The position numbers were made by a program, and so were the translations under genes. Positions 1-64,000 of a stretch of DNA of 64,000 nucleotides are shown one piece after another. Under the pieces are notes generated by a model. It was not told the origin of the DNA. It saw only the letters and a list, made by a program, of their open reading frames with translations, and made no database searches. Position 1 is the stretch's first letter. Every line of letters begins with the position of its first letter. Origin of the DNA: an uncultured cyanobacterium (lineage in GTDB: Bacteria; Cyanobacteriota; Cyanobacteriia; Phormidesmidales; Phormidesmidaceae); NCBI GenBank assembly GCA_963793265.1, contig CAWBZI010000004.1, positions 672,001-736,000 on the forward strand, given 5' to 3'.

Positions 1-1299
1 GGGGTGGACTACGTGACTAAGCCTGTGAGGCCGCAGGTGCTGCTGGCGCGGATTAAAAATCAGGTGGGGCTGCGATCGCTGCAAAGAAAAATGATCGCAC
101 AAAGAGAGTTTATGCAAAACGTTTACGACGCGATTGAAGCGGGCGTTTCGGTGATAAAGGTGTGCGGCAACGGGCGGTTTCGGATGACACAGGTGAACCA
201 GACGGCGCTGCGCATGGCGAAGCTTGAGCGCGAAGAGCTAGAAGGCGTTGATTTGCGCAGGCTGATGACGGCTAAAATGATTCGCGAAAATCAGCAGGCA
301 GCCGTAGCGCTAGGGGGGCCGGTAACCAAAGAGGTCTTTACTAAAAAGGCAGATAGCGGCGAGATTACCTGGTGGCTCAATACCCATACGCCCCTGCGCG
401 ACGAGCACGGCGAGATTAAGTGGCTAGTCGGAACAGGCGTTAATATTACCGATCGCAAGCAAACAGAATTGCAGCTTGCCGAAAAAACTGAGGCGCTTTC
501 TCAAACTTTGCAAACGCTGAAGTCCGCTCAGTCTGAGCTGATTCGCTCGGCTAAGATGGCGGCTTTGGGCAACTTGGTGGCGGGCGTGGCTCACGAGATT
601 AATACGCCAGTGGGTACCGCGATTACCAGTGCCTCTACGCTAGAGAATGCGACTGAGGCGATCGCGCGTAGCGTCGCTAGCGGTGGCCTCAAGCGGTCGT
701 CCTTTGAAGGCTATTTAGAAGTCGCTAGCGAGTGCTCTCAGCTTATCTTGAGCAATTTGCATCGAGCGGGGGAGCTGGTACAAAGCTTCAAGAAGGTAGC
801 CGTCGATCAGTCCAGCCTAAAAATGAGAACGTTTGCGCTCAAGCTCTACCTACAAGAGATTGTGACAAACCTCATGCCAACGATTAATAGAACGCCTCAC
901 CGCATCACGCTCATCGGTAACGATGACATTACCGTTTATAGCTGTCCTGGCGCTTTGGCCCAGGTAGTCACGAACTTAGTTATTAACTCGCTTAGCCACG
1001 CTTACCCCAAGGGCTCAGCGCCCGAATCAGGGACGCTGCGAATCGCCATTCACGAGCAGCCCGACCAAATTATCTTGCAATACACCGACGATGGCTGTGG
1101 CATTGACCCTGAGCATCAGGGCCGAATCTTTGAACCTTTTTTCACGACTGCTCGCGAGCTAGGCGGCAGTGGGCTGGGTCTGCATTTGGTTTATAACCTG
1201 ATCACCCAAACGCTTCAAGGTAACATTCATGTCGCCAGCACACCGGGCATGGGCACCACGTTTACTATCACCCTACCTAGCACCTTGCCTACTCAATAA
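1..1299 (+). CDS. Hybrid sensor histidine kinase (end of REC, PAS, HisKA, HATPase_c); 5' end lies outside the window
   Basis: REC tail DYVTKP; PAS-like WWLNTHTPLRD...GVNITDRKQ; H-box AGVAHEINTP; N-box NLVINSLSHA; DDGCG and GGSGLGL motifs. Confidence 0.9.
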   Translation, partial: GVDYVTKPVRPQVLLARIKNQVGLRSLQRKMIAQREFMQNVYDAIEAGVSVIKVCGNGRFRMTQVNQTALRMAKLEREELEGVDLRRLMTAKMIRENQQAAVALGGPVTKEVFTKKADSGEITWWLNTHTPLRDEHGEIKWLVGTGVNITDRKQTELQLAEKTEALSQTLQTLKSAQSELIRSAKMAALGNLVAGVAHEINTPVGTAITSASTLENATEAIARSVASGGLKRSSFEGYLEVASECSQLILSNLHRAGELVQSFKKVAVDQSSLKMRTFALKLYLQEIVTNLMPTINRTPHRITLIGNDDITVYSCPGALAQVVTNLVINSLSHAYPKGSAPESGTLRIAIHEQPDQIILQYTDDGCGIDPEHQGRIFEPFFTTARELGGSGLGLHLVYNLITQTLQGNIHVASTPGMGTTFTITLPSTLPTQ

Positions 1300-1470
1300 G
1301 CCTTACAAGAGTGCAAACAGAGGCTACCTACCCGATCGGGTAAGTGAAAAACTACCCAGTTGGTAGCGGCTTTTATCTCCCATAGCAGGACTCTGTAGCT
1401 CATCGGCAAGCGTCATCATAAGCCTGTAAAAAGCGGTCTGTGGTGGGCCTGTAAAAGCAGGTCTGTGTAG

Positions 1471-2829
1471 ATGAAAAAGCTAAACATGCAAGTTAACTAT
1501 TCATACCGAGTGGGCGGAAGCTTGGCTTGGAACGATGCAACGTATGTACGGCGTCAGGCTGATCGCGATCTGTATGACAAAGTTCTTCAAGGTCAGTTTT
1601 GCTATGTGCTGGGGCCGCGTCAAACTGGCAAGTCGTCTCTGCGCATCAGAACAAATCATCATCTAGAGCAAGTAGGCTATCGCGCTTTGTCTATACAGGC
1701 CACTCAAATAGATAGCCACACTAGCCGCCGAGATTCTGAATCGCAGATAGGCTGGCATGAACAGCTCATAGCGTCTATTTGGGATGCTCTGTATCCACAA
1801 GAGGTCGCTACGATATCGTCCTGGCTAGAAGCCACTGCTCGACTCTCTGGCGAGCAACGCCTGGAGCATTTCACCCGCGACTTGCTTTTTCCTGAGCTGC
1901 TAGCGGCCCCTATGGTCATCTTTATTGATGAGATAGATTACCTTTTAAACATCCCAGCGGCTGTTAGCGACCTCTTGAGCTGGATTGAGACGTGCTATCG
2001 GTTGCAGGCTAATAGAAAAGAGTATCAGTCGCTTGATTTTGTCATTATGGGTAGCACCACGACTCGGGCGCTGGTCAGTGCGATTGCTCAGCCAGAGAAA
2101 AGGAAAAGGGTTACTCGAACCCTCTTCTCAGCAAACGGCAAAATTGTTCTTGACAATTTCAAGCTGAGCCAAACTGCCCCTTTGCAGACAGGATTTATTA
2201 ATAAGCTCAACCCGTCAGCTACTCTAAAAGCTATTTTGAGCTGGACAAATGGCCAGCCGTTTTTAACTCAGAAAATTTGTCAAATGGTTGCTAGCCAAAC
2301 AAATACGCTTTTGAGTGCGCTATCGACTAGCAGTATTGATAGCGCAGTGATCGCGCTACCGACAACGATTAATAGCTGGATTGAGCAAATAGTGCGTGCC
2401 AACATTATCCAAGACTGGCTGCTTAAAGACGATCCCGTTCATCTCCGAGAGATTTCAAAACGCTTGCAGCATTCTCCTCGCCGAGCAGCTCTGATGACTC
2501 TGTACAGGCGAATACTCACTGGGCAGCGAGTAGCTTGCAACGGGGATGAGATTCAGCAAGAACTGATTATGATTGGGCTAGTGCTTTGTCATAACCGTCA
2601 GCTACACGTCGCTAATAAAATATATTTGTACGTGTTTGGTGGGCCTAAGCGTCAGTACAGCGCCACCCTAAAAACGTTGCCTACAAAATCGCAAGCTGAC
2701 CCAAAAGCCTCTAATTATCGCCTAACCTCTCAAAACCGTTTTAGGCGATCGCCCATTCGAGGCATTGACATCTTGAGGCGTACGTCAGTTATATCAAGGT
2801 CTGTATTAGTCCCGCTGCATGGCTTCTGA
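1471..2829 (+). CDS. AAA_35-type (AAA-like) ATPase domain protein
   Basis: YRVGGSL...YVRRQAD start, Walker A GPRQTGKSS, Walker B IFIDEID, WTNGQPFLTQKIC, all typical of cyanobacterial AAA_35 proteins. Confidence 0.85.
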   Translation: MKKLNMQVNYSYRVGGSLAWNDATYVRRQADRDLYDKVLQGQFCYVLGPRQTGKSSLRIRTNHHLEQVGYRALSIQATQIDSHTSRRDSESQIGWHEQLIASIWDALYPQEVATISSWLEATARLSGEQRLEHFTRDLLFPELLAAPMVIFIDEIDYLLNIPAAVSDLLSWIETCYRLQANRKEYQSLDFVIMGSTTTRALVSAIAQPEKRKRVTRTLFSANGKIVLDNFKLSQTAPLQTGFINKLNPSATLKAILSWTNGQPFLTQKICQMVASQTNTLLSALSTSSIDSAVIALPTTINSWIEQIVRANIIQDWLLKDDPVHLREISKRLQHSPRRAALMTLYRRILTGQRVACNGDEIQQELIMIGLVLCHNRQLHVANKIYLYVFGGPKRQYSATLKTLPTKSQADPKASNYRLTSQNRFRRSPIRGIDILRRTSVISRSVLVPLHGF

Positions 2830-2924
2830 TACTCCCCTATAAAATGCCTGTAGAAAGCTATAGTCTGGAAGGTGTTGGCCTCAGCCCTCAACCTTAGAAA
2901 CGCTACCTCTACACAGGCTTTCTC

Positions 2925-3890
2925 ATGCATATTGTGATCACAGGCGGGGCCGGTTTCCTCGGCCAGCGACTCGCCCACCAGCTCGTCAAAGACGCTGAGC
3001 TTCAGTCGCAAGTACGGCAGCTAACGCTGATAGATATCGTTGCCCCGAAGAAACCCAATGCGCCGCCTGATAGCAATATAAAGATCGTCAGCCATACGGC
3101 AGATCTCACCGATTCCGAAGCTGCAAAGCGCTTTATTACCGCCGATGTAACAGCGGTCTATCACCTAGCAGCCGTCGTCAGCGGTCAGGCTGAAGCTAAC
3201 TTTGACTTAGGTATCGCCGTCAATGCCGAAGGCACACGCCATTTGCTAGAGGCCGTGCGTCATCAAGCGCCGGATGCGAAGTTTATATTTGCCAGCTCGC
3301 TAGCTGTCTTTGGTGGCAAGTTGCCAGCGGTGATCACTGACGACACAGCAGTAAGGCCACAGTCTTCCTACGGCACCCAAAAGGCCGTTTCGGAGCTATG
3401 GGTAAACGACTACACGCGCAAAGGCTTTATTGATGGGCGGGTGCTACGCCTGCCGACAGTCTGCGTCCGTCCGGGCAAGCCGAATGCTGCCGCCTCTTCG
3501 TTCGCTAGTGGCATTATCCGCGAACCGCTCCAGGGCGCACAGGCAGTCTGCCCGGTCGATATAGATTTGCCGCTGTGGCTATCAAGCCCTGATGCGGTGA
3601 CGACTAACTTAGTGCGCGGCTTGCTGCTAAGCGCCGACCAATTCTCAGATACTCGCACGGTTAACTTGCCGGGCCTGACGGTGACTGTAAAAGAAATGAT
3701 TGCATCACTTGCTGAGGTGGCTGGCGATACCACAACTAAGCGAATTCAGTATCAGCCCGATGAGGCAATTTCTAGAATTGTTGCGAGCTGGCCGAGTCAG
3801 TTTGATGTAGAGCGGGCGATCGCACTCGGTTTTACTCAAGACAACAGCTTTGAATCCATTATTCGAGCTTTCATTCAAGCAGAGCTATAG
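2925..3890 (+). CDS. denD: NAD-dependent epimerase/dehydratase, D-erythronate dehydrogenase-like
   Basis: TGGAGFLG Rossmann motif, YGTQK (YxxxK), HLAAVVSGQAEANFDLG, RPGKPNAAASSFASGIIREPL. Confidence 0.75.
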   Translation: MHIVITGGAGFLGQRLAHQLVKDAELQSQVRQLTLIDIVAPKKPNAPPDSNIKIVSHTADLTDSEAAKRFITADVTAVYHLAAVVSGQAEANFDLGIAVNAEGTRHLLEAVRHQAPDAKFIFASSLAVFGGKLPAVITDDTAVRPQSSYGTQKAVSELWVNDYTRKGFIDGRVLRLPTVCVRPGKPNAAASSFASGIIREPLQGAQAVCPVDIDLPLWLSSPDAVTTNLVRGLLLSADQFSDTRTVNLPGLTVTVKEMIASLAEVAGDTTTKRIQYQPDEAISRIVASWPSQFDVERAIALGFTQDNSFESIIRAFIQAEL

Positions 3891-4419
3891 CGCCAGCTTT
3901 ATAGCTTATTTAAGAATTTGATGAGAGTTTTCTATAGAGTTTTCTATATAGATATCTCTATACAAGTAGATGGCAAAAGAGAATGTCGTATTCGCTACAC
4001 GACGACTAGGCAAACGGCACCTAGATAGACGCTTAGAGCCTCATTAGAGCATCATGTGCAGACAACAAAATTACGAATGAGAATAGACTAAGCTTGAATA
4101 AATTTTTTTGAAATAAAAAAGAAAATAGCTTTCAACCGTCCAAAGTATCTTCCACTTTCGAGCAAAACCGCTATGGTTGATATTAGTATAGATACAACAG
4201 TGCTCCTTCAAGAAGCCGTGCAGTGGAGCTACAAACGTTTGAGGGCAGGTTGTTTTGGCGCTATATCTCTAGCCGTACCCGTTAGAAATGTGCCGCCGAG
4301 GCGAGCTACTCGTGCTAGGCAAACAACACTCAAACCTTTAGACCTTAAGCACTTGAAAGCAAGTGTCTAAAGGCCAGTGCCTGAAGCCAAGTACTCAACC
4401 AACCGCTCACCGGGGGCCT

Positions 4420-5265
4420 ATGTTTAAATCTCTGATTCAGCCACTTCAGCTCTTTTTAAAGGGAGCCACTGGCAAGGACAGGCATCAAAAGCAACAGCTT
4501 ACTCAGCAGCTTACGCGATTGCAAGTTGCCTACGACCAACTGCAAGCAGGCTGCAATACCCTTCAAACCGAGCAAGAGCAGGTGCAGCGCGAGCACCAGC
4601 AGCTTCAGCAAAAGTACGACCGACTACGCCGCGATAAAGAGCTTTTACAGCGCGATCGCAATGAGCTAAATACGCTATTTAACTGTGCCGATAAAGAAAA
4701 TGTAGAGCTAAATCGTGAGAACCGAAAGCTGCGATCGCAAATCAAAAAGCTCAAAGCAGACAACGTAGCGCTAGACGGCAAAATTGTCTATTTAGAACAC
4801 AAGCTAGGTTTACAGGCTTATAGTGACGATGACTTAATAGGTCGAGTGCTAGAGGATGCCAGCCCTAAACAAGCCGTCGAGCTTAAATATTTAGCCGATG
4901 AACCCGATGAGTATTCAGAGTTTGACGCGATGGCGTCGATTGATCTTTCAGACATCACGCTAGCTTTAGTCGGTGGACATGAAACCACCTACCGCGAAGT
5001 CACCGAAGCGTTAAAAAAGCATGGCCTTAAGCGCTGCGTTCACGTACCGCCCCATAGCAGGGAGAGCAACAGCCGTCATCAAATTAGAGACAAAATTAGC
5101 AACTGCGACTTGGTTGTCACCATCACAAGCTACGTAGACCACTCAGTCTCTAACTGCGTCAAGCAGCTAAAAGACACCAGTATGCTCACTGGCGAGGTGA
5201 TTAGAGTGCATTGCCACGGCAAAAGTGGCGTCGTTAGAGAAGTGCTGCAATACTTTGCAAACTAA
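4420..5265 (+). CDS. Coiled-coil plus C-terminal DUF2325 domain protein (ORF track starts at GTG 4363; ATG 4420 preferred)
   Basis: Heptad Q/L/E-rich N-terminal half; C-terminal ALVGGH...CDLVVTITSYVDHS. Confidence 0.7.
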   Translation: MFKSLIQPLQLFLKGATGKDRHQKQQLTQQLTRLQVAYDQLQAGCNTLQTEQEQVQREHQQLQQKYDRLRRDKELLQRDRNELNTLFNCADKENVELNRENRKLRSQIKKLKADNVALDGKIVYLEHKLGLQAYSDDDLIGRVLEDASPKQAVELKYLADEPDEYSEFDAMASIDLSDITLALVGGHETTYREVTEALKKHGLKRCVHVPPHSRESNSRHQIRDKISNCDLVVTITSYVDHSVSNCVKQLKDTSMLTGEVIRVHCHGKSGVVREVLQYFAN

Positions 5266-5350
5266 ACGTCTGTAGATTTACGCAGAGCAGTTATGGCGCT
5301 AAGCTAGTAGCGCCGAACGTGAGGACGTATCAAAACGCACGTCTAACCTT

Positions 5351-5914
5351 ATGCATACTTCTCATTACGCCAGATATCAGCCCAAATGGTTTTTATCTGC
5401 GCTGCCCGTCGCCTGCACCCTGCTAGTCTCAGCGACCGGCTGCAATCAGGTCAGCACCAATGCTTACGAGGCAACGGCCGACTTTGAAGCGACAGCCGCC
5501 ACTACTTACGTTTGGCAAGTAGAATATTTGCCCAGGAATGTTGGTCAAGATCGCCCCAACGACCGACGGCTAGAGCGATTTGAGTCTACGACAGTCACTA
5601 ACGTTAATGGCATTCGTCCTGATGCCGCAGGTTCTGGGCCTGACAGTAAGGGCCTGTGGTGGCCAGTGCTGCCGCCGGAGCCTACGGTAGATGACATTGA
5701 AGATCGCCGTCAGAATGCCGAAAACCCACGCCCCCCTGAGATTATCAAAGCTGTAGACTACAACATCACCTTTAGCCAAGCAGGCGAAACGAAAACGCTG
5801 CCGACTGACTATGACGTTTACCGGCAGGCGGTGAAGGCGTTTGAAAGGGATCGACCTCTAGAGCTGACGCTAGGGCCACAGGATGCTTCGGTGCTAAAAG
5901 CAGAGATTCAGTAG
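5351..5914 (+). CDS. Hypothetical lipoprotein
   Basis: Signal-like hydrophobic stretch ending SATGC (lipobox-like); 187-aa ORF fills the gap before trpS. Confidence 0.65.
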   Translation: MHTSHYARYQPKWFLSALPVACTLLVSATGCNQVSTNAYEATADFEATAATTYVWQVEYLPRNVGQDRPNDRRLERFESTTVTNVNGIRPDAAGSGPDSKGLWWPVLPPEPTVDDIEDRRQNAENPRPPEIIKAVDYNITFSQAGETKTLPTDYDVYRQAVKAFERDRPLELTLGPQDASVLKAEIQ

Positions 5915-5983
5915 GGGGCATTTGCCGCTAAAATGCCGCTATACCGTTATTTTTACAGGCGCAGACGATAGGCGCAAAAATTC

Positions 5984-6988
5984 ATGGCTCAGCCCCGCAT
6001 CCTTTCAGGCATCCAAACGACCGGCGACATGCACCTGGGCAACTATTTGGGGGCCATTCGTAATTGGGTAGAGCTACAGGCTGACTATGACTGCTTTTTG
6101 TTCATGGCCGATTTACACGCCATCACAGTGCCGCAAGATCCTAAGCAGTTGGCCGAAAATACGCTGAAAATAGCGGCTACCTATATTGCCTGTGGGATTG
6201 ACCCTGAGCGTTCGACTGTTTTTGTCCAGTCTCAACTGCCTGAGCATAGCGAGCTGGCCTGGCTCTTTAACTGCATCACGCCGCTGAACTGGTTGGAGCG
6301 AATGATTCAGTTCAAAGAAAAGGCAGTTAAGCAGGGCGAGAATGTCAGCGTTGGTTTGATGGACTATCCGGTATTGCAGGCCGCTGATATTTTGCTCTAT
6401 GAGCCTGATATTGTGCCAGTAGGTGAAGATCAAAAGCAGCATTTGGAGCTGACTCGCGATATTGCCGCGCGGCTGAACTTTCAGTTTGGCAGTGAGAAAA
6501 AGCCGATCCTCAAAGTACCTGAGCCGCTGATTCGTAAGGCGGGTGCGCGGGTGATGAGCCTAACGGATGGCACTAAGAAAATGTCCAAGTCCGATCCTTC
6601 TGACCAAAGTCGGATCGATTTGACGGACGCGCCTAATGTGATTACGAAGAAGATCAAGCGGGCCAAGACAGATCCAGAAAGGGGCTTGGAATTTGACAAT
6701 CCCGAGCGGCCTGAATGTAATAATTTGCTGGGACTCTATCAGCTCCTTTCTAATCAAAGTAAAGAGGCTGTCGCGGCTGAGTGTAAGGATATGGGCTGGG
6801 GGCAGTTTAAGCCTTTGCTAGCTGAGACTACGGTAGAGGCGCTGAGGCCAATTCAGCAAAAGTACGATGAATTGATGAGTGATCGCACCTACCTAAAACA
6901 GGTGCTCGCAAGCGGCAAAGAACGGGCTCAGGCCGTCGCTGCCCCCACGCTAGCCAAGGTCAAAACAGCCATGGGGTTTGTTCAATAG
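5984..6988 (+). CDS. trpS: Tryptophan--tRNA ligase
   Basis: HLGN (HIGH) motif, KMSKS, YPVLQAADIL, VPVGEDQKQHLE. Confidence 0.97.
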   Translation: MAQPRILSGIQTTGDMHLGNYLGAIRNWVELQADYDCFLFMADLHAITVPQDPKQLAENTLKIAATYIACGIDPERSTVFVQSQLPEHSELAWLFNCITPLNWLERMIQFKEKAVKQGENVSVGLMDYPVLQAADILLYEPDIVPVGEDQKQHLELTRDIAARLNFQFGSEKKPILKVPEPLIRKAGARVMSLTDGTKKMSKSDPSDQSRIDLTDAPNVITKKIKRAKTDPERGLEFDNPERPECNNLLGLYQLLSNQSKEAVAAECKDMGWGQFKPLLAETTVEALRPIQQKYDELMSDRTYLKQVLASGKERAQAVAAPTLAKVKTAMGFVQ

Positions 6989-7112
6989 AAGCTTACCTAG
7001 TCACACAAAACGGCATTACTTGTGGAATACAACCGATTTCAATCATGGGGAATACCCTTGCTAGCAAGGGATACTGAGTAAAATAGCCCATAAGAAATCA
7101 TTAGACTTACCT

Positions 7113-8126
7113 ATGAGTGTTGTAGAAAACGGCGAAGCAAACGGACGCGCTATTCCCGGTTCACCTTCTGAACTGATTGCCAATGGCCGCTATAGAGAAG
7201 GCGCTGCTGGCGGTCGTTTGCGATCGGCTATTCGCTCAGGTGAGTTTGTGGTGACGGCTGAGGTGATGCCCCCAAAGGGTGGTAATCCAAGTCACATGCT
7301 AGAGATGGCCGATCATCTCAAAGACTGGGTTCATGCGGTGAATGTGACAGACGGAAGCCGGGCTGTTCTAAGAATGTCGTCTTTGGCCTGTTCGGTGCTG
7401 CTGAAGCAGGCGGGGGTAGAGCCGATTTGTCAGATGACGGGGCGCGATCGCAATGCCATTGCCATTCAAGCCGATCTGATGGGCGCACATGCTTTGGGCG
7501 TTCGTAACGTGCTAGCGCTAACGGGCGATCCGGTGAAAGCAGGCGATCATCCTAAGTCTAAATCGGTCTGTGAGCTAGAGTCTATTCGGATGCTGCGCGT
7601 GATCCGTCAGCTCAATAGCGGTACAGACTATAACGATAAGCCGATGGGCGATGGCGAACTCGATATTTTTGCAGGGGCCGCGATCGATCCGCAGTCGCCA
7701 AGCTGGTCGGGACTACAAAGCCGATTCGATAAAAAGCTAGCAGCCGGGGCGCAGTTTTTTCAGAGCCAGCTAATTTCTGATTTTGACAGGCTAGAGAAGT
7801 TTATGGATGAGATTGCGGCAGGGTGTGATCGCCCTATACTCGCCGGAATCTTCCTCCTCAAGTCAGCCAAAAACGCCGCCTTCATCAACCGCTGCGTTCC
7901 TGGCGTCAACATTCCTGATCACATCATCGAACGCCTTGCTGCCGCCTCAGATCCGCTGCAAGAGGGCGTCAAAATTGCGGCTGAGCAGGTTCAATCAGCC
8001 CGACAGCTTTGCCAGGGCGTACATATGATGGCCGTCAGACGAGAAGATCTGATTCCACAGATCTTAGAAATGGCGGGCGTAGAGCCACAGACAAAGCCCA
8101 TGCAGTATGCCACCGCTCGCCATTAA
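7113..8126 (+). CDS. metF: Methylenetetrahydrofolate reductase
   Basis: TAEVMPPKG, NVTDGSRA, RDRNAIAIQ, ALTGDP, GAQFFQSQ. Confidence 0.9.
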   Translation: MSVVENGEANGRAIPGSPSELIANGRYREGAAGGRLRSAIRSGEFVVTAEVMPPKGGNPSHMLEMADHLKDWVHAVNVTDGSRAVLRMSSLACSVLLKQAGVEPICQMTGRDRNAIAIQADLMGAHALGVRNVLALTGDPVKAGDHPKSKSVCELESIRMLRVIRQLNSGTDYNDKPMGDGELDIFAGAAIDPQSPSWSGLQSRFDKKLAAGAQFFQSQLISDFDRLEKFMDEIAAGCDRPILAGIFLLKSAKNAAFINRCVPGVNIPDHIIERLAAASDPLQEGVKIAAEQVQSARQLCQGVHMMAVRREDLIPQILEMAGVEPQTKPMQYATARH

Positions 8127-8144
8127 TTTTTGGCTGGTCTAATT

Positions 8145-8591
8145 ATGAATGTGAGCTGGATATGGCAACAGTTTGATCAGCTATCAGCTAGGGGCGTATA
8201 CGAGATATTAGCCTTGCGCCAGAACGTGTTTGTTTTGGAACAAAAGTGCCTGTATTTAGATGTGGACGGCTTAGACATTCAAGCCCAGCATTTGCTTGGC
8301 CGCGATGATGGAGGTGCTTTAGTGGCCTATGCTCGGCTGTTGCCGCCCCACGTAAAATACACGGAGCCTTCTATCGGTCGCGTGCTGGTAGATAAGGCTG
8401 CTAGAGGATTTGGCTTGGGTCGGCGGATAGTCGATTTATGCTTAGAAAAGTGTGCTGCTGACTATTCAGATCAGGGCGTGAGAATTTCTGCGCAGGTTTA
8501 TCTCCAAGACTTTTATCACAGCTTTGGCTTTGAGCGGGTAGGCGATTTGTATGATGACGGCGGCATTGCGCACGTTGAGATGGTGCTTTGA
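8145..8591 (+). CDS. elaA: ElaA-family GNAT acetyltransferase
   Basis: LRQNVFVLEQKCLYLDVDGLD, SIGRV, RGFGLG, SAQVYLQDFY. Confidence 0.85.
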   Translation: MNVSWIWQQFDQLSARGVYEILALRQNVFVLEQKCLYLDVDGLDIQAQHLLGRDDGGALVAYARLLPPHVKYTEPSIGRVLVDKAARGFGLGRRIVDLCLEKCAADYSDQGVRISAQVYLQDFYHSFGFERVGDLYDDGGIAHVEMVL

Positions 8592-8593
8592 TC

Positions 8594-10960
8594 TTAGGGC
8601 CGACGCCGGTTAAATCTATTCTGTAAATCTGTTGGATCAAACGTGTCTTTATCGGCAGCCCGCGATGCATTGAGCTTGCTTCCAGCAGCAGATTGAGAAG
8701 ATAATTTTCGCTTAGGAATAGGCTTACTACCCGCTGTGCCAGTTGTTCCATTCTCCTTCTGTTTTGTTCTACTTTCTCGTGCCACTGCGCTACCACTTGC
8801 CCTAGAAGAATTTTCCTCCAGCTTCATGCTCAAGCCAATCCGCTTTAATTTCTCCTGCACTTCCATCACTCTCACTTTCACCACCTGCCCAACCTGCACA
8901 ACTTCCTTAGGGTCTTTAATAAAGCGGTTTGCCATTTGAGAGACATGTACAAGCCCGTCCTGATGGACGCCGATATCCACAAAAGCCCCAAAGTTCGCGA
9001 CATTTGTCACCACGCCTTCCAACGTCATGCCTTCTCTCAAGTCGCTAATTTCATTAATACTTTCAGCAAACGTCGCGTAGGCAAACTGCGCTCTGGGGTC
9101 GCGACCAGGCTTTTCTAGCTCTGTCAAAATATCTTTCAGCGTAGGCTCTCCTACTTTCTCAGTTACATAGTTCTTCAACTCTAGCTGCTTTAACTTGTCA
9201 GTAGCCTGAGGAATCTCTTTAAGCGGCACTTGCAAATCCTTTGCCATCGTTTCAACAACGCCATAGCTCTCAGGATGCACAGCAGTATTGTCTAGTGGAT
9301 TAGCGCTGTCTGGAATGCGGAGAAAGCCTGCGGCCTGCTCGTAGGCTTTAGGGCCAAGCTTGCTCACTTTTAGGAGGGTTTTGCGATCGCTAAAGCGCCC
9401 AGCCTGATCGCGAAAGGTGACGATATTGTGTGCGATCGCCTCACTCACCCCAGACACATACCTCAACAGCTCTCTAGACGCCGTGTTCAAATTCACGCCG
9501 ACATAGTTCACACAGCTTTCTACCGTATCATCCAGCTTTTGCTTCAGACGCTTCTGGTCTACATCATGCTGGTACTGACCCACGCCAATCGATTTAGGGT
9601 CTAGCTTGACCAGCTCAGCTAGCGGATCTTGCAGGCGACGGCCAATGCTAATGGCCCCACGCACCGTAACGTCTAGCTCTGGAAATTCAGCGATCGCCAC
9701 CTCACTTGCTGAATAAATAGAGGCTCCCGATTCATTCACCATCACCTTTGTAGGCGGCGACTCTAGCCCAGCGATCACCTCACCCACAAACTCATCTGTC
9801 TCCCGGCTCGCCGTCCCATTCCCAATCGCAATCAGCTCAACCTTGTTTGCTTTAATCAAGCGGGAAAGTACTTTTGCTGCATCCAGCCGCCGCCCCTGCC
9901 CTGAATGTGGATAAATAGCTTCGTACGCTAAAAACTGACCTGTCTCACTAATAGCCGCCACTTTACAGCCCGTACGAAATCCGGGATCTACGCCCAAAGT
10001 TGGCTTCATCCCTGCCGGGGCCGCTAGCATCAGATTGCGTAGGTTCTCCGCAAAGGTTTGAATAGATTCTTCATCGGCCCAGGCTTTTTTCTCGGCAATC
10101 ACCTCGTTCGTTAAAGAGGTTTTCATCAGCCGGTTAAACCCGTCTTTCACCCAATCTGCATAAAACGCTCTGATGCTTTTGTCTTTTGTCCTAAGCTGAG
10201 TGCTGAGCAAATAGTCCAGAATCTCGGCGTCATCAAACACCAGCGACAGCTTCAGCACTTTTTCTTTGTCGCCTCGTAGTAAAGCTAGTAAATTATGCGG
10301 TGCAATCTTACTCACAGGCGTCTGATAGCTACGATACATCTCATATTTAGTCGTGCCTTCAGGATGGCCTGCTTTTATCTTTGAGGTGAACTGCCCTCTG
10401 CGTAAAAAGAAATTTCGTACGTATGCTCGCAAAGAAGCCGTCTCTGCCATCGCTTCGGCCAAAATGTCTGACGCCCCCTGCAAAGCTTCAGCGGTCGTAG
10501 TGACGGTTTCGGTGAGATAGGGTTTAGCGATCGCCTCCAAATCAGCAGACTGACCAGCAGCATTACGCTTAGAAATTTCAGCGGCAAGCGGCTCCAACCC
10601 ATTTTCTCTAGCAATCGTGGCGCGGGTACGACGCTTGGGCTTATAGGGCAGGTACAGGTCTTCTAGCTCGGTTTTACTTTGACAGCGCTCAATGATGGCC
10701 TGCAATTCTGGCGTGAGAGCGTCTTGCTTGGCAATCTCTTCGAGGATCGTTTTCTTCCGAGCTGCTAATGCAGTCAAATAGTCATAGCGCTCTGCAATTT
10801 GCCGAAGCTGAATTTCGTCTAGCTCGCCCGTACGCTCTTTTCGATAGCGTGCGATAAAAGGAACGGTTGCGCCTTCTGATAGCAACAAAAGCGCTGCTTC
10901 TACCTGCTGAATTTGGACAGATAGCTCTTGAGCAATCAGATGAGCGGCGTTCATAAGCAT
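8594..10960 (-). CDS. tex: Tex-family RNA-binding transcription accessory protein with S1 domain
   Basis: GATVPFIARYRKE, DPGFRTGCK, LQDPLAELVK, GVGQYQHDV; S1 motif FGAFVDIGVHQDGLVHVS. Confidence 0.95.
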   Translation of the reverse strand: MLMNAAHLIAQELSVQIQQVEAALLLLSEGATVPFIARYRKERTGELDEIQLRQIAERYDYLTALAARKKTILEEIAKQDALTPELQAIIERCQSKTELEDLYLPYKPKRRTRATIARENGLEPLAAEISKRNAAGQSADLEAIAKPYLTETVTTTAEALQGASDILAEAMAETASLRAYVRNFFLRRGQFTSKIKAGHPEGTTKYEMYRSYQTPVSKIAPHNLLALLRGDKEKVLKLSLVFDDAEILDYLLSTQLRTKDKSIRAFYADWVKDGFNRLMKTSLTNEVIAEKKAWADEESIQTFAENLRNLMLAAPAGMKPTLGVDPGFRTGCKVAAISETGQFLAYEAIYPHSGQGRRLDAAKVLSRLIKANKVELIAIGNGTASRETDEFVGEVIAGLESPPTKVMVNESGASIYSASEVAIAEFPELDVTVRGAISIGRRLQDPLAELVKLDPKSIGVGQYQHDVDQKRLKQKLDDTVESCVNYVGVNLNTASRELLRYVSGVSEAIAHNIVTFRDQAGRFSDRKTLLKVSKLGPKAYEQAAGFLRIPDSANPLDNTAVHPESYGVVETMAKDLQVPLKEIPQATDKLKQLELKNYVTEKVGEPTLKDILTELEKPGRDPRAQFAYATFAESINEISDLREGMTLEGVVTNVANFGAFVDIGVHQDGLVHVSQMANRFIKDPKEVVQVGQVVKVRVMEVQEKLKRIGLSMKLEENSSRASGSAVARESRTKQKENGTTGTAGSKPIPKRKLSSQSAAGSKLNASRAADKDTFDPTDLQNRFNRRRP

Positions 10961-11003
10961 AGACGGTTACGTTGGATGGATTTTAGCATCAAAAAAAGGC
11001 CAC

Positions 11004-11046
11004 AAAAAAGGGCAGTGCATAGCTTTTGGCTATAGGTGCACTGCCC
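11004..11046 (-). terminator. Intrinsic terminator of the minus-strand PEP-CTERM gene
   Basis: GGGCAGTGCA...TGCACTGCCC stem next to an A tract (U tract on the minus strand). Confidence 0.75.
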
Positions 11047-11106
11047 CTGGGTTGAATTTGGTTATTCCTACTCAAACTTGAACAGCCTTGAGAAAGGCTA
11101 AGCTAC

Positions 11107-12069
11107 CTACGCTAGCTGCTCTTCAGAGCGCTTCTTGCGAGAATGAGCGAAGTAAAGGCCGAAGGCGGCTAACCCGAGCAATGAGGAAGGCTCAGGAATA
11201 TCCTTTGTCGTATCTACTTTTACTAAGCGAGCGAAAAGATTAGCCGAGTTGTTGCCATCTTCTTGAGAGACAAAGCTGTTGACAAGATTTTGACCCGCCA
11301 GATCATCTGCAAAACCCATCAGCTCTAAAGAATACGTCTCATCTTCATAGGTAAAGTTGTTGGCTTCATTAACCGCAAAGTCCCAAGTAATCAGGTCTGA
11401 GCACCCTTTGCCTGCATCGGTTTGATAGGCACAGGCTTGACCGTTATTGTTACGACCCTTATTGTTTGTGGTTTCATCAATTGAAAGTGCAAAGTCGAAT
11501 GTTTTAGAGCCTAGCTCACTGTCGCCAAAGTCAAGATTGATGCTAATCTCTGCACTTTTGCCGTCGAGGCCATCACCTTTAATAGTTTGGTTAAAGTGAA
11601 TGAGTTCTCCAATATTGAAGATGTCTCCTACTTCTAGCTCTAGGTTGTTGATGCCCTGAAAGCCTAAGCCGCTTTGATTTTCGTAGGTATAAACAGTTTC
11701 GTGAAACTCATTGAAGTAGCCATATTGCTGTTGTCCTTGGCTATCGGTATAGCGTCCATGGCGAGTGCTTCCCCAAATATAGTCACGCCAGCTAGAAACA
11801 CCTGTCTGAGTAACGACCTTTGTACCGTAGGCGGCGCTACCCCAGCGGACTTCACTTCGGTTGCTGCCATCGTCAATAAATTTAATCTTGTTGTTGGCAT
11901 CTGCTGCTACGCCATTAGAACCGACTGTGTAGCCTGCCGATAGAGAAACGTTATCCCAGACGGCACTTGTATTGTTAATGGTGAATGCGTTTGCAGATTC
12001 TGCTGATAGGCTGAGGGTTGTAGCGATCGCGCCAACTGCAATTAAGGTAGAGAATGTTTGAGTGTTCAT
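11107..12069 (-). CDS. PEP-CTERM protein with a choice-of-anchor K / THxN-like domain
   Basis: Signal peptide ending ANA; EVRWG, QSGLGF, LIHFNQTI, DETTN motifs; C-terminal IPEPSS + TM + RKKR. Confidence 0.8.
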   Translation of the reverse strand: MNTQTFSTLIAVGAIATTLSLSAESANAFTINNTSAVWDNVSLSAGYTVGSNGVAADANNKIKFIDDGSNRSEVRWGSAAYGTKVVTQTGVSSWRDYIWGSTRHGRYTDSQGQQQYGYFNEFHETVYTYENQSGLGFQGINNLELEVGDIFNIGELIHFNQTIKGDGLDGKSAEISINLDFGDSELGSKTFDFALSIDETTNNKGRNNNGQACAYQTDAGKGCSDLITWDFAVNEANNFTYEDETYSLELMGFADDLAGQNLVNSFVSQEDGNNSANLFARLVKVDTTKDIPEPSSLLGLAAFGLYFAHSRKKRSEEQLA

Positions 12070-12611
12070 AAGTTTGGTTAATTCTGTAGGTTGCTCGTGT
12101 ATCAAAACTAACCTCCAAATTTCAGTGCTATCACCCTGACATTACGGAAATGCACTTAAAGAAACAATCAAGAGAAAAGGTTATTTCAGCGGTTATAACT
12201 GATGTTTACTGGGTGTGACCTGTTAAATATACGTAGGAAAAAGCTAATATACCTGAGCCTTGGATTGCGCGCATGTAATCGCTAAAGCTCAGCTATGACA
12301 AAGCTTTCGAGATTTTTGCGCAATGCAAATCGATAAATGATTATGGATGATATAGCGGACTTCACATAACCAAATATTTGCGAAAACTACCGAGCTATTG
12401 TCTCTTGTTCTTGTCGTGATTATCTATTCTAAAAGTCTGAAGAGATTTTTTGAGAACGAACACTTTTTATGAAAGTTGTTAATCTCTTGTTCTAACTGCA
12501 AGAAATATTTGTTTTCTGTTAAGTCGCTGCAATCCCTCTTTTACTTATAAAAGCCTAAGTGTTTTAACTGGTATTAAGTAGCACACCTACAGTACTTCCG
12601 CTTTTAAAACC

Positions 12612-13511
12612 ATGAATACACCTAACTCAAATAGCAGTCAAAGCACTCAGCTAATCGCATTGTCCGCAGGCTTAGCGATCGCAACTATTGCCGCCATAGC
12701 ACCTTCTGCCGAAGCCGCTAGCTTTAACCTTAACTTTGACGAGGGCACGAACGGCAGCAGCGTCCTCTATAACGCTAACGGAACTCTCAACACGCAGCAG
12801 TGGGCTGACTGGGGCTTAAGAGACATCACAGGCATTAACCGAGGTACAGGCGGTGCGGCAAAGATGAACACTTATGACTCAAGCAATCAGCAGTGGGGCG
12901 AAGATCATGATTTGAGAACAGGGAGCACCTGGGGCACTGCTCTACAAGGTAACGTATTAATCATTCAAGAAGAAGATCAGCGCAACAATAACTACTTCAA
13001 TAACAACGGCGTTTATCGTGCTGACGATCAAGGGTACAGAGGCGGCACGATTAATTTTGACTTTGATAGCGCGATCGCTCTCACCAGCTTCTCAATGTTA
13101 GATATTGACGATAACGGCAGCGGCATCAGAGTGACCGGTAACGGTGCGAATGGCGCGCTTGACATCGATATCGACAGGCTAATTAACGACCATAAAGCGG
13201 CTCATGGCAACTCTCAGGGGAGCACATTCACCAGAGATGGTGTAACGATTACTCAGGTGGGTACAAAGCGCAACGATAACTCAATGTATCAGTTCGACCT
13301 GGATCAAACTCACTTTGCCGGTATGCGATTTGAGAACGTTGAGTTTAACTATCCTGGCAGTGGTGCTATCTCTGGAATTGAATGGCGCACTGATGAAGAT
13401 GGGCCAGTAGACATTCCTGAGCCTTCTGTGGTGGGCGGGCTGCTTATGATTGGCTTCATTGGCGTGCGTAAGCGTCTCAAGAGTAACAAGCTAGCTGTTG
13501 ACGCTGCATAG
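12612..13511 (+). CDS. PEP-CTERM sorting-domain protein
   Basis: Signal peptide ending AEA; N/G/D-rich body; C-terminal IPEPSVVGGLLMIGFIGVRKRLK. Confidence 0.88.
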   Translation: MNTPNSNSSQSTQLIALSAGLAIATIAAIAPSAEAASFNLNFDEGTNGSSVLYNANGTLNTQQWADWGLRDITGINRGTGGAAKMNTYDSSNQQWGEDHDLRTGSTWGTALQGNVLIIQEEDQRNNNYFNNNGVYRADDQGYRGGTINFDFDSAIALTSFSMLDIDDNGSGIRVTGNGANGALDIDIDRLINDHKAAHGNSQGSTFTRDGVTITQVGTKRNDNSMYQFDLDQTHFAGMRFENVEFNYPGSGAISGIEWRTDEDGPVDIPEPSVVGGLLMIGFIGVRKRLKSNKLAVDAA

Positions 13512-13538
13512 CATTTGCCTGATATCTTCAGCATCAAT

Positions 13539-13583
13539 ACAACAATCCCTCCTTTGTTCTAAAAACGAAGGAGGGATTGTTGT
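13539..13583. terminator. Bidirectional terminator hairpin between convergent genes
   Basis: Perfect 16-bp stem ACAACAATCCCTCCTT / AAGGAGGGATTGTTGT. Confidence 0.8.
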
Positions 13584-13608
13584 GCTAATCAAAGTGCAAA
13601 CTATACGT

Positions 13609-14364
13609 CTAGCGGAATCTGTCTGGATTAAGCGTACGCCCAGCCGTCCTAGATCTTAGTGCAGCGCCAGTACCACCATCTGCTCTATCTAAGAATGGCT
13701 TGAGGTTGATGCCGCTGCGAGCTGATGTCGTGCGAGCTGCGGGTCTAGAAAAGCCGCCGAGGTCGGTGCCGAGCGCTTCGCCAATTTGACCGAGGATATC
13801 GGGGCCACCGTTGCCCGTGTAGGTGTTGACGATGGTGGTGTCGGTGCCGCCGTCAGCCAGGGTGAGATTCTCAAATACGAGATCGCGCGTAGCAACGGGG
13901 TTTTGACCGGGGGGAACGGTGAAAACGATTTTACACAGGCCAGGAATTTGCTCGGTGGTGGCACATACGATGTCGTAGCCGTTTTCGGTGCCCACTTGCA
14001 GTTCAGCTAAGCCTTCGGGGCGGTAGGATTCGAGGCGATCGCTAATCGTAAAGCAGCGGTTTTCAGCCGTCCAGCCGCCGCCTAGCGTCGTTGGTGTTGC
14101 CCAGGGATAGGCTTGACCCGGCTGGCTTTCGGGCAGATACATAACGGTGTACTCGCCATTGAAAAGCTGACACTCAAAGCGAACATCGTCAGATACTTCA
14201 TCGCGGTTACCTGCGCCAGGCTCTACTTCGGGTAGCGGATCGTTGCTTTGCGCCATGCTAGGCATGGCTGTGCTAGCTGCGATTAGTAGCGCGGTAAAAA
14301 CGCTACCGATGCGAAGTGTGCGGTGAGATCGATTGAAAAGATGCGGTTTGTGGGTTTTGACCAT
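13609..14364 (-). CDS. COP23 domain-containing secreted protein
   Basis: Signal peptide; RFECQ, GGWTAENRCFTISDRLESY, NGYDIVC. Confidence 0.8.
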   Translation of the reverse strand: MVKTHKPHLFNRSHRTLRIGSVFTALLIAASTAMPSMAQSNDPLPEVEPGAGNRDEVSDDVRFECQLFNGEYTVMYLPESQPGQAYPWATPTTLGGGWTAENRCFTISDRLESYRPEGLAELQVGTENGYDIVCATTEQIPGLCKIVFTVPPGQNPVATRDLVFENLTLADGGTDTTIVNTYTGNGGPDILGQIGEALGTDLGGFSRPAARTTSARSGINLKPFLDRADGGTGAALRSRTAGRTLNPDRFR

Positions 14365-14561
14365 GGCTAGGTTCCTTGTGTATCTGTCGTTCAGTTTTTG
14401 CGTAGAGGAGATTATTTTGGGTAGAAGCTATAGATAACGCGCTTAGCGTAGCGGTTGAGCCCGGCTTTTGGGGAATGAAGTGGACAGTCTGTATCAATTT
14501 CTATAACTGGATGGCGGAATTATATAGACTGTTTAAGACGCCTCCTTATTTCAAGTTTTTT

Positions 14562-16499
14562 ATGGTTAACACGACGGGTTACGGTTCTTGGCGATCGCCT
14601 ATTACTTCAGATTTGATTGTCTCTAGCTCAATTCGGCTAGGGGCCGCACAGCTAGACGGCTTAGACATTTACTGGAGCGAACTGCGACCGACCGAAAACG
14701 GCAGACAGCTTGTTGTTCGCTACGGCCCAGAGGACGAAATTGGTACGGCTAGCGACATCACACCTGCCCCTTTTAGCGTGCGAACTCGGGTGCATGAATA
14801 TGGCGGCGGCGCGTATACGATCCACGGCGGAACGGTGTACTTTTCTAACTTTGTCGATCAGCTTTTGTATCGACAGGTAGCGGGTGAAGTGCCGGTAGCT
14901 CTAACGCCTGAGGTGGAACCGAAGGCGGGGCTACGGTATGCCGATATGGTAGTAGACGCGCGCAGGGAGCGGTTGATTTGTGTGGTGGAAGATCATCGGC
15001 AGTCGGGAGAGGCGGTGAATGCGATCGCGACAGTGCCCTTTGCAGGCGGCTTGCCTCGGGTGCTGGTGAGCGGGAACGACTTCTACTCCTCACCTCGGCT
15101 GAGCCCTGATGGCACTCAGCTCGCCTGGATTACATGGAATCATCCACAGATGCCGTGGGATGGCACGGAGCTATGGATGGCTTATGTAAGTGATGACGGT
15201 AGCCTCAGCCGTCCGCGCAAGCTCACAGGCAACGTCAAGGAATCGGTGTGTCAGCCGCAGTGGTCGCCGGGCGGATCGCTGTACTTTATTAGTGACGCGA
15301 CGGGCTGGTGGAATCTGTATCGGTGGGAAGGAGAACGCGCCGAGCCGCTGTTTCCGATGGAGGCAGAGTTCTCAGGGCCGCAGTGGAATTTTGGTCAGAG
15401 CAGCTATGGCTTTGAAGACAATACGACGATTATTTGTACCTATGCAGATAAAGGCATTCGGCGGCTAGCGCGGTTCGACACGCGGGCGCGATCAATGGAC
15501 GAGATTGAAACGCCTTATTGTGGCATCGGCAGCTTGCAGGTCGGAAAAGGATTTGCAGTGTTTTTGGCAGCGAGCACTAGCAAGCCGGGTGCACTGGTAC
15601 GGCTAGATTTAGATACCTTCGAGATGACGGAGCTGCGGCAGTCAAGCAGTGTGACCATCGATCCGGGGTACCTGTCGGAACCGGAGGTGATTTCTTTTCC
15701 CACGACAGGAGGGTTCAACGCATACGGCATCTACTATCGCCCTCAAAATAAGGACTATGAACCGCTAGTAACTGAGCGACCTCCTTTGTTAGTAAAAAGC
15801 CACGGCGGGCCAACAGCCGCCGCTTCACCCGCTTTCAACCCTTCGATTCAATATTGGACAAGTCGGGGGATTGCAGTGCTAGACGTGAACTATGGCGGCA
15901 GCACGGGCTATGGACGCGCCTATCGGAACCGGCTTCAGGGCGCGTGGGGCATTGTCGATATTGATGACTGTGTGAACGGAGCTTTGTATTTGGTTGAGCA
16001 GGGGAAGGCAGATGAGAACCGGCTGTCGATTGACGGTGGTAGTGCTGGTGGCTATACGACGCTGGCGGCGCTGACGTTTCGAGATGTGTTCAAGGCGGGG
16101 GCGAGCTATTATGGCGTGAGTGATATGGCGAGCCTAGCAGCAGAGACGCATAAGTTTGAGTCGCGGTATTTGGATAGTTTGGTGGGGCCGTATCCAGAGA
16201 AGAAGGCGGTGTATGACGAAAGGTCACCAATTAATGCGGTGGATCAGCTCTCTTGTCCGATTATCTTTTTGCAGGGGTCAGAAGATAAGATTGTGCCGCC
16301 GAATCAGGCTGAGACGATGGTGAATGCGCTGAAGGAAAAGGGCATTCCGGTGGCGTATTTGCTGTTTGAAGGCGAGCAGCATGGGTTTCGGAAGGCGGAA
16401 AATATCAAACGAGCTTTAGACGCTGAACTATCGTTTTATTCACAGATCTTTGGCTTTGAGCTAGCTGATGAGATTGAGCCGGTAGAGATTATCCAATAG
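14562..16499 (+). CDS. S9 family peptidase (acylaminoacyl/dipeptidyl peptidase)
   Basis: GYGSWRSPI start, HGGPT, nucleophile GGSAGG, QGSEDKIV, EQHGF. Confidence 0.92.
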   Translation: MVNTTGYGSWRSPITSDLIVSSSIRLGAAQLDGLDIYWSELRPTENGRQLVVRYGPEDEIGTASDITPAPFSVRTRVHEYGGGAYTIHGGTVYFSNFVDQLLYRQVAGEVPVALTPEVEPKAGLRYADMVVDARRERLICVVEDHRQSGEAVNAIATVPFAGGLPRVLVSGNDFYSSPRLSPDGTQLAWITWNHPQMPWDGTELWMAYVSDDGSLSRPRKLTGNVKESVCQPQWSPGGSLYFISDATGWWNLYRWEGERAEPLFPMEAEFSGPQWNFGQSSYGFEDNTTIICTYADKGIRRLARFDTRARSMDEIETPYCGIGSLQVGKGFAVFLAASTSKPGALVRLDLDTFEMTELRQSSSVTIDPGYLSEPEVISFPTTGGFNAYGIYYRPQNKDYEPLVTERPPLLVKSHGGPTAAASPAFNPSIQYWTSRGIAVLDVNYGGSTGYGRAYRNRLQGAWGIVDIDDCVNGALYLVEQGKADENRLSIDGGSAGGYTTLAALTFRDVFKAGASYYGVSDMASLAAETHKFESRYLDSLVGPYPEKKAVYDERSPINAVDQLSCPIIFLQGSEDKIVPPNQAETMVNALKEKGIPVAYLLFEGEQHGFRKAENIKRALDAELSFYSQIFGFELADEIEPVEIIQ

Positions 16500-16941
16500 C
16501 CTGCCAATCTGACGCAGCAGAAAAGCGGCGTAGGTGGGCCACGTTTGTTGTCGCAATGATGACCTCTGTTTGCTCATCACAGAGAAGAATAGCTTGTGCG
16601 GATAAAATCACATCTCCATCTAAAGCTTTCGGATCAGCGGTGGGCTGTCCTGACTGCCTTGCTTTGGCCCAAAGGCTCGCAGCTAAGAGCATCGCATCTG
16701 TCTGGATTGGAACATACTCAAGTGTCTGTTTCAATCCATCAAGGCGGCGTAAGCTTTGAGTCAGCTTGGCACGAAGCAATTCTCTACGTACTTCATAGTC
16801 TGCGATTTCAGGAATAGCAACCCGTTCACCTTTTTGCAAAAGAGAGGTAAGCCATATTTGACAAGCCAGCGGAACTCCTTTCGCCTTCGGGTTTGTGACC
16901 ATACCTAAAGGGCCAGAGTCTAGCAAGATCAATCTATTCAT
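16489..16941 (-). CDS. PIN-domain toxin
   Basis: LLDSGPLG, EIADYEVRRELL, LDGDVIL, ATTNVAHL. Confidence 0.85.
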   Translation of the reverse strand: MNRLILLDSGPLGMVTNPKAKGVPLACQIWLTSLLQKGERVAIPEIADYEVRRELLRAKLTQSLRRLDGLKQTLEYVPIQTDAMLLAASLWAKARQSGQPTADPKALDGDVILSAQAILLCDEQTEVIIATTNVAHLRRFSAASDWQAIG

Positions 16942-17240
16942 GGGAATAGGTGACGATCTGACAGGCGATCTTCATCTAATGCAGTTTTCAAAAAATCCCA
17001 AGCTTTCTGGTGCTCAGAAGCATCTTCGGTATCGTCTAACCAGGAATCTAAAAGAGCGATCGCCGCTTTATTTTTCTCGGCCTGCTCAGCATTTACAATA
17101 GGTGATACATCTACAGAAATTTTCTGCCGAAACTGGCGCAGGGTTGCTAGCAGCTCTGTCCAGTATTCTTTAGGCGTTGCTTCAATTTCCTGAAGCAGCA
17201 GTTCAAGGGACGCTGTAGATGAAGTTGAATCATTTGCCAT
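16938..17240 (-). CDS. Putative antitoxin
   Basis: Small acidic ORF whose stop overlaps the PIN start (ATGA); C-terminal LKTALDEDRLSDRHLFP. Confidence 0.7.
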   Translation of the reverse strand: MANDSTSSTASLELLLQEIEATPKEYWTELLATLRQFRQKISVDVSPIVNAEQAEKNKAAIALLDSWLDDTEDASEHQKAWDFLKTALDEDRLSDRHLFP

Positions 17241-17391
17241 AAACTAGATCGCAGTTACAGGGCCACTAGAATATGGTAGCGCGTAGGCCGTCATCGATAA
17301 CTTTTTGCCTAAATCATCGTGCGACTGAATTCAAAGAAAGCATCACTTATTTCTAGAGAAGGGAAAACATGCCGAGCAAGTATCAGATTCA

Positions 17392-17616
17392 ATGTGGGAA
17401 ATGAAGCCATGGTGGTGTCAGCCGTGGTCGATTATTTTGACGGGCGTAGTAGTGCCGGTTGCTTCATGGATGCTGTTACATCGGTGGTGGATTACAGTGC
17501 CGATAGTGGGAGTAATAGCCGTTTGGTGGGTGTTGTTTTTGGTACTGGTGCCTGCGCAATACACGGCGGCTGTACAGGAGAAAGCTCATATGAAAGGTCA
17601 TTTGAATAAAAATTAA
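17392..17616 (+). CDS. DUF6737-like small membrane protein
   Basis: KPWWCQPWSIILTG followed by two hydrophobic segments. Confidence 0.75.
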   Translation: MWEMKPWWCQPWSIILTGVVVPVASWMLLHRWWITVPIVGVIAVWWVLFLVLVPAQYTAAVQEKAHMKGHLNKN

Positions 17617-17676
17617 AATCATGATTCGTTTGAGAGGCGTAAGCCCCGTTAGTAGAATAAGTTTTTAACTTTTCGA

Positions 17677-18984
17677 GTAACTACTCAGGCTTAATACTTT
17701 ATGAAAGAAACCGTGGTGTCAGGCCAAACGACGATAGTGTTTGAACATCACTAGGCCCATCAAGGATTCACTGTTTTGAGTAAAGACGAGCCGAAAATCA
17801 CCATCAGCCGCGATGAGATCAAAGCGGTCTATGCAGCAGGCGAAGCGGCAGTGATAGAGCTAGTCGAAGGGTTAACGGCGCAACACTTAACGTTAGTCGA
17901 AAAGCTGTTGAAACAACAGATAGCCCTAGAGACGCGGATAAAAGCGCTCGAAGATAAGCAAACGAAGAACAGCCGCAACAGCAGTAAGCCGCCGTCAGGC
18001 GATGGCTTCGGGAAACGTACGAAAAGCTTGAGAAAAAAGAGTTCTCGCCCCAGCGGTGGCCAAAAAGGACATCCTGGCAGCACATTGGAATGGCGCGAGC
18101 AAGTGGATGAAGTGGTCAGCCACCGAGTAGAGTTTTGTCAGCAGTGCGGCGCATCCTTGCGAGCCACCGCTGTCACTGGCTATGACTTGCGGCAAGTCCA
18201 TGAGCTACCATCATTGTCGTTACGTGTGATAGAGCACCAAGCAGAAGTCAAGTGCTGCGGTACGTGTGACACACTCAATCGAGGTCGATTCCCGACTGAT
18301 GTGACCAGCAGAGTGCAGTACGGCAGTAGCGTGAAAGGTCTGATGGTGTATCTGATGGACGCCCAGTTATTGCCGTCAGAGAGAACCCGTGAAGTGCTTT
18401 CTGAGGTGTTTAGCTGCGAGGTCTCGGAAGGGACGTTGTACAACGCGAGAGCGAAGTGCTTTGAGAAGCTCGCTGCGGTAGAGCAACAGATCAAAACCCA
18501 GATTGAAGCATCGCAGGTGCTTCATTGCGACGAAACGGGCCTGCGCGTCAATCGCAAATTATGGTGGTTGCATGTAGCCTCAACGGCTGCGTTGACTTAC
18601 TACTTCGTGCATCCTCAGCGAGGTCGCGTGGCGATAGATGAGATGAGCGTGCTATCGAATTTTGACGGGGTGAGTGTCCACGACGGCTGGCAGAGCTACT
18701 TCGGCTACGACTGTGCTCACAGCTTGTGTAATGCGCATCATCTGCGCGAACTACGGTTCATCGTAGAACGCTACAAGCAACCGTGGGCACAGCAGATGAT
18801 GACGTTACTATGTGAGATTAAGGCACAAGTAGATGAGGCAAAAGTAGCCGGTAGAGAGGCGTTGAGTACTCGCCAACTGCACGAGTTTGAGGAACGCTAT
18901 CAGACCATACTCGTGAATGGCTTTAAGGCAAATCCACCGCCGCCGATTGATGAAAACGGGCCGAAAAAACGAGGCCGCGTCAAA
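17677..18984 (+). mobile_element. IS66-family (ISBst12-type) element, right end deleted
   Basis: Left end GTAACTACTCAG at 17677; single transposase ORF; direct repeat CTTTTCGA at 17669-17676 and 18985-18992; no right inverted repeat found. Confidence 0.85.
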
Positions 18985-19023
18985 CTTTTCGATACAATTA
19001 GGCTTACTACTGAAGTAGCGTAA
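17776..19023 (+). pseudogene. IS66 transposase, C-terminally truncated
   Basis: NSRNSSKPPSGD, GGQKGHPG, Zn-finger CxxC, CDETG, HDGW, LCNAHHLREL; similarity stops after KKRGRVK and the NNxAER motif carrying the third DDE residue is absent. Confidence 0.85.
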
Positions 19024-19033
19024 ATAGAAAGAA

Positions 19034-19507
19034 ATGCATTACTATGCCGCGCCACAATGTCCTAGCCATTTGCTACCTTCTAAAGGTAGAGACGAAAGGC
19101 GTGCAAGATATAAAGCTGCTCAAGAGCTATCTATACTAGCCGCCAATGATCTCCTAAAAGTCAAGATGCCCAATGGCTTTAGTACTAGACAGTTCGTCAA
19201 AATTACAGAAGAAGATTTGATGTCCAAACAAGAAGAAGAAATCTCAGATGCCGTAAAGGTGATCAGTAAGCTTTCTAAAGCAAAAGAAAAAGCTCAGATG
19301 CTGCACGAGCAATCTCTACGAGCGTATAAAGATATAGATTGCTTATTCGAGGAAGCATTCATACCAGAAGAGAAATACAAAGAGATAGAAATTAGTCTAA
19401 AAACTATTCATGATTATGCAAGGGCCGCCTTCGCATACAAAGAAGCTTTACCGGAATCTAAACGTGCCAAAGATTTCCTTGCAGAAGCTCTAAAACTTCC
19501 TAAGTAA
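19034..19507 (+). CDS. Hypothetical helical protein, first gene of an AT-rich cassette
   Basis: 157-aa ORF preceded by TACAAT (18993-18998) and a purine-rich stretch; ends 15 bp before the next gene. Confidence 0.7.
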   Translation: MHYYAAPQCPSHLLPSKGRDERRARYKAAQELSILAANDLLKVKMPNGFSTRQFVKITEEDLMSKQEEEISDAVKVISKLSKAKEKAQMLHEQSLRAYKDIDCLFEEAFIPEEKYKEIEISLKTIHDYARAAFAYKEALPESKRAKDFLAEALKLPK

Positions 19508-19522
19508 ACTACAACCAAGAAG

Positions 19523-21652
19523 ATGACAGACAAAATTACTTTCTCTGAGCTATATAAGATTCCAGCTTCTGATAATCATGATTGGTTTGATCCGCGATTG
19601 GATAGAGACACTCATCTGTGCATGGATCCTTTCTTAGTATTTAAGTCTAAGGATCCGCTCTTTGGTGGTTGTCGAGACAAGTTTATGAAGTTTTTTGAAT
19701 CTGCTTTTGAAATTGCTTCCAAAGTAGACAAGATTCCCACGCACGAAGAAAGAAAGAGAAGAAACATTTCTCCGACATATGATCATCTAATACGAAACGT
19801 CCTTTATTTCCCAGAAGTAGAAGAAATATGCTTGGGTTTTTCTGAAAGAAGCACTGGCGGATCAGGCGCAGGAAGAGGTTTTTCAGCTAAGGTGACAGAC
19901 GCGCTAATTGAGATGTCAAAGCAGGGGACTTCTCCTCCCAAACATTTTGAATCCATAGCGATATTTACGCCAGGTATAGGAGTAGATGGAATTAGCGATG
20001 CAACTGCAAATATCATAAAGAAAGAGCTTGTTGAATATACTATGGAGGTATGTAAAAAGTATGGTCTACAGACAAGGTGGCTTCCGATAAAGAATTTTGA
20101 GTTCGACTTTGATAATAGAAGGTGGGATGATCAATGCTTTGAGCTACCTTTTAACCCGTTTAATAACAAGCCTATAATATTAGTGCCAAAAAGGTTTCTT
20201 CGCCAAATTCCTTCGATCAGTCCTCAAGAGTTTTATGAGTACATCGAGAGCAAATCCAACGAAGCTATTAGAGCCAATTTAAACTTTGATATTCAAGCTA
20301 ATCTCGAAAACAATGACTCGGTAGCTAGAATTCAAGAGGAGAGGGAAAAGAGTACCTACAAGAAGCGTGAAATCATAGAGTATGCTAATAGCCATCCAGA
20401 TGTTCTCAACGAGTTCATAGAACATGTTGATGACAATGAAGAACTGTACAGCGCATACAACTTCAAAAAGGACGAACAGAACCTATGCGACCTGCCAAGA
20501 GAGGTATCGAGATTTGTATACAGAAATGCACTTGAGAACTTCTTGCTTAAGAACGAAAGCGATCTTTTTGATTTTATAGACAAGCTAATTCTTCAAGTGA
20601 AGGTGTTTGTAGAAGGCAACGGTGGATACAAGTTTCTCTGGGAAAAGAGAGAGTCGGCTGATTCAACTGATCAGAGATTTCAATTTAAAAAAGAAAAGGA
20701 TGCTCAGGAACTTTTTAGGTCAGTCATTGGAGACTACTGCTTTGCAGGAGAAATAAGTTTAAAAAAGGAGAGTAGCTTAGGCATAAATCCTGTGAAATTT
20801 ACATCTAAGGCAAAGTCTTATAATGAAAATGTGTTACTTATATCTAGGCTGTTTAGAAATGTAAAGCTAGATGAAGAGAGCCTGAAGGAGCTACGTTCTA
20901 CACTAAGACAAAAAAGGATAAAATACTGTCATTACACGATCTTTGTGCACAAAGAGGAAGATTTTGAGCGCATAGAAGAAATTATCGAGGAAGTTGAAAG
21001 TTTTGATTTTGGCGACAGCACTATATTTAAGATATCTATAGTTAACGTGATGCTTGATAGAGACATCCCCCTTCCTATATATAGTTCACAGGTTAAGGAG
21101 AAAGAGGTTTGTGTTAGCTACGCTCGTAGTGAAATTAGCATCCAAGTGGCCGACAAGATTTGCATGATACTCAAGGCTCAGGGAATTAGAGCTATCCGTG
21201 ACTCAGATGAACTAAGGTATAAAGATTCTCTCTCAAAATTTATGAAGAGAATTGGCGAAGGGAAATGTGTCATAACACTGATAAGCGATAAATATTTGAA
21301 GTCTCAATACTGTATGGCTGAATTAGTCGACCTCGTAAATACAGGAGACATGAAGGACAGGATTGTTCCAGTTGTTTTGGACGATGCAGCTATATATGAA
21401 GCTACCAATATCATTAAATACATAAAATACTGGGAGGAGAAATCTAGGGAGTTAAAGGAAGATCTTAAGACTATTGATTTCAGCAGCTCAAGAGGAATAA
21501 GGGAGGATGCTGACTTGTATGCAGATCTCGCGAGAAACATAGGCCAGCATATAAATGTTTTGAGAGACTTCTTCGTAAGATCGTTGCCCGTGCAAATTGA
21601 TTCTAATTTTGAGGATGTGGTGAATGAGGTTAATAGAGTATTTTCTAAATGA
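19523..21652 (+). CDS. TIR-domain protein with a large uncharacterised N-terminal region (putative defence protein)
   Basis: C-terminal TIR_2 motifs VCVSYA, IRDSDELRYKDSLSKFM, ISDKYLKSQYCMAEL, IVPVVL. Confidence 0.85.
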   Translation: MTDKITFSELYKIPASDNHDWFDPRLDRDTHLCMDPFLVFKSKDPLFGGCRDKFMKFFESAFEIASKVDKIPTHEERKRRNISPTYDHLIRNVLYFPEVEEICLGFSERSTGGSGAGRGFSAKVTDALIEMSKQGTSPPKHFESIAIFTPGIGVDGISDATANIIKKELVEYTMEVCKKYGLQTRWLPIKNFEFDFDNRRWDDQCFELPFNPFNNKPIILVPKRFLRQIPSISPQEFYEYIESKSNEAIRANLNFDIQANLENNDSVARIQEEREKSTYKKREIIEYANSHPDVLNEFIEHVDDNEELYSAYNFKKDEQNLCDLPREVSRFVYRNALENFLLKNESDLFDFIDKLILQVKVFVEGNGGYKFLWEKRESADSTDQRFQFKKEKDAQELFRSVIGDYCFAGEISLKKESSLGINPVKFTSKAKSYNENVLLISRLFRNVKLDEESLKELRSTLRQKRIKYCHYTIFVHKEEDFERIEEIIEEVESFDFGDSTIFKISIVNVMLDRDIPLPIYSSQVKEKEVCVSYARSEISIQVADKICMILKAQGIRAIRDSDELRYKDSLSKFMKRIGEGKCVITLISDKYLKSQYCMAELVDLVNTGDMKDRIVPVVLDDAAIYEATNIIKYIKYWEEKSRELKEDLKTIDFSSSRGIREDADLYADLARNIGQHINVLRDFFVRSLPVQIDSNFEDVVNEVNRVFSK

Positions 21653-21842
21653 GGATGTCTTGATGTTAGCTTCCTTCACGGTATGCATCGGCACAAACGT
21701 AGAGAAGCGAGGATTAGCATATGTACTATTACTCACGCTATCTATATCTGTGTTACCTGTCGGAAGATAGTTCCGTAGGAATATTATATTGCTGTAAATT
21801 GGCTATCTGACAGTAGCTGTTTAAAGATTTAGGTTGATAGAT

Positions 21843-22208
21843 ATGGCTGAGACTAAAAATGTGCTTGGAACAGATTTACAGACCTGTTGCACTTCGCCAA
21901 TGACCGGATTCTATCGAGACGGCACGTGCCAAACGGGGCCACAGGATCAGGGTGTTCATGTGGTGTGTGCAGAGCTAACAGAGGCTTTTTTGAGCTATAC
22001 GAAGGCGCAGGGCAATGATTTGAGTACGCCTCGGCCTGAGTACAATTTTCCAGGGCTGAAGCCGGGCGATAAGTGGTGCCTGTGCGCGACTCGGTGGAAA
22101 GAGGCGATGGATGATGGGGTTGCGCCTGCTGTGGTTTTGGAATCGACGCATGAGGCGGCGCTGAAGCATGTGAGTTTGGATGATTTAAAGCAGCATTCGG
22201 TTGAGTGA
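21843..22208 (+). CDS. DUF2237 family protein
   Basis: KNVLG, PMTGFYRDGTC, GNDLSTP, GLKPGDKWCLCA. Confidence 0.9.
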   Translation: MAETKNVLGTDLQTCCTSPMTGFYRDGTCQTGPQDQGVHVVCAELTEAFLSYTKAQGNDLSTPRPEYNFPGLKPGDKWCLCATRWKEAMDDGVAPAVVLESTHEAALKHVSLDDLKQHSVE

Positions 22209-22244
22209 TAGGTAGGGAGCTATCTTTTGCTACTCGTAATATGA

Positions 22245-22697
22245 TTATGCTGACAAGACAATTTCCTTCGGCTGCACTGTTGTAATGCTAGAAAAACTTG
22301 TGAAGTCTCTAGGATTCAAAGTCAGAATGTGACTGATCCCAGTAGCCTGCATAAGTGCGATGAGACGCGCATCGTGAGTGTGCTTACCTAGCACCTTATT
22401 CTCAGTCACGAGTGCTAACCAAGTAGATAGAATCTGTGGTGGCTCCTCTAGAACTGGAGAGCGATTGAGAAGCTGGTCGATCTCGCTGCACGTTCTACCT
22501 GCTGACCAAGCCATACCGTTAACATCAGCCGGACGAGTAGCGACTGCCCACATTTCAATAAGAACCTGAGCTGCTAAATAGCACTCATCCGACTGCTTTA
22601 GAAGCGTAGTGATCGCGCCAACAACTAGCTCATGCTGAGCGTCGGATGGATTGCTCAAGCGAAGAATAATATTAGTATCTAGTAAATATTTTGGCAT
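22245..22697 (-). CDS. vapC: VapC-type PIN toxin
   Basis: YLLDTNIILR, QVLIEMWAVATRP, HDARLIA, LTLNPRDF. Confidence 0.85.
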   Translation of the reverse strand: MPKYLLDTNIILRLSNPSDAQHELVVGAITTLLKQSDECYLAAQVLIEMWAVATRPADVNGMAWSAGRTCSEIDQLLNRSPVLEEPPQILSTWLALVTENKVLGKHTHDARLIALMQATGISHILTLNPRDFTSFSSITTVQPKEIVLSA

Positions 22698-22948
22698 CAG
22701 TCGTAGATAGTGCCTCGATCGAAAGCTTCATCGGGAAGGCTTATTCCTATTCTCGACTGTTGAGCAGACCACTTTAAGATTTCTTCAGCACGTTCCTGTG
22801 GCGTCGCTTTTTGCCAAAAAGGTTTATCTTCGCCATTGAGTTTGGTCTGTTGAGACGGTGCTTTCATCTGTGCAATTAGCGCCGCGAGCCTCTCTAATTG
22901 AGGTTCACTCAAATGCTCAATTTCTGATTTAAGCGTTTCTCTCAGCAT
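22697..22948 (-). CDS. Putative antitoxin
   Basis: 83-aa ORF overlapping the PIN start by 1 nt; C-terminal LPDEAFDRGTIYD. Confidence 0.75.
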   Translation of the reverse strand: MLRETLKSEIEHLSEPQLERLAALIAQMKAPSQQTKLNGEDKPFWQKATPQERAEEILKWSAQQSRIGISLPDEAFDRGTIYD

Positions 22949-23083
22949 TATTAATTACGTCTCATCCGCTGCTGTCACTATTGTAAGCGTAGGGACGATG
23001 TTGCAACCGGCCCTGTAGATAATGGGCGGTGAGATTTTGAACCGTGGTGGCTGAAAGCCGTTTGTGGGTGGGCGATCGCGCCA

Positions 23084-23099
23084 AGTGATACCGATCACA
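23084..23099. promoter_or_regulatory. Candidate CRP-family binding site
   Basis: AGTGA-taccga-TCACA, 9/10 match to TGTGA-N6-TCACA, in the divergent intergenic region. Confidence 0.4.
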
Positions 23100-23252
23100 T
23101 CAAAGCCATGTAAATTGATTTTTGTTGGCCAGATAAGGGAACCGACTCCTGAAATTAGCGGCGAATGGCAGCAGTGGGATATTCTGCTACCAACTTCACC
23201 AAGTTCTTACACAAGTTCTTGAGTTCGCCCTCCAAAACATCAGGATTTCGTT

Positions 23253-25097
23253 ATGTTCGGCCAAAATCAGTACGTTAATACCGCGATTGCCCTATCGAGC
23301 ACTTTGACGATTACGATGGCGGCGTTTGCGCCTCCTGTGTTTGCTCAAGAGACGCGCTTCAATGACGTAGACAGCAGCTATTGGGCGAATCCATACGTTC
23401 AATCACTCACGCAAAAGAACGTGATTAGCGGTTTTCCTGACGGTACGTTTCGGCCTAACGATCAGATGACGCGGGCGCAGTTTGCCTCTGTTTTGGCGGG
23501 CGCTTTTTTACGCAACGACGTGCGCGATCCGATTACGTTTAGCGATGTGCCTGCCGATCACTGGGCAGCAGAGGTGATTTCGCAGGCTTATTCAAAGGGA
23601 TGGCTGTCGGGCTATCCTGACGGTACGTTTGGTTTGAATCAGCCGATTACTCGTCTAGAAGTGCTGGTGTCTTTGACGAATGGGCTAGGGCTGGCGACCG
23701 ATGGCGAGACGGCGGCGCTGCTGGCAGCTTTTGAAGATAGTGGGGAGATTCCCGACTGGGCACAAAGGGCGATCGCGATCGCCACAGACCAACAGCTCAC
23801 CGTAAACTACCCCAACGTCCAACAGCTCAATCCCCTTCAGAATGCATCTCGCGCGGAGATTGCCGCTATTACTCATCAGGCTCTAGTCAGCGCTGGTCAG
23901 GCAACTGCTATCAGCTCTCCCTATATTCCTACCGTAGCGGGTCAACCGACGGTCGAAACACCCGTTGTAGAAACCCCTACGACTGAAACGCCCGTTACGA
24001 CTACACCAACAGATGAATTCTCTGAACTTGTTGCTTCTTTGAGCAGCGACGATACCAGCACCAGAAAGGCCGCAGCAGACACATTAGCCGCAAATGGTGC
24101 AGCCGCCGTACCCGACCTCACCTCTGCTTTGGAATCTGATAGCGCTCAAACGCGGGCGGCAGCGGCTTATGCATTAAATGAGATTGGCGCAGATGCGGCA
24201 CCGGCTACGCCGACTTTGTTAGAGCTGTTGAAAGACGATGATGAAATCGTTCGAGCGCTGGCAACCAGTACGCTAGCGCAAGTTGGGCTCGATCAGAACG
24301 TATTGATCAACGTGTTGGTTTCAGCAGTGCAGAATGAGTCTGGACTGGTCAAAGATATCGCCGCAGATGCGCTGGTAAATATTGGTGGCGACGCGGTGCC
24401 TGCCCTGGGTAATTTGCTGAGGAATGATGCCGTTGACAGCCTTGCCAAAAAGACGGCGGCAACGCTAATTGGTGATATTAATCAGGCAGATGAGCTGGGT
24501 AATGAGGCGATACAGTCGGTGATTCCGATTTTGGCGGATACTTTGAGCAACGGTGATAGTGACGTCCGGCGGGCGGCGGCTAAGTCTTTGGGTGACTTTG
24601 GGCCTTTGGCAGACGTAGCAATTCCGGCGCTGTCGCAGGCGTTATTAGGTGAGGATTCTGGGGTCAATCAGACGATTGCAGGAAGCCTGACGAAAATTGG
24701 GCAGCAGTCTGTGCCAGGGCTGGCGAGCGCGCTGAATAGCGATGACCCGCTGACCCGACTGTATGCAGCGGATGCGATTTGGGTGCTGACTCAGGACAGT
24801 AGCCTGATTTTGCCAACTCTGGTTTCGTCGTTGAGCGATGGTGATGTAGAAACGCGTGAGCTAGCGGCTTTGGGGCTGACTTATTTAGGACGACAGGCTT
24901 TACCGGCGGTGCCTGCGGTACGAAATCTGTTGAATGGTGATAATGACCGGGTGCTGACGATGGCACGGCTGGCGCTGTTGATTTTGAATAATCGAAATGA
25001 TCCGGCAGCGACGTTGGGACTGTTGGAGCCCCCAGAGCCTAGAGAGGTGAATTCGGTGCCAGTGCTGGTTGAGGTGGTAAGCCAGCTATGGCAATAG
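23253..25097 (+). CDS. S-layer homology (SLH) domain plus HEAT-repeat protein
   Basis: Signal peptide; SLH motifs GFPDGTFRPNDQMTRAQFA and GYPDGTFG; P/T-rich linker; repeats such as VRRAAAKSLG and AVPALGNLL. Confidence 0.85.
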   Translation: MFGQNQYVNTAIALSSTLTITMAAFAPPVFAQETRFNDVDSSYWANPYVQSLTQKNVISGFPDGTFRPNDQMTRAQFASVLAGAFLRNDVRDPITFSDVPADHWAAEVISQAYSKGWLSGYPDGTFGLNQPITRLEVLVSLTNGLGLATDGETAALLAAFEDSGEIPDWAQRAIAIATDQQLTVNYPNVQQLNPLQNASRAEIAAITHQALVSAGQATAISSPYIPTVAGQPTVETPVVETPTTETPVTTTPTDEFSELVASLSSDDTSTRKAAADTLAANGAAAVPDLTSALESDSAQTRAAAAYALNEIGADAAPATPTLLELLKDDDEIVRALATSTLAQVGLDQNVLINVLVSAVQNESGLVKDIAADALVNIGGDAVPALGNLLRNDAVDSLAKKTAATLIGDINQADELGNEAIQSVIPILADTLSNGDSDVRRAAAKSLGDFGPLADVAIPALSQALLGEDSGVNQTIAGSLTKIGQQSVPGLASALNSDDPLTRLYAADAIWVLTQDSSLILPTLVSSLSDGDVETRELAALGLTYLGRQALPAVPAVRNLLNGDNDRVLTMARLALLILNNRNDPAATLGLLEPPEPREVNSVPVLVEVVSQLWQ

Positions 25098-25177
25098 GGT
25101 GACAGTAGGGTGGTTGAGAGGGGCAGTTTGCTTTAGTATCTCTGTAGCTTTGCTGTGTTCTCTCTATACCTTTTCTT

Positions 25178-26101
25178 ATGTCAACTGGATCTTCTAAGAC
25201 TTCTATCTATGCAGCGATGGCGGCTAACATCGCAATTGGTGTGGCTAAGTTTGTGGGAGCCTCTATCAGCGGTAGCTCTGCCATGCTTTCTGAGGGGATT
25301 CATTCGGTGGTGGATTCGGTGAATGAGGTGCTGCTGCTGTATGGGCTAAAGCAGAGTGAGAAGCAGCCGGATGAGCAGTTTCCGCTGGGGCGAAGTCAGG
25401 AGCTATATTTTTGGTCGCTGATGGTGGCGGTGCTGATTTTTTCGCTCGGTGGCGGCATCTCGGTGCTACAAGGCATTAGTAGCCTAAAAGCTGAGTCAGT
25501 TTCGAGCGATCCCATCGTGAGCTATTGCGTGTTAGTGGCTGCAGCGGTGTTTGAAGGGGCCGCGCTGTTTGTCTCAATCCGCGAGTTTAAGAAGAATCAG
25601 GATGATCCAGAGCTAGGGCTTTGGAAGTCGATTGGGCGGAGTAAAGATCCGGGGGCTTTCATTGTGATTGTGGAGGACTCGGCAGCGCTGATCGGGCTGG
25701 CTTTTGCTTTTGTAGGTGTGTGGCTGAGTGAAACCACAGGCAATCCGGTTTATGACGGGGTGGCCTCTATTTGTATTGGGGTGCTGCTGACGGTGACGGC
25801 GACGGCTTTGGTGGCCAAGACAAAGGGGCTGCTGATAGGAGAGAGCGCATCGCCAGAGACGCGAACCAGTATTAAAGATATTGTGCGGGCGGACGATGCG
25901 GTTTCAAAGTTTGAGGCTCCGATTACGTTGCACTTAGGGCCGAGAGATGTACTGGTAGCGCTGAATATTGAGTTTAAAGACGGTTTGTCTTCGGATGAGA
26001 TTGAAGCGGCGGTGCGGCGAATTGAGAAGGATATTCGTAAGGCTCACGATGAGGTGAAGCGAATATTTATTGAGGCGGCTTCAGTGAGTCGGGCGGGATA
26101 A
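25178..26101 (+). CDS. Cation diffusion facilitator family transporter
   Basis: SSAMLSEGIHSVVD, EDSAAL, about 6 TM helices, cytoplasmic C-terminal domain. Confidence 0.9.
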   Translation: MSTGSSKTSIYAAMAANIAIGVAKFVGASISGSSAMLSEGIHSVVDSVNEVLLLYGLKQSEKQPDEQFPLGRSQELYFWSLMVAVLIFSLGGGISVLQGISSLKAESVSSDPIVSYCVLVAAAVFEGAALFVSIREFKKNQDDPELGLWKSIGRSKDPGAFIVIVEDSAALIGLAFAFVGVWLSETTGNPVYDGVASICIGVLLTVTATALVAKTKGLLIGESASPETRTSIKDIVRADDAVSKFEAPITLHLGPRDVLVALNIEFKDGLSSDEIEAAVRRIEKDIRKAHDEVKRIFIEAASVSRAG

Positions 26102-26510
26102 GATACCAAATTTGTTCTGTTTGCGGCTCGGCGGATGTGTTTTCTAAGTCATTAGTGCCTAGATAAACCTCGAAGGGGCTCTCTTGGCGGATTGTTTGCT
26201 CAGGGTTTGAAAGGATGGCCTCGAAGGTACCGTTTACTTTGTAGAGGCTGTTCGGATAGCCTCTTTGTTGAACGGCGGGCACGGAGATCTTTTGCCGACT
26301 TTTGACGTTGATCTGATTGATTTTGAAGTTTGGCTTTGTTGCGGTTTCGGGCGGAATGCCTAAGCCTTGAGCGATCGCCTGCTGAACGTTGGTTTGCTGC
26401 TGGGCGATCGCTAACTCAATCGCCCGATTTGGCGGCGTTTGGTTAAGCACGCCACAGCCAGCGAGGAGCAAAAACAATAGAGCTATACACGCTAGCTGAA
26501 GCCTTTTCAT
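26067..26510 (-). CDS. Hypothetical lipoprotein
   Basis: MKR + hydrophobic stretch + LAGC lipobox. Confidence 0.7.
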   Translation of the reverse strand: MKRLQLACIALLFLLLAGCGVLNQTPPNRAIELAIAQQQTNVQQAIAQGLGIPPETATKPNFKINQINVKSRQKISVPAVQQRGYPNSLYKVNGTFEAILSNPEQTIRQESPFEVYLGTNDLENTSAEPQTEQIWYLIPPDSLKPPQ

Positions 26511-26543
26511 GGTGCTTTTGATGGGGTAAGTCGCTACTCTATC

Positions 26544-26748
26544 CTATGCGCCTTCTACGCGCCGGGTCAAAATAGCCATCACTTCACCGGGCCGACCGCT
26601 GCTGATAGGCCGACTCCAATCGGTAGGTTCGGCGTAGCCTAGCTGGTGTAGGCGTAATATGGTGGCTCGCACAATGGGCGGGGTGCCGAAGATCATATGG
26701 CTGACCTGTGGGCGATCGCGTCCACCCCCACCGCAGCTCGGGTCATTC
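26544..26748 (-). pseudogene. 3' remnant of a small cyanobacterial hypothetical gene
   Basis: Frame absent from the ORF track reads HMIFGTPPIVRATILRLHQLGYAEPTDWSRPISSGRPGEVMAILTRRV*, a motif I recognise from small Leptolyngbya-type proteins. Confidence 0.55.
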
Positions 26749-26902
26749 GGTAGACCAGGCCGCTTTTAGTCTCGTAGTAAGTGAAAATAGAGAAAGTGAG
26801 ATATGAATAATGCTGAAGATAGCTGTCTATCTTACTAACAACGTTTTCTTCCCCTCTGAGGAAACAAGAAAGCATATTGGTATCGAGCAGTGCCTGTTTC
26901 AT
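26693..26902 (-). pseudogene. Truncated VapC/PIN toxin
   Basis: ALLDTNMLS...TYYETKSGL is a PIN N-terminus; unrelated sequence follows and the ORF stops at 69 aa. Confidence 0.75.
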
Positions 26903-27132
26903 ACGTCTCGACTTCGCTGTAAGTCCATCTGGCGGTTTAGTTCGGCATCTTCAATAATTCCATCTGATAGATTAGGAGAGTCAGCTAGCATTCCGGCAAA
27001 CGCCATCACGCCTGTATGAGACTGTTTGACCAACCGCTGAGCCTTGAGAAAACGCAGATAGTTTAGAACGTCGGGGATAAGAGACGTTGGTGTATCGTTA
27101 ATCTCTTGCAAAAGTTGCTGTTTTGGTGTCAT
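26899..27132 (-). CDS. DUF2281-like antitoxin
   Basis: KQQLLQEINDTP...VLNYLRFLK; ATGA overlap with the PIN fragment. Confidence 0.7.
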   Translation of the reverse strand: MTPKQQLLQEINDTPTSLIPDVLNYLRFLKAQRLVKQSHTGVMAFAGMLADSPNLSDGIIEDAELNRQMDLQRSRDV

Positions 27133-27349
27133 AAATTACCTTATCTTCCTCTGTTCGTCTTAACTATTTTACTCTGCTCTAGCCAATCAATTACTAATAG
27201 CTCAACTACTGAAGTCGATCCGTCAAATGCCAGTAGCGATTTAAACGAGTTGCATTTGTCAACCCTTAATTTAATAGAAGCGATCGCCTCTAAAATAAAG
27301 CTGTAGACAAAATGACTAGCTCTCGCTAATTTGGCGGCTCCCTGTTTTT

Positions 27350-28138
27350 ATGTACTGGCAAGAAGTTTCGGGCAATTGGTTTTTGGTTCCAGAGCGGCCG
27401 CGCGGCATTATTCACTTTTTAGGCGGTGCCTTTGTCGCCGCCGCGCCGCACCTGACCTACCGCTGGCTGCTAGAGGCGCTGTATAACGAAGGCTATGCGG
27501 TAATTGCCACGCCGTTTGTCAATACGTTTGATCATAGTGCGATCGCACAAGAAACCCTAATCACCTTCGAGCAGGGCCTTACCTTCCTGGGCAAACAGCG
27601 CCCCGAGCTAAAAGATCTGCCCATTTATGGACTTGGGCACAGCATGGGCTGCAAAGTGCATTTACTCATTGGCAGTATGCATCGGCCTAACCGCGTCGGT
27701 AATATATTTGTCTCTTTTAATAACTACCCGGCTCGTAAGTCAATTCCGCTGCTAGAGCAAGCGATCGCTCAGGCCACTCAGTTCGCCCCCGACCTTAAGC
27801 TCGATACCCGCATGGAGTTTACGCCCAGCCCATCGCAGACCCTAGCGATGATCGAACAGAAGTACGAAACGCCTTATAACCTGCTTGTAAAATTCCGCAG
27901 CGACACCATCGACCAAACTCGCCCGCTCAGCGATGTGTTGATTAAGCGCTTTCCTAACACCACCACGATTAGAATCATCAAAGGCTCACACACGACTCCT
28001 ATTGCTCAAGACGTGCAGTGGGAAGCCAGCAGCTCTTTTAGCCCTTTTGATGCTGTTGGACAGTTCTTTAAGCAAGAGTTCTATCGAGACATCAAGGTGC
28101 TCAAATCAGAAATACTTTACTGGTTGGCAGGTGATTAA
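27350..28138 (+). CDS. DUF1350 family alpha/beta hydrolase
   Basis: IIHFLGGAFVAAAPHLTY, GHSMG nucleophile elbow, GSHTTP. Confidence 0.88.
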   Translation: MYWQEVSGNWFLVPERPRGIIHFLGGAFVAAAPHLTYRWLLEALYNEGYAVIATPFVNTFDHSAIAQETLITFEQGLTFLGKQRPELKDLPIYGLGHSMGCKVHLLIGSMHRPNRVGNIFVSFNNYPARKSIPLLEQAIAQATQFAPDLKLDTRMEFTPSPSQTLAMIEQKYETPYNLLVKFRSDTIDQTRPLSDVLIKRFPNTTTIRIIKGSHTTPIAQDVQWEASSSFSPFDAVGQFFKQEFYRDIKVLKSEILYWLAGD

Positions 28139-28159
28139 AAAACGGGCTTAAGCCAGCTA

Positions 28160-29506
28160 TCAGATCGCGGCTACGGCATCTTTGGGTTCAAAAAGCGCCG
28201 CTTTAGCCTCTGCCTGAGTGCACGGAATCGTGATGGTAAAGCAGGTGCCTTGGCCTAGTGCCGACCGGCAAACGATAGAGCCCCTGTGCTTTTCGACCAC
28301 GATTTGATAGCTGATAGAAAGGCCAAGCCCGGTGCCTTTACCCACTAGCTTAGTGGTGAAAAAGGGATCGAACAGCTTGGTTCTGGCCAGTTCAGTAATC
28401 CCTGGGCCATTGTCGGTGATAGAGATGCGTACCTGCTGATTGGCGTCTAGTTCAGTTTTAATTGTGATAGTTGCTGGCGTGCGATCGCCGCTCGCTGTAT
28501 CCGCCGCTATAGGTTGTTCTTCTAGTGCGTCTGCCGCATTCGCTATGATGTTCATAAACACCTGATTGAGCTGGCTAGGATAACATTCTACTTTTGGCAA
28601 ATCAGCATAGTCTCTCACCACTTTTATAGGCTGACCGTTGCCTGCGATACGAAGCTTGTGCTGCAAAATCAGCAGAGTGCTATCAATGCCATCGTGAATT
28701 TCAACCGATTTCATATCGGCTTCGTCTAGCCTTGAGAAATTGCGTAGCGACAGTACAATCTGGCGAATTCTGTCGGCTCCAAGCTTAAGTGATTCCAGCA
28801 GCTTGTAGGCATCTTCTGCAACAAAGGCTAAATCCAACTGTTCTAAGTGCTCTTTGAGTTCTACCGTGGGCTCAGGGTAGCATTCCTGATAGTGTTCTAC
28901 TAGCTCAATGAGATCTTTGAAGTAGTCTTGAGCGGGCTTGAGGTTGCCATAGATGAAGTTGACAGGGTTGTTGATTTCATGGGCAATACCTGCGACCATT
29001 TGACCCAAAGAAGACATTTTTTCGCTTTGAACAAGATGAACCTGGGTTTGCTTTAAGTTGTGCAGAGCCTCTGTGAGTTCGGCGGTGCGCTGCTGCACCC
29101 GCTGCTCTAGCTGGCGGTTCATTTGGTGCAGCCGAAGCTGCATGTCTACGCGGGCAACGACTTCTTCTTGTTGGAAGGGCTTGGTGATATAGTCAACTGC
29201 ACCGAGCTTAAGGCCGGTCACTTTATCGATGGTGTCTGAAAGGGCAGTCATGAAGATGACTGGAATCTCGGTGGTTTTGAGGTTAGCTTTGAGCTGGCGG
29301 CAGGTTTCAAACCCGTCGAGGCCAGGCATCATCACGTCGAGCAAAATGAGGTCGGGCTGGGCGTATTCCGCCTGTTCGATTGCCGTTTCGCCATCGGTTG
29401 CAAACAGAGTCGTCCAGCCCTGATTTTGAATAGACTCAGATAGAACAGATAGGTTAGTAGGAGTATCATCTACAAGCAGTATTCGGACTGGCTCTTGGTC
29501 GATCAT
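28160..29506 (-). CDS. Response regulator-histidine kinase hybrid (REC-HisKA-HATPase)
   Basis: [41 protein letters not shown]. Confidence 0.92.
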
Positions 29507-32346
29507 GACTCCGAAAGGGTAAACGATTTAATATATTCTCGAATCTTTTTCGTCTGGAATTGACTTGCTAGCGTCCTTATTTTGGCAGTAAAGCCAGACA
29601 CGCTCGGATTCTCTATATCAAGTTGACTTAGAATGCCCGTGAGTCCGTTGAGATCTCCCATCATGGTGAGGTGGTAGAGCTGATCTAATACTTCTGGGCT
29701 AGGCGGTACAATGGCTGCTACAGCGTTGTTTTTGGGATGATCGGTGATGTCTTTTGTCCGATCTTGATGCGTTTCTATGGATTTGTGGCTGCTGGTGTAT
29801 GTCCACTCTAGCTGAAGAGATTTTTGTAAAGTATCTAGTAGCTGACTAGCTTCTATAGGTTTTGGCAGAAAGTAGTTTGCGCCTGCGGCCAGGCTACGGG
29901 CGCGATCGCTCTCAAAGACATGGGTACTAGCCACAATCACCGTCGTGTTTTGCGTTTCGAGGTGTGATCGCAACTGCGCAACGATTGCTACGCCATCACT
30001 TTCTCCGGTCATTAGCTCTGTAATCACTACGTCTGGGTGCTCCGCTATAGCTGTTTGCAGCCCCTCCGACTCACTGCCTGCCTCTAGCGTGATGAAGCCA
30101 ATAGGTGCTAGCAAATCAGAAATTGCCTGACGGCTAGTTTCGCGTTTATCTACGATTAGAACTTTGGGTTTGCGGTCTGCCTTTATGCCTGCGATGGTGG
30201 CTGATGCAGCGGTATCTGTAAGTGAATTACGGGGTCGAATCCAGCTTTGGGCGATCGCAAGTTCAGGCGCTAGTGAAAAAATGCTGCCCTCCCCAATCCG
30301 ACTGCTCACCTGCAAAGGACTGTTCATCATCTCAGCAATGCGCTGGCTAATAGCTAGGCCCAAGCCCGTTCCAGCAGCTTTTCTATCGGTTTCTCCTACC
30401 TGCTCAAAGGGTAAAAAGATTTTTTCTAGCTGAGCCGGGCTCATGCCCACGCCCGTATCTTCAATTTGAAAGCGAATTTTTTGAGTGGCTTTGCTGCCTG
30501 CTCTATCACCCGAAGGCGATATGGCTGATACCTTCAGCGTAACGCTGCCATTATCAGTGAATTTAATCGCGTTACCTAACAGATTGATTAAAACCTGGCG
30601 CAGTCTCTTTTCGTCTGCGTGAATGCCAGTGGGAAGCTTGTCTGAAAACTGGCAGTGAAACTCAATGCCTTTTTGCTCGGCTTTAATTTTGCAGATCTCA
30701 GCAACGCCTTCTAAAAACAACAACAAATCGAAGTCGTTGGGATAAAGCTCCAGCTTTCGCGCTTCAATTTTCGAGAGATCTAGAATATCGTTAATCAGCG
30801 TGAGTAGGTGGCTACCGCACTGGTGGATGATGCTGACACCTTTGATTTCTTTCGGGGTGAGGGTGGGCGATCGCTCCAAAATTTGCGCATAGCCCAAAAT
30901 GCCGTTCAGCGGCGTGCGTAACTCATGGCTCATATTAGCCAAAAACTCACTCTTTGCCTGATTGGCAGTATCCGCAGCTTGTTTTGCCTTCGCTAGCGAT
31001 TCAGTCCGCTCTTCAACCTTGGCCTCTAGCGTCCGTGAGTGGTCTACGAGCTGCTCATTGGCAGTCTCTAGCTGACCGTTAGCGTAGGCGAGCTGATGAT
31101 TAGTGTCTTTAAGCGTTTTTTGGCGATAGGCGTTTGTGGTGAGGAGTCCGCTAACAGCAAACGCCATTAAAGGCGGCACGACCGGCACTAACAGCCCTTG
31201 CAAAAAGCTACCGTAGGCTCCCAGCGCAAATAGCGCACTAACGCCAAGGCCCGTGCAAAACGCGCCGCGTAAAAAGCGAAACTGCTGGCGGCGCTGCTGC
31301 CGGTCGGCAATGATCCAGCTCCCGGCAGTGCCCAGTATCGTCCAGAGCGCAATCCAGCCGTTTTGCTGAATGGCTGAAAAACTGACCAGCCCGACTCGAC
31401 CGTGCAGGGCACTTTGCACAAGCTGGCTGGCAATGTTGGCATGGACAAACACGCCTGGCATCACGCGGCGACCGGAAACCTCCCAAGCGCCGCTATAGGG
31501 CGTCTCAAAAAAGTCGTTAGTGCTAGGAGCCGTAGAGCCGATGAGGACAATGCGATCGCGCATCAAATCATCTTTTACCTGTCCTGCAAGTACTTCCCCC
31601 ATCGACACCGACGTAAACGCCTCTATGCCCCCTCGCCAGTTAAGCAATATCTGGTAACCACCCAAATCTTCCTTAGCGTAGCCTGCCTCCTGACTACGCA
31701 GCGGAGAGTACTGAGCCTTGCCAAGCTGATAGATCTGCTGATCTGGGTCAATTGCTTCTAGACTAATCCCTTCCATTGCCAGATAGGCCAGGGCTGACTG
31801 CGTAGCCAGTCCTGCTTTAATGGCATCCTCAGACTGTTCATCTTTAGCCGTCAGCAGGCCGCGACGAATTTTGCGGTCGGCATCTAGCACCAAATCTGCA
31901 ATGCCCACTTGCCCCAATTCTGCCAGCGCAGGTGGCGGATCGACCCGGTTACCTGTAATTTTCTCGATACCGATTAGAGTAGGTGTAGACTGAAAAACTT
32001 CGACAAGCTGGTCGTAGCCAGGCTCTTCAGGCAGGTCGCGGTACATATCTAGCCCGATCGCCCGAGGCTCCTGCGCAGCAATCTTAGTAAGTAAGTCCGC
32101 CAGAATATTGTCAGGAATCGGCCAGTCTTTAGCGGCTTTAATGTCTATTTCATCAATAGTGACCACCACAATCGTCGGATCTACGGTTTCTGTAGGACGC
32201 AAGCGAAAGAAGCTGTCTCTCACTTCCCACTCTAAGAGGTTAAAGACGCCCAGATAGTTACCTGCGATCGCAACCATCGTAACGGTCGGCGCAATCACCA
32301 GCGCACTTCGCGTTTGTCGCAGAAAGGTTTTGAGGGTTAACCACAT
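29503..32346 (-). CDS. CHASE2-domain hybrid histidine kinase
   Basis: [30 protein letters not shown]; three TM helices; [17 protein letters not shown]-terminal REC-like domain. Confidence 0.92.
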
Positions 32347-32477
32347 GAACGGCTGATAAATAGCGCCCAAGACGTGCCTAGTTTCACCTAGATAAATCTG
32401 GGAAAGTCTTTGTAAAGTCTCTATGCGCTAGCATTCCCGAACGGCGCTATGTAGTGAAGATGCGGTGAAGAACCTCG

Positions 32478-33494
32478 TTAATCAGCGGTGTAATATTCGT
32501 GGCTTATAAAAGGTAGGGCTACCGCTTGTGCACTAACGCGATCGCCCGCCCCAGTCTCAACTTCTACCGCTAGCCCTTCACCCCCCGCCTTAGTCCGCAA
32601 ATATCCCAGCCCCAGCGCACCTTCTTCAGCGCTGGTCACGCTAGAAACCTTACCAACTTTCGCATCCTCTACAAAAATCTCAGCCTCTGGCGAAACCGGC
32701 TCCGAGAGCTTAAGACCCCATAAACGCTTTTTCACGCCTTTATAGGTATTGAGCCGAGCAATCGTCTCCTGGCCGATATAGCAACCCTTTTCAAACGAAA
32801 TGCTATGCCACAGGCCCGCTTCTAACGGATTGTCATCATCTGTAAGCTCACGAGCCGCCGCCGGTCGGCCCTGCTGAATGCGCAGTGTCTCCCATTCTTC
32901 AGCCGTTGCCATGCGCGCGCCTGCCGCCAAAATTATCTGTTTGACTGCCTCAGAGTGTTCTTTCGGCCCTGACAAGGTATAGCCCTCAATCGCCAGGTCA
33001 CTCCCGACAGCAATCTCAATTTCTCCTATACCTGCCAGCGATATAGTTTGGTGTGTAAAAGCAGGCTTACCGACAAGTTCAGCAGCACCTATCTGTTGTA
33101 AAACAGCATCAGCCCCTTCGCCTAGTACCGTAAACAAAAAGGTTTGCTCACTCTCATCAGTTAACGTCACTTTATCCGAAAAAAAGATATAGCGATCCAT
33201 CCAGTCGTATAGCTGCTTTGCCATTCCAGGCGAAACAACAACCAGCAGAGAATCTTCAAAAGCGTAGACAGTGGCTAGATCTATGGTGCGCCCAGTAGAA
33301 GTGACAAATACGGTATAGCAGCCTTCACCTGTAGCCAGCCGCTCAATATTGTTGGTGGTTTGGTTGTGTAGAAAACGCACGCGGTCTGCGCCTGTAAGCC
33401 GAATACGACCCCAGTGACTACGATCAAAAAGAGCTGGGTAGGTGTTTGTATTATCCATATCTGGTATCGGGGGCTTAGTGTCGGGGGCCTTCAA
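32478..33494 (-). CDS. ygfZ: Folate-binding protein YgfZ
   Basis: Signature KGCYIGQE; GADRVRFLHNQTTN. Confidence 0.9.
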   Translation of the reverse strand: MKAPDTKPPIPDMDNTNTYPALFDRSHWGRIRLTGADRVRFLHNQTTNNIERLATGEGCYTVFVTSTGRTIDLATVYAFEDSLLVVVSPGMAKQLYDWMDRYIFFSDKVTLTDESEQTFLFTVLGEGADAVLQQIGAAELVGKPAFTHQTISLAGIGEIEIAVGSDLAIEGYTLSGPKEHSEAVKQIILAAGARMATAEEWETLRIQQGRPAAARELTDDDNPLEAGLWHSISFEKGCYIGQETIARLNTYKGVKKRLWGLKLSEPVSPEAEIFVEDAKVGKVSSVTSAEEGALGLGYLRTKAGGEGLAVEVETGAGDRVSAQAVALPFISHEYYTAD

Positions 33495-34863
33495 AAATCA
33501 TTGGAACGCCTTTGGCAGGGGCAAGCGTGACGCCGCGCCGTTTGGCAACTTCGGGCTGGTCGGTAGCTAGGCAAAATCGGTAGTGAGAGAGTAGGGTGGC
33601 GACGACAAGCTTCAGTTCGTACTGGGCGAGCGCTGCGCCGACGCATCTTCTGGCACCGTTGCCGAAGGGAATGAACTCGTAGGGAGAGAATTTATTTTCG
33701 AGAAAGCGTTCGGGGCGGAAGGCTTTAGGCTCGGGGTAAAGGTCTTCACGCTGATGGGTGAGGAAAATGCACCCGAGAAAGGTGGTGCCGGGGGCGAAGG
33801 TGCGACCCATCAGGTGAATTGTTTCTTGGGCAACGCGGGGAAAGGTGAACATGGCAACGGGCGATCGCCTCAAAGTTTCCTGGCACACGGCCCCCAAGTA
33901 AGGAAGCTGAGAAATCTCTGTAGGCAATGCCTCAGCCGGTAGCGTATTCAGCTCTGCCAGCAGCTTTTCTTTCACCCCAGGCGCTTTGTGAATCCAGTAC
34001 ATTGCCCAGGCGATCGCGGTGGCGGTTGTCTCATGCCCAGCCATCAGCAGCGCCATCAGCTCATCTCGCAGCTCCTCTTCTTCAAGCGCTTCACCGTCCT
34101 CAGTACGAGCGGCCATCAGCATGGAGAGAATATCAGTGCGGGTTGGGTCGTGGGTGGCTTTGCGATCGCGAATCTCATCATAAATCAGCGCATCTAGCTT
34201 ATCTCTAAGCCGTACAAACTTTCCCCAAGGGCTCCAAGCGCCTAAGTCTTTTTGAAGCTGACCAAAAAACAGCATCAGCGCAGCAGTCGGCGAGCCAAAG
34301 CGATCCACCGTCTCAGTTAGCACGCGCATAATTTCTTTTGAGCGCGGGCCGTCGCTTAAACCAAAAACAACCTTGGAGATAATCTGTAAAGAGACTTTTT
34401 GGGTAAGATTTCGTGCTAAGAAGGCTTCGCCTGGCTGAAGCTGGTCAAGATTTTCTTTGGTGAGCTGGCAAATAAGCTGGCCGTAAACGTCGATGCGATC
34501 GCCGTGAAAAGCCGGGGTGATAAGCTGACGGCGCTCTTTATGGCGATCGCCGCTGAGCATGATGACAGAAGCGTTACCAATCAGCGGTGCGAGCAGGCGG
34601 TTGAACTCGCCGGGCGACTGGAAGGTTTTGCGATCGCGGCTCAAAATGAACTGCATTGCTTCAGGGCTGCTGGTAATCACCGTGGGGCCGACGCCAAAGC
34701 CTAGCGAATCTTCTTCAAAGAAGTCTGGTGTCTTTTCCTTTGTTCTCTCTAGATAGTTAACCGGATCGAGAATCCATTCAAAGCGCCGAATTAAGCTAAG
34801 CCCTTCGGGTTTTTCGAGCGGCGTTTCGGCAGCCGCACTTTCGAGGGTGCTTGATTTGACCAT
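33475..34863 (-). CDS. Cytochrome P450 (CYP110-like)
   Basis: AGHETT I-helix, ETLR, FRPERF, heme motif FGNGARRCVG. Confidence 0.93.
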   Translation of the reverse strand: MVKSSTLESAAAETPLEKPEGLSLIRRFEWILDPVNYLERTKEKTPDFFEEDSLGFGVGPTVITSSPEAMQFILSRDRKTFQSPGEFNRLLAPLIGNASVIMLSGDRHKERRQLITPAFHGDRIDVYGQLICQLTKENLDQLQPGEAFLARNLTQKVSLQIISKVVFGLSDGPRSKEIMRVLTETVDRFGSPTAALMLFFGQLQKDLGAWSPWGKFVRLRDKLDALIYDEIRDRKATHDPTRTDILSMLMAARTEDGEALEEEELRDELMALLMAGHETTATAIAWAMYWIHKAPGVKEKLLAELNTLPAEALPTEISQLPYLGAVCQETLRRSPVAMFTFPRVAQETIHLMGRTFAPGTTFLGCIFLTHQREDLYPEPKAFRPERFLENKFSPYEFIPFGNGARRCVGAALAQYELKLVVATLLSHYRFCLATDQPEVAKRRGVTLAPAKGVPMIFEGPRH

Positions 34864-34938
34864 GGTTTTACGAGTAGTGGCAACGACTATTCACTATTTT
34901 GACGCATCGTCTGGATTCTTGACGAGGCGGCTAAGGAA

Positions 34939-35535
34939 CTACTTACAGTCGCGATTTTCTTCACTGCCATCAGGCATCGTCGTATGGCATAAAATCGCCC
35001 GACTGCGATTAACCCCACGCAAGTTCGCGCCTGTGAGATCTGCGCCACTAAGGTTAGCAACACCGATAATGGCCGCTGTTAGTTCAGTATTAATTAGCTT
35101 CGCGTCAGTCAGGTTGGCATCTAGCAAATTAGCCTGGGTCAAAATCGCGCCGCTTAAGTCGGCTCTTGTCAGATTGGCATCTTTGAGCTGTGCGCCATTC
35201 ATCTCTGCGCCTGTGAGATTCGCATTCGTCAAATTAGCGTCAACGAGTTCAGAGAGCATCAGATTGGTTTCACTCAAATCAGCGCCTGTTAGGTTCGCAC
35301 CGGTTAGAGAAGCGACCTTTAGATTAGCCATATGAAGCTGAGCGTTGCTCAAATCAGCGTCGTTGAGAATGCACACAGGGCACTCGTTGTTATCAAACAG
35401 CATATCTACGTCGTCTTGAATAAAAGCCCAGCTAGGGGCGGCAAAGCTGAGCAGTGCGGCCAGCGATACGCTTAGCGAAAGGCAAACGGCGACTAAAAGT
35501 GAGGCGATTTTTGGAGTTTTTATGCTGCTTTTCAT
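34939..35535 (-). CDS. Secreted pentapeptide repeat protein
   Basis: Signal peptide, CPVC, A(N/D)Lxx repeats, TTMPDG end. Confidence 0.9.
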   Translation of the reverse strand: MKSSIKTPKIASLLVAVCLSLSVSLAALLSFAAPSWAFIQDDVDMLFDNNECPVCILNDADLSNAQLHMANLKVASLTGANLTGADLSETNLMLSELVDANLTNANLTGAEMNGAQLKDANLTRADLSGAILTQANLLDANLTDAKLINTELTAAIIGVANLSGADLTGANLRGVNRSRAILCHTTMPDGSEENRDCK

Positions 35536-35621
35536 AACCTATTTGGGCTAGTAGTCCATCGAATAACGGTTTATATTGTCCCACACCATCTATGGATTAC
35601 TAATGGATTAGGATTGCGCTA

Positions 35622-36332
35622 GTGCAGCCGCAGGAGAATAGTGTGTTTGGTTTTCAGTCGCGATCGGTTGTGCTTTGTTTGATTTTGGGCGGGCTGCTGC
35701 TAGCGCTGTATGCGAGCGATCCGGCCTGGCAATCAACGGCGGAAGTGCTGCGCAACGGTGTGGTGCTGACCTGGATGATAAGCCTGGTTAATATTGTGCT
35801 GCCAGGTCACGGGCTCGGTAAGGTGTTTGGCATTCGGCCTCGACATCTGATCGGCCTTTTGGGCGTCGTGTTTTCGCCTCTGCTACATCGAGACTTAAGC
35901 CATCTAATTGCGAATACGGTGCCTTTTTTAGTGCTGGGCTGGCTGGTTTTGCTGCAAGGTGAGATTCAGGGCGGCACTGATTTCTATACGATTACAGCAA
36001 CTATTTTACTGATTGGCGGATTGGGAACTTGGCTGTTTGGTCGCGAGGCGATCCATTTGGGCGCAAGCGGGCTGATCTTTGGCTATATCGGCTTTTTGCT
36101 GGCGGGTGCGTATGTGGGGCCGACGCTGCTGACGCTGGGGCTAGCAGCGGTGGTCTTTTGGATCTACGGTGCGCAGCTATGGGGCATGATGCCAAGCTCT
36201 AGTGAGGATAGGGTGTCTTGGGAGGGGCATTTATTTGGCTTTGCGGGTGGGGTAGTGGCAGGAGTACGGCCTGATTTTTTGGCTGAGGTGGTGATGCGGA
36301 TAGGCGATCGCCTCGCACCTCTATTACAGTGA
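35622..36332 (+). CDS. Rhomboid family intramembrane serine protease
   Basis: PLLH...HLIAN, catalytic GASG, SWEGHLFG. Confidence 0.88.
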   Translation: MQPQENSVFGFQSRSVVLCLILGGLLLALYASDPAWQSTAEVLRNGVVLTWMISLVNIVLPGHGLGKVFGIRPRHLIGLLGVVFSPLLHRDLSHLIANTVPFLVLGWLVLLQGEIQGGTDFYTITATILLIGGLGTWLFGREAIHLGASGLIFGYIGFLLAGAYVGPTLLTLGLAAVVFWIYGAQLWGMMPSSSEDRVSWEGHLFGFAGGVVAGVRPDFLAEVVMRIGDRLAPLLQ

Positions 36333-36489
36333 GACTACAGTGAGACACGTTTGCCGTAAGACAGATTCAATAGCAACTGGCACAGTCAGACCTGCCAAAA
36401 CACCGCCATCGCGGGATATTTTTAGGATATAGGGCAACTATCAGTTCGATGCAATTGCTAAACCGTGTTTTTCCACAAGGAATGTTGCT

Positions 36490-37122
36490 ATGAAACCTTT
36501 ATTACTAGGCGGGCTCTCGGCGCTGTTGGTCGTGGGCTCGGGGCCTTTGTCTGCGAATGCGCAGGTATTTTCGTCTCAGCGATCGCCTAATCAAACACCC
36601 AATCAAAATCCAACGACTCAGCCTGCTCAAAACAATAGAAGACCTGCTTCAGGCGTGGCTCAGGGCACATCGGCATTAAGAACGACGCTGGAGCAGGAAG
36701 ATACGCTCTATCTCAACAAAGACAAAACGTATAGCTACGACCTTGTGCTGCGCAGCGAATCGGCGGTTGGCGGTCAGCGGCTCCCTGTCGGGACGATTGT
36801 GCGCGGTCGCTTTGAGCCTGCTGAGGGCGGGCTGGTGTATGTGGCTGACTCAATAGAGGTGGCCGATCGGATTATTAGAGTGAATGTGGCTTCTGAGCTG
36901 TTGCGCGATCGCAAAGACCCCAGACAAACCTCTACCGGCGCAATCGCGACTGACGCAGCCATTGGCGCAGCAGGCGGCTATGTGCTTGGCGAGGTGCTCG
37001 GTGATGCGAGCGTGTGGGAAGTTGTCGGCGGCGCAGCGGCGGGCGTACTTGTCGGTAATACGACCGCGCCTTCTGTCGTCGTGGTGCGGCCCGAGGACGA
37101 AATCATACTGTACTCAAACTGA
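36490..37122 (+). CDS. Secreted hypothetical protein with glycine-zipper-like C-terminus
   Basis: Signal peptide; AAIGAAGG...GGAAAGVLVG. Confidence 0.7.
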   Translation: MKPLLLGGLSALLVVGSGPLSANAQVFSSQRSPNQTPNQNPTTQPAQNNRRPASGVAQGTSALRTTLEQEDTLYLNKDKTYSYDLVLRSESAVGGQRLPVGTIVRGRFEPAEGGLVYVADSIEVADRIIRVNVASELLRDRKDPRQTSTGAIATDAAIGAAGGYVLGEVLGDASVWEVVGGAAAGVLVGNTTAPSVVVVRPEDEIILYSN

Positions 37123-37139
37123 CATTAGCTGAGCGCTGT

Positions 37140-38753
37140 TCAGCTAAACATCCGCTTAAAAAAACGTGAAAGCAAGCCTTCCGGCATCGGCTGCTCTGGA
37201 ACGGCTTGCTCCAGCGGCGACCACGTGGGTACGGGCTCTGACTGCTTCGGGTCTGGCAGTTCTAGTGAGGATAGCTCTAGGGCGGGCTGAGCTGACTTTG
37301 AAGGGAAAGGCTCTAACTCTAGTCGCTCTGCATCCTCCGAAGGCGCTAAGGGGTCTAGCTCTAAATGCTCCGAAGACTCTAAGGTCGGCTCCGAAGGCGC
37401 TAGGGTTGAAGCCGATGGTGCTAGCGATGCGGACAATCCTGCTGAAGCAGTAGCCACCGACTCTATAGCCTTTTGCGCTGGCTTAAAATCGGGATCAAGC
37501 GAGAGTGCTTTTTCATAGCGCGCGCGCGCGCTTTGTGGGTCATGCTGCTGGTCGTGAGCCGTACCTAGATAGTAGTGGAACGCTGCAGTTTCAGGCTTGA
37601 GATCTATTGCCTGCTGATATAGCTCTGCGGCAGCGGTGATATTGCCCTGCTGCTGTGCAATTTGACCGAGCTTAAAGCGAGCTGTCGGTAGCTCTGGATT
37701 GATGCTGACGGCGGCGTTGTAGGCAGTGGCCGCGTCTTCTAGCTGGCCTAGCGCTAAGTAGCTATCGCCTAAAGCGACGCGAAAGGCTGGGTTTTTAGGA
37801 TTGAGAGCAGCTGCCTGTTCAAACCAATTAGTTGCGGCTTTGTGATCTTTTTGCTGCTGGGCAATGCGGCCTAGCTTAAGGCGCAGCCAAGGAGCCTTTG
37901 AGCCTAATTCAGCCGCTTTCTGATAGCTATCACCTGCTAGAGCAAGCTCTTTTTGCGCAAACTGGACTTCACCTAAAAACTGATAGGATTTGAAGTCATC
38001 TGGACTGAGGGCGATCGCGCGCTCAAAATGAGAAACCGCTTCCTGCCAGTGCTTTTGCAGTTGGGCAATGCGACCCAGCTTGAAGTGAGGGTTTGGGAGC
38101 TGGTCGTTGAGGGCGATCGCTGCTCTATAAGCCTTTTGGGCTTCGGTAAACTGACTTTGTGCGAAGTAGGCTTCAGCTAAAGCCATATGAAAAGGAGCGT
38201 TTTGGTCATTAAGTGCGATCGCCTGTTGAAAATAATCGATTGCCTTCTCAAAATCTTCTTGAGCTTGAGCGATACGGCCCAGCCTAAAACGCGGCCCGAC
38301 GCCTAGATTTCCTAACTTAATAGCCTTCTTGTAATAAGGCTCAGCCCGATCAAACTGCTTTTGATTAAAGAAAACATCGCCGAGCGCCTGATGTGGTTTG
38401 AAGTCTTGAGGATCTAGCTGAGCGGCATACTCATAGTGAGCAATGGCCTCTTCTGTTTGCCCATGAAGATCGGCAATGCGGCCCAGCCGAAAGTAGGTGA
38501 GCGGCGTGTCAGGGCTGAGCTTTACAGAGTCGGTATAGCTACTTTTAGCAAGCGCATAGTTTTTCTGCGTAAAGTAGATATCGCCGAGTGATAGCTGCGC
38601 TGCTACGTTGCTAGAATCTAGCGATAGCACGTGCTGGTATAGCGATACTGCACGCTCCACCTGGCCGTCTCTTTTAGCCCTTTGCGCCTGACGCAGGTAG
38701 TCTGCAACCGTTTCGCCTGTAACTGATCTCATAGCGCTCCGTTTCTTTATCAA
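37140..38753 (-). CDS. TPR-only protein with P/S/E-rich tail
   Basis: About 12 consecutive 34-aa TPR motifs (LG...A...Y..A..L.P). Confidence 0.88.
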   Translation of the reverse strand: MIKKRSAMRSVTGETVADYLRQAQRAKRDGQVERAVSLYQHVLSLDSSNVAAQLSLGDIYFTQKNYALAKSSYTDSVKLSPDTPLTYFRLGRIADLHGQTEEAIAHYEYAAQLDPQDFKPHQALGDVFFNQKQFDRAEPYYKKAIKLGNLGVGPRFRLGRIAQAQEDFEKAIDYFQQAIALNDQNAPFHMALAEAYFAQSQFTEAQKAYRAAIALNDQLPNPHFKLGRIAQLQKHWQEAVSHFERAIALSPDDFKSYQFLGEVQFAQKELALAGDSYQKAAELGSKAPWLRLKLGRIAQQQKDHKAATNWFEQAAALNPKNPAFRVALGDSYLALGQLEDAATAYNAAVSINPELPTARFKLGQIAQQQGNITAAAELYQQAIDLKPETAAFHYYLGTAHDQQHDPQSARARYEKALSLDPDFKPAQKAIESVATASAGLSASLAPSASTLAPSEPTLESSEHLELDPLAPSEDAERLELEPFPSKSAQPALELSSLELPDPKQSEPVPTWSPLEQAVPEQPMPEGLLSRFFKRMFS

Positions 38754-38809
38754 CTGAACTTTTTATGTGATGCCGTTCCCTTATACTCAAAAGCCTTAGG
38801 CCAAAAGCC

Positions 38810-39895
38810 TCAGGCAGACAGCGTAGCGTCTAGCGCTATTCGAGCAGGCTTAAAGCTGGGGTTCAGCGACAGCGCTTTTTCATAGCTGGCCCTGGCACTT
38901 TCTATCTCTTTTTGCTGAGCCTGAACGGTACCTAGATGATAGTAAAACTGTGAATTCTCAGGGCTTAAGGCGATCGCGTCTTGAAAGTAGCTAGTAGCAG
39001 CTTCGTAGCTTTTTTGCTGCTGAGCGATGCGTCCAAGCTTAAATCGCACCCAGGGAGCCTGGCTATTTAGGGCAATAGCTTTGCGGTAATTTTCAGCGGC
39101 AGGCGCGAAGTCCTTTTGAGCAAACTGAACTTCACCCAAAAATTGGTAGGGCCTGGCATCTTCTTGGTTAAGAGTGATCGCGCGCTCGAAAGCGGTCACC
39201 GCTTTTTCCCACTGCTGCTGTTTTTGGGCTGTCTGGCCTAGCTGAAAGTGTGCATTCTGTAGGCGACTATCAATAGCCAGCGCAGCTTCGTAAGCACTCC
39301 CAGCCTCTTCTAATCGATCTTGGGCGAAATAGACATTTCCCAATGCAACGTGGAAGCTTGGATTTTTGGGATTGAGGGCGATCGCCTCTTGGAAGTAGCC
39401 AATAGCGGCTTCATGCTCTCGCTGTCTTTGAGCAATCTGGCCTAGCCCAAACCGTACCCAGGGAGCGCGGCTACCCAGTTCAACCGCCTTTTTGTAGGCT
39501 GATTCAGCAGCAGCAATTTCCCCCTGTAGGAACCTGACGCGGCCTAGAAACTGATAGGGATTGAAGTCTGCTGGATCTATGCGGATAGCGCATTCGTAGG
39601 AAGAGGCGGCATCGTCCCACCGCTTTTCAATTTCAGCAATGCGTCCGAGCTGAAAATGAGGCGCTGCTTGATTCGGATCGATGGTGGCTGCCTGAATATA
39701 TTGGTTTGCCGCCTGGCTATAGTCTTTTTGCTTAAAGTAAATAGCGCCGATTGCCTTGTGAGCATCCGTATTTCTAGAATCTTGCTCTAACGCTTGATAG
39801 TAAAGTCTCAGGGCTTCGTCTGTGTGGCCTTCCTGCTGAGATTTGTGAGCCTGTTGCAAACAGTCTGATACTGTTTCAAAGTAATTTGATTCCAT
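38810..39895 (-). CDS. TPR-only protein, paralogue of its neighbour
   Basis: About 10 TPR motifs sharing YQFLGEVQFAQK and APWxRxKLGRIAQQQK with 37140-38753. Confidence 0.88.
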   Translation of the reverse strand: MESNYFETVSDCLQQAHKSQQEGHTDEALRLYYQALEQDSRNTDAHKAIGAIYFKQKDYSQAANQYIQAATIDPNQAAPHFQLGRIAEIEKRWDDAASSYECAIRIDPADFNPYQFLGRVRFLQGEIAAAESAYKKAVELGSRAPWVRFGLGQIAQRQREHEAAIGYFQEAIALNPKNPSFHVALGNVYFAQDRLEEAGSAYEAALAIDSRLQNAHFQLGQTAQKQQQWEKAVTAFERAITLNQEDARPYQFLGEVQFAQKDFAPAAENYRKAIALNSQAPWVRFKLGRIAQQQKSYEAATSYFQDAIALSPENSQFYYHLGTVQAQQKEIESARASYEKALSLNPSFKPARIALDATLSA

Positions 39896-40938
39896 TTGGC
39901 CTAATGCCTCCTAATCGCTTGCAACCTTAGATAAAAGCGAACGTCTACGCTAATGTATATTCCACTACTCTTGCCGTTTTCAGTGTGTTTACACGCGACA
40001 TATGAGCAAGTCAACTTATAGCACGCTCGTTGGATGAAGAGATGTTGATTGTGGACACTTCTTTTTTGAAAAGTAGTCCTTGCGCTAGTTGCTATTATCT
40101 AGCTCACGACGAATGGCCTCTAGCTCTTCGTCTATGCCTTGCTCAGGCTGATGAGGCGTTTTGGATTGGGTGCGATCGCGCGCTGTCCTCCCAGCATTTC
40201 CATCGAGTTCTTTGCCAGTTAGTCGCAGCTAGCTCAGATAGGCTAGCCCCGGTAAGCCGAGTAGAAGCGCGATCGCGATAGGTTGAAATTTAGAACAAAG
40301 GGTTCTTCTTTATCACCGGGCACCGCGATACAAATACCCAGTGCTACCCAAGGTGCTCATAGCATAGCTATGAGCACTACTAGCCTGTAGTCATAAAGCA
40401 GCGTGTAGATGTCCTGTAGGGTCATGATAGATCGAAGCCATAGATATTAGCGCAAGCCGCTTGCTGAGTATTGTATGTCAGTGAGTATCGAACGAGCGGT
40501 ATAGCCCGTGGGTGCTATCTAACACGCTGCCGAGGCTAGATCGCAGGTTGTAAAAAGTTTGTTTTTAGCGATCGGGACGTTTTCTATGTTTGTTTTGTAA
40601 TTGTTGTACAAAGTTTTTATTTCTCTTCCGTTTCACCTACTTTCTTGCTCGTTCTTTGCAAGATTAAGTCTACATAAAGTCGTCTTCAAGTTCGTCTAAA
40701 TATCGGATAACTCTGTTTTATTGCGATAGACTACTCAGGGCTGCAAAACCACGATCTACCAAAAGTAAACTCGATTCTGTAGATAGTCACAAATCGTTGT
40801 TCTCAGATAAAACCATCTCGGCCAAAGTCTTAAAGTCTCTCGCTCGAATCTCCTTTTTATGATTTTCTTTCAAATCGAAGGAAGAGAGAATCACGCTGAC
40901 AATTTCTTTATACATCTATTACATAATTTCTATCATCC

Positions 40939-43900
40939 ATGGCTCAACCCAGCGCACAAGAACAGTACTTACTCGAACTTATCAACCGCTTTCGCACGAA
41001 TCCAGCGGCTGAATACGATCTGTTGGTTAATTCAGAAGACAGTGACGTTAACCGGGCGATTGCCTTCTTTGGCGTAGACTTGGGCGTATTGAGCAATCAG
41101 TGGTCTACGCTTAGCTCGGCGCAGCCTCTCGCCTGGTCAAATCAGCTCGGCAGCTCTGCAGATACGCATAGCCAGCTCATGATCGATTTCGATCAGCAGA
41201 GCCATAACTTACCAGGCGAGCCAAGCCTACTAAACCGAATTAATGGTGCTGGCAGCAACAGCTATAGCGTGGTTGCTGAAAATATCTTTGCCTATTCAAA
41301 CTCTCCTTTTTACGCCCACGCCGGTTTTGCAATTGATTGGGGCGACGATGATGGTAACGCTAACAATGGCTACGGTACGGGTATTCAAAATCCGGCAGGC
41401 CATCGGGTTACGCTGCTGAATGATACCTATCGCGAAGTGGGTTTAGGCATTATTGAAGAAGATAATCCGAACACGAAAGTGGGGTCTGAAGTGGTTACGC
41501 AACACTTCGGCTTTCGGAGTACGGGCACAGATGAGTGGCTATTGGGAGTCGCCTTTCGCGATTTGAACGATGATGACCTTTATAGCGTGGGCGAGGGGCT
41601 AAACGCGGTTACGGTTGACATCGAAAGCACAGATACAGAAGGCGGCTTTAGCACGTCGGTACAAACGGGACTCGCTGGTGGCTATCAGGCGCTTGTTCCT
41701 CAGGGCGAGTATACTGTAAGCTTTTCTCGGAACGGAAGCCCGTTGCAAACAACTAGCAGTACTGTAATTGTAGCTAATGACAACGTTAAGCAGGATTTAC
41801 AGTTAGACGTGGGCGTTGCGCCGAGTGCTGGACTTGGCAAGATTGTGGGCATTCAGTTTGATGATGCGGATGGCGATCGCATCCAGGATGTAGGCGAAAG
41901 CGGCATTGCTGATCGCACTGTCTTTATAGACAGCAACGGTAACCGTCAGCTAGACAGCGGTGAAACAACGACGCAAACAGACGCCGATGGCATCTATATT
42001 TTCAACAATCTTACGCCTGGCACTTATTCTGTTTTACCTGTTGTTTCAAGCAACAGAGCACAAACTTCCCCCAGTCCTAATGCACCGATTGGATCAGAGA
42101 CTTATCAAATAGACGATGGTGCTGATAACGGCTGGGGCGGATTTGTCGGTGATGCGCTGGTATTCAATCAGTTTGAAACGGTGCCAGGACAAGAGACGCT
42201 GACTTCTATTTCGGTAGCGCTCTCTAAGCGGGGCAATCCGACAAAGCTATTTATTTATCAAGATGCTGATGGTGACGATACGCCAGAAGGTAATGAGCTA
42301 TTGCTAAGCGTGACTCCAACGTTCACGGGTACCAGCGGGTTTGCCAATGTGGCAATCGATCCTACCGTGGTGAGCGGCACATTCTTTGTCGGCGCAGCCT
42401 ATGCAGCAGGCAGTCCTTATACTTGGGTGCTTAGAGACACCGATGCTGTCGATGGCAAATCCTGGTCAGCCACTTCTTCAGATCCGACGAATTTCTCAGC
42501 TTCTAAATATGCCTCTAGCGATTGGCTGCTGCGCGCAAATGCCGCTGGCACGCTACCGCAGGTGGTGACCGTTGAGGCAGATAAGACGGTAAGTGGCGCT
42601 AATTTTGGCGATCGCGCAACGGGCATTGCTCTTGAAGTTCCTGTCGTTGCAACGATTACTAACGACACCGACGCGCCTAACGATGGAATCACGACCGATA
42701 ACACGCTGATCATCTCTGGTACTGCTGGCAGCAACAATATTGTCACTATCCTTATTAACGATGTTGCTGTCGGTACAACAACTGCTGATGTATCTGGCAA
42801 CTGGACATTTGACTATACCGCTGTTCAACTGGCTTACCGTGACCATAGCATCAAGGCAAACAGCCGCGATAATGCCGGTAATGTAACCTCAGATTCTGCT
42901 GTTTTTGCACTAACAGTGCTGCCTAATGCAACAGCAGGTAACGATGTTATTAGTGGCACATCAGGCGGCGATACGCTGTACGGCTTAGCTGGCGATGACA
43001 CGATCTACGGCTTAGCTGGTGATGATACTATTAGCGGCAACGAAGGTAACGATACTATTAACAGTGGAGAGGGTAATGATCTGCTCTTTGGCAATGATGG
43101 TAATGATTTCCTGATCGGTAATGACGGTAACGATTCTATAGAAGGAGGTAACGGTAACGATAGGCTTTATGGCGGTGATGGCAGTGATGTTATCAGTGGC
43201 GGCGCGGGCAATGATATTATCTACGGTCAAGCAGGCGTTGATACGTTAACGGGTAACGCTGGTAGCGATGTTCTCTTTGGTGGTGACGGCAATGACATCA
43301 TTGACGGAAACAACGGTAATGATATTTTGCACGGGCAAAATGGCAATGACACGCTCAGCGGCGGTGATGGCAACGATAGATTTTACGGTGGCGAGGGTAA
43401 TGATACGATCAGGGGGGGCAACAACAACGATATTCTTGTTGGCGATGCTGGCAACGATCTACTCTATGGTGAAGCCGGTGATGACTTCTTAAACGGTAAA
43501 GAGGGCGAGGATACGCTAGTCGGCGGCGACGGCATCGATAGACTCTATGGTGGACTAGATAACGATGTACTCACTGGTGGGCTCGGCAACGATATGCTCT
43601 ACGGCGAGGAGGGCGACGATACGCTCACAGGCGATGGTGGTAACGATACGCTTAGAGGTGGCGAGGGTGATGACATTATCGATGCGGGCAATGGCAACGA
43701 TATTCTTCACGGTCAGATGGGCAACGACATTTTGAATGGAGGTAGCGGTAACGACAGATTTTATGGCGGTGATGGCAACGATACGCTCAATGGCCAAACT
43801 GGCAACGACATTTTAATCGGCGGAGTGTTAGGTGGCACTGACCTACAGATCGATACGCTGGTAGGTGGTACGGGCGCTGATACGTACGTCATACAAACAA

Positions 43901-44133
43901 TGTATGCTGGCTTTAATGACCAAGACTATGCTCTCATCAAAGGATTCAGCACTTCTGACGACACTATTGAGCTAGGTAGCGGTACTTTCACGCTTGCAAC
44001 AACCTCTGGAGCCTTACCTACTGGTACTGGTATTTACAACGACAATAGCGACTTAATAGCTGTTATCGAAGGTTACACAGCCAACAGCTTAAATATCAAC
44101 GCTAACTATTTCAGCTCATCTGTCAGAACATAG
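40939..44133 (+). CDS. Secreted CAP-domain protein with SdrD-B/Ig-like domains and RTX Ca-binding repeats
   Basis: EQYLLELINRFR, AENI, GHRVTLL, YREVGLG (CAP); FDDADGDRIQDVGE and TDADGIYIF (SdrD-B); DGITTDNT (Ig-like); many GGxGND nonapeptides; no N-terminal signal peptide. Confidence 0.88.
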   Translation: MAQPSAQEQYLLELINRFRTNPAAEYDLLVNSEDSDVNRAIAFFGVDLGVLSNQWSTLSSAQPLAWSNQLGSSADTHSQLMIDFDQQSHNLPGEPSLLNRINGAGSNSYSVVAENIFAYSNSPFYAHAGFAIDWGDDDGNANNGYGTGIQNPAGHRVTLLNDTYREVGLGIIEEDNPNTKVGSEVVTQHFGFRSTGTDEWLLGVAFRDLNDDDLYSVGEGLNAVTVDIESTDTEGGFSTSVQTGLAGGYQALVPQGEYTVSFSRNGSPLQTTSSTVIVANDNVKQDLQLDVGVAPSAGLGKIVGIQFDDADGDRIQDVGESGIADRTVFIDSNGNRQLDSGETTTQTDADGIYIFNNLTPGTYSVLPVVSSNRAQTSPSPNAPIGSETYQIDDGADNGWGGFVGDALVFNQFETVPGQETLTSISVALSKRGNPTKLFIYQDADGDDTPEGNELLLSVTPTFTGTSGFANVAIDPTVVSGTFFVGAAYAAGSPYTWVLRDTDAVDGKSWSATSSDPTNFSASKYASSDWLLRANAAGTLPQVVTVEADKTVSGANFGDRATGIALEVPVVATITNDTDAPNDGITTDNTLIISGTAGSNNIVTILINDVAVGTTTADVSGNWTFDYTAVQLAYRDHSIKANSRDNAGNVTSDSAVFALTVLPNATAGNDVISGTSGGDTLYGLAGDDTIYGLAGDDTISGNEGNDTINSGEGNDLLFGNDGNDFLIGNDGNDSIEGGNGNDRLYGGDGSDVISGGAGNDIIYGQAGVDTLTGNAGSDVLFGGDGNDIIDGNNGNDILHGQNGNDTLSGGDGNDRFYGGEGNDTIRGGNNNDILVGDAGNDLLYGEAGDDFLNGKEGEDTLVGGDGIDRLYGGLDNDVLTGGLGNDMLYGEEGDDTLTGDGGNDTLRGGEGDDIIDAGNGNDILHGQMGNDILNGGSGNDRFYGGDGNDTLNGQTGNDILIGGVLGGTDLQIDTLVGGTGADTYVIQTMYAGFNDQDYALIKGFSTSDDTIELGSGTFTLATTSGALPTGTGIYNDNSDLIAVIEGYTANSLNINANYFSSSVRT

Positions 44134-44142
44134 TTCACAGTC

Positions 44143-44180
44143 AGGCTCTCAAAGTCTCAGTCACTTAGCTTTGAGAGCCT
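44143..44180. terminator. Hairpin between convergent genes
   Basis: Perfect 12-bp stem AGGCTCTCAAAG / CTTTGAGAGCCT. Confidence 0.65.
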
Positions 44181-44189
44181 CTCAAAGTC

Positions 44190-45011
44190 TTATGTTGCGA
44201 CTGCCTCACGCAGTTCCAATTCAACCATTTTCAACATGTCCAGTCGAGTTCTACTTAAACCACGACCTTCGCGACCAAGGGTTATAAAAAACTCACAGCC
44301 TGTAGTGGGAAAAAAGACAACTTCCTTAAATGAAGTGAAGCCTAGAGTGTATAAGTCGTGAATGACAAGCCGAAAAGAGCTAGGCGTAAAGCACCAGGAA
44401 TGCAAATCGATATATTCACCTCCAGAGAGAATGGCATTCATCTTCTCGCGAGCAAGCTCTGGCGAATGAAGTAGCTTGTAGTCTCCTGCTATTTCTTTAT
44501 TCCACGCAATTCTTGCCCCTTTTGAAACAACGCTTAGATAGAACTCTGCGGCTTCACCTGGCGTGTGAATAGATTGGTTTTGAACGTGATTATCAATGAT
44601 CTTTGCAAGTCCAGTAGTGGGTCTAAAATGATCGAAGCAGTAGCGTTTGTCAGGAACAGCAAGTGAGAGTACACCATCATCTTTAAGCACACTGTCGCAC
44701 TCCTTTAAGAAGCCGATGAGATCTGGTGTATGCTCAATCACATGCGCAGCAATAATCCAATCGTAAAATTTTCTTTTACCTGTCAATACATCGTAGGGCT
44801 GACCACTCCATACAAAATCGACTTCTTCAATATTGTCAATATTTACTTTGTGCGGTGTATATTTTTCAACCAAATCTTTCTGGCTAGCATGGTCAATGAT
44901 ATGAACTTTGTATCCTTCTTTTTTGGGGGCTATAGGACGGTGGCTGGGGCCAATTTCGAGCCCGTACCCGTCTCTTTTGAGACGATGTAGAATCTTTTGG
45001 CGTCTGTGCAT
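44190..45011 (-). CDS. Class I SAM-dependent methyltransferase
   Basis: GLEIGP, YDWIIAAHVIEHTPD, LKDDGVLSLAVPDKRYCFD. Confidence 0.85.
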   Translation of the reverse strand: MHRRQKILHRLKRDGYGLEIGPSHRPIAPKKEGYKVHIIDHASQKDLVEKYTPHKVNIDNIEEVDFVWSGQPYDVLTGKRKFYDWIIAAHVIEHTPDLIGFLKECDSVLKDDGVLSLAVPDKRYCFDHFRPTTGLAKIIDNHVQNQSIHTPGEAAEFYLSVVSKGARIAWNKEIAGDYKLLHSPELAREKMNAILSGGEYIDLHSWCFTPSSFRLVIHDLYTLGFTSFKEVVFFPTTGCEFFITLGREGRGLSRTRLDMLKMVELELREAVAT

Positions 45012-45053
45012 GGGTTCTATACGGTTTGTATTATTTATATTTTGATAAATACG

Positions 45054-45302
45054 CTATCGATCTATAGCCTTGACTAAATACCAGAAGGCGAGAAACAGCA
45101 TGATAGGAACTGCTAAAAATATAATAGCTAATACCTCTGTGCCATTAAAGAACAGAATAAGGCACACTACCATGTGAAAGGCTAGCAGCAGACAAGTTAT
45201 AACAGCTCTAGAGCGCCCTTTTAAGAATCTAGAGTGATCCTTACTGATATCAACTTTTCCTCGACCTCTATTATCTGGGATAGGATCTTTTAGATTGTGC
45301 AT
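45054..45302 (-). CDS. Small hypothetical protein with two TM helices
   Basis: 82-aa ORF co-oriented inside the cluster with two hydrophobic segments. Confidence 0.5.
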   Translation of the reverse strand: MHNLKDPIPDNRGRGKVDISKDHSRFLKGRSRAVITCLLLAFHMVVCLILFFNGTEVLAIIFLAVPIMLFLAFWYLVKAIDR

Positions 45303-45350
45303 AAGTCCGAAGTTTGTCCAGGGTTAAATCAGTGGATGAGTACTTTGCTA

Positions 45351-46652
45351 TCAACTTGTAACTGTATTAGCTACAGGCGATGCATGAACAGACAACTCTA
45401 TTTTTGCAAGCTGCATAGTCGTTCCGTTATACAGACGAGCTTGGACATCTAAAACGGGATCGGGATTGTTCCCAAAGTACTCTGCTACAAAACGGGGCGA
45501 TAGCTCTTTTGAGCATAAGAAACCTACTGTATTTGAGTCCGTAACTTGTGGAAAACGCTTTAGTACATCGGGCCTTGCATCGTGAAGCTGGCCTGCGAAT
45601 AAAAGCTTACTCCGATAGAAAATATCGACTTGCTGAACATCGTTATCAGCAGAGACAACCCAGCCTTTAATCACTAAACAGGGACAGTTCTTCCCCTGTT
45701 TGAAGTAAGGATTTATGTTAAAACCCAAGAAATGCGTATTCAATCCGTCTGATTTCAGAGTTCTTTTCACCTGGTAGGCCTCGATAGAGGCCATACGAGC
45801 CTCTATCTTTGAATTGCACAGATCAATGGAATCGACTTCACTTTGAAGTGTACAAATGTCTGCCCTCAGAAGATCTTCGTATATGGGATTCCAAATATTG
45901 AGTACATTACTAAAGAAAGCCTCACTCGCAAGACTAGGCAGCCTATAGTTGCTTATACCTTTTTCAAAGATATCGCTAATTTCAGTCGGCTTTGGCCCGT
46001 GAAAATGAAGTATAATGGCCTCTGGATTAAGCGTCCAGTGGCCTTTCCAGTTCATAGTTTCAGGTAGCCATTCCCATCTGTTTTCAAAGTAAGTCTTGAG
46101 AAGATGCTGGTCATACCCAAGATCTTTTGTCAGGATTAGCTGCAAGTTGTTCAGCGAATAGCTGATAAAATCTTCATAAACATTTAGAAAACCGTGAACG
46201 TTCATGAGCATCACGCCGGAGTTCATGTTTTGCTTCTCGCGGTTGTGTAGGGACTCTCTAGACACGGCAAAGTATTCACACTTTGCATCTGTTAGATATT
46301 TTGTAGGATCCTTGATGAATACAACGTCTACGTCAGTGTAGAGAATGTACTCGTCGTCGAATCCATGACTCTCTAATACCTTAGGGATTTCGCATCGTAA
46401 CAAAGCACCGCTAGCAATGGCTAGTCTACTCGCGTTGATCTGCTTTATCTCTGCATACAAAGGTGTACGGTGGAAATAAACAGTGACACCTTGGGCCTTG
46501 AGCCAGATAGTAAAGTCGCTTTCTTCTCCGTCATATAAGCAGTATGGCTCTAGAGACGTGTTTGCCTTGGCCGAACTGACGGCAACTTTTGCTTGCTTCT
46601 GGTATGCAGACGCTTTTTTCCCAGAGTCGTTGAGTGAGAAAAACCACTTCAT
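45351..46652 (-). CDS. GT8-like glycosyltransferase with a C-terminal beta module
   Basis: ILYTDVDVVF (DxD), MNSGVMLMN, YDQ, ILHFHGPKP. Confidence 0.8.
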   Translation of the reverse strand: MKWFFSLNDSGKKASAYQKQAKVAVSSAKANTSLEPYCLYDGEESDFTIWLKAQGVTVYFHRTPLYAEIKQINASRLAIASGALLRCEIPKVLESHGFDDEYILYTDVDVVFIKDPTKYLTDAKCEYFAVSRESLHNREKQNMNSGVMLMNVHGFLNVYEDFISYSLNNLQLILTKDLGYDQHLLKTYFENRWEWLPETMNWKGHWTLNPEAIILHFHGPKPTEISDIFEKGISNYRLPSLASEAFFSNVLNIWNPIYEDLLRADICTLQSEVDSIDLCNSKIEARMASIEAYQVKRTLKSDGLNTHFLGFNINPYFKQGKNCPCLVIKGWVVSADNDVQQVDIFYRSKLLFAGQLHDARPDVLKRFPQVTDSNTVGFLCSKELSPRFVAEYFGNNPDPVLDVQARLYNGTTMQLAKIELSVHASPVANTVTS

Positions 46653-46655
46653 TGA

Positions 46656-47315
46656 TTAAACCTTGGATACCGCTAAAAACTTATCTCTGACGGCAGTATA
46701 CAGCTTGATATCTTCTGTATTCTCTCGTTTGATATGCTCAATGACATCTTCTGTTAGGTCTTCTCTTGATATCTCTAAAGACTTTCTGTCTTGATTTTTA
46801 GCAAAGTTCATTCTGCGCTCTTGAAGCTCTAATCCTGTCATATTATTAAATATTGATAGGGAGTGGGCATACTGTTCAGTGAGACCAACGAAGTAAAAGT
46901 CGTCGATGTTGAGTCCTGAGAAGCATCCATACTGCTTGTTTTTATGTATGGGACTAGCGCAGAAAACTTCTATTGACTGCGTGTACCCACCCAGCCTAAC
47001 GTGATGGTTGTATTCCGAGATAACACGAGCGACAGGCTCCCTAACAAAGGCAATGAGCTTTGCGTCTGGGAAGATGTCCTTATATTTTGACGCCGGGAAA
47101 TGACCTGATACAAAGTCCGCCTTGTTTTTTTCGGCAACTTCTACAAGCTCATTAGGTCTATCATTGTATACAGTCGTTTTTATTTCATTGGATGTGTTCG
47201 GAGAGTCTGCACCATAGTCCCAGAGACTTGAAAGCTTATCTGCAAGTGAAAATCTGAATGAAGTTCCAGCAGTTTTCGGAATATGAACAAAAATATATTG
47301 CATTGACAGCTCCAC
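46656..47315 (-). CDS. Sulfotransferase (Sulfotransfer_2-like)
   Basis: 5'-PSB FVHIPKTAGTS; 3'-PB FVREPVARVISEY. Confidence 0.88.
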   Translation of the reverse strand: MELSMQYIFVHIPKTAGTSFRFSLADKLSSLWDYGADSPNTSNEIKTTVYNDRPNELVEVAEKNKADFVSGHFPASKYKDIFPDAKLIAFVREPVARVISEYNHHVRLGGYTQSIEVFCASPIHKNKQYGCFSGLNIDDFYFVGLTEQYAHSLSIFNNMTGLELQERRMNFAKNQDRKSLEISREDLTEDVIEHIKRENTEDIKLYTAVRDKFLAVSKV

Positions 47316-47489
47316 AGAATAGATAAATTCTTAATTGCGCTTAAGCTCCAATCTTATGAGTGGAGCATCACAAACTTTCTAGCTTTCTAGAGTGTTGAAA
47401 TCTTATTTTAGTACACTATGCTTTCAAACACGAGCTTAGTAAGGTATAGAAAAAAGATCTTGACGGTATGTGTTCTATTTCCATTTAGA

Positions 47490-50400
47490 TCATACACGTA
47501 TTTTAATTTCGCCTATCTCGACCTTTTGCTGATTACTTAGCAAAGCTCGTAAGCCTATTTTTTCAGTCTGATTTAGTGATGCATTGTCAATTCTTATGCG
47601 AAAACCCGAATTCTTAGCACGCGCGTTAGCTGGATATACTTTTTCTAAATCGGGACGTGAAACATTTACGGCTGTCGAAAACATGACATCTTCTAAAGCG
47701 TGTGAATACACTTCTATCTGCTCTACCGCTAACTCTTTTCCAACTACCCATCCGGCTACTTCAAGAAAGTTTGTGTATGTTTTAATTTCAGGCGCATCAA
47801 TTGAAAAACCAGATAGACTCTTGTCGATGTCTGCTCTGAAAACTTCTGTCACTGCCACCGTTGCTGTCGTTGTAGCTTTAGCTATAACATCATTATCTTT
47901 TTGTACAGCAGAAATTACTGTAGCAGCCCGTGGGCGTTGCCGTTTTGAGCGAGTACTTGCTTCTATTTCACCTATTTCTTCTGAAAGCCCATCCTCAAAG
48001 CGGGCAATCACAATCATATCTATCGGATTAGATAAAGACATTATATCCAAAGGAATCTGAAAGCCACAGGTTTCGGCATTTACAATATTTGGGTAAGCCT
48101 TCGCTACATCGGGACGCGGAAAATCGACTATCGCTGTACCAATGACCTCACCTGCCTGCTCCACGTCAACTCTAGTTGCGATCGCCTCACGGCCAATCAG
48201 CCAACCAGACACCAATAGAACTGCACCACACTTACCGACTTGAGGTGCATCTAGATTAGCTGCCAATAGCAGCGGGCTTTCCGAGGTTTTATCTATTACA
48301 TGTGTAACTTCTCCACAGGCTTCTAGTCTGATGCTATAGTCCTCTTTAGCTCTCGTCAGGTTTGGGCTGTAGCACGGATCTTGATCGATAACGTCAGCCC
48401 AATGCTGCCTCATGTATTCAATCTCCGTACGAAATCGCTTAATCTTCTCAGGGCTGTCTTCGTAGCCACGGCTTTTTGACTCATAGTGGTAGAGTTGCAC
48501 ATGGGGTAGCCAAACATTTCTATATCCCGCCGCCTGAATCTTCAGACACAGATCAATATCGTTGAAAGCAACCTGAAGCGTATCTTCGAAGCCACCTACT
48601 GCCTCAAAAACGTCTCTACGACACATGAGACAAGCTGCCGTCACAGCCGAATAGTTGTTGACAGCGATCGCCTGCCTAGAATAGCCGTAGTGCCCTTTGG
48701 GCAGGTGCTTATGACTGTGGCCTGCGACTCCGCCTAACCCAATAACTACGCCTCCGTGCTGAAGCGTATCGTCAGGATAAAAAAGCTTGGCTCCAACAGC
48801 CCCAATACTAGGTCGCTGCGCTTGCTCTAGCATAGCTTCTAACCAGTCTGTGGTAATGACTTCAACGTCGTTGTTAAGAAACAGTAGATAGTCGCCTCGC
48901 GCCTTTTCAAGAGCATAGTTATTTATTTTTGAAAAGTTGAAAGGGATATCGTATACGTATGAGGCAAATCGCTGAGGTTCTCTTTCTTTCCAAGATCTGA
49001 TTATCTCTAAGCTCTCAGCTTCATCAGTACCATTATCAATCAATACGATCTCAAAATTTTGATAGGTACTTTTCTCAAAAATAGACACCAAGCAAGTATT
49101 TAAGATCTCTCCTAAATTGCGAGTAGGAATGACAATGCTAATTAGACTTTCTTCTTTCAGAGTATATCGAGGAATATAGACACCCGGCAGCTCAGAAGTC
49201 TCTACTTTACCCGGCTCTCCACGACGAGACATGGCTTCTGCTATGGCTTTAGCTGCTGCATCGCTAGCATACGTTTTCACGCCTGTACCGCTTGCTTCTG
49301 AGGTTGCTAGCATTCGCCAGTGATAAAGCACTTTGGGTATGTGAAAAATACGGTTGGTGTGCTCTGTAAAGCGCAGCACTAGGTCGTAGTCTTGACTTCC
49401 TTCAAATCCCAAACGAAACCCGCCTATCTCGTCGATAATTGACTTGCGGTAGACCCCTAGATGGCAGACGTACATGCGTGAGAGGAAAGAGTCAGGCGAC
49501 CAGTCGGGCTTAAAAGAGGGATCTGTGCGATCGCCATCTTCGGTGAGCTTATCCTCATCCGAGTAAATCATGTCCGCTTCAGGATGCTGATTGATCAGCG
49601 AGACGACTTCAAACAAAGCATGAGGTGTTAGCTTGTCGTCATGATCTAAGAGGGCTACATACTCGCCAGTTGCCTTTTCCAGTGCTGAGTTAGACGCCGC
49701 GGAAATGTGGCCATTGCTAGCCCGAAATACCACTTTAATTCGGTTATCTATCCGTGCGTACTGCTCTAGCACAGTTTTTACGTGAGGTTGGCTAGAGCAG
49801 TCATCTGCGATACACAGCTCCCAGTAGGGATATATTTGATCTAGCACTGACTGAATCATCTCTATCAAGACTGTCTCAGGCGGATTGTAGGTCGGTACTA
49901 TGATGCTAATGACCGGCTTGTGCTCAAATCCCGACACTTTTGCAGGCATTGCAGCTACTTGATCTACATCAGGGGCGTTTTCGATAGCCCAAGCAGCGTA
50001 TTCAACGGGCCGCGCGATGGGATCGTAAAATGCGCTATCAATTCTTTCTTTTCTAGCTTTTGCCTTTGAAAGCTTATTTTCAATGTCTGCGCAATCTATC
50101 GCGGCGTCTAGTGCTGCTAAGTCATATGCCGTCTCGTAATGGCTGATGGCATCGTCTGTATAGCTATAGCGATCAAGTGCTTCTGCTAGAGTGAGATGCA
50201 AATTAGGGTTATGAAAATCTGCTGCTAGAGCCTCTGCAGCCTGCTGAATAGCGGTAGGGGCTTGTCTCTGCTGCTGTATGATAGCGTGGCTCAGTCGATC
50301 GGTCACAGGATAGAGATTGGGCTTAAATTCAATTGTCTTTTTGTATGCCGCTACTGCTTCAGCCCATTTTTCAAGCTGAGAGAATGCATTGCCTAATGCC

Positions 50401-51278
50401 CAGTGTGCAATATAAGAGTCATCTGTGATAGCGATCGCGCGCTGATAGGCATTAGCTGCTTTCTCCCACTGCTTTTCGACAGCGAACTGACATCCTCTTT
50501 GATAGTGATACTGATACGAGCTTCGATCAACTTTGACGGGCTCGGTTTTCTGTAAGCTCTCCTTATTGGTAGGTGTTGCGAGCGTAGTGACTGCTGAATG
50601 GTTATCCAGCTTGAGATTTTTCGTGCTTCTAATTTGCGCTAAAAGATGAACGACCAGACTGTTGTTGGGATCTAGATCAATTGCCCGCTGGCAGAGTCTT
50701 TCGGCTTCGTCATACTCGGATTTCTCAAGCAAAACAATGGCAAGATGGTAGTAAGCAGCAGCGTTTTTCCTATCGAGTTCAATGGCGCTGCGAAGCATTG
50801 AAGCAGCGGCTTTTTCTTGATGAGTTTGATGTAAAATTCTGCCTAAGTTTATTCGCGCCCAGCAGTCGCCGGGTCTTAGCTCAACGGCTCTTTGGTAGGC
50901 AACCATAGCCCTATCAAATTCGTTTCTCCGAAAGAAAAAGTCTCCGGCCTGTCGCTGCGAGATAAAGTCATTGATAATGTCTTTGCTATGGGGCTCCTTT
51001 TCTAAAAAGCGAGCGTAGTAGTCATCAGCTTCTTGGAGCTGACCTAGTTTAGATAAGGCGATCGCAATCTTACGGCAGGCTTCTGACAGGTTGGGCTGTT
51101 GTTGTAAAATCTGTTCGTATAGCACTACCGCTTTGTGCCATTCCTTTGCCGCTAAAAGCTCATCACCTAGCTCCATTTGTGCGCTGCTTTGTGCTCTGTG
51201 AGGCTCTATCGAACCATGCGGCTTCAGTCCGATACTGTTTGGCTGACTAGCAATCATGTAAGACCCTTGAGAATGCAA
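47490..51278 (-). CDS. TPR plus tandem GT2 glycosyltransferase with two C-terminal beta modules
   Basis: N-terminal TPRs; ISIIVPTYN...ADDCS...LLDHDD; ISIVIPTRN...FLNNDVE; AFNDIDLCL. Confidence 0.9.
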   Translation of the reverse strand: MHSQGSYMIASQPNSIGLKPHGSIEPHRAQSSAQMELGDELLAAKEWHKAVVLYEQILQQQPNLSEACRKIAIALSKLGQLQEADDYYARFLEKEPHSKDIINDFISQRQAGDFFFRRNEFDRAMVAYQRAVELRPGDCWARINLGRILHQTHQEKAAASMLRSAIELDRKNAAAYYHLAIVLLEKSEYDEAERLCQRAIDLDPNNSLVVHLLAQIRSTKNLKLDNHSAVTTLATPTNKESLQKTEPVKVDRSSYQYHYQRGCQFAVEKQWEKAANAYQRAIAITDDSYIAHWALGNAFSQLEKWAEAVAAYKKTIEFKPNLYPVTDRLSHAIIQQQRQAPTAIQQAAEALAADFHNPNLHLTLAEALDRYSYTDDAISHYETAYDLAALDAAIDCADIENKLSKAKARKERIDSAFYDPIARPVEYAAWAIENAPDVDQVAAMPAKVSGFEHKPVISIIVPTYNPPETVLIEMIQSVLDQIYPYWELCIADDCSSQPHVKTVLEQYARIDNRIKVVFRASNGHISAASNSALEKATGEYVALLDHDDKLTPHALFEVVSLINQHPEADMIYSDEDKLTEDGDRTDPSFKPDWSPDSFLSRMYVCHLGVYRKSIIDEIGGFRLGFEGSQDYDLVLRFTEHTNRIFHIPKVLYHWRMLATSEASGTGVKTYASDAAAKAIAEAMSRRGEPGKVETSELPGVYIPRYTLKEESLISIVIPTRNLGEILNTCLVSIFEKSTYQNFEIVLIDNGTDEAESLEIIRSWKEREPQRFASYVYDIPFNFSKINNYALEKARGDYLLFLNNDVEVITTDWLEAMLEQAQRPSIGAVGAKLFYPDDTLQHGGVVIGLGGVAGHSHKHLPKGHYGYSRQAIAVNNYSAVTAACLMCRRDVFEAVGGFEDTLQVAFNDIDLCLKIQAAGYRNVWLPHVQLYHYESKSRGYEDSPEKIKRFRTEIEYMRQHWADVIDQDPCYSPNLTRAKEDYSIRLEACGEVTHVIDKTSESPLLLAANLDAPQVGKCGAVLLVSGWLIGREAIATRVDVEQAGEVIGTAIVDFPRPDVAKAYPNIVNAETCGFQIPLDIMSLSNPIDMIVIARFEDGLSEEIGEIEASTRSKRQRPRAATVISAVQKDNDVIAKATTTATVAVTEVFRADIDKSLSGFSIDAPEIKTYTNFLEVAGWVVGKELAVEQIEVYSHALEDVMFSTAVNVSRPDLEKVYPANARAKNSGFRIRIDNASLNQTEKIGLRALLSNQQKVEIGEIKIRV

Positions 51279-51341
51279 CTGATGGGAAATGGTGTCGGAC
51301 TACGCCTTTAATTGAAAGAATACTTAGAGATTAGAAAGTCT

Positions 51342-51917
51342 CTAGAGACTATTACGAGGAACATCGAAGGCTTGCTCGTATATTTGTATGTCGTACCTAT
51401 AGCGCGACTGAATTCTAAGCTTGAGATCTTCTGAAAACAGCTGAGAAGCTCTGGGCATTCCACCGAGAGCCCTTAGTTCATAAGGATACATGTTCCAGAA
51501 CTCAAAATCAGTATCAAATTGTCTGTATTGGGTCACATGGCTAGAAACCTTTTTTCTTACACGGATACTGAGAGAGTCTTCTAGATGACTCACAACGCTG
51601 TCTATCGCCTCGAACTGACCGGTAAAATCGAACGGAACCGAGGCAATGAAGTTGTGCTGAGGCCGCCAGTGGTCGTTCAGCTCGCGGTCAGGCGTCCTGA
51701 CTAAGTAATCTATAAACTGACTAAAGGTAATCGACTTTTCAACATCTACTTCTAATCCTAAAGCAGCCTGTACGTTGGCAATAACATCGCTAGCAAAAGC
51801 TTCTGGGACAACGTGTTTAGCAAACTTGTCCAAATAGCCGCTGACAAGCCTCCGAAAAGGATTTCTGAGTACTACGAACTTAAAGTACTCAGGCGAACTA
51901 AGACAGTCGAGCAAGTA
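51342..51917 (-). pseudogene. C-terminal sulfotransferase fragment, in frame with the upstream gene after a single TAA
   Basis: Has FVVLRNPFRRLVSGY and HWRPQ but no 5'-PSB motif. Confidence 0.7.
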
Positions 51918-52350
51918 TTACATGTTCCAGAACTCAAAATCAGTATTGAATTGTCTGTATTGAGTGATATGACTAGAAACTCTTTTTCTAATACTGATGT
52001 TTAAAGTGTCTTCTAGATCACTAATAACACTATCCATTGCTTCAAACTGCCCGATAAAATCAAATGGAACGGCGGCTATAAAGTTGTGCTGAGGCCGCCA
52101 GTGGTCGTTCAACTCATGATCGGGCGTTCTGACTAAGTAGTTTACAAACTGGCTAAAGGTGATTGATTTTTTAATATCTGGCTCTATTGCTAGTGCGGTT
52201 TGTACGTTGGCAATGACTTCTCTAACAAAAGGTTCTGGCATAACGTGCTTAGCAAATTTGTCAAGATATCCACTGACGAGTCTACAGAAAGGATTTCTAA
52301 GAACAACGAATTTGAAGTAGTCAGATGAACTCAAACACTTGAGTAAATGA
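51487..52350. repeat. Diverged 2 x 432-bp tandem duplication
   Basis: TACATGTTCCAGAACTCAAAATCAGTAT starts at both 51487 and 51919; the translations align without gaps. Confidence 0.9.
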
Positions 52351-53207
52351 CGAGCGCTGGTATTGGGTATTTTCTGGTTGAGGAAGGTATGAATGTTTTG
52401 TGGTGAAGTATCGAACTCTTGTTTGAGCGGACTGTTATCTACGAGCATACGTTTAAACAAAGTGCAGGCGTTTTTAGGGATGCTGCAATAGACCGTTTTT
52501 AGTTCTTCGTTGATAAAATAGTAGCCAGCAGGATTTACCGGAGATTTGTGGGTGTCTAAAAAGCCTAGCGTTACTAACCGCCTGGCAAATAGGGCATTTT
52601 GGGGATCTTGATATTCTGAGTTTTTCCAGAGCGACTGCATTTTTTGTTTATAAGCAGTTTCTGATAGTTCAAGCAATACTGAGAGCACCTGATGCATCTG
52701 GTTATAGCTGCTGTATCGGTCTTGAATATACATTGCTCGGATGTAGCTGGCCGCTGATTCCAATGGGTCACTATCTGGATTTTGATGTATTATGCTTGCT
52801 AGCTTTTGATATACCCAAGCAGGCTGAGGCTCAATCGCAATTGCCTTCCGGTAGCTAGCAATGCTCTCAGAAAGAAGTCCCTTTTGTTCTAAAGCAAGGC
52901 CCAATAAGGTGTAGGCTTTAGAACTATTTGGCTCGAGCGCGAGGGCTTTTTTATAGCAGGCGATCGCATCGTCTACGCTCCCCTGTTTCACTAGCAGAGG
53001 CCCCAAGGCTAAATATATCCAAACATGCTCTATGGGTTGAACTTTAATCGCGGCTTTGTAGGCGGCGATCGCTTCCTCCCACTGCGACTGTTCAACGCAG
53101 CTTTTCGCTTGCTCTACATATTGCTGAAAATTATTAGCAGTATTGTCTGACAAGGGGCTTTCTAGTTCTGTATTCGAGCTAAATAAGGACTGACGAATAT
53201 TGGACAT
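51918..53207 (-). CDS. TPR plus sulfotransferase (Sulfotransfer_2-like), C-terminus probably truncated
   Basis: TPRs; YCSIPKNACT; FVVLRNPFCRLVSGY; HWRPQ; ends abruptly at FEFWNM*. Confidence 0.85.
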   Translation of the reverse strand: MSNIRQSLFSSNTELESPLSDNTANNFQQYVEQAKSCVEQSQWEEAIAAYKAAIKVQPIEHVWIYLALGPLLVKQGSVDDAIACYKKALALEPNSSKAYTLLGLALEQKGLLSESIASYRKAIAIEPQPAWVYQKLASIIHQNPDSDPLESAASYIRAMYIQDRYSSYNQMHQVLSVLLELSETAYKQKMQSLWKNSEYQDPQNALFARRLVTLGFLDTHKSPVNPAGYYFINEELKTVYCSIPKNACTLFKRMLVDNSPLKQEFDTSPQNIHTFLNQKIPNTSARHLLKCLSSSDYFKFVVLRNPFCRLVSGYLDKFAKHVMPEPFVREVIANVQTALAIEPDIKKSITFSQFVNYLVRTPDHELNDHWRPQHNFIAAVPFDFIGQFEAMDSVISDLEDTLNISIRKRVSSHITQYRQFNTDFEFWNM

Positions 53208-53256
53208 TTTCAGGAATATCTAGATAGTAGTTTAAAAATAATATTTAGCAGGTACA

Positions 53257-54030
53257 TCAAACAGACAGTTCCAGCCAGGGATGCAGCTTCATCATCTCTT
53301 GATGAAGCCGTTCAATGTTGCCTCGCTGGTTGCTAATACTGCGAAGCATAGACGTTTTGTGCGTGCGGTATCGCGCCAAAATCTCCGGCACGGGCACTCC
53401 ATAAAAATCTTGATCAATAAACTTACACCACAGCTCGTAGTCCTCCCACCCCAGTTTGCCAACGGCGGACAGCTCCGAATAGCCCCCCACGTCTATGAGC
53501 GCCTGCTTTCTAATCAGGCTCATCGCGTCAATGCAGTTCTTTTTCTTAAACCTGTCACGGTTCCATACCACATTGCCAATCAGCGCCTGCTCTTCGCCAA
53601 ATTTTTCGATAATAGGGTAGCTAACTGACGCCTGCTCATCGGCTTCTAATGCCTCTAAGCAGCGCTCCACACAGCGAGGATAGAGTAAGTTGTCAGCATC
53701 TAGGATAAAAACATAGGGCGTTGTGCTCACGCTAATTGCAGTGTTACGCGCTGCTGAGAGCCCCTGATTCTGAGTGTGCTGTACTAAGTGAACCGCATTA
53801 AAACGCTGTGTGTTTTCCTTGAGCCAGCGTTCTGCTATTACTAGCGAGTTATCTGTGGACTGATCTTCTACAACAATTAGATCTAAGCCAAAGCAGGTTT
53901 GTTGATAAACAGATTTTAGCGTTTCGGCAATATAGGCTTGATAGTTGTACAGGCTGATGCAAACGGTAACCTGGCTAATCAGCGATCCTGACTGCGAAAA
54001 AACAAACCGATGCGGATGAACTTGGAGCAT
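53257..54030 (-). CDS. GT2 glycosyltransferase
   Basis: VTVCISLYNY, VEDQSTD, GLSAARN, ILDADN, WEDYELW; TAATG coupling to the upstream gene. Confidence 0.9.
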   Translation of the reverse strand: MLQVHPHRFVFSQSGSLISQVTVCISLYNYQAYIAETLKSVYQQTCFGLDLIVVEDQSTDNSLVIAERWLKENTQRFNAVHLVQHTQNQGLSAARNTAISVSTTPYVFILDADNLLYPRCVERCLEALEADEQASVSYPIIEKFGEEQALIGNVVWNRDRFKKKNCIDAMSLIRKQALIDVGGYSELSAVGKLGWEDYELWCKFIDQDFYGVPVPEILARYRTHKTSMLRSISNQRGNIERLHQEMMKLHPWLELSV

Positions 54031-57000
54031 TATCTAGCTGCCTCCTGCTTTTGGTCATTCAATAGACTTTCGGCCAGGTGCAGCGCCTTCGCCATGACCT
54101 CAGCCCCATCAAACTTGGCCTTAAGCGTTTCATGCCCGGCCTGACGCACACGCTGCGCAGTGGCTTTTCCTGCCTCGCTACTGAGCAACCAGCTAATTTT
54201 TTCAGGCATTTCATCTAGCGGGCACTCGATAAAGTGTTCTCCTGCTGTGAGTCCAGGAATGTCGTGGCAGGGCTCTGTGACCACCAGCGTGTTTTGCCAG
54301 AGGCCGTGAAAGACGATGCGGTGCCATTCAAAGTAGGGCAGATCGTCGCGGTGAATGTTGAGTAAGATTTTGCTGCGACGGCTGAGGCCCACCACGGCGG
54401 CGGTGTCTAAAGCCTGATCCTGGCCTTTAAGCAGCGGTACGCCCATTTGAGGGATGTGTAGGAAGCTGCGGTACTGGCTGAGCCACGCGGCGCTTTGGGC
54501 GAAAAATGTCTCCCGGCGAGGGTTGAGGGTGCCGATGAAGTGAAGGTCAATCGGGCGATCGCACAGCGGTGCTTCTGGATCAGGGAGCTGCTGACTCACC
54601 TCAGGTGATAGGCTCCGCATAGCTAAGAGTTTCGGCAGTTCTGGGCTCGCGGCAAAAGGCACGTAGTCGGCCAGATAGCCCAGCGGTAGCCAGTAGGCCG
54701 GTAGCTTTAGCGCCTGCATAATCGCCACTGACTTGACGTTGATGTCAAAAATCACTTTGCTGTGCCGCATAAAGTGGAAGGCCTTTGAAAACCAGGTGGT
54801 TTGCGGCTGCTCTACGTTCACCATGACCGCCTGAGAAATCCACTCCTGCTTTTGCGTCCAGCTAATCCCCTCGCCTAAGTAAAAGAACTCGTGAGGGGCG
54901 ATGATCCAGTGACCGTCGAGATGACTGGGCGGCGTGTCGGTTTCGCTCAGGCGAATAACACTGTGTCCGGCCTGCGAAAGCGCATCGGCGATAAAGTCGG
55001 CAATTTCAGTGATGAAGTAGTTGCCGAGGGTGTTGCAGTAGACGCCAATATTTTGCGGGCGCGGCGCGACGGCTGGGCCTTGCCACAGGCGCAGATAGTC
55101 AGCCTCAGGTGGCGTGGGGTTGGTGAGTAAGTGAGAGAACTGTTCGGCAGAAAAAGCGGCTCGGCCTTCTTTAGCCCCGTAGGCTAAATAGTGCTCTAGC
55201 GGGTTGATGCCTGTAGCGGCAACGTCTTCGTGCGTTTTGCGGTAGAAGGCGGCGCTGAAGAAGGGGTGAGGATCGCTGTTGGACTGGTGCCCAGTGCGGT
55301 AGTAGTGGGCTAGTGAGTTGAGGTTCTGCTGGGCGATTTCTGGATGCTGAGCGCGATAGAAGGCTTCGTCAAAAAGCGGATTTGGGTTGAGCCCGGCGGC
55401 GCTGCCCTGCTGGATGTAATGGCGCAAAAGCGACTGATTGCTGGTGCCTGCTAGCGTTGGGTTAGCGGCGCGGTAGTAAACCGGATCGAAAAGGTGGGTT
55501 TGGTTGAGCAGGTTTGCGATCGCCTGCCAGTCTCCCTCTCCATCAGCTTCTCGCTCGGTGATCCCATCGCCCACTGCGGTATTTGAAAGCGCGCGATCCA
55601 ATAGCGCATGAGCCTGCTGCGGATCGCGATCGGCAAGCAGCTTAGAGAGCGTCAGGGCCAAATCGGAATGACCCGGCTGAATCTGAAGCGCCATTTGATA
55701 GGTCGCGATCGCCTCATCCGTTTTTCCCTGCACCAGCAGCTGCTCAGCGAGTGCCTGATAGTGCTCAATATGACGCGGCGACTTTTTTAATAGCTGCTGC
55801 AAAACGCCTGCTAGCCGAGGCGGCACCTGCTCATTATCAGGGGCGATCGCTAACACCTTTCGGTAGTTATGCGCTGCTGCTTCCCACTGCTCTAGCTGTT
55901 CTAAGGATTCAGCCAGGCTGTAATAAGACCACACAAAATCAGGGTTGAGCCTAATCGCCTGCCGATAGGCCACCACCGCGCTAAACCAGTCTTCTAGCTT
56001 TTTGTGACAGTCACCCAGGCTGTGATGCGACCAAGAAAAATCGGGTACGAGCGCGATCGCCTTTTGATAGGCCGTTGCGGCTGATTTCCACTGACCTTGC
56101 TGACGGAGTGTTTCACCGAGCTGATGCGCTATGGATGCCTCTTGCTGCGCGCTCGTTTTTTTTTGAGTAGCTTCTTTCGTCTGGCTCAGCGATTTTCTGG
56201 CATCTCTTTCCTTATCTTTACTGGGGTGCTGGCTCAGGTCTTTGTGTAAAGCTGCTTCACTGAGGCGCTGTCGCCGGGCGTAATACTGCTTCAACAGCAT
56301 ATCGGCAGCTTTGGCATCGCCTTTGTGGCGCAGCAGCCAAACCAGCTTTTTGTAAGCAGGCTGAAAATCAGACTGAAGTGCGATCACCTGGCGGTAGCAG
56401 TTAATAGCCGCCTCTACATTATTAAACTGAGCAAGGGTATCGCCTAGCTCCATACAGTGCTCTAGCGTCGGCCAGCTCGGCTCCAATACAAACGAACGGT
56501 ACCAGGCCACAGCGGCTTCCTGCTTTTGGCTGTTGCGATCAAAGGCTTTTGCTAAGTCGCGATAGAGGGCGGCTGACTGTGGCTGCTGCTGAATGGCCTG
56601 CTTTAGCGTGCGAATGGCGCTGGCCCAGTCTTGAGCCTGACGGTATTGCTCAGCGATAGTTGTCTTCGGGTGTGGATCGTGTTGAGCGGGGGCAACCGAG
56701 AACTGAGCTGCCGCGGGCTGAGAGACGCCGGGCCGGTGCATAGAAGCAGCAGGCGGTGAGGGTCTTCTGACTTGGGCCTGCGAGCTAGGCGCGGGCTGTA
56801 GCAGCTTCTTTTGAGAAGATGATTTGAGTAATTTGTGAATGCGGATCTGATCTTGTTTTGAGAGAGACTGAGCGGCGACGGGCAGCGCTTGAGTTTTGGT
56901 CTGCGTCTGCGCCTGAAGTGAAGTTTGAGTCTGCCCTGACGCCTGAATGGCGCGCGCAGTCTTGGCTCCGTTCGCACTAGCTCCGTTTGCACTGGCTCCG

Positions 57001-57716
57001 TTTGTCCTGGCCCCGTTTGCGCTGGCGGCGTTTAGCTCTAGTACTTTTCGATAGCAAACCGCTGCTGCTTGCCAGTCGTCCTGATCTTCTAATAGATCGG
57101 CTAATCGCTGATAGGCAGCGACGAAACTATCATCGCGCGCGATTGCCTGACGGTAAGCTGCGATCGCTGCCTCTATCTGCCCTTTTTCTTCTAAAAACTG
57201 GCCCATGCGGTAATGATCTTCACACTTTCCAGCTTCGGGCTGCAAACTAAGTGCTGTTGCTAGGCTCAGGGCTTCTTGCTCAGGCTGCTTCAGCTTTTTC
57301 CACACCTTTGCCAGGTTAAAGTGAGCGATCGCAAAACCAGGGTCTTTATCGATTGCTTTTTGGTAATAGGTAACGGCCTGATTCCAGTTTTGCTTACTGG
57401 CATGCAAACTTCCCAGGTTGCTATACACCTCAGGGAAATTAGGCTGTAGCGCCAACGCTTTAGCATAAAAGCCCATAGCGTCAGTCAGACTACCCTGACG
57501 CTGCATGATATTGCCTAACAGCTTGTAAATGTCAGCCGTGTCCGGTGCAATCTTCAGCGCTTCGTGGCAAGCCTTAACGGCCTTTTCCCACTGCTTTTCA
57601 TCGCAGTAAGCCTGAGCCTGTAATCGATATATCTCAATGACATCGTTCATAGCTTCCCTAGGCTGAACGGGCGTAGCGACTGTTATGCCAGTAGTTTTAT
57701 TCCTCATCAAAAACAA
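54030..57716 (-). CDS. TPR + FDxxYY/HY repeats + C-terminal glycosyltransferase-like domain
   Basis: Multiple TPR blocks; LFDPVYYRAANP...RHY repeats; FIGTLNPRR, SKILLNIHR, FEWHRI, VVTEP. Confidence 0.82.
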   Translation of the reverse strand: MFLMRNKTTGITVATPVQPREAMNDVIEIYRLQAQAYCDEKQWEKAVKACHEALKIAPDTADIYKLLGNIMQRQGSLTDAMGFYAKALALQPNFPEVYSNLGSLHASKQNWNQAVTYYQKAIDKDPGFAIAHFNLAKVWKKLKQPEQEALSLATALSLQPEAGKCEDHYRMGQFLEEKGQIEAAIAAYRQAIARDDSFVAAYQRLADLLEDQDDWQAAAVCYRKVLELNAASANGARTNGASANGASANGAKTARAIQASGQTQTSLQAQTQTKTQALPVAAQSLSKQDQIRIHKLLKSSSQKKLLQPAPSSQAQVRRPSPPAASMHRPGVSQPAAAQFSVAPAQHDPHPKTTIAEQYRQAQDWASAIRTLKQAIQQQPQSAALYRDLAKAFDRNSQKQEAAVAWYRSFVLEPSWPTLEHCMELGDTLAQFNNVEAAINCYRQVIALQSDFQPAYKKLVWLLRHKGDAKAADMLLKQYYARRQRLSEAALHKDLSQHPSKDKERDARKSLSQTKEATQKKTSAQQEASIAHQLGETLRQQGQWKSAATAYQKAIALVPDFSWSHHSLGDCHKKLEDWFSAVVAYRQAIRLNPDFVWSYYSLAESLEQLEQWEAAAHNYRKVLAIAPDNEQVPPRLAGVLQQLLKKSPRHIEHYQALAEQLLVQGKTDEAIATYQMALQIQPGHSDLALTLSKLLADRDPQQAHALLDRALSNTAVGDGITEREADGEGDWQAIANLLNQTHLFDPVYYRAANPTLAGTSNQSLLRHYIQQGSAAGLNPNPLFDEAFYRAQHPEIAQQNLNSLAHYYRTGHQSNSDPHPFFSAAFYRKTHEDVAATGINPLEHYLAYGAKEGRAAFSAEQFSHLLTNPTPPEADYLRLWQGPAVAPRPQNIGVYCNTLGNYFITEIADFIADALSQAGHSVIRLSETDTPPSHLDGHWIIAPHEFFYLGEGISWTQKQEWISQAVMVNVEQPQTTWFSKAFHFMRHSKVIFDINVKSVAIMQALKLPAYWLPLGYLADYVPFAASPELPKLLAMRSLSPEVSQQLPDPEAPLCDRPIDLHFIGTLNPRRETFFAQSAAWLSQYRSFLHIPQMGVPLLKGQDQALDTAAVVGLSRRSKILLNIHRDDLPYFEWHRIVFHGLWQNTLVVTEPCHDIPGLTAGEHFIECPLDEMPEKISWLLSSEAGKATAQRVRQAGHETLKAKFDGAEVMAKALHLAESLLNDQKQEAAR
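56964..57023. repeat. 4 x 15-bp coding tandem repeat (S/R-A/T-N-G-A)
   Basis: GGCTCCGTTCGCACT AGCTCCGTTTGCACT GGCTCCGTTTGTCCT GGCCCCGTTTGCGCT. Confidence 0.85.
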
Positions 57717-57794
57717 TACCTGTCGTCTACTTACCTGTTGTCTACTTTAAGTGCTGATGGCAAAGGGGCTAATAAAAGGCTCAGGACAAACAAC

Positions 57795-57836
57795 AAGTTA
57801 CAAATCATACCTGTTGCACTCTGTAGTCTTACGTAC
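57795..57836 (-). promoter_or_regulatory. Candidate NtcA-activated promoter
   Basis: Minus strand reads GTA-cgtaagac-TAC, 22 nt, TAACTT, matching GTA-N8-TAC-N22-TAN3T. Confidence 0.4.
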
Positions 57837-58041
57837 GATTTAGGAACGCTTCCGCTCAAATTGGCTAGTTTTTGGGCATATCTGCTGTAGAAAATTTTTA
57901 ACCCTTACGAATCATGCCATAGGTACGGACTGCCCTTATGTAATTCATCTATCCAAAAGAGAATCTTGTTCAAAAACATACAAAACGCTAATAGGATATC
58001 CAACGGTCTGTCGCGACATACTGAAAAACTCATGAGACTAT

Positions 58042-59097
58042 TCAAAGAAACTGCTGACAGGCGATCGCTAGCTTTTTAGCCGCTCTGAGGTGCATTTCGG
58101 GCGAGGGATAGTAGCGGTTGTGCGTTAGCTCGGAGGTTGTGAGCTGAATTCTGTCTTCTGGATAGTCGCGATCGCGCACAATCGAAACAGGCTGCTGCGT
58201 ATGGCGGCTAATTAACGGCTGCGGCAGGCCCGGCGAGCCAATTTGCTCAACGTAAGCATCACAGTGCGATCGCAGTTCTTCGACCATAGGCCGGTTGATC
58301 AGGTGAGGAAAGCTTGAGAATAGCTCAAATAGGCTGTCGTATGATTCTTGGTAGTCGGGCGATCGCCTGGAAAACCACAGCAGCACTTTGGGCACCGTGA
58401 TTTTCTCTAGCAGATCAATAAACTCCCTCAGGTAGCGCGCTCTGGTTTCAGCGATCAAATCAACCACGGTTTGCCGGTCGCTATTGTCAAGCAGCCGCTG
58501 ATAGGCAAGATCGGCAGGGATCGTTTTCTGCTGGCCTGTGCCATCGTCGATGATATATCGCTCTTGAGAGTGGCTGGCAGTTTGAAAACGAGAGTTTGCC
58601 TGAGAACGGCCTGAGAAAACTGCAATGGTGACAAATTTGGAGCTGTTGATGAGATCTATTAGGGTGCGGTGGGTCGGATCGTTGTAGAAGGAAGGGCCAA
58701 CGCCCGAAAAGCCTAAATTAAGTGAGGGGATGCCCAGGGCCTTGCCAATGAGCTGCGGATAGGGATGAGGGGCAAACCGACCAAAAGTTGAAGCTGCACC
58801 GATAGAGGTGCAGTAGGTGCTAGGCGCTAGGCTGGCAGGGCGCGGGCCGCGAAGTGAAAAGCCGGTTTTAGGCGTCCATAGATGCCATAGCTGATAGTCA
58901 ATAATCTCGGCGTCTCGATTTTGATAGCCCTGCGCGCTGCCTCTGTCGCTGAGCGGTGGTTTTTTAAGAGACTTAGGGCCTGTTGGCTTATCTGTTGGCT
59001 GATTGGAGGGCTCAGTTGACGATACAGTTGGGTTCACGGTTGTTGTGTGCAGTTCTGCTGAAAAAAGGCTAGACGTGAACCTACATGTCCCAGTCAA
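58042..59097 (-). CDS. DUF6473-like protein (start uncertain)
   Basis: LRGPRP, IGAASTFGRF, LNLGFSGVGPSFY, YYPSPEMH. Confidence 0.7.
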   Translation of the reverse strand: MTGTCRFTSSLFSAELHTTTVNPTVSSTEPSNQPTDKPTGPKSLKKPPLSDRGSAQGYQNRDAEIIDYQLWHLWTPKTGFSLRGPRPASLAPSTYCTSIGAASTFGRFAPHPYPQLIGKALGIPSLNLGFSGVGPSFYNDPTHRTLIDLINSSKFVTIAVFSGRSQANSRFQTASHSQERYIIDDGTGQQKTIPADLAYQRLLDNSDRQTVVDLIAETRARYLREFIDLLEKITVPKVLLWFSRRSPDYQESYDSLFELFSSFPHLINRPMVEELRSHCDAYVEQIGSPGLPQPLISRHTQQPVSIVRDRDYPEDRIQLTTSELTHNRYYPSPEMHLRAAKKLAIACQQFL

Positions 59098-60610
59098 ACG
59101 ACTGTGCCAGTAGGTTTTCTAGTTTGCGAATGTGAGGCGCGAAAAAGTCGGCAAGCTGCTGGCGAATGTCGCTATCAATGGGCGGGTAGTCACCTGAGTT
59201 GTGCTTAGGATAGGTTTGGGCTGAGTGCTGGCTGAGCCCTAAAAATGAATAGAGCTGGGTGAGCGTTGATTCAGGCGTAGCAAACAAGTCTTCGCTGCGT
59301 AAAACTAGCAACTGCTCGCGCGCGAAGCAGGTAAGCCACCGCTTGAGGTGGTAGTAATAGAGGCCGTTGCCGAGATGGCGACAGCGATTGAGCACAGGCC
59401 AGGAAATATCGTCTGCGGTAGTCGCCTGCTGAATGAGGGCCATTTCTTCGGTAACGGCGGTTTCAAAGCTACGTTTTTCAGCGCCGTTACGCACCATCAT
59501 GCTGTAGCGACTAACCGCGCGATCAATTGGATGGCGCAGAATGACGGCTAGCTTAATATCACTAAAGTGTTGGGCGACTCTCTCGGGGGCGACATTGCTA
59601 TAGAGGTAGTTAGGAGAGGTTTCGCCCGTTATCCAGTTAGAGGGTGCCTTCTCTTTCTCTTGTTCCATTCCTGGCTTGGGCATAGCTGGAAAATGCGCCA
59701 GGTACCACTCAAGCCCCTGCTCATATTCCATATCGAAAAAGTCAATCTCTTTTTCAATCGGCGGCAGTACAGCAGGATGCTGACGTAGGTAGTGATAAAG
59801 CGAGGTCGTGCCGCATTTTTCCGCGCCAATGATCATAAAGTTGGGCGGACGGCGTTGAGCTGATTTTAACAGGGCCGACTGCTGGGGATGCGCGGCAAGC
59901 TGACGCTGCGTGAGGCGATAGTTTACCTGCTGATAGCATGCGATCGCCGCTTTTTTATCGCCCAGCTTAGTGAGCGCATAAGCTAGAGCCACTTGCGCAG
60001 GCAAAATGTCTGGATGTTGTTGAACCACCTGCTTAATAGCCGCTACGATTTCTTTCAAAATCGGATCGCCTGCCGGAACGTTGTAGCGCATGAGGTTGTA
60101 GCGCAGCCGGGTGTAGGCAGTAAACAGGCGTGGCTGCTGCTCAATAGCCTGAAGGTAGCGGCGCACTGCTCCGGTAGTATCGCCTTGGTGATGAAGCTGT
60201 TGAGCTTCGTGCGAGTACGTCTCACCTAGCCCGGTTTTGGCATCGTTAAGATCAGGGCTCAGGGCTAAAGCCTGCCTGTAAGCCTGAATAGCCAGTTCAG
60301 TTTGGCCCTGGCTTTTGTAAAGATCGCCTTTAGCCTGGTGCAGCGCAGCGGTGGTTTGAGCGACCGTAGTCTCGGTCGCGCTGCCTGCCTGCGAGGGTTG
60401 CCTGCCTGGCTGCTGATAGCCTTGATTTTGAGCGTTTTGATTTTGACCGCTCAACTGTTGTTTGCACTGCGCGATCGCCGCCTGACAGTTTGCAATCACC
60501 TTTGCCCAGTCTGCTTTATGACAGCTTGCCTGCGCCGCAGCCAAAGCCGTTTCGATCTCAGCCGCAGGCGAGTTCAAAGGCATCTGTGTCCGTAAGGATT
60601 CTTCAGGCAT
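59081..60610 (-). CDS. TPR plus sulfotransferase (heparan-sulfate sulfotransferase-like)
   Basis: PNFMIIGAEKCGTTSL, KEIDFF, GETSPNY, ILRHPIDRAVS; ATG 60610 overlaps the upstream stop. Confidence 0.88.
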   Translation of the reverse strand: MPEESLRTQMPLNSPAAEIETALAAAQASCHKADWAKVIANCQAAIAQCKQQLSGQNQNAQNQGYQQPGRQPSQAGSATETTVAQTTAALHQAKGDLYKSQGQTELAIQAYRQALALSPDLNDAKTGLGETYSHEAQQLHHQGDTTGAVRRYLQAIEQQPRLFTAYTRLRYNLMRYNVPAGDPILKEIVAAIKQVVQQHPDILPAQVALAYALTKLGDKKAAIACYQQVNYRLTQRQLAAHPQQSALLKSAQRRPPNFMIIGAEKCGTTSLYHYLRQHPAVLPPIEKEIDFFDMEYEQGLEWYLAHFPAMPKPGMEQEKEKAPSNWITGETSPNYLYSNVAPERVAQHFSDIKLAVILRHPIDRAVSRYSMMVRNGAEKRSFETAVTEEMALIQQATTADDISWPVLNRCRHLGNGLYYYHLKRWLTCFAREQLLVLRSEDLFATPESTLTQLYSFLGLSQHSAQTYPKHNSGDYPPIDSDIRQQLADFFAPHIRKLENLLAQSFDWDM

Positions 60611-62183
60611 CCAAAGGGGTTTCCTTTTTGAGTGTCTTTTTGAGCATGAGCTGATGAGACTGGTGCAGCACGGCGGCGTGATTGGTAACGACTGCGATAA
60701 AGGCATCTATGCCGACTTTAGAAGACTGTGCGGGTTCGGTGGGATGATGCCATAGATAGTCTCTAAACAAGATGAAGCCGCCGGGCTTGAGAAGGTTCCA
60801 AGCCTGAGTGGCGATCGCCTTAACCTCATCTGCTCGCCTGCGATCGCTCTGTACCACAATTATCTCGAACGCCTGCTCTGATTTTTGGTCAGACGGCTTA
60901 CTCTCAAACGGTCTGCTCTCAGACGGTTTGCTCTCAGTGAGCCCGGCAAGCTGTTGTGGTAAATTGCCTACTTCAACAACAATCTTTTCAGCCTGAGCAC
61001 TTTTACGCAAGTTCATCTCGAAAGCTTCATCTATCTGAGGCGTTAGGCAAAGCAGGCGATCGCCTGGCTGCTGCAAAACTTCATCTGCTAGCCAAAACAA
61101 GCTGCCATCGTTACGAGAGCCCAGCGCCAGCGCTCGAATCAGCGATCGCTCAGCCAAACGCTCATTGAGCGGGGCTAGATGCGCTTTCCATAGCGAAATG
61201 CTCTCACTAAACCAGGTTAGGCCAAACTGATAGTCTTGCTCGGCGCAGCCCTGCCAGCCCTGAGCGGCAAAGGATTGTTGATGACAGCTTGCGGCCTGTG
61301 ATAAGTCTCCTTTACGGGCAAACGCATTGCCCATAAAGCCATAGATCCAGGGAAAGCGATCGCTCACGTTGAGCACCCCCTGACAGATCTCAATTGTCTC
61401 GTCCCATCGCTGCATTTGCATTAGCGTGTTCAGCAGGCCCATATAGGCCCAGTGGAGCTGAGCATCTATTTTCAACGCGCTGCGAAAACAGGCGATCGCC
61501 TGCTCAAACTGCTGCGCCTGCTTATGAACGCGCCCTAGCCGGTAGTGAGCCATCGCCTCATTAGGGCGCTCTTCTATCAAGCCCTCAAACAGCGCAACGG
61601 CTTTATCCCACTGGCGCTGCTGGCTCCAAACTTCACCTAGCGCGTAGTAGGCAGCAACATACTGGTTGTCTTGTGCGATCGCTCTTTCATAGCACTTGGC
61701 AGCCTGTTTACTGCGCCCCTGCTTTTGTAACACCTGGCCGAGCTGATGATGCCCTTGGGCCGTTGCGGTTTCAGGCTGTAGCGTCAATAGCTCATTGACC
61801 ACCTGAGTTTCCTCACGATAGTTGCCGAGCTGGTTGTAGATACCTGCTAGACGGCGACGAACGCTCGCATTCTCAGGCTGTTGTTCAAGCGCGTGCTGAC
61901 AAAAGTAAATCGCCTTGTCCCAGGCTTCGCACTGGCAGTAAACGCGGCCTGACTCGGCGTAGAACTTAGCGCGGTCTGGGGCCAGATCAAAGGCCATAGA
62001 TCGCCAGGGATAGGCTTCTTCAACAAACCCCATGCCGGTCAGCACATTGCCCACCGTCTGACAGGCTTCAGTCCATGAGAGCTGAACATTTGATGATTCG
62101 GAAGCAGCATCGGTAGGCGACGAAGAAACTTCTAACAGGTTTTCGCAGGCCGTAACCGCTTCGTCCAGATATTGCATCATCAT
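60603..62183 (-). CDS. TPR plus degenerate class I methyltransferase-like domain
   Basis: About 7 TPRs; AWNLLKPGGFILFRDYLW and KVGIDAF resemble the Methyltransf_24 C-terminus. Confidence 0.7.
   Translation of the reverse strand: MMMQYLDEAVTACENLLEVSSSPTDAASESSNVQLSWTEACQTVGNVLTGMGFVEEAYPWRSMAFDLAPDRAKFYAESGRVYCQCEAWDKAIYFCQHALEQQPENASVRRRLAGIYNQLGNYREETQVVNELLTLQPETATAQGHHQLGQVLQKQGRSKQAAKCYERAIAQDNQYVAAYYALGEVWSQQRQWDKAVALFEGLIEERPNEAMAHYRLGRVHKQAQQFEQAIACFRSALKIDAQLHWAYMGLLNTLMQMQRWDETIEICQGVLNVSDRFPWIYGFMGNAFARKGDLSQAASCHQQSFAAQGWQGCAEQDYQFGLTWFSESISLWKAHLAPLNERLAERSLIRALALGSRNDGSLFWLADEVLQQPGDRLLCLTPQIDEAFEMNLRKSAQAEKIVVEVGNLPQQLAGLTESKPSESRPFESKPSDQKSEQAFEIIVVQSDRRRADEVKAIATQAWNLLKPGGFILFRDYLWHHPTEPAQSSKVGIDAFIAVVTNHAAVLHQSHQLMLKKTLKKETPLDA
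60889..60933. repeat. 3 x 15-bp coding tandem repeat (ESKPS/ESRPF)
   Basis: TCAGACGGCTTACTC TCAAACGGTCTGCTC TCAGACGGTTTGCTC. Confidence 0.75.
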
Positions 62184-64000
62184 CGGCTGAGAGCCTCCTT
62201 GTGGTGAGAAGAATGGGGCAGAAAAGTCAAGCTAGCGGAATCTGAGAGAATTGTCTTTAGCAGCCTGCGTAAGTCGGACAAATCAATCATAAAATCTTCT
62301 GTGAGGCCGCTAGGGTACATCAACTGTCTGAGCGGGTGGCACTCAAAGCTTTTTCCAATTAAATAGTAGTGGTTTAGCTTGAGATGCTGGCTAATCATCC
62401 AGTAGTCGGTGCGCAGGTAGTAGGGCGAGAAGCACTCAATTACGGTCGCACCGGGGGAGCAAAACGCTAAATTCGTCAGGCTAGAGCCATGCGGACTGAT
62501 AATGATATCGGCTTCGGCAAATAGCTGCGACTGCTGGGTGACACTCATGGTTTCTAAAACCACTGGCACAAATCCGAACGGTTTGAGCAGCTCAACGACA
62601 GCCGCTTCGTTGAAAACATGACGGTATTTTGCCTGCGACCGGGTGATGTAAATACGTTTGCAGGCAGTGCTAGGTAAGTCTGCCGAAGCGCGCGCTGTTA
62701 AAAACGCATCTCGTAAAAAATCTATGCTACTCGGCGGCACCCAGTCTAAATGGCCTGGAAAGCTAGGTACAACAAGCTGCTCAGCTTGAATGTGGGGCAG
62801 GCGATCGCTGGCAATCACTTTTTCTAACGGCACCCCAAGCGCTGTTAACGTCTCTTTTTGAAATGCCTTTTCAAAGTTATTTACAACAAAGTAATCAATG
62901 TGACTGAAATCTTTTCCTTGCTGCTGAAGATTCTCCTTTAGAATTTTTAATCGGGGCAGTACATCAAACATCCAGTGATAGTAGATGTGACCAGAGAGCC
63001 CAGAGAGAATAGCAACGCTGCCCTGTAGTGTCTTCAGCTCGGGCAGCGGCGTTTGTCGGTGCAAAACGGTATGACTACCGGCATTGTGGCGATCGCACCC
63101 CGGCAGATACCAGGGAAAACAGCGAGAGAGGTCGCCTAGCAGATAATCATCTGAGGTAAAAATAGCAATTTCATGGCAAACCTTCCAAGCATTTTCCTGA
63201 GGCGCTATCCAGGCTTTGCCGTGAGGAATCGTGGCGACAAAGGTTGGAAAATCAGGCACACTAGGCGCTGCTTGAGCCGACGTACTAAAAGCGTTTTTGC
63301 TGACTTGAACAGGCGAAAACTGTTGAATAAGCTCGCCCATACAAGCGCCACAGGTAACCCCACCGCACTGAGGATCAAGCGAGACAATAGGAATCAATCG
63401 TTCGTTCTGAGTCTCATCCTTAGTTCCGACGGCGATTTCTGCCTGCCAATCTCTGTAGTAGCGATAGATACCGCTGATGGTTTGAGCGAAAGTAGGCTTA
63501 TCGGTGTTTGTCTGTTTGAGCTTGTCAGCGAGAACTTCAACAAGACGATTCGCCGTCAGCGAAAAGATTTCTGCTTGCAAAATGCCAGCCTGGTAGAGTG
63601 CCGCTGCCGCTGTCTGTCGCCCTTGATACAACAAACAATCTCCGAGAGCGCTATAAATTTCGAGCGCATGGGGATTGATAGAAAGCGCGCTGCGATAGCA
63701 CTGCTCAGCTCTAGCGGGCGCGTCGCAGGCCATAGAAAGCGCGCCCAAGTATTCGTAGATTTGGCACAGACGCTCTTGTAAAATGGCCTCAGTATCGGGC
63801 GATTGGGCCTGCTGTAGGGCGAGCAGAAAACGACCGCAGGTGCGCTGTAGCCGAAATAGGAGATCGCTTTGGGAAAGATGAATCGTGCGATCGCAATAAG
63901 CGGCTATCCAGTCGGGCGCTTGAGCGATTGCCTGCCGCAAACAGTCGAGTAGTGCCGACCATTCTCCTTTGGCAATTAGCAGCGCTGCATAGTCGTTCAA
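62180..64000 (-). CDS. TPR plus GT61 (DUF563) glycosyltransferase; 5' end lies outside the window
   Basis: YYHWMFDVLPRL, RIYITR...R..FNE, ISPHGSSLTNLAFC, VIECFSP. Confidence 0.88.
   Translation of the reverse strand: MNDYAALLIAKGEWSALLDCLRQAIAQAPDWIAAYCDRTIHLSQSDLLFRLQRTCGRFLLALQQAQSPDTEAILQERLCQIYEYLGALSMACDAPARAEQCYRSALSINPHALEIYSALGDCLLYQGRQTAAAALYQAGILQAEIFSLTANRLVEVLADKLKQTNTDKPTFAQTISGIYRYYRDWQAEIAVGTKDETQNERLIPIVSLDPQCGGVTCGACMGELIQQFSPVQVSKNAFSTSAQAAPSVPDFPTFVATIPHGKAWIAPQENAWKVCHEIAIFTSDDYLLGDLSRCFPWYLPGCDRHNAGSHTVLHRQTPLPELKTLQGSVAILSGLSGHIYYHWMFDVLPRLKILKENLQQQGKDFSHIDYFVVNNFEKAFQKETLTALGVPLEKVIASDRLPHIQAEQLVVPSFPGHLDWVPPSSIDFLRDAFLTARASADLPSTACKRIYITRSQAKYRHVFNEAAVVELLKPFGFVPVVLETMSVTQQSQLFAEADIIISPHGSSLTNLAFCSPGATVIECFSPYYLRTDYWMISQHLKLNHYYLIGKSFECHPLRQLMYPSGLTEDFMIDLSDLRRLLKTILSDSASLTFLPHSSHHKEALSR

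Follow-up and report, generated by a model that had tools for sequence, protein, structure and literature searches.

The question raised by this locus is whether two neighbouring genes in a 64,000-nucleotide stretch of DNA from an uncultured cyanobacterium (contig CAWBZI010000004.1; hereafter the window) encode a self-contained anti-phage system distinct from those already named, as an earlier note made from the sequence had proposed, and how such a system would act.

A foreign-looking two-gene cassette

The cassette consists of ORF157 followed by ORF709, both on the plus strand and separated by a 15-bp spacer, the arrangement originally described:

19034-19507, plus strand: ORF157, 157 aa, member of a cassette-specific subfamily and predicted binding partner of ORF709
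19523-21652, plus strand: ORF709, 709 aa, comprising DUF8370, DUF8371 and a TIR domain

The GC content over 19034-21652 (0.384) is below that of every 2,619-bp genome window sampled at a step of 1,300 (0.506 ± 0.024). The HIP1 site GCGATCGC is absent from position 17063 to 23072 of the window, and gaps at least this long account for 9 of 6,881 genome-wide, although the gap at the cassette also spans IS and toxin-antitoxin (TA) genes. Low GC and the lack of HIP1 sites had both been picked out in the earlier note, and Pfam confirmed the neighbours it had named, namely DUF6737, IS66, DUF2237 and PIN genes, with PIN TA loci on both sides, of which the upstream PIN gene is a weak match (E 0.047). 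DUF6737 comes first, then IS66, then the cassette. The site is empty in congeners, and a repeat scan revealed no terminal repeats bounding the cassette. We conclude that the cassette is a patchy, foreign-looking insertion and that it is mobile. Both genes are free of indels in the short-read contigs, for which the sole indel position listed is 17370; these contigs contradict a frameshifted (P0004, 410 aa) and a shortened (P0061) version of the protein in the protein collection, which probably reflect errors of another assembly.

Two further features lie upstream:

17630-17658, plus strand: sigma70-like promoter candidate (TTGAGA-17-TAGAAT, 10/12 consensus), putative function
17677-18984, plus strand: IS66 element (Pfam and NCBIfam IS66; congener IS copies; contig X4-27)

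The IS66 element is inserted approximately 50 bp upstream of ORF157 and is flanked by an 8-bp duplication (17669-17676 and 18985-18992); the copy in the window is about 297 bp shorter than the copies in short-read contigs, which also show loose ends at 18985. One short-read contig, at a depth of 2.5, carries an IS-free allele in which 17666 is joined to 18983, such that a 5' region of about 60 bp would separate the promoter candidate from ORF157. Since the element has its own duplication and an IS-free allele exists, the cassette is not IS66 cargo. Promoter-like sites were found twice where 0.5 ± 0.7 were expected, and none falls within the 50 bp left between IS66 and ORF157. In the window allele IS66 sits between the best promoter-like site and the ATG, splitting the cassette from its probable promoter, and the insertion may alter cassette expression in the source strain. 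An extreme form of this view is that IS66, by severing the cassette from its promoter, has left it silent or relict here, even if the function of the family may still be defence; broken copies among the relatives (L021, L063, L136 and P0015) fit such a fate. We consider this unlikely, given that both genes are intact in the window and in the short-read contigs, that the IS-free allele exists, and that the co-oriented transposase gene could possibly supply read-through transcription.

ORF709 joins a dead nuclease to a TIR domain

ORF709 had been described as a fusion of an unknown domain to a TIR domain. The fusion stands, and the unknown part resolves into two domains:

19523-20542, plus strand: DUF8370 (PF28123), ORF709 residues ~1-340 (inferred boundary), likely sensor or scaffold
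20549-21049, plus strand: DUF8371, residues 343-509, predicted restriction-endonuclease fold with the catalytic triad lost
21095-21652, plus strand: TIR domain with helical extension, residues 525-709, Pfam TIR_2

The TIR_2 match covers residues 529-640 (E 1.6e-13) and includes E600, encoded by GAA at 21320-21322 within the motif YCMAEL, which by TIR motif we take to be the catalytic glutamate position. E600 is invariant in all 12 aligned fusions and the TIR glutamate is kept in 25 of 25, so the C-terminal TIR with its glutamate is as first claimed. The closest TIR folds are the plant signalling TIRs RPS4/RRS1 (4c6t; Z 12.3, rmsd 3.3 Å, 156 residues aligned).

For DUF8370, no clear structural match was obtained for residues 1-340, the rows of the fold search mostly spanning 319-512. 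Foldseek returned no match at E≤0.001 for either of the two models, and PDB sequence searches with alignments A3 and A7 gave weak matches only (best E 0.17 and 0.013). Over residues 343-513, the DUF8371 region matched BstYI (Z 7.1), OkrAI (6.8), BamHI (6.8) and BglII (6.7), so that the top four rows are all type II restriction endonucleases, with an rmsd of 3.8-4.5 Å over 128-139 aligned residues. A Z of about 7 is middling, and the motif found in relatives backs the assignment of this modelled domain to the restriction-endonuclease fold. Of 173 relatives that lack a C-terminal extension, 158 retain the complete PD-(D/E)xK triad. In ORF709 it is replaced by K425 (D), I440 (E) and R442 (K), and it is intact in none of the 25 TIR fusions examined, many of which are near-identical Nostocales proteins; relatives with a non-TIR extension have also lost it in 13 cases out of 15. 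As read from its residues, ORF709 is thus a catalytically dead PD-(D/E)xK nuclease joined to a TIR domain.

Stand-alone DUF8370-DUF8371 proteins of about 475 aa form 3,064 clusters at E≤1e-10 (50% library). According to the trees, the fusion of dead nuclease and TIR arose at least twice (the AU test rejects a single clade at p 1.4e-80, for a group defined after the first tree). Two loci, L018 from Halomicronema and L140, keep the triad and carry an ORF157-type partner, and L020 encodes a dead nuclease with no small partner. Several relatives with non-TIR extensions carry EAD1 or EAD1-CHAT, and uncharacterised tails also occur. A survey of neighbourhoods for defence islands, as the earlier note had suggested, found intact-type relatives beside defence genes at 15 of 25 loci, a count that covers 105 of 160 ORFs of our own choosing, has no matched control and includes three loci via methyltransferase or GmrSD-like matches. 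These neighbours include Tiamat, Lamassu, AbiE, Shedu, Thoeris ThsB, GajA/Old and type IIG restriction-modification genes. Relatives also occur in IMG/VR contigs, several adjoining integrases. The surroundings of most cyanobacterial cassette loci are ordinary genes or TA loci (L013, L017, L018, L057); among the cyanobacterial neighbours scanned, defence genes lie at L019, which has an adjacent EAD1 gene, at L020, and at L139, where a TIR-SLOG gene and a nucleoside-deoxyribosyltransferase-like gene are found upstream.

ORF157 is a co-inherited paralogue of a host gene

Judged by sequence, ORF157 derives from a widespread chromosomal gene family: it is a paralogue, now diverged, of a hypothetical protein that is widespread in cyanobacteria and whose gene is mostly single-copy, and the family is present in 220 of 401 genomes. 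The host genome carries the core paralogue as well, at C1:784668-785132. The small protein of the earlier note is a real co-inherited gene, followed immediately by the large gene in 17 of the clade's 18 loci, but its origin from a host gene had been missed. Full-length homologues share its start methionine and dN/dS is 0.13-0.33 in seven pairs, which excludes an artefact of the IS junction. Homologues in conserved core-genome contexts, which had been expected to speak against a defence role, do exist for the ORF157 family at large because ORF157 is a paralogue of a widespread chromosomal gene, though the cassette subfamily is an exception. Synteny around the core gene gave no functional hint, no neighbour family being common to more than 5 of 27 loci.

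ORF157 and ORF709 are tightly linked and co-diverge (Mantel rho 0.87, n=14). Prediction of their complex gave a score of 0.73, compared with 0.00 for the best control, with contacts agreeing to at least 97% between runs and a partner pLDDT of at least 72; 116 of 157 solved pairs reach the score mark used, as do 2 of 215 mismatched ones, counts that apply only roughly to the alignments here. The predicted contacts are:

19097-19189, plus strand: predicted interface of ORF157, residues 22-37 and 45-52
20075-20143, plus strand: beta-hairpin of ORF709 in DUF8370, residues 185-207, predicted ORF157 docking site

Cassette copies conserve Y/F26 and T51 at this interface; the corresponding residues of core copies are E/D/N and, for the most part, P. 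ORF157 is predicted to dock on the DUF8370 hairpin 185-207 at positions where cassette copies differ from core copies.

No named system matches the cassette in full

Among TIR-effector defences are SPARTA, the CBASS systems with TIR-SAVED or TIR-STING, Pycsar with PycTIR, and Cat1. ORF709 resembles these in carrying a catalytic-glutamate TIR on a regulatory module, probably activated by clustering, but the cassette contains no pAgo/APAZ, cyclase, SAVED, STING or CARF; its module is a dead restriction-fold nuclease and its partner a host-gene paralogue. Neither ORF had a PADLOC or Pfam match to short pAgo/APAZ, no CBASS or Pycsar cyclase was found among the flanking ORFs, and the PADLOC SAVED_TIR match is confined to the TIR (residues 528-652). 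Thoeris (ThsB TIR plus ThsA) shares a TIR with a catalytic glutamate, whereas here the TIR follows a 500-residue DUF8370/DUF8371 module at the C-terminus; the neighbours of the TIR gene are IS66, DUF6737, DUF2237 and PIN genes, with no ThsA next to it, and ThsA gave a weak 53-residue match inside ORF709 (E 0.0035). The earlier reading that no partner gene of Thoeris, CBASS, Pycsar or SPARTA adjoins the cassette thus holds for the flanking ORFs by PADLOC and Pfam. Plant TIR-NLR guard/decoy pairs couple a TIR output to a host-protein copy that has diverged. The cassette is similar in its TIR with helical extension, its link to a host-protein copy and its fold match to 4c6t, and differs in having neither NB-ARC nor LRR; a decoy role is our hypothesis here.

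PADLOC gave no full match, as had been anticipated. Its PDC-M36A profile matches only the N-terminal half of ORF709 (residues 9-249, profile 10-233 of 457, E 4.6e-27), whereas a true member, L155, matches positions 1-456 (E 6e-225). PDC-M36, itself a computational candidate (Payne et al., bioRxiv 10.1101/2024.01.29.577857), shares the DUF8370 superfamily and likewise sets a small gene for a helical partner beside a large one; ORF709 differs in its dead nuclease plus TIR. ORF157 is not PDC-M36B, having no PADLOC match at E≤1 and an hhalign probability of 0.25% (A7 versus A9, E 0.24; A9 has 3 rows). The stand-alone DUF8370-DUF8371 proteins share both domains, the closer matches being 30-37% identical across most of the span 1-510, as well as defence-island and prophage contexts, but they keep the triad, lack a TIR and have an ORF157 partner only within the cyanobacterial clade. 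The E. coli systems TIR-I, TIR-III, TIR-IV, TIR-VII and TIR-VIII also comprise two genes and require their TIR active site, but their extra domains are TM, AAA, TPR, DUF4238 or none, and in the published description (Wang et al. 2024, PMC11350192) none is presented as a nuclease fold. By PADLOC, no named system matches the cassette in full.

Proposed mechanism and alternatives

We consider it likely, with a probability of roughly 0.5, that ORF157 and ORF709 form an abortive-infection anti-phage complex whose TIR would destroy NAD+. This reading is supported by the loss of the triad in 25 of 25 TIR fusions while the TIR glutamate is kept in all of them, by the linkage, co-divergence and predicted complex of the two proteins, and by the defence neighbours of relatives. 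The ancestor would have been a single-gene DUF8370-DUF8371 defence nuclease. ORF157 was probably recruited in a cyanobacterial lineage while the nuclease was still intact, since L018 and L140 keep both triad and partner, and later lineages would have dropped nuclease chemistry and gained new outputs, a TIR on two or more occasions and elsewhere EAD1, EAD1-CHAT or uncharacterised tails. What the dead nuclease likely still provides is a scaffold for assembly, bringing TIR domains into clusters, and ORF157 most likely restrains the complex until it is displaced, bound or modified by a phage factor, whereupon the clustered TIRs would use E600 to hydrolyse NAD+, arresting the infected cell. According to PMC11350192, active-site residues were needed in 12 of 12 E. 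coli TIR systems and both genes in all five two-gene systems, and only 12 of 32 tested systems were defensive. The literature searched, a scope outside which the nuclease-system screen PMC10308915 falls, yielded no tested member of the DUF8370 family, and the names PDC-M36, DUF8370 and WP_048335006 gave no match there.

How ORF157 would sense infection is a more speculative matter. By analogy with plant TIR-NLR guard/decoy logic, it could be a decoy, a duplicated and diverged copy of a conserved, phage-targeted cyanobacterial protein, tethered to the nuclease-derived scaffold such that the TIR is triggered when a phage attacks the copy, with effectors repeatedly swapped on a dead restriction-fold nuclease; we hold this hypothesis only tentatively. 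A search of 50,697 phage records found no ORF157 homologue at E≤1, and one weak PHROG match was seen (E 0.0065).

The TIR might instead make a diffusible signal, either an isomer of cADPR or some other nucleotide, that acts on an effector encoded elsewhere in the genome, in the manner of Thoeris, rather than depleting NAD+ itself. The nearest folds being plant signalling TIRs, the genes upstream of L139 and the fusion of the same TIR subtype to SIR2-like domains at L027 and L031 would agree with this, but no effector gene is co-inherited across TIR loci and a search that detected its control gave no SIR2_2 match in the host genome; we hold the idea improbable. A STALD search of the host genome was blank with a silent control, and a SAVED search, likewise blank, is uninformative.

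EAD1, which sister fusions carry, is a non-enzymatic domain, so the C-terminal module may serve as an adaptor rather than an enzyme, recruiting a host conflict protein and leaving dead nuclease and ORF157 as sensor only. Triad loss in relatives with EAD1, EAD1-CHAT and other non-TIR extensions, the EAD1 gene beside L019 and the five other host ORFs above the TIR_2 cut-off are compatible with this option, yet the glutamate retained in every TIR fusion and the lack of a second TIR of the ORF709 subtype in the host genome leave it little credence. Finally, a TA-like selfish or stress module with ORF157 as antitoxin, TIR as toxin and no phage-specific role would account for the small, tightly coupled upstream gene with its predicted binding, the flanking PIN TA loci and a weak Xre antitoxin profile match covering residues 14-71 of ORF157 (E 0.015, a lead only), but is a poor prospect considering that intact-type relatives outside the clade lie beside defence genes without ORF157 and that large multi-domain proteins are atypical of type II toxins.

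Significance

As an abortive-infection candidate, the cassette represents a defined, testable candidate for a cyanobacterial defence system. Two of its features are unusual: a natural before-and-after series of effector swapping on one putative sensor scaffold, from an intact nuclease to a dead nuclease with TIR or EAD1/CHAT, and an accessory subunit that stems from the conserved genes of the host itself and has become specialised where the interface is predicted. The large, unstudied DUF8370/DUF8371 family thereby gains a predicted nuclease fold and a likely role in defence. If the decoy reading were true, a core gene of unknown function would be a probable cyanophage target, offering a route to its function.

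The cassette and its insertion site

The co-oriented gene pair of the earlier note was confirmed, with a gap of 15 bp; the features of the locus, in window positions, are:

17630-17658: sigma70-like site (10/12), putative promoter
17677-18992 (end including the duplication): IS66 element, 8-bp duplication at both flanks
19034-19507, + strand: ORF157, small protein of 157 aa
19523-21652, + strand: ORF709, large protein of 709 aa

The claimed AT-richness and absence of HIP1 sites also held: cassette GC is 0.384, whereas the genome averages 0.506 ± 0.024, none of the sampled 2.6-kb windows of the 5.68-Mb genome had GC as low, and the cassette lies inside a 6-kb HIP1 gap whose length is matched by 9 of 6,881 genome gaps. 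When the region's DNA was searched against 40 relatives, the cassette was covered by none of the matches listed, and in many congeners the matches to DUF6737 and DUF2237 lay within a few hundred bases, a closeness confirmed in L145 and L146. The cassette is therefore a lineage-specific insertion at a site that is otherwise empty. The DUF6737 ORF has 74 aa as called in the window and 90 aa in congener L145; an extra G at 17370 in three short-read runs shows that the window has an indel error just upstream of this ORF.

Short-read contigs carry about 297 extra bases at 18985, comprising the transposase end and a right end absent from the window IS66 copy, and this short copy is an assembly collapse or a derived allele. 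In one contig from a second study (depth 2.5), 17666 is joined to 18983; in this IS-free state the sigma70-like site would stand about 60 bp before ORF157, and IS66 is therefore a later insertion separating a likely promoter from the cassette. The window IS66 junction and the IS-free allele have 10 bp in common, and the window copy is possibly an assembly chimera of two alleles.

Three PIN-type toxin-antitoxin-like pairs surround the locus (16489-17240, 22245-22948 and 26693-27132, the first two domain-scanned). At 11107-13511 lies a divergent gene pair, each gene with a terminal IPEP motif followed by a hydrophobic tail, which we take to resemble PEP-CTERM sorting signals. In Calothrix brevissima (L021, 7200-11195) the cassette occurs twice in tandem, both copies internally deleted and each preceded by an AAA_35-like gene; such a gene also adjoins the cassette in L013, L014, L015 and L037, with hydrogenase-like genes close by in three genomes with AAA_35-adjacent cassettes, and its neighbourhood is a possible insertion hotspot.

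ORF709 joins an inactivated nuclease to a TIR domain

The earlier description of ORF709 as an unknown-domain/TIR fusion stands for the TIR part (Pfam TIR_2, residues 529-640) but not for the unknown part, since homologues carry PF28123 and PF28130 in precomputed annotations, named DUF8370 and DUF8371 in the Atlas. TIR-less relatives, about 475 aa long, are widespread: a 50%-identity library contains 4,424 clusters of them at E ≤ 0.001, of which 3,064 also pass E ≤ 1e-10. The motif E-x3-Q...D...E-x-K...Q-x3-Y is invariant across 32 of these relatives. Residues 1-514 were modelled by AlphaFold at pLDDT 86.7, and the best structural matches of residues 343-513 were BstYI, OkrAI, BamHI and BglII (Z 7.1-6.7, rmsd 3.8-4.5 Å, 128-139 residues); these Z-scores are middling, but the motif agrees with them, which supports a restriction-enzyme fold.

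The catalytic D, E and K of PD-(D/E)xK nucleases are replaced in ORF709 by K425, I440 and R442. Across 213 non-identical aligned proteins (candidates with a minimum of 440 aa, together with a single locus ORF of 436 aa), this triad was kept in 158 of 173 proteins without an extension, in 2 of 15 with a non-TIR extension and in none of 25 TIR fusions, many of which are close Nostocales kin and hence not independent. All 25 retain the TIR catalytic Glu (E600 in ORF709), as claimed earlier for this protein. The best structural matches of the ORF709 TIR were plant TIRs (4c6t, Z 12.3).

Only 21 of the 401 class genomes contain DUF8370/8371 homologues (E ≤ 1e-8). In trees built on the DUF8370/8371 part only, a cyanobacterial clade (support 100/100) contains intact nucleases (L018 from Halomicronema, L039, L140 and P0018-P0020) and also dead nucleases with EAD1, EAD1-CHAT or unannotated tails. 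Dead-nuclease TIR fusions including ORF709 form one 100/100 clade within it. P0154 (810 aa, TIR_2 at 627-738) pairs with the intact L140 protein as its sister, and a single grouping of the 14 sampled TIR fusions, chosen after the first tree had been seen, was rejected (p-AU 1.4e-80, with 37 of the 213 rows); nuclease loss and TIR gain thus occurred at least twice. In Calothrix PCC 7103 (L019, 7977-12673), a dead-nuclease-EAD1-CHAT fusion faces an EAD1-periplasmic-binding-protein gene beside a type ISP restriction-modification enzyme. Two Bacteroidota records (L027, L031) hold single-protein SIR2_2 + TIR_2 fusions with the cassette's TIR subtype; similar N-termini occur in L022, L025, L029, L030 and L032.

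ORF157 derives from a host gene and is linked to the large gene

ORF157 matched no Pfam or PADLOC family, but it has five full-length homologues that share its starting Met. Profile searches found a second family copy in the host (G000:C1:784668-785132, also L105; E 1.4e-31) and showed that 220 of the 401 class genomes, including 18/18 congeners, carry the family, mostly as a single copy. The core copy encodes a conserved, unannotated protein of about 160 aa without a Pfam family; no conserved synteny was found for it, and in the 401-genome survey whole families lack it (for example f2, 0/46). A 100/100 branch splits 19 cassette copies from 37 core copies, mean identity being 0.48 among cassette copies, 0.69 among core copies and 0.35 between them. 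ORF157 derives from a host gene.

Of 18 distinct clade loci with sufficient upstream DNA, all but L020 have an ORF157-type gene upstream of the DUF8370 gene, at a spacing of -23 to +54 bp; these 17 are the window, L013-15, L017-19, L021, L036-38, L057, L061, L063, L136, L139 and L140. No such gene was found at the 59 other metagenome loci listed, some with short flanks. Five of the six top-scoring ORF157-profile matches in other class genomes directly precede a DUF8370 gene, the sixth (G183) lying at a contig end. ORF157 and ORF709 distances are correlated (Mantel rho 0.87, n = 14); seven pairs gave dN/dS values of 0.13-0.33.

ESMFold2 scored ORF157 with ORF709 residues 1-514 at 0.73, versus 0.00 for the best of three controls, with at least 97% contact agreement between runs and partner pLDDT of at least 72; the mark used is met by 116/157 solved and 2/215 mismatched pairs, rates only approximate for the present alignments. 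The predicted interface sets the ORF709 hairpin 185-207 against ORF157 residues 22-37 and 45-52. Position 26 is Y/F in 19/19 cassette copies versus E/D/N in core copies, and position 51 is T in 18/19 versus mostly P, differences that fit, without proving, a specialisation of ORF157 for binding DUF8370.

Genomic context and relation to known systems

The neighbourhood survey suggested in the earlier note took in 25 loci outside the clade, where 105 of the 160 ORFs lying up to 4.5 kb away were scanned against PADLOC at 1e-8. Clear defence-type neighbours stood at 15 loci (L041, L044, L046, L047, L052, L053, L058, L062, L068, L072, L074, L080, L085, L088 and L098), three of them counted on methyltransferase or GmrSD-like matches, and weak or no matches at ten, a raw count without a matched control. 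Within the clade, L013, L017, L018 and L057 have ordinary genes around them, which weakens the case for defence. The neighbours of L019 are a type ISP/IIG restriction-modification gene and AbiTii; L020 sits by a pPIWI-RE island, and L139 has TniQ/TniB and a TIR-SLOG gene nearby. Relatives are also present on 13 IMG/VR contigs, several of them next to integrases.

PADLOC gave no full match, the closest model, PDC-M36A, covering only the first half of ORF709. ORF157 is not PDC-M36B, by PADLOC scan and profile comparison; PDC-M36-like pairs proper (a DUF8370 gene with an M36B-like partner) exist separately in cyanobacteria (L174, L175, L177 and L180), and the M36B-like protein is a second small partner, unrelated to ORF157, recruited by the same superfamily. 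PDCs, including PDC-M36, are described by Payne et al. (10.1101/2024.01.29.577857) as candidate systems, not experimentally established. Our search, outside the subscription literature, found no publication on PDC-M36, DUF8370 or WP_048335006. In the five two-gene E. coli TIR systems of Wang et al. (PMC11350192), the TIR active site and both genes were required, and none of the additional domains is described as a nuclease fold.

Proposed mechanism

The results establish the cassette's anatomy, catalytic states, gene linkage and co-divergence and the descent of ORF157 from a host gene, and structure modelling predicts that ORF157 binds DUF8370. DUF8370 together with ORF157 would sense infection, the dead nuclease would provide a scaffold for assembly, and the TIRs, once clustered, would hydrolyse NAD+ via E600 and abort infection, with ORF157 most likely a brake on the complex. 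This mode of action would resemble that of known TIR-effector abortive-infection systems. We give this complete chain a probability of about 0.5; a role in defence, without the rest of the chain, is distinctly more probable.

One rival is Thoeris-like signalling. In G281 (L139, 1530-4999), a nucleoside-2-deoxyribosyltransferase-like gene and a 771-aa TIR-SLOG (cluster 2) gene lie upstream of a cassette and TniQ/TniB genes downstream, an arrangement reminiscent of Tn7-like cargo that includes a Thoeris-like module; the window cassette, as claimed earlier, has no Thoeris, CBASS/Pycsar or SPARTA partner gene beside it and does not qualify as any of these systems. The TIR could instead be a non-catalytic adaptor like EAD1, a domain borne by related dead nucleases; its Glu is kept in every TIR fusion aligned. 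A TA-like module is a further rival, in line with the PIN-type pairs on both sides of the cassette. Lastly, the cassette might be a silenced relic in this strain, a reading in line with the IS66 insertion. The TIR-effector defence reading is the one we prefer, and the cassette is real and represents what appears to be an undescribed variant of TIR-based defence.
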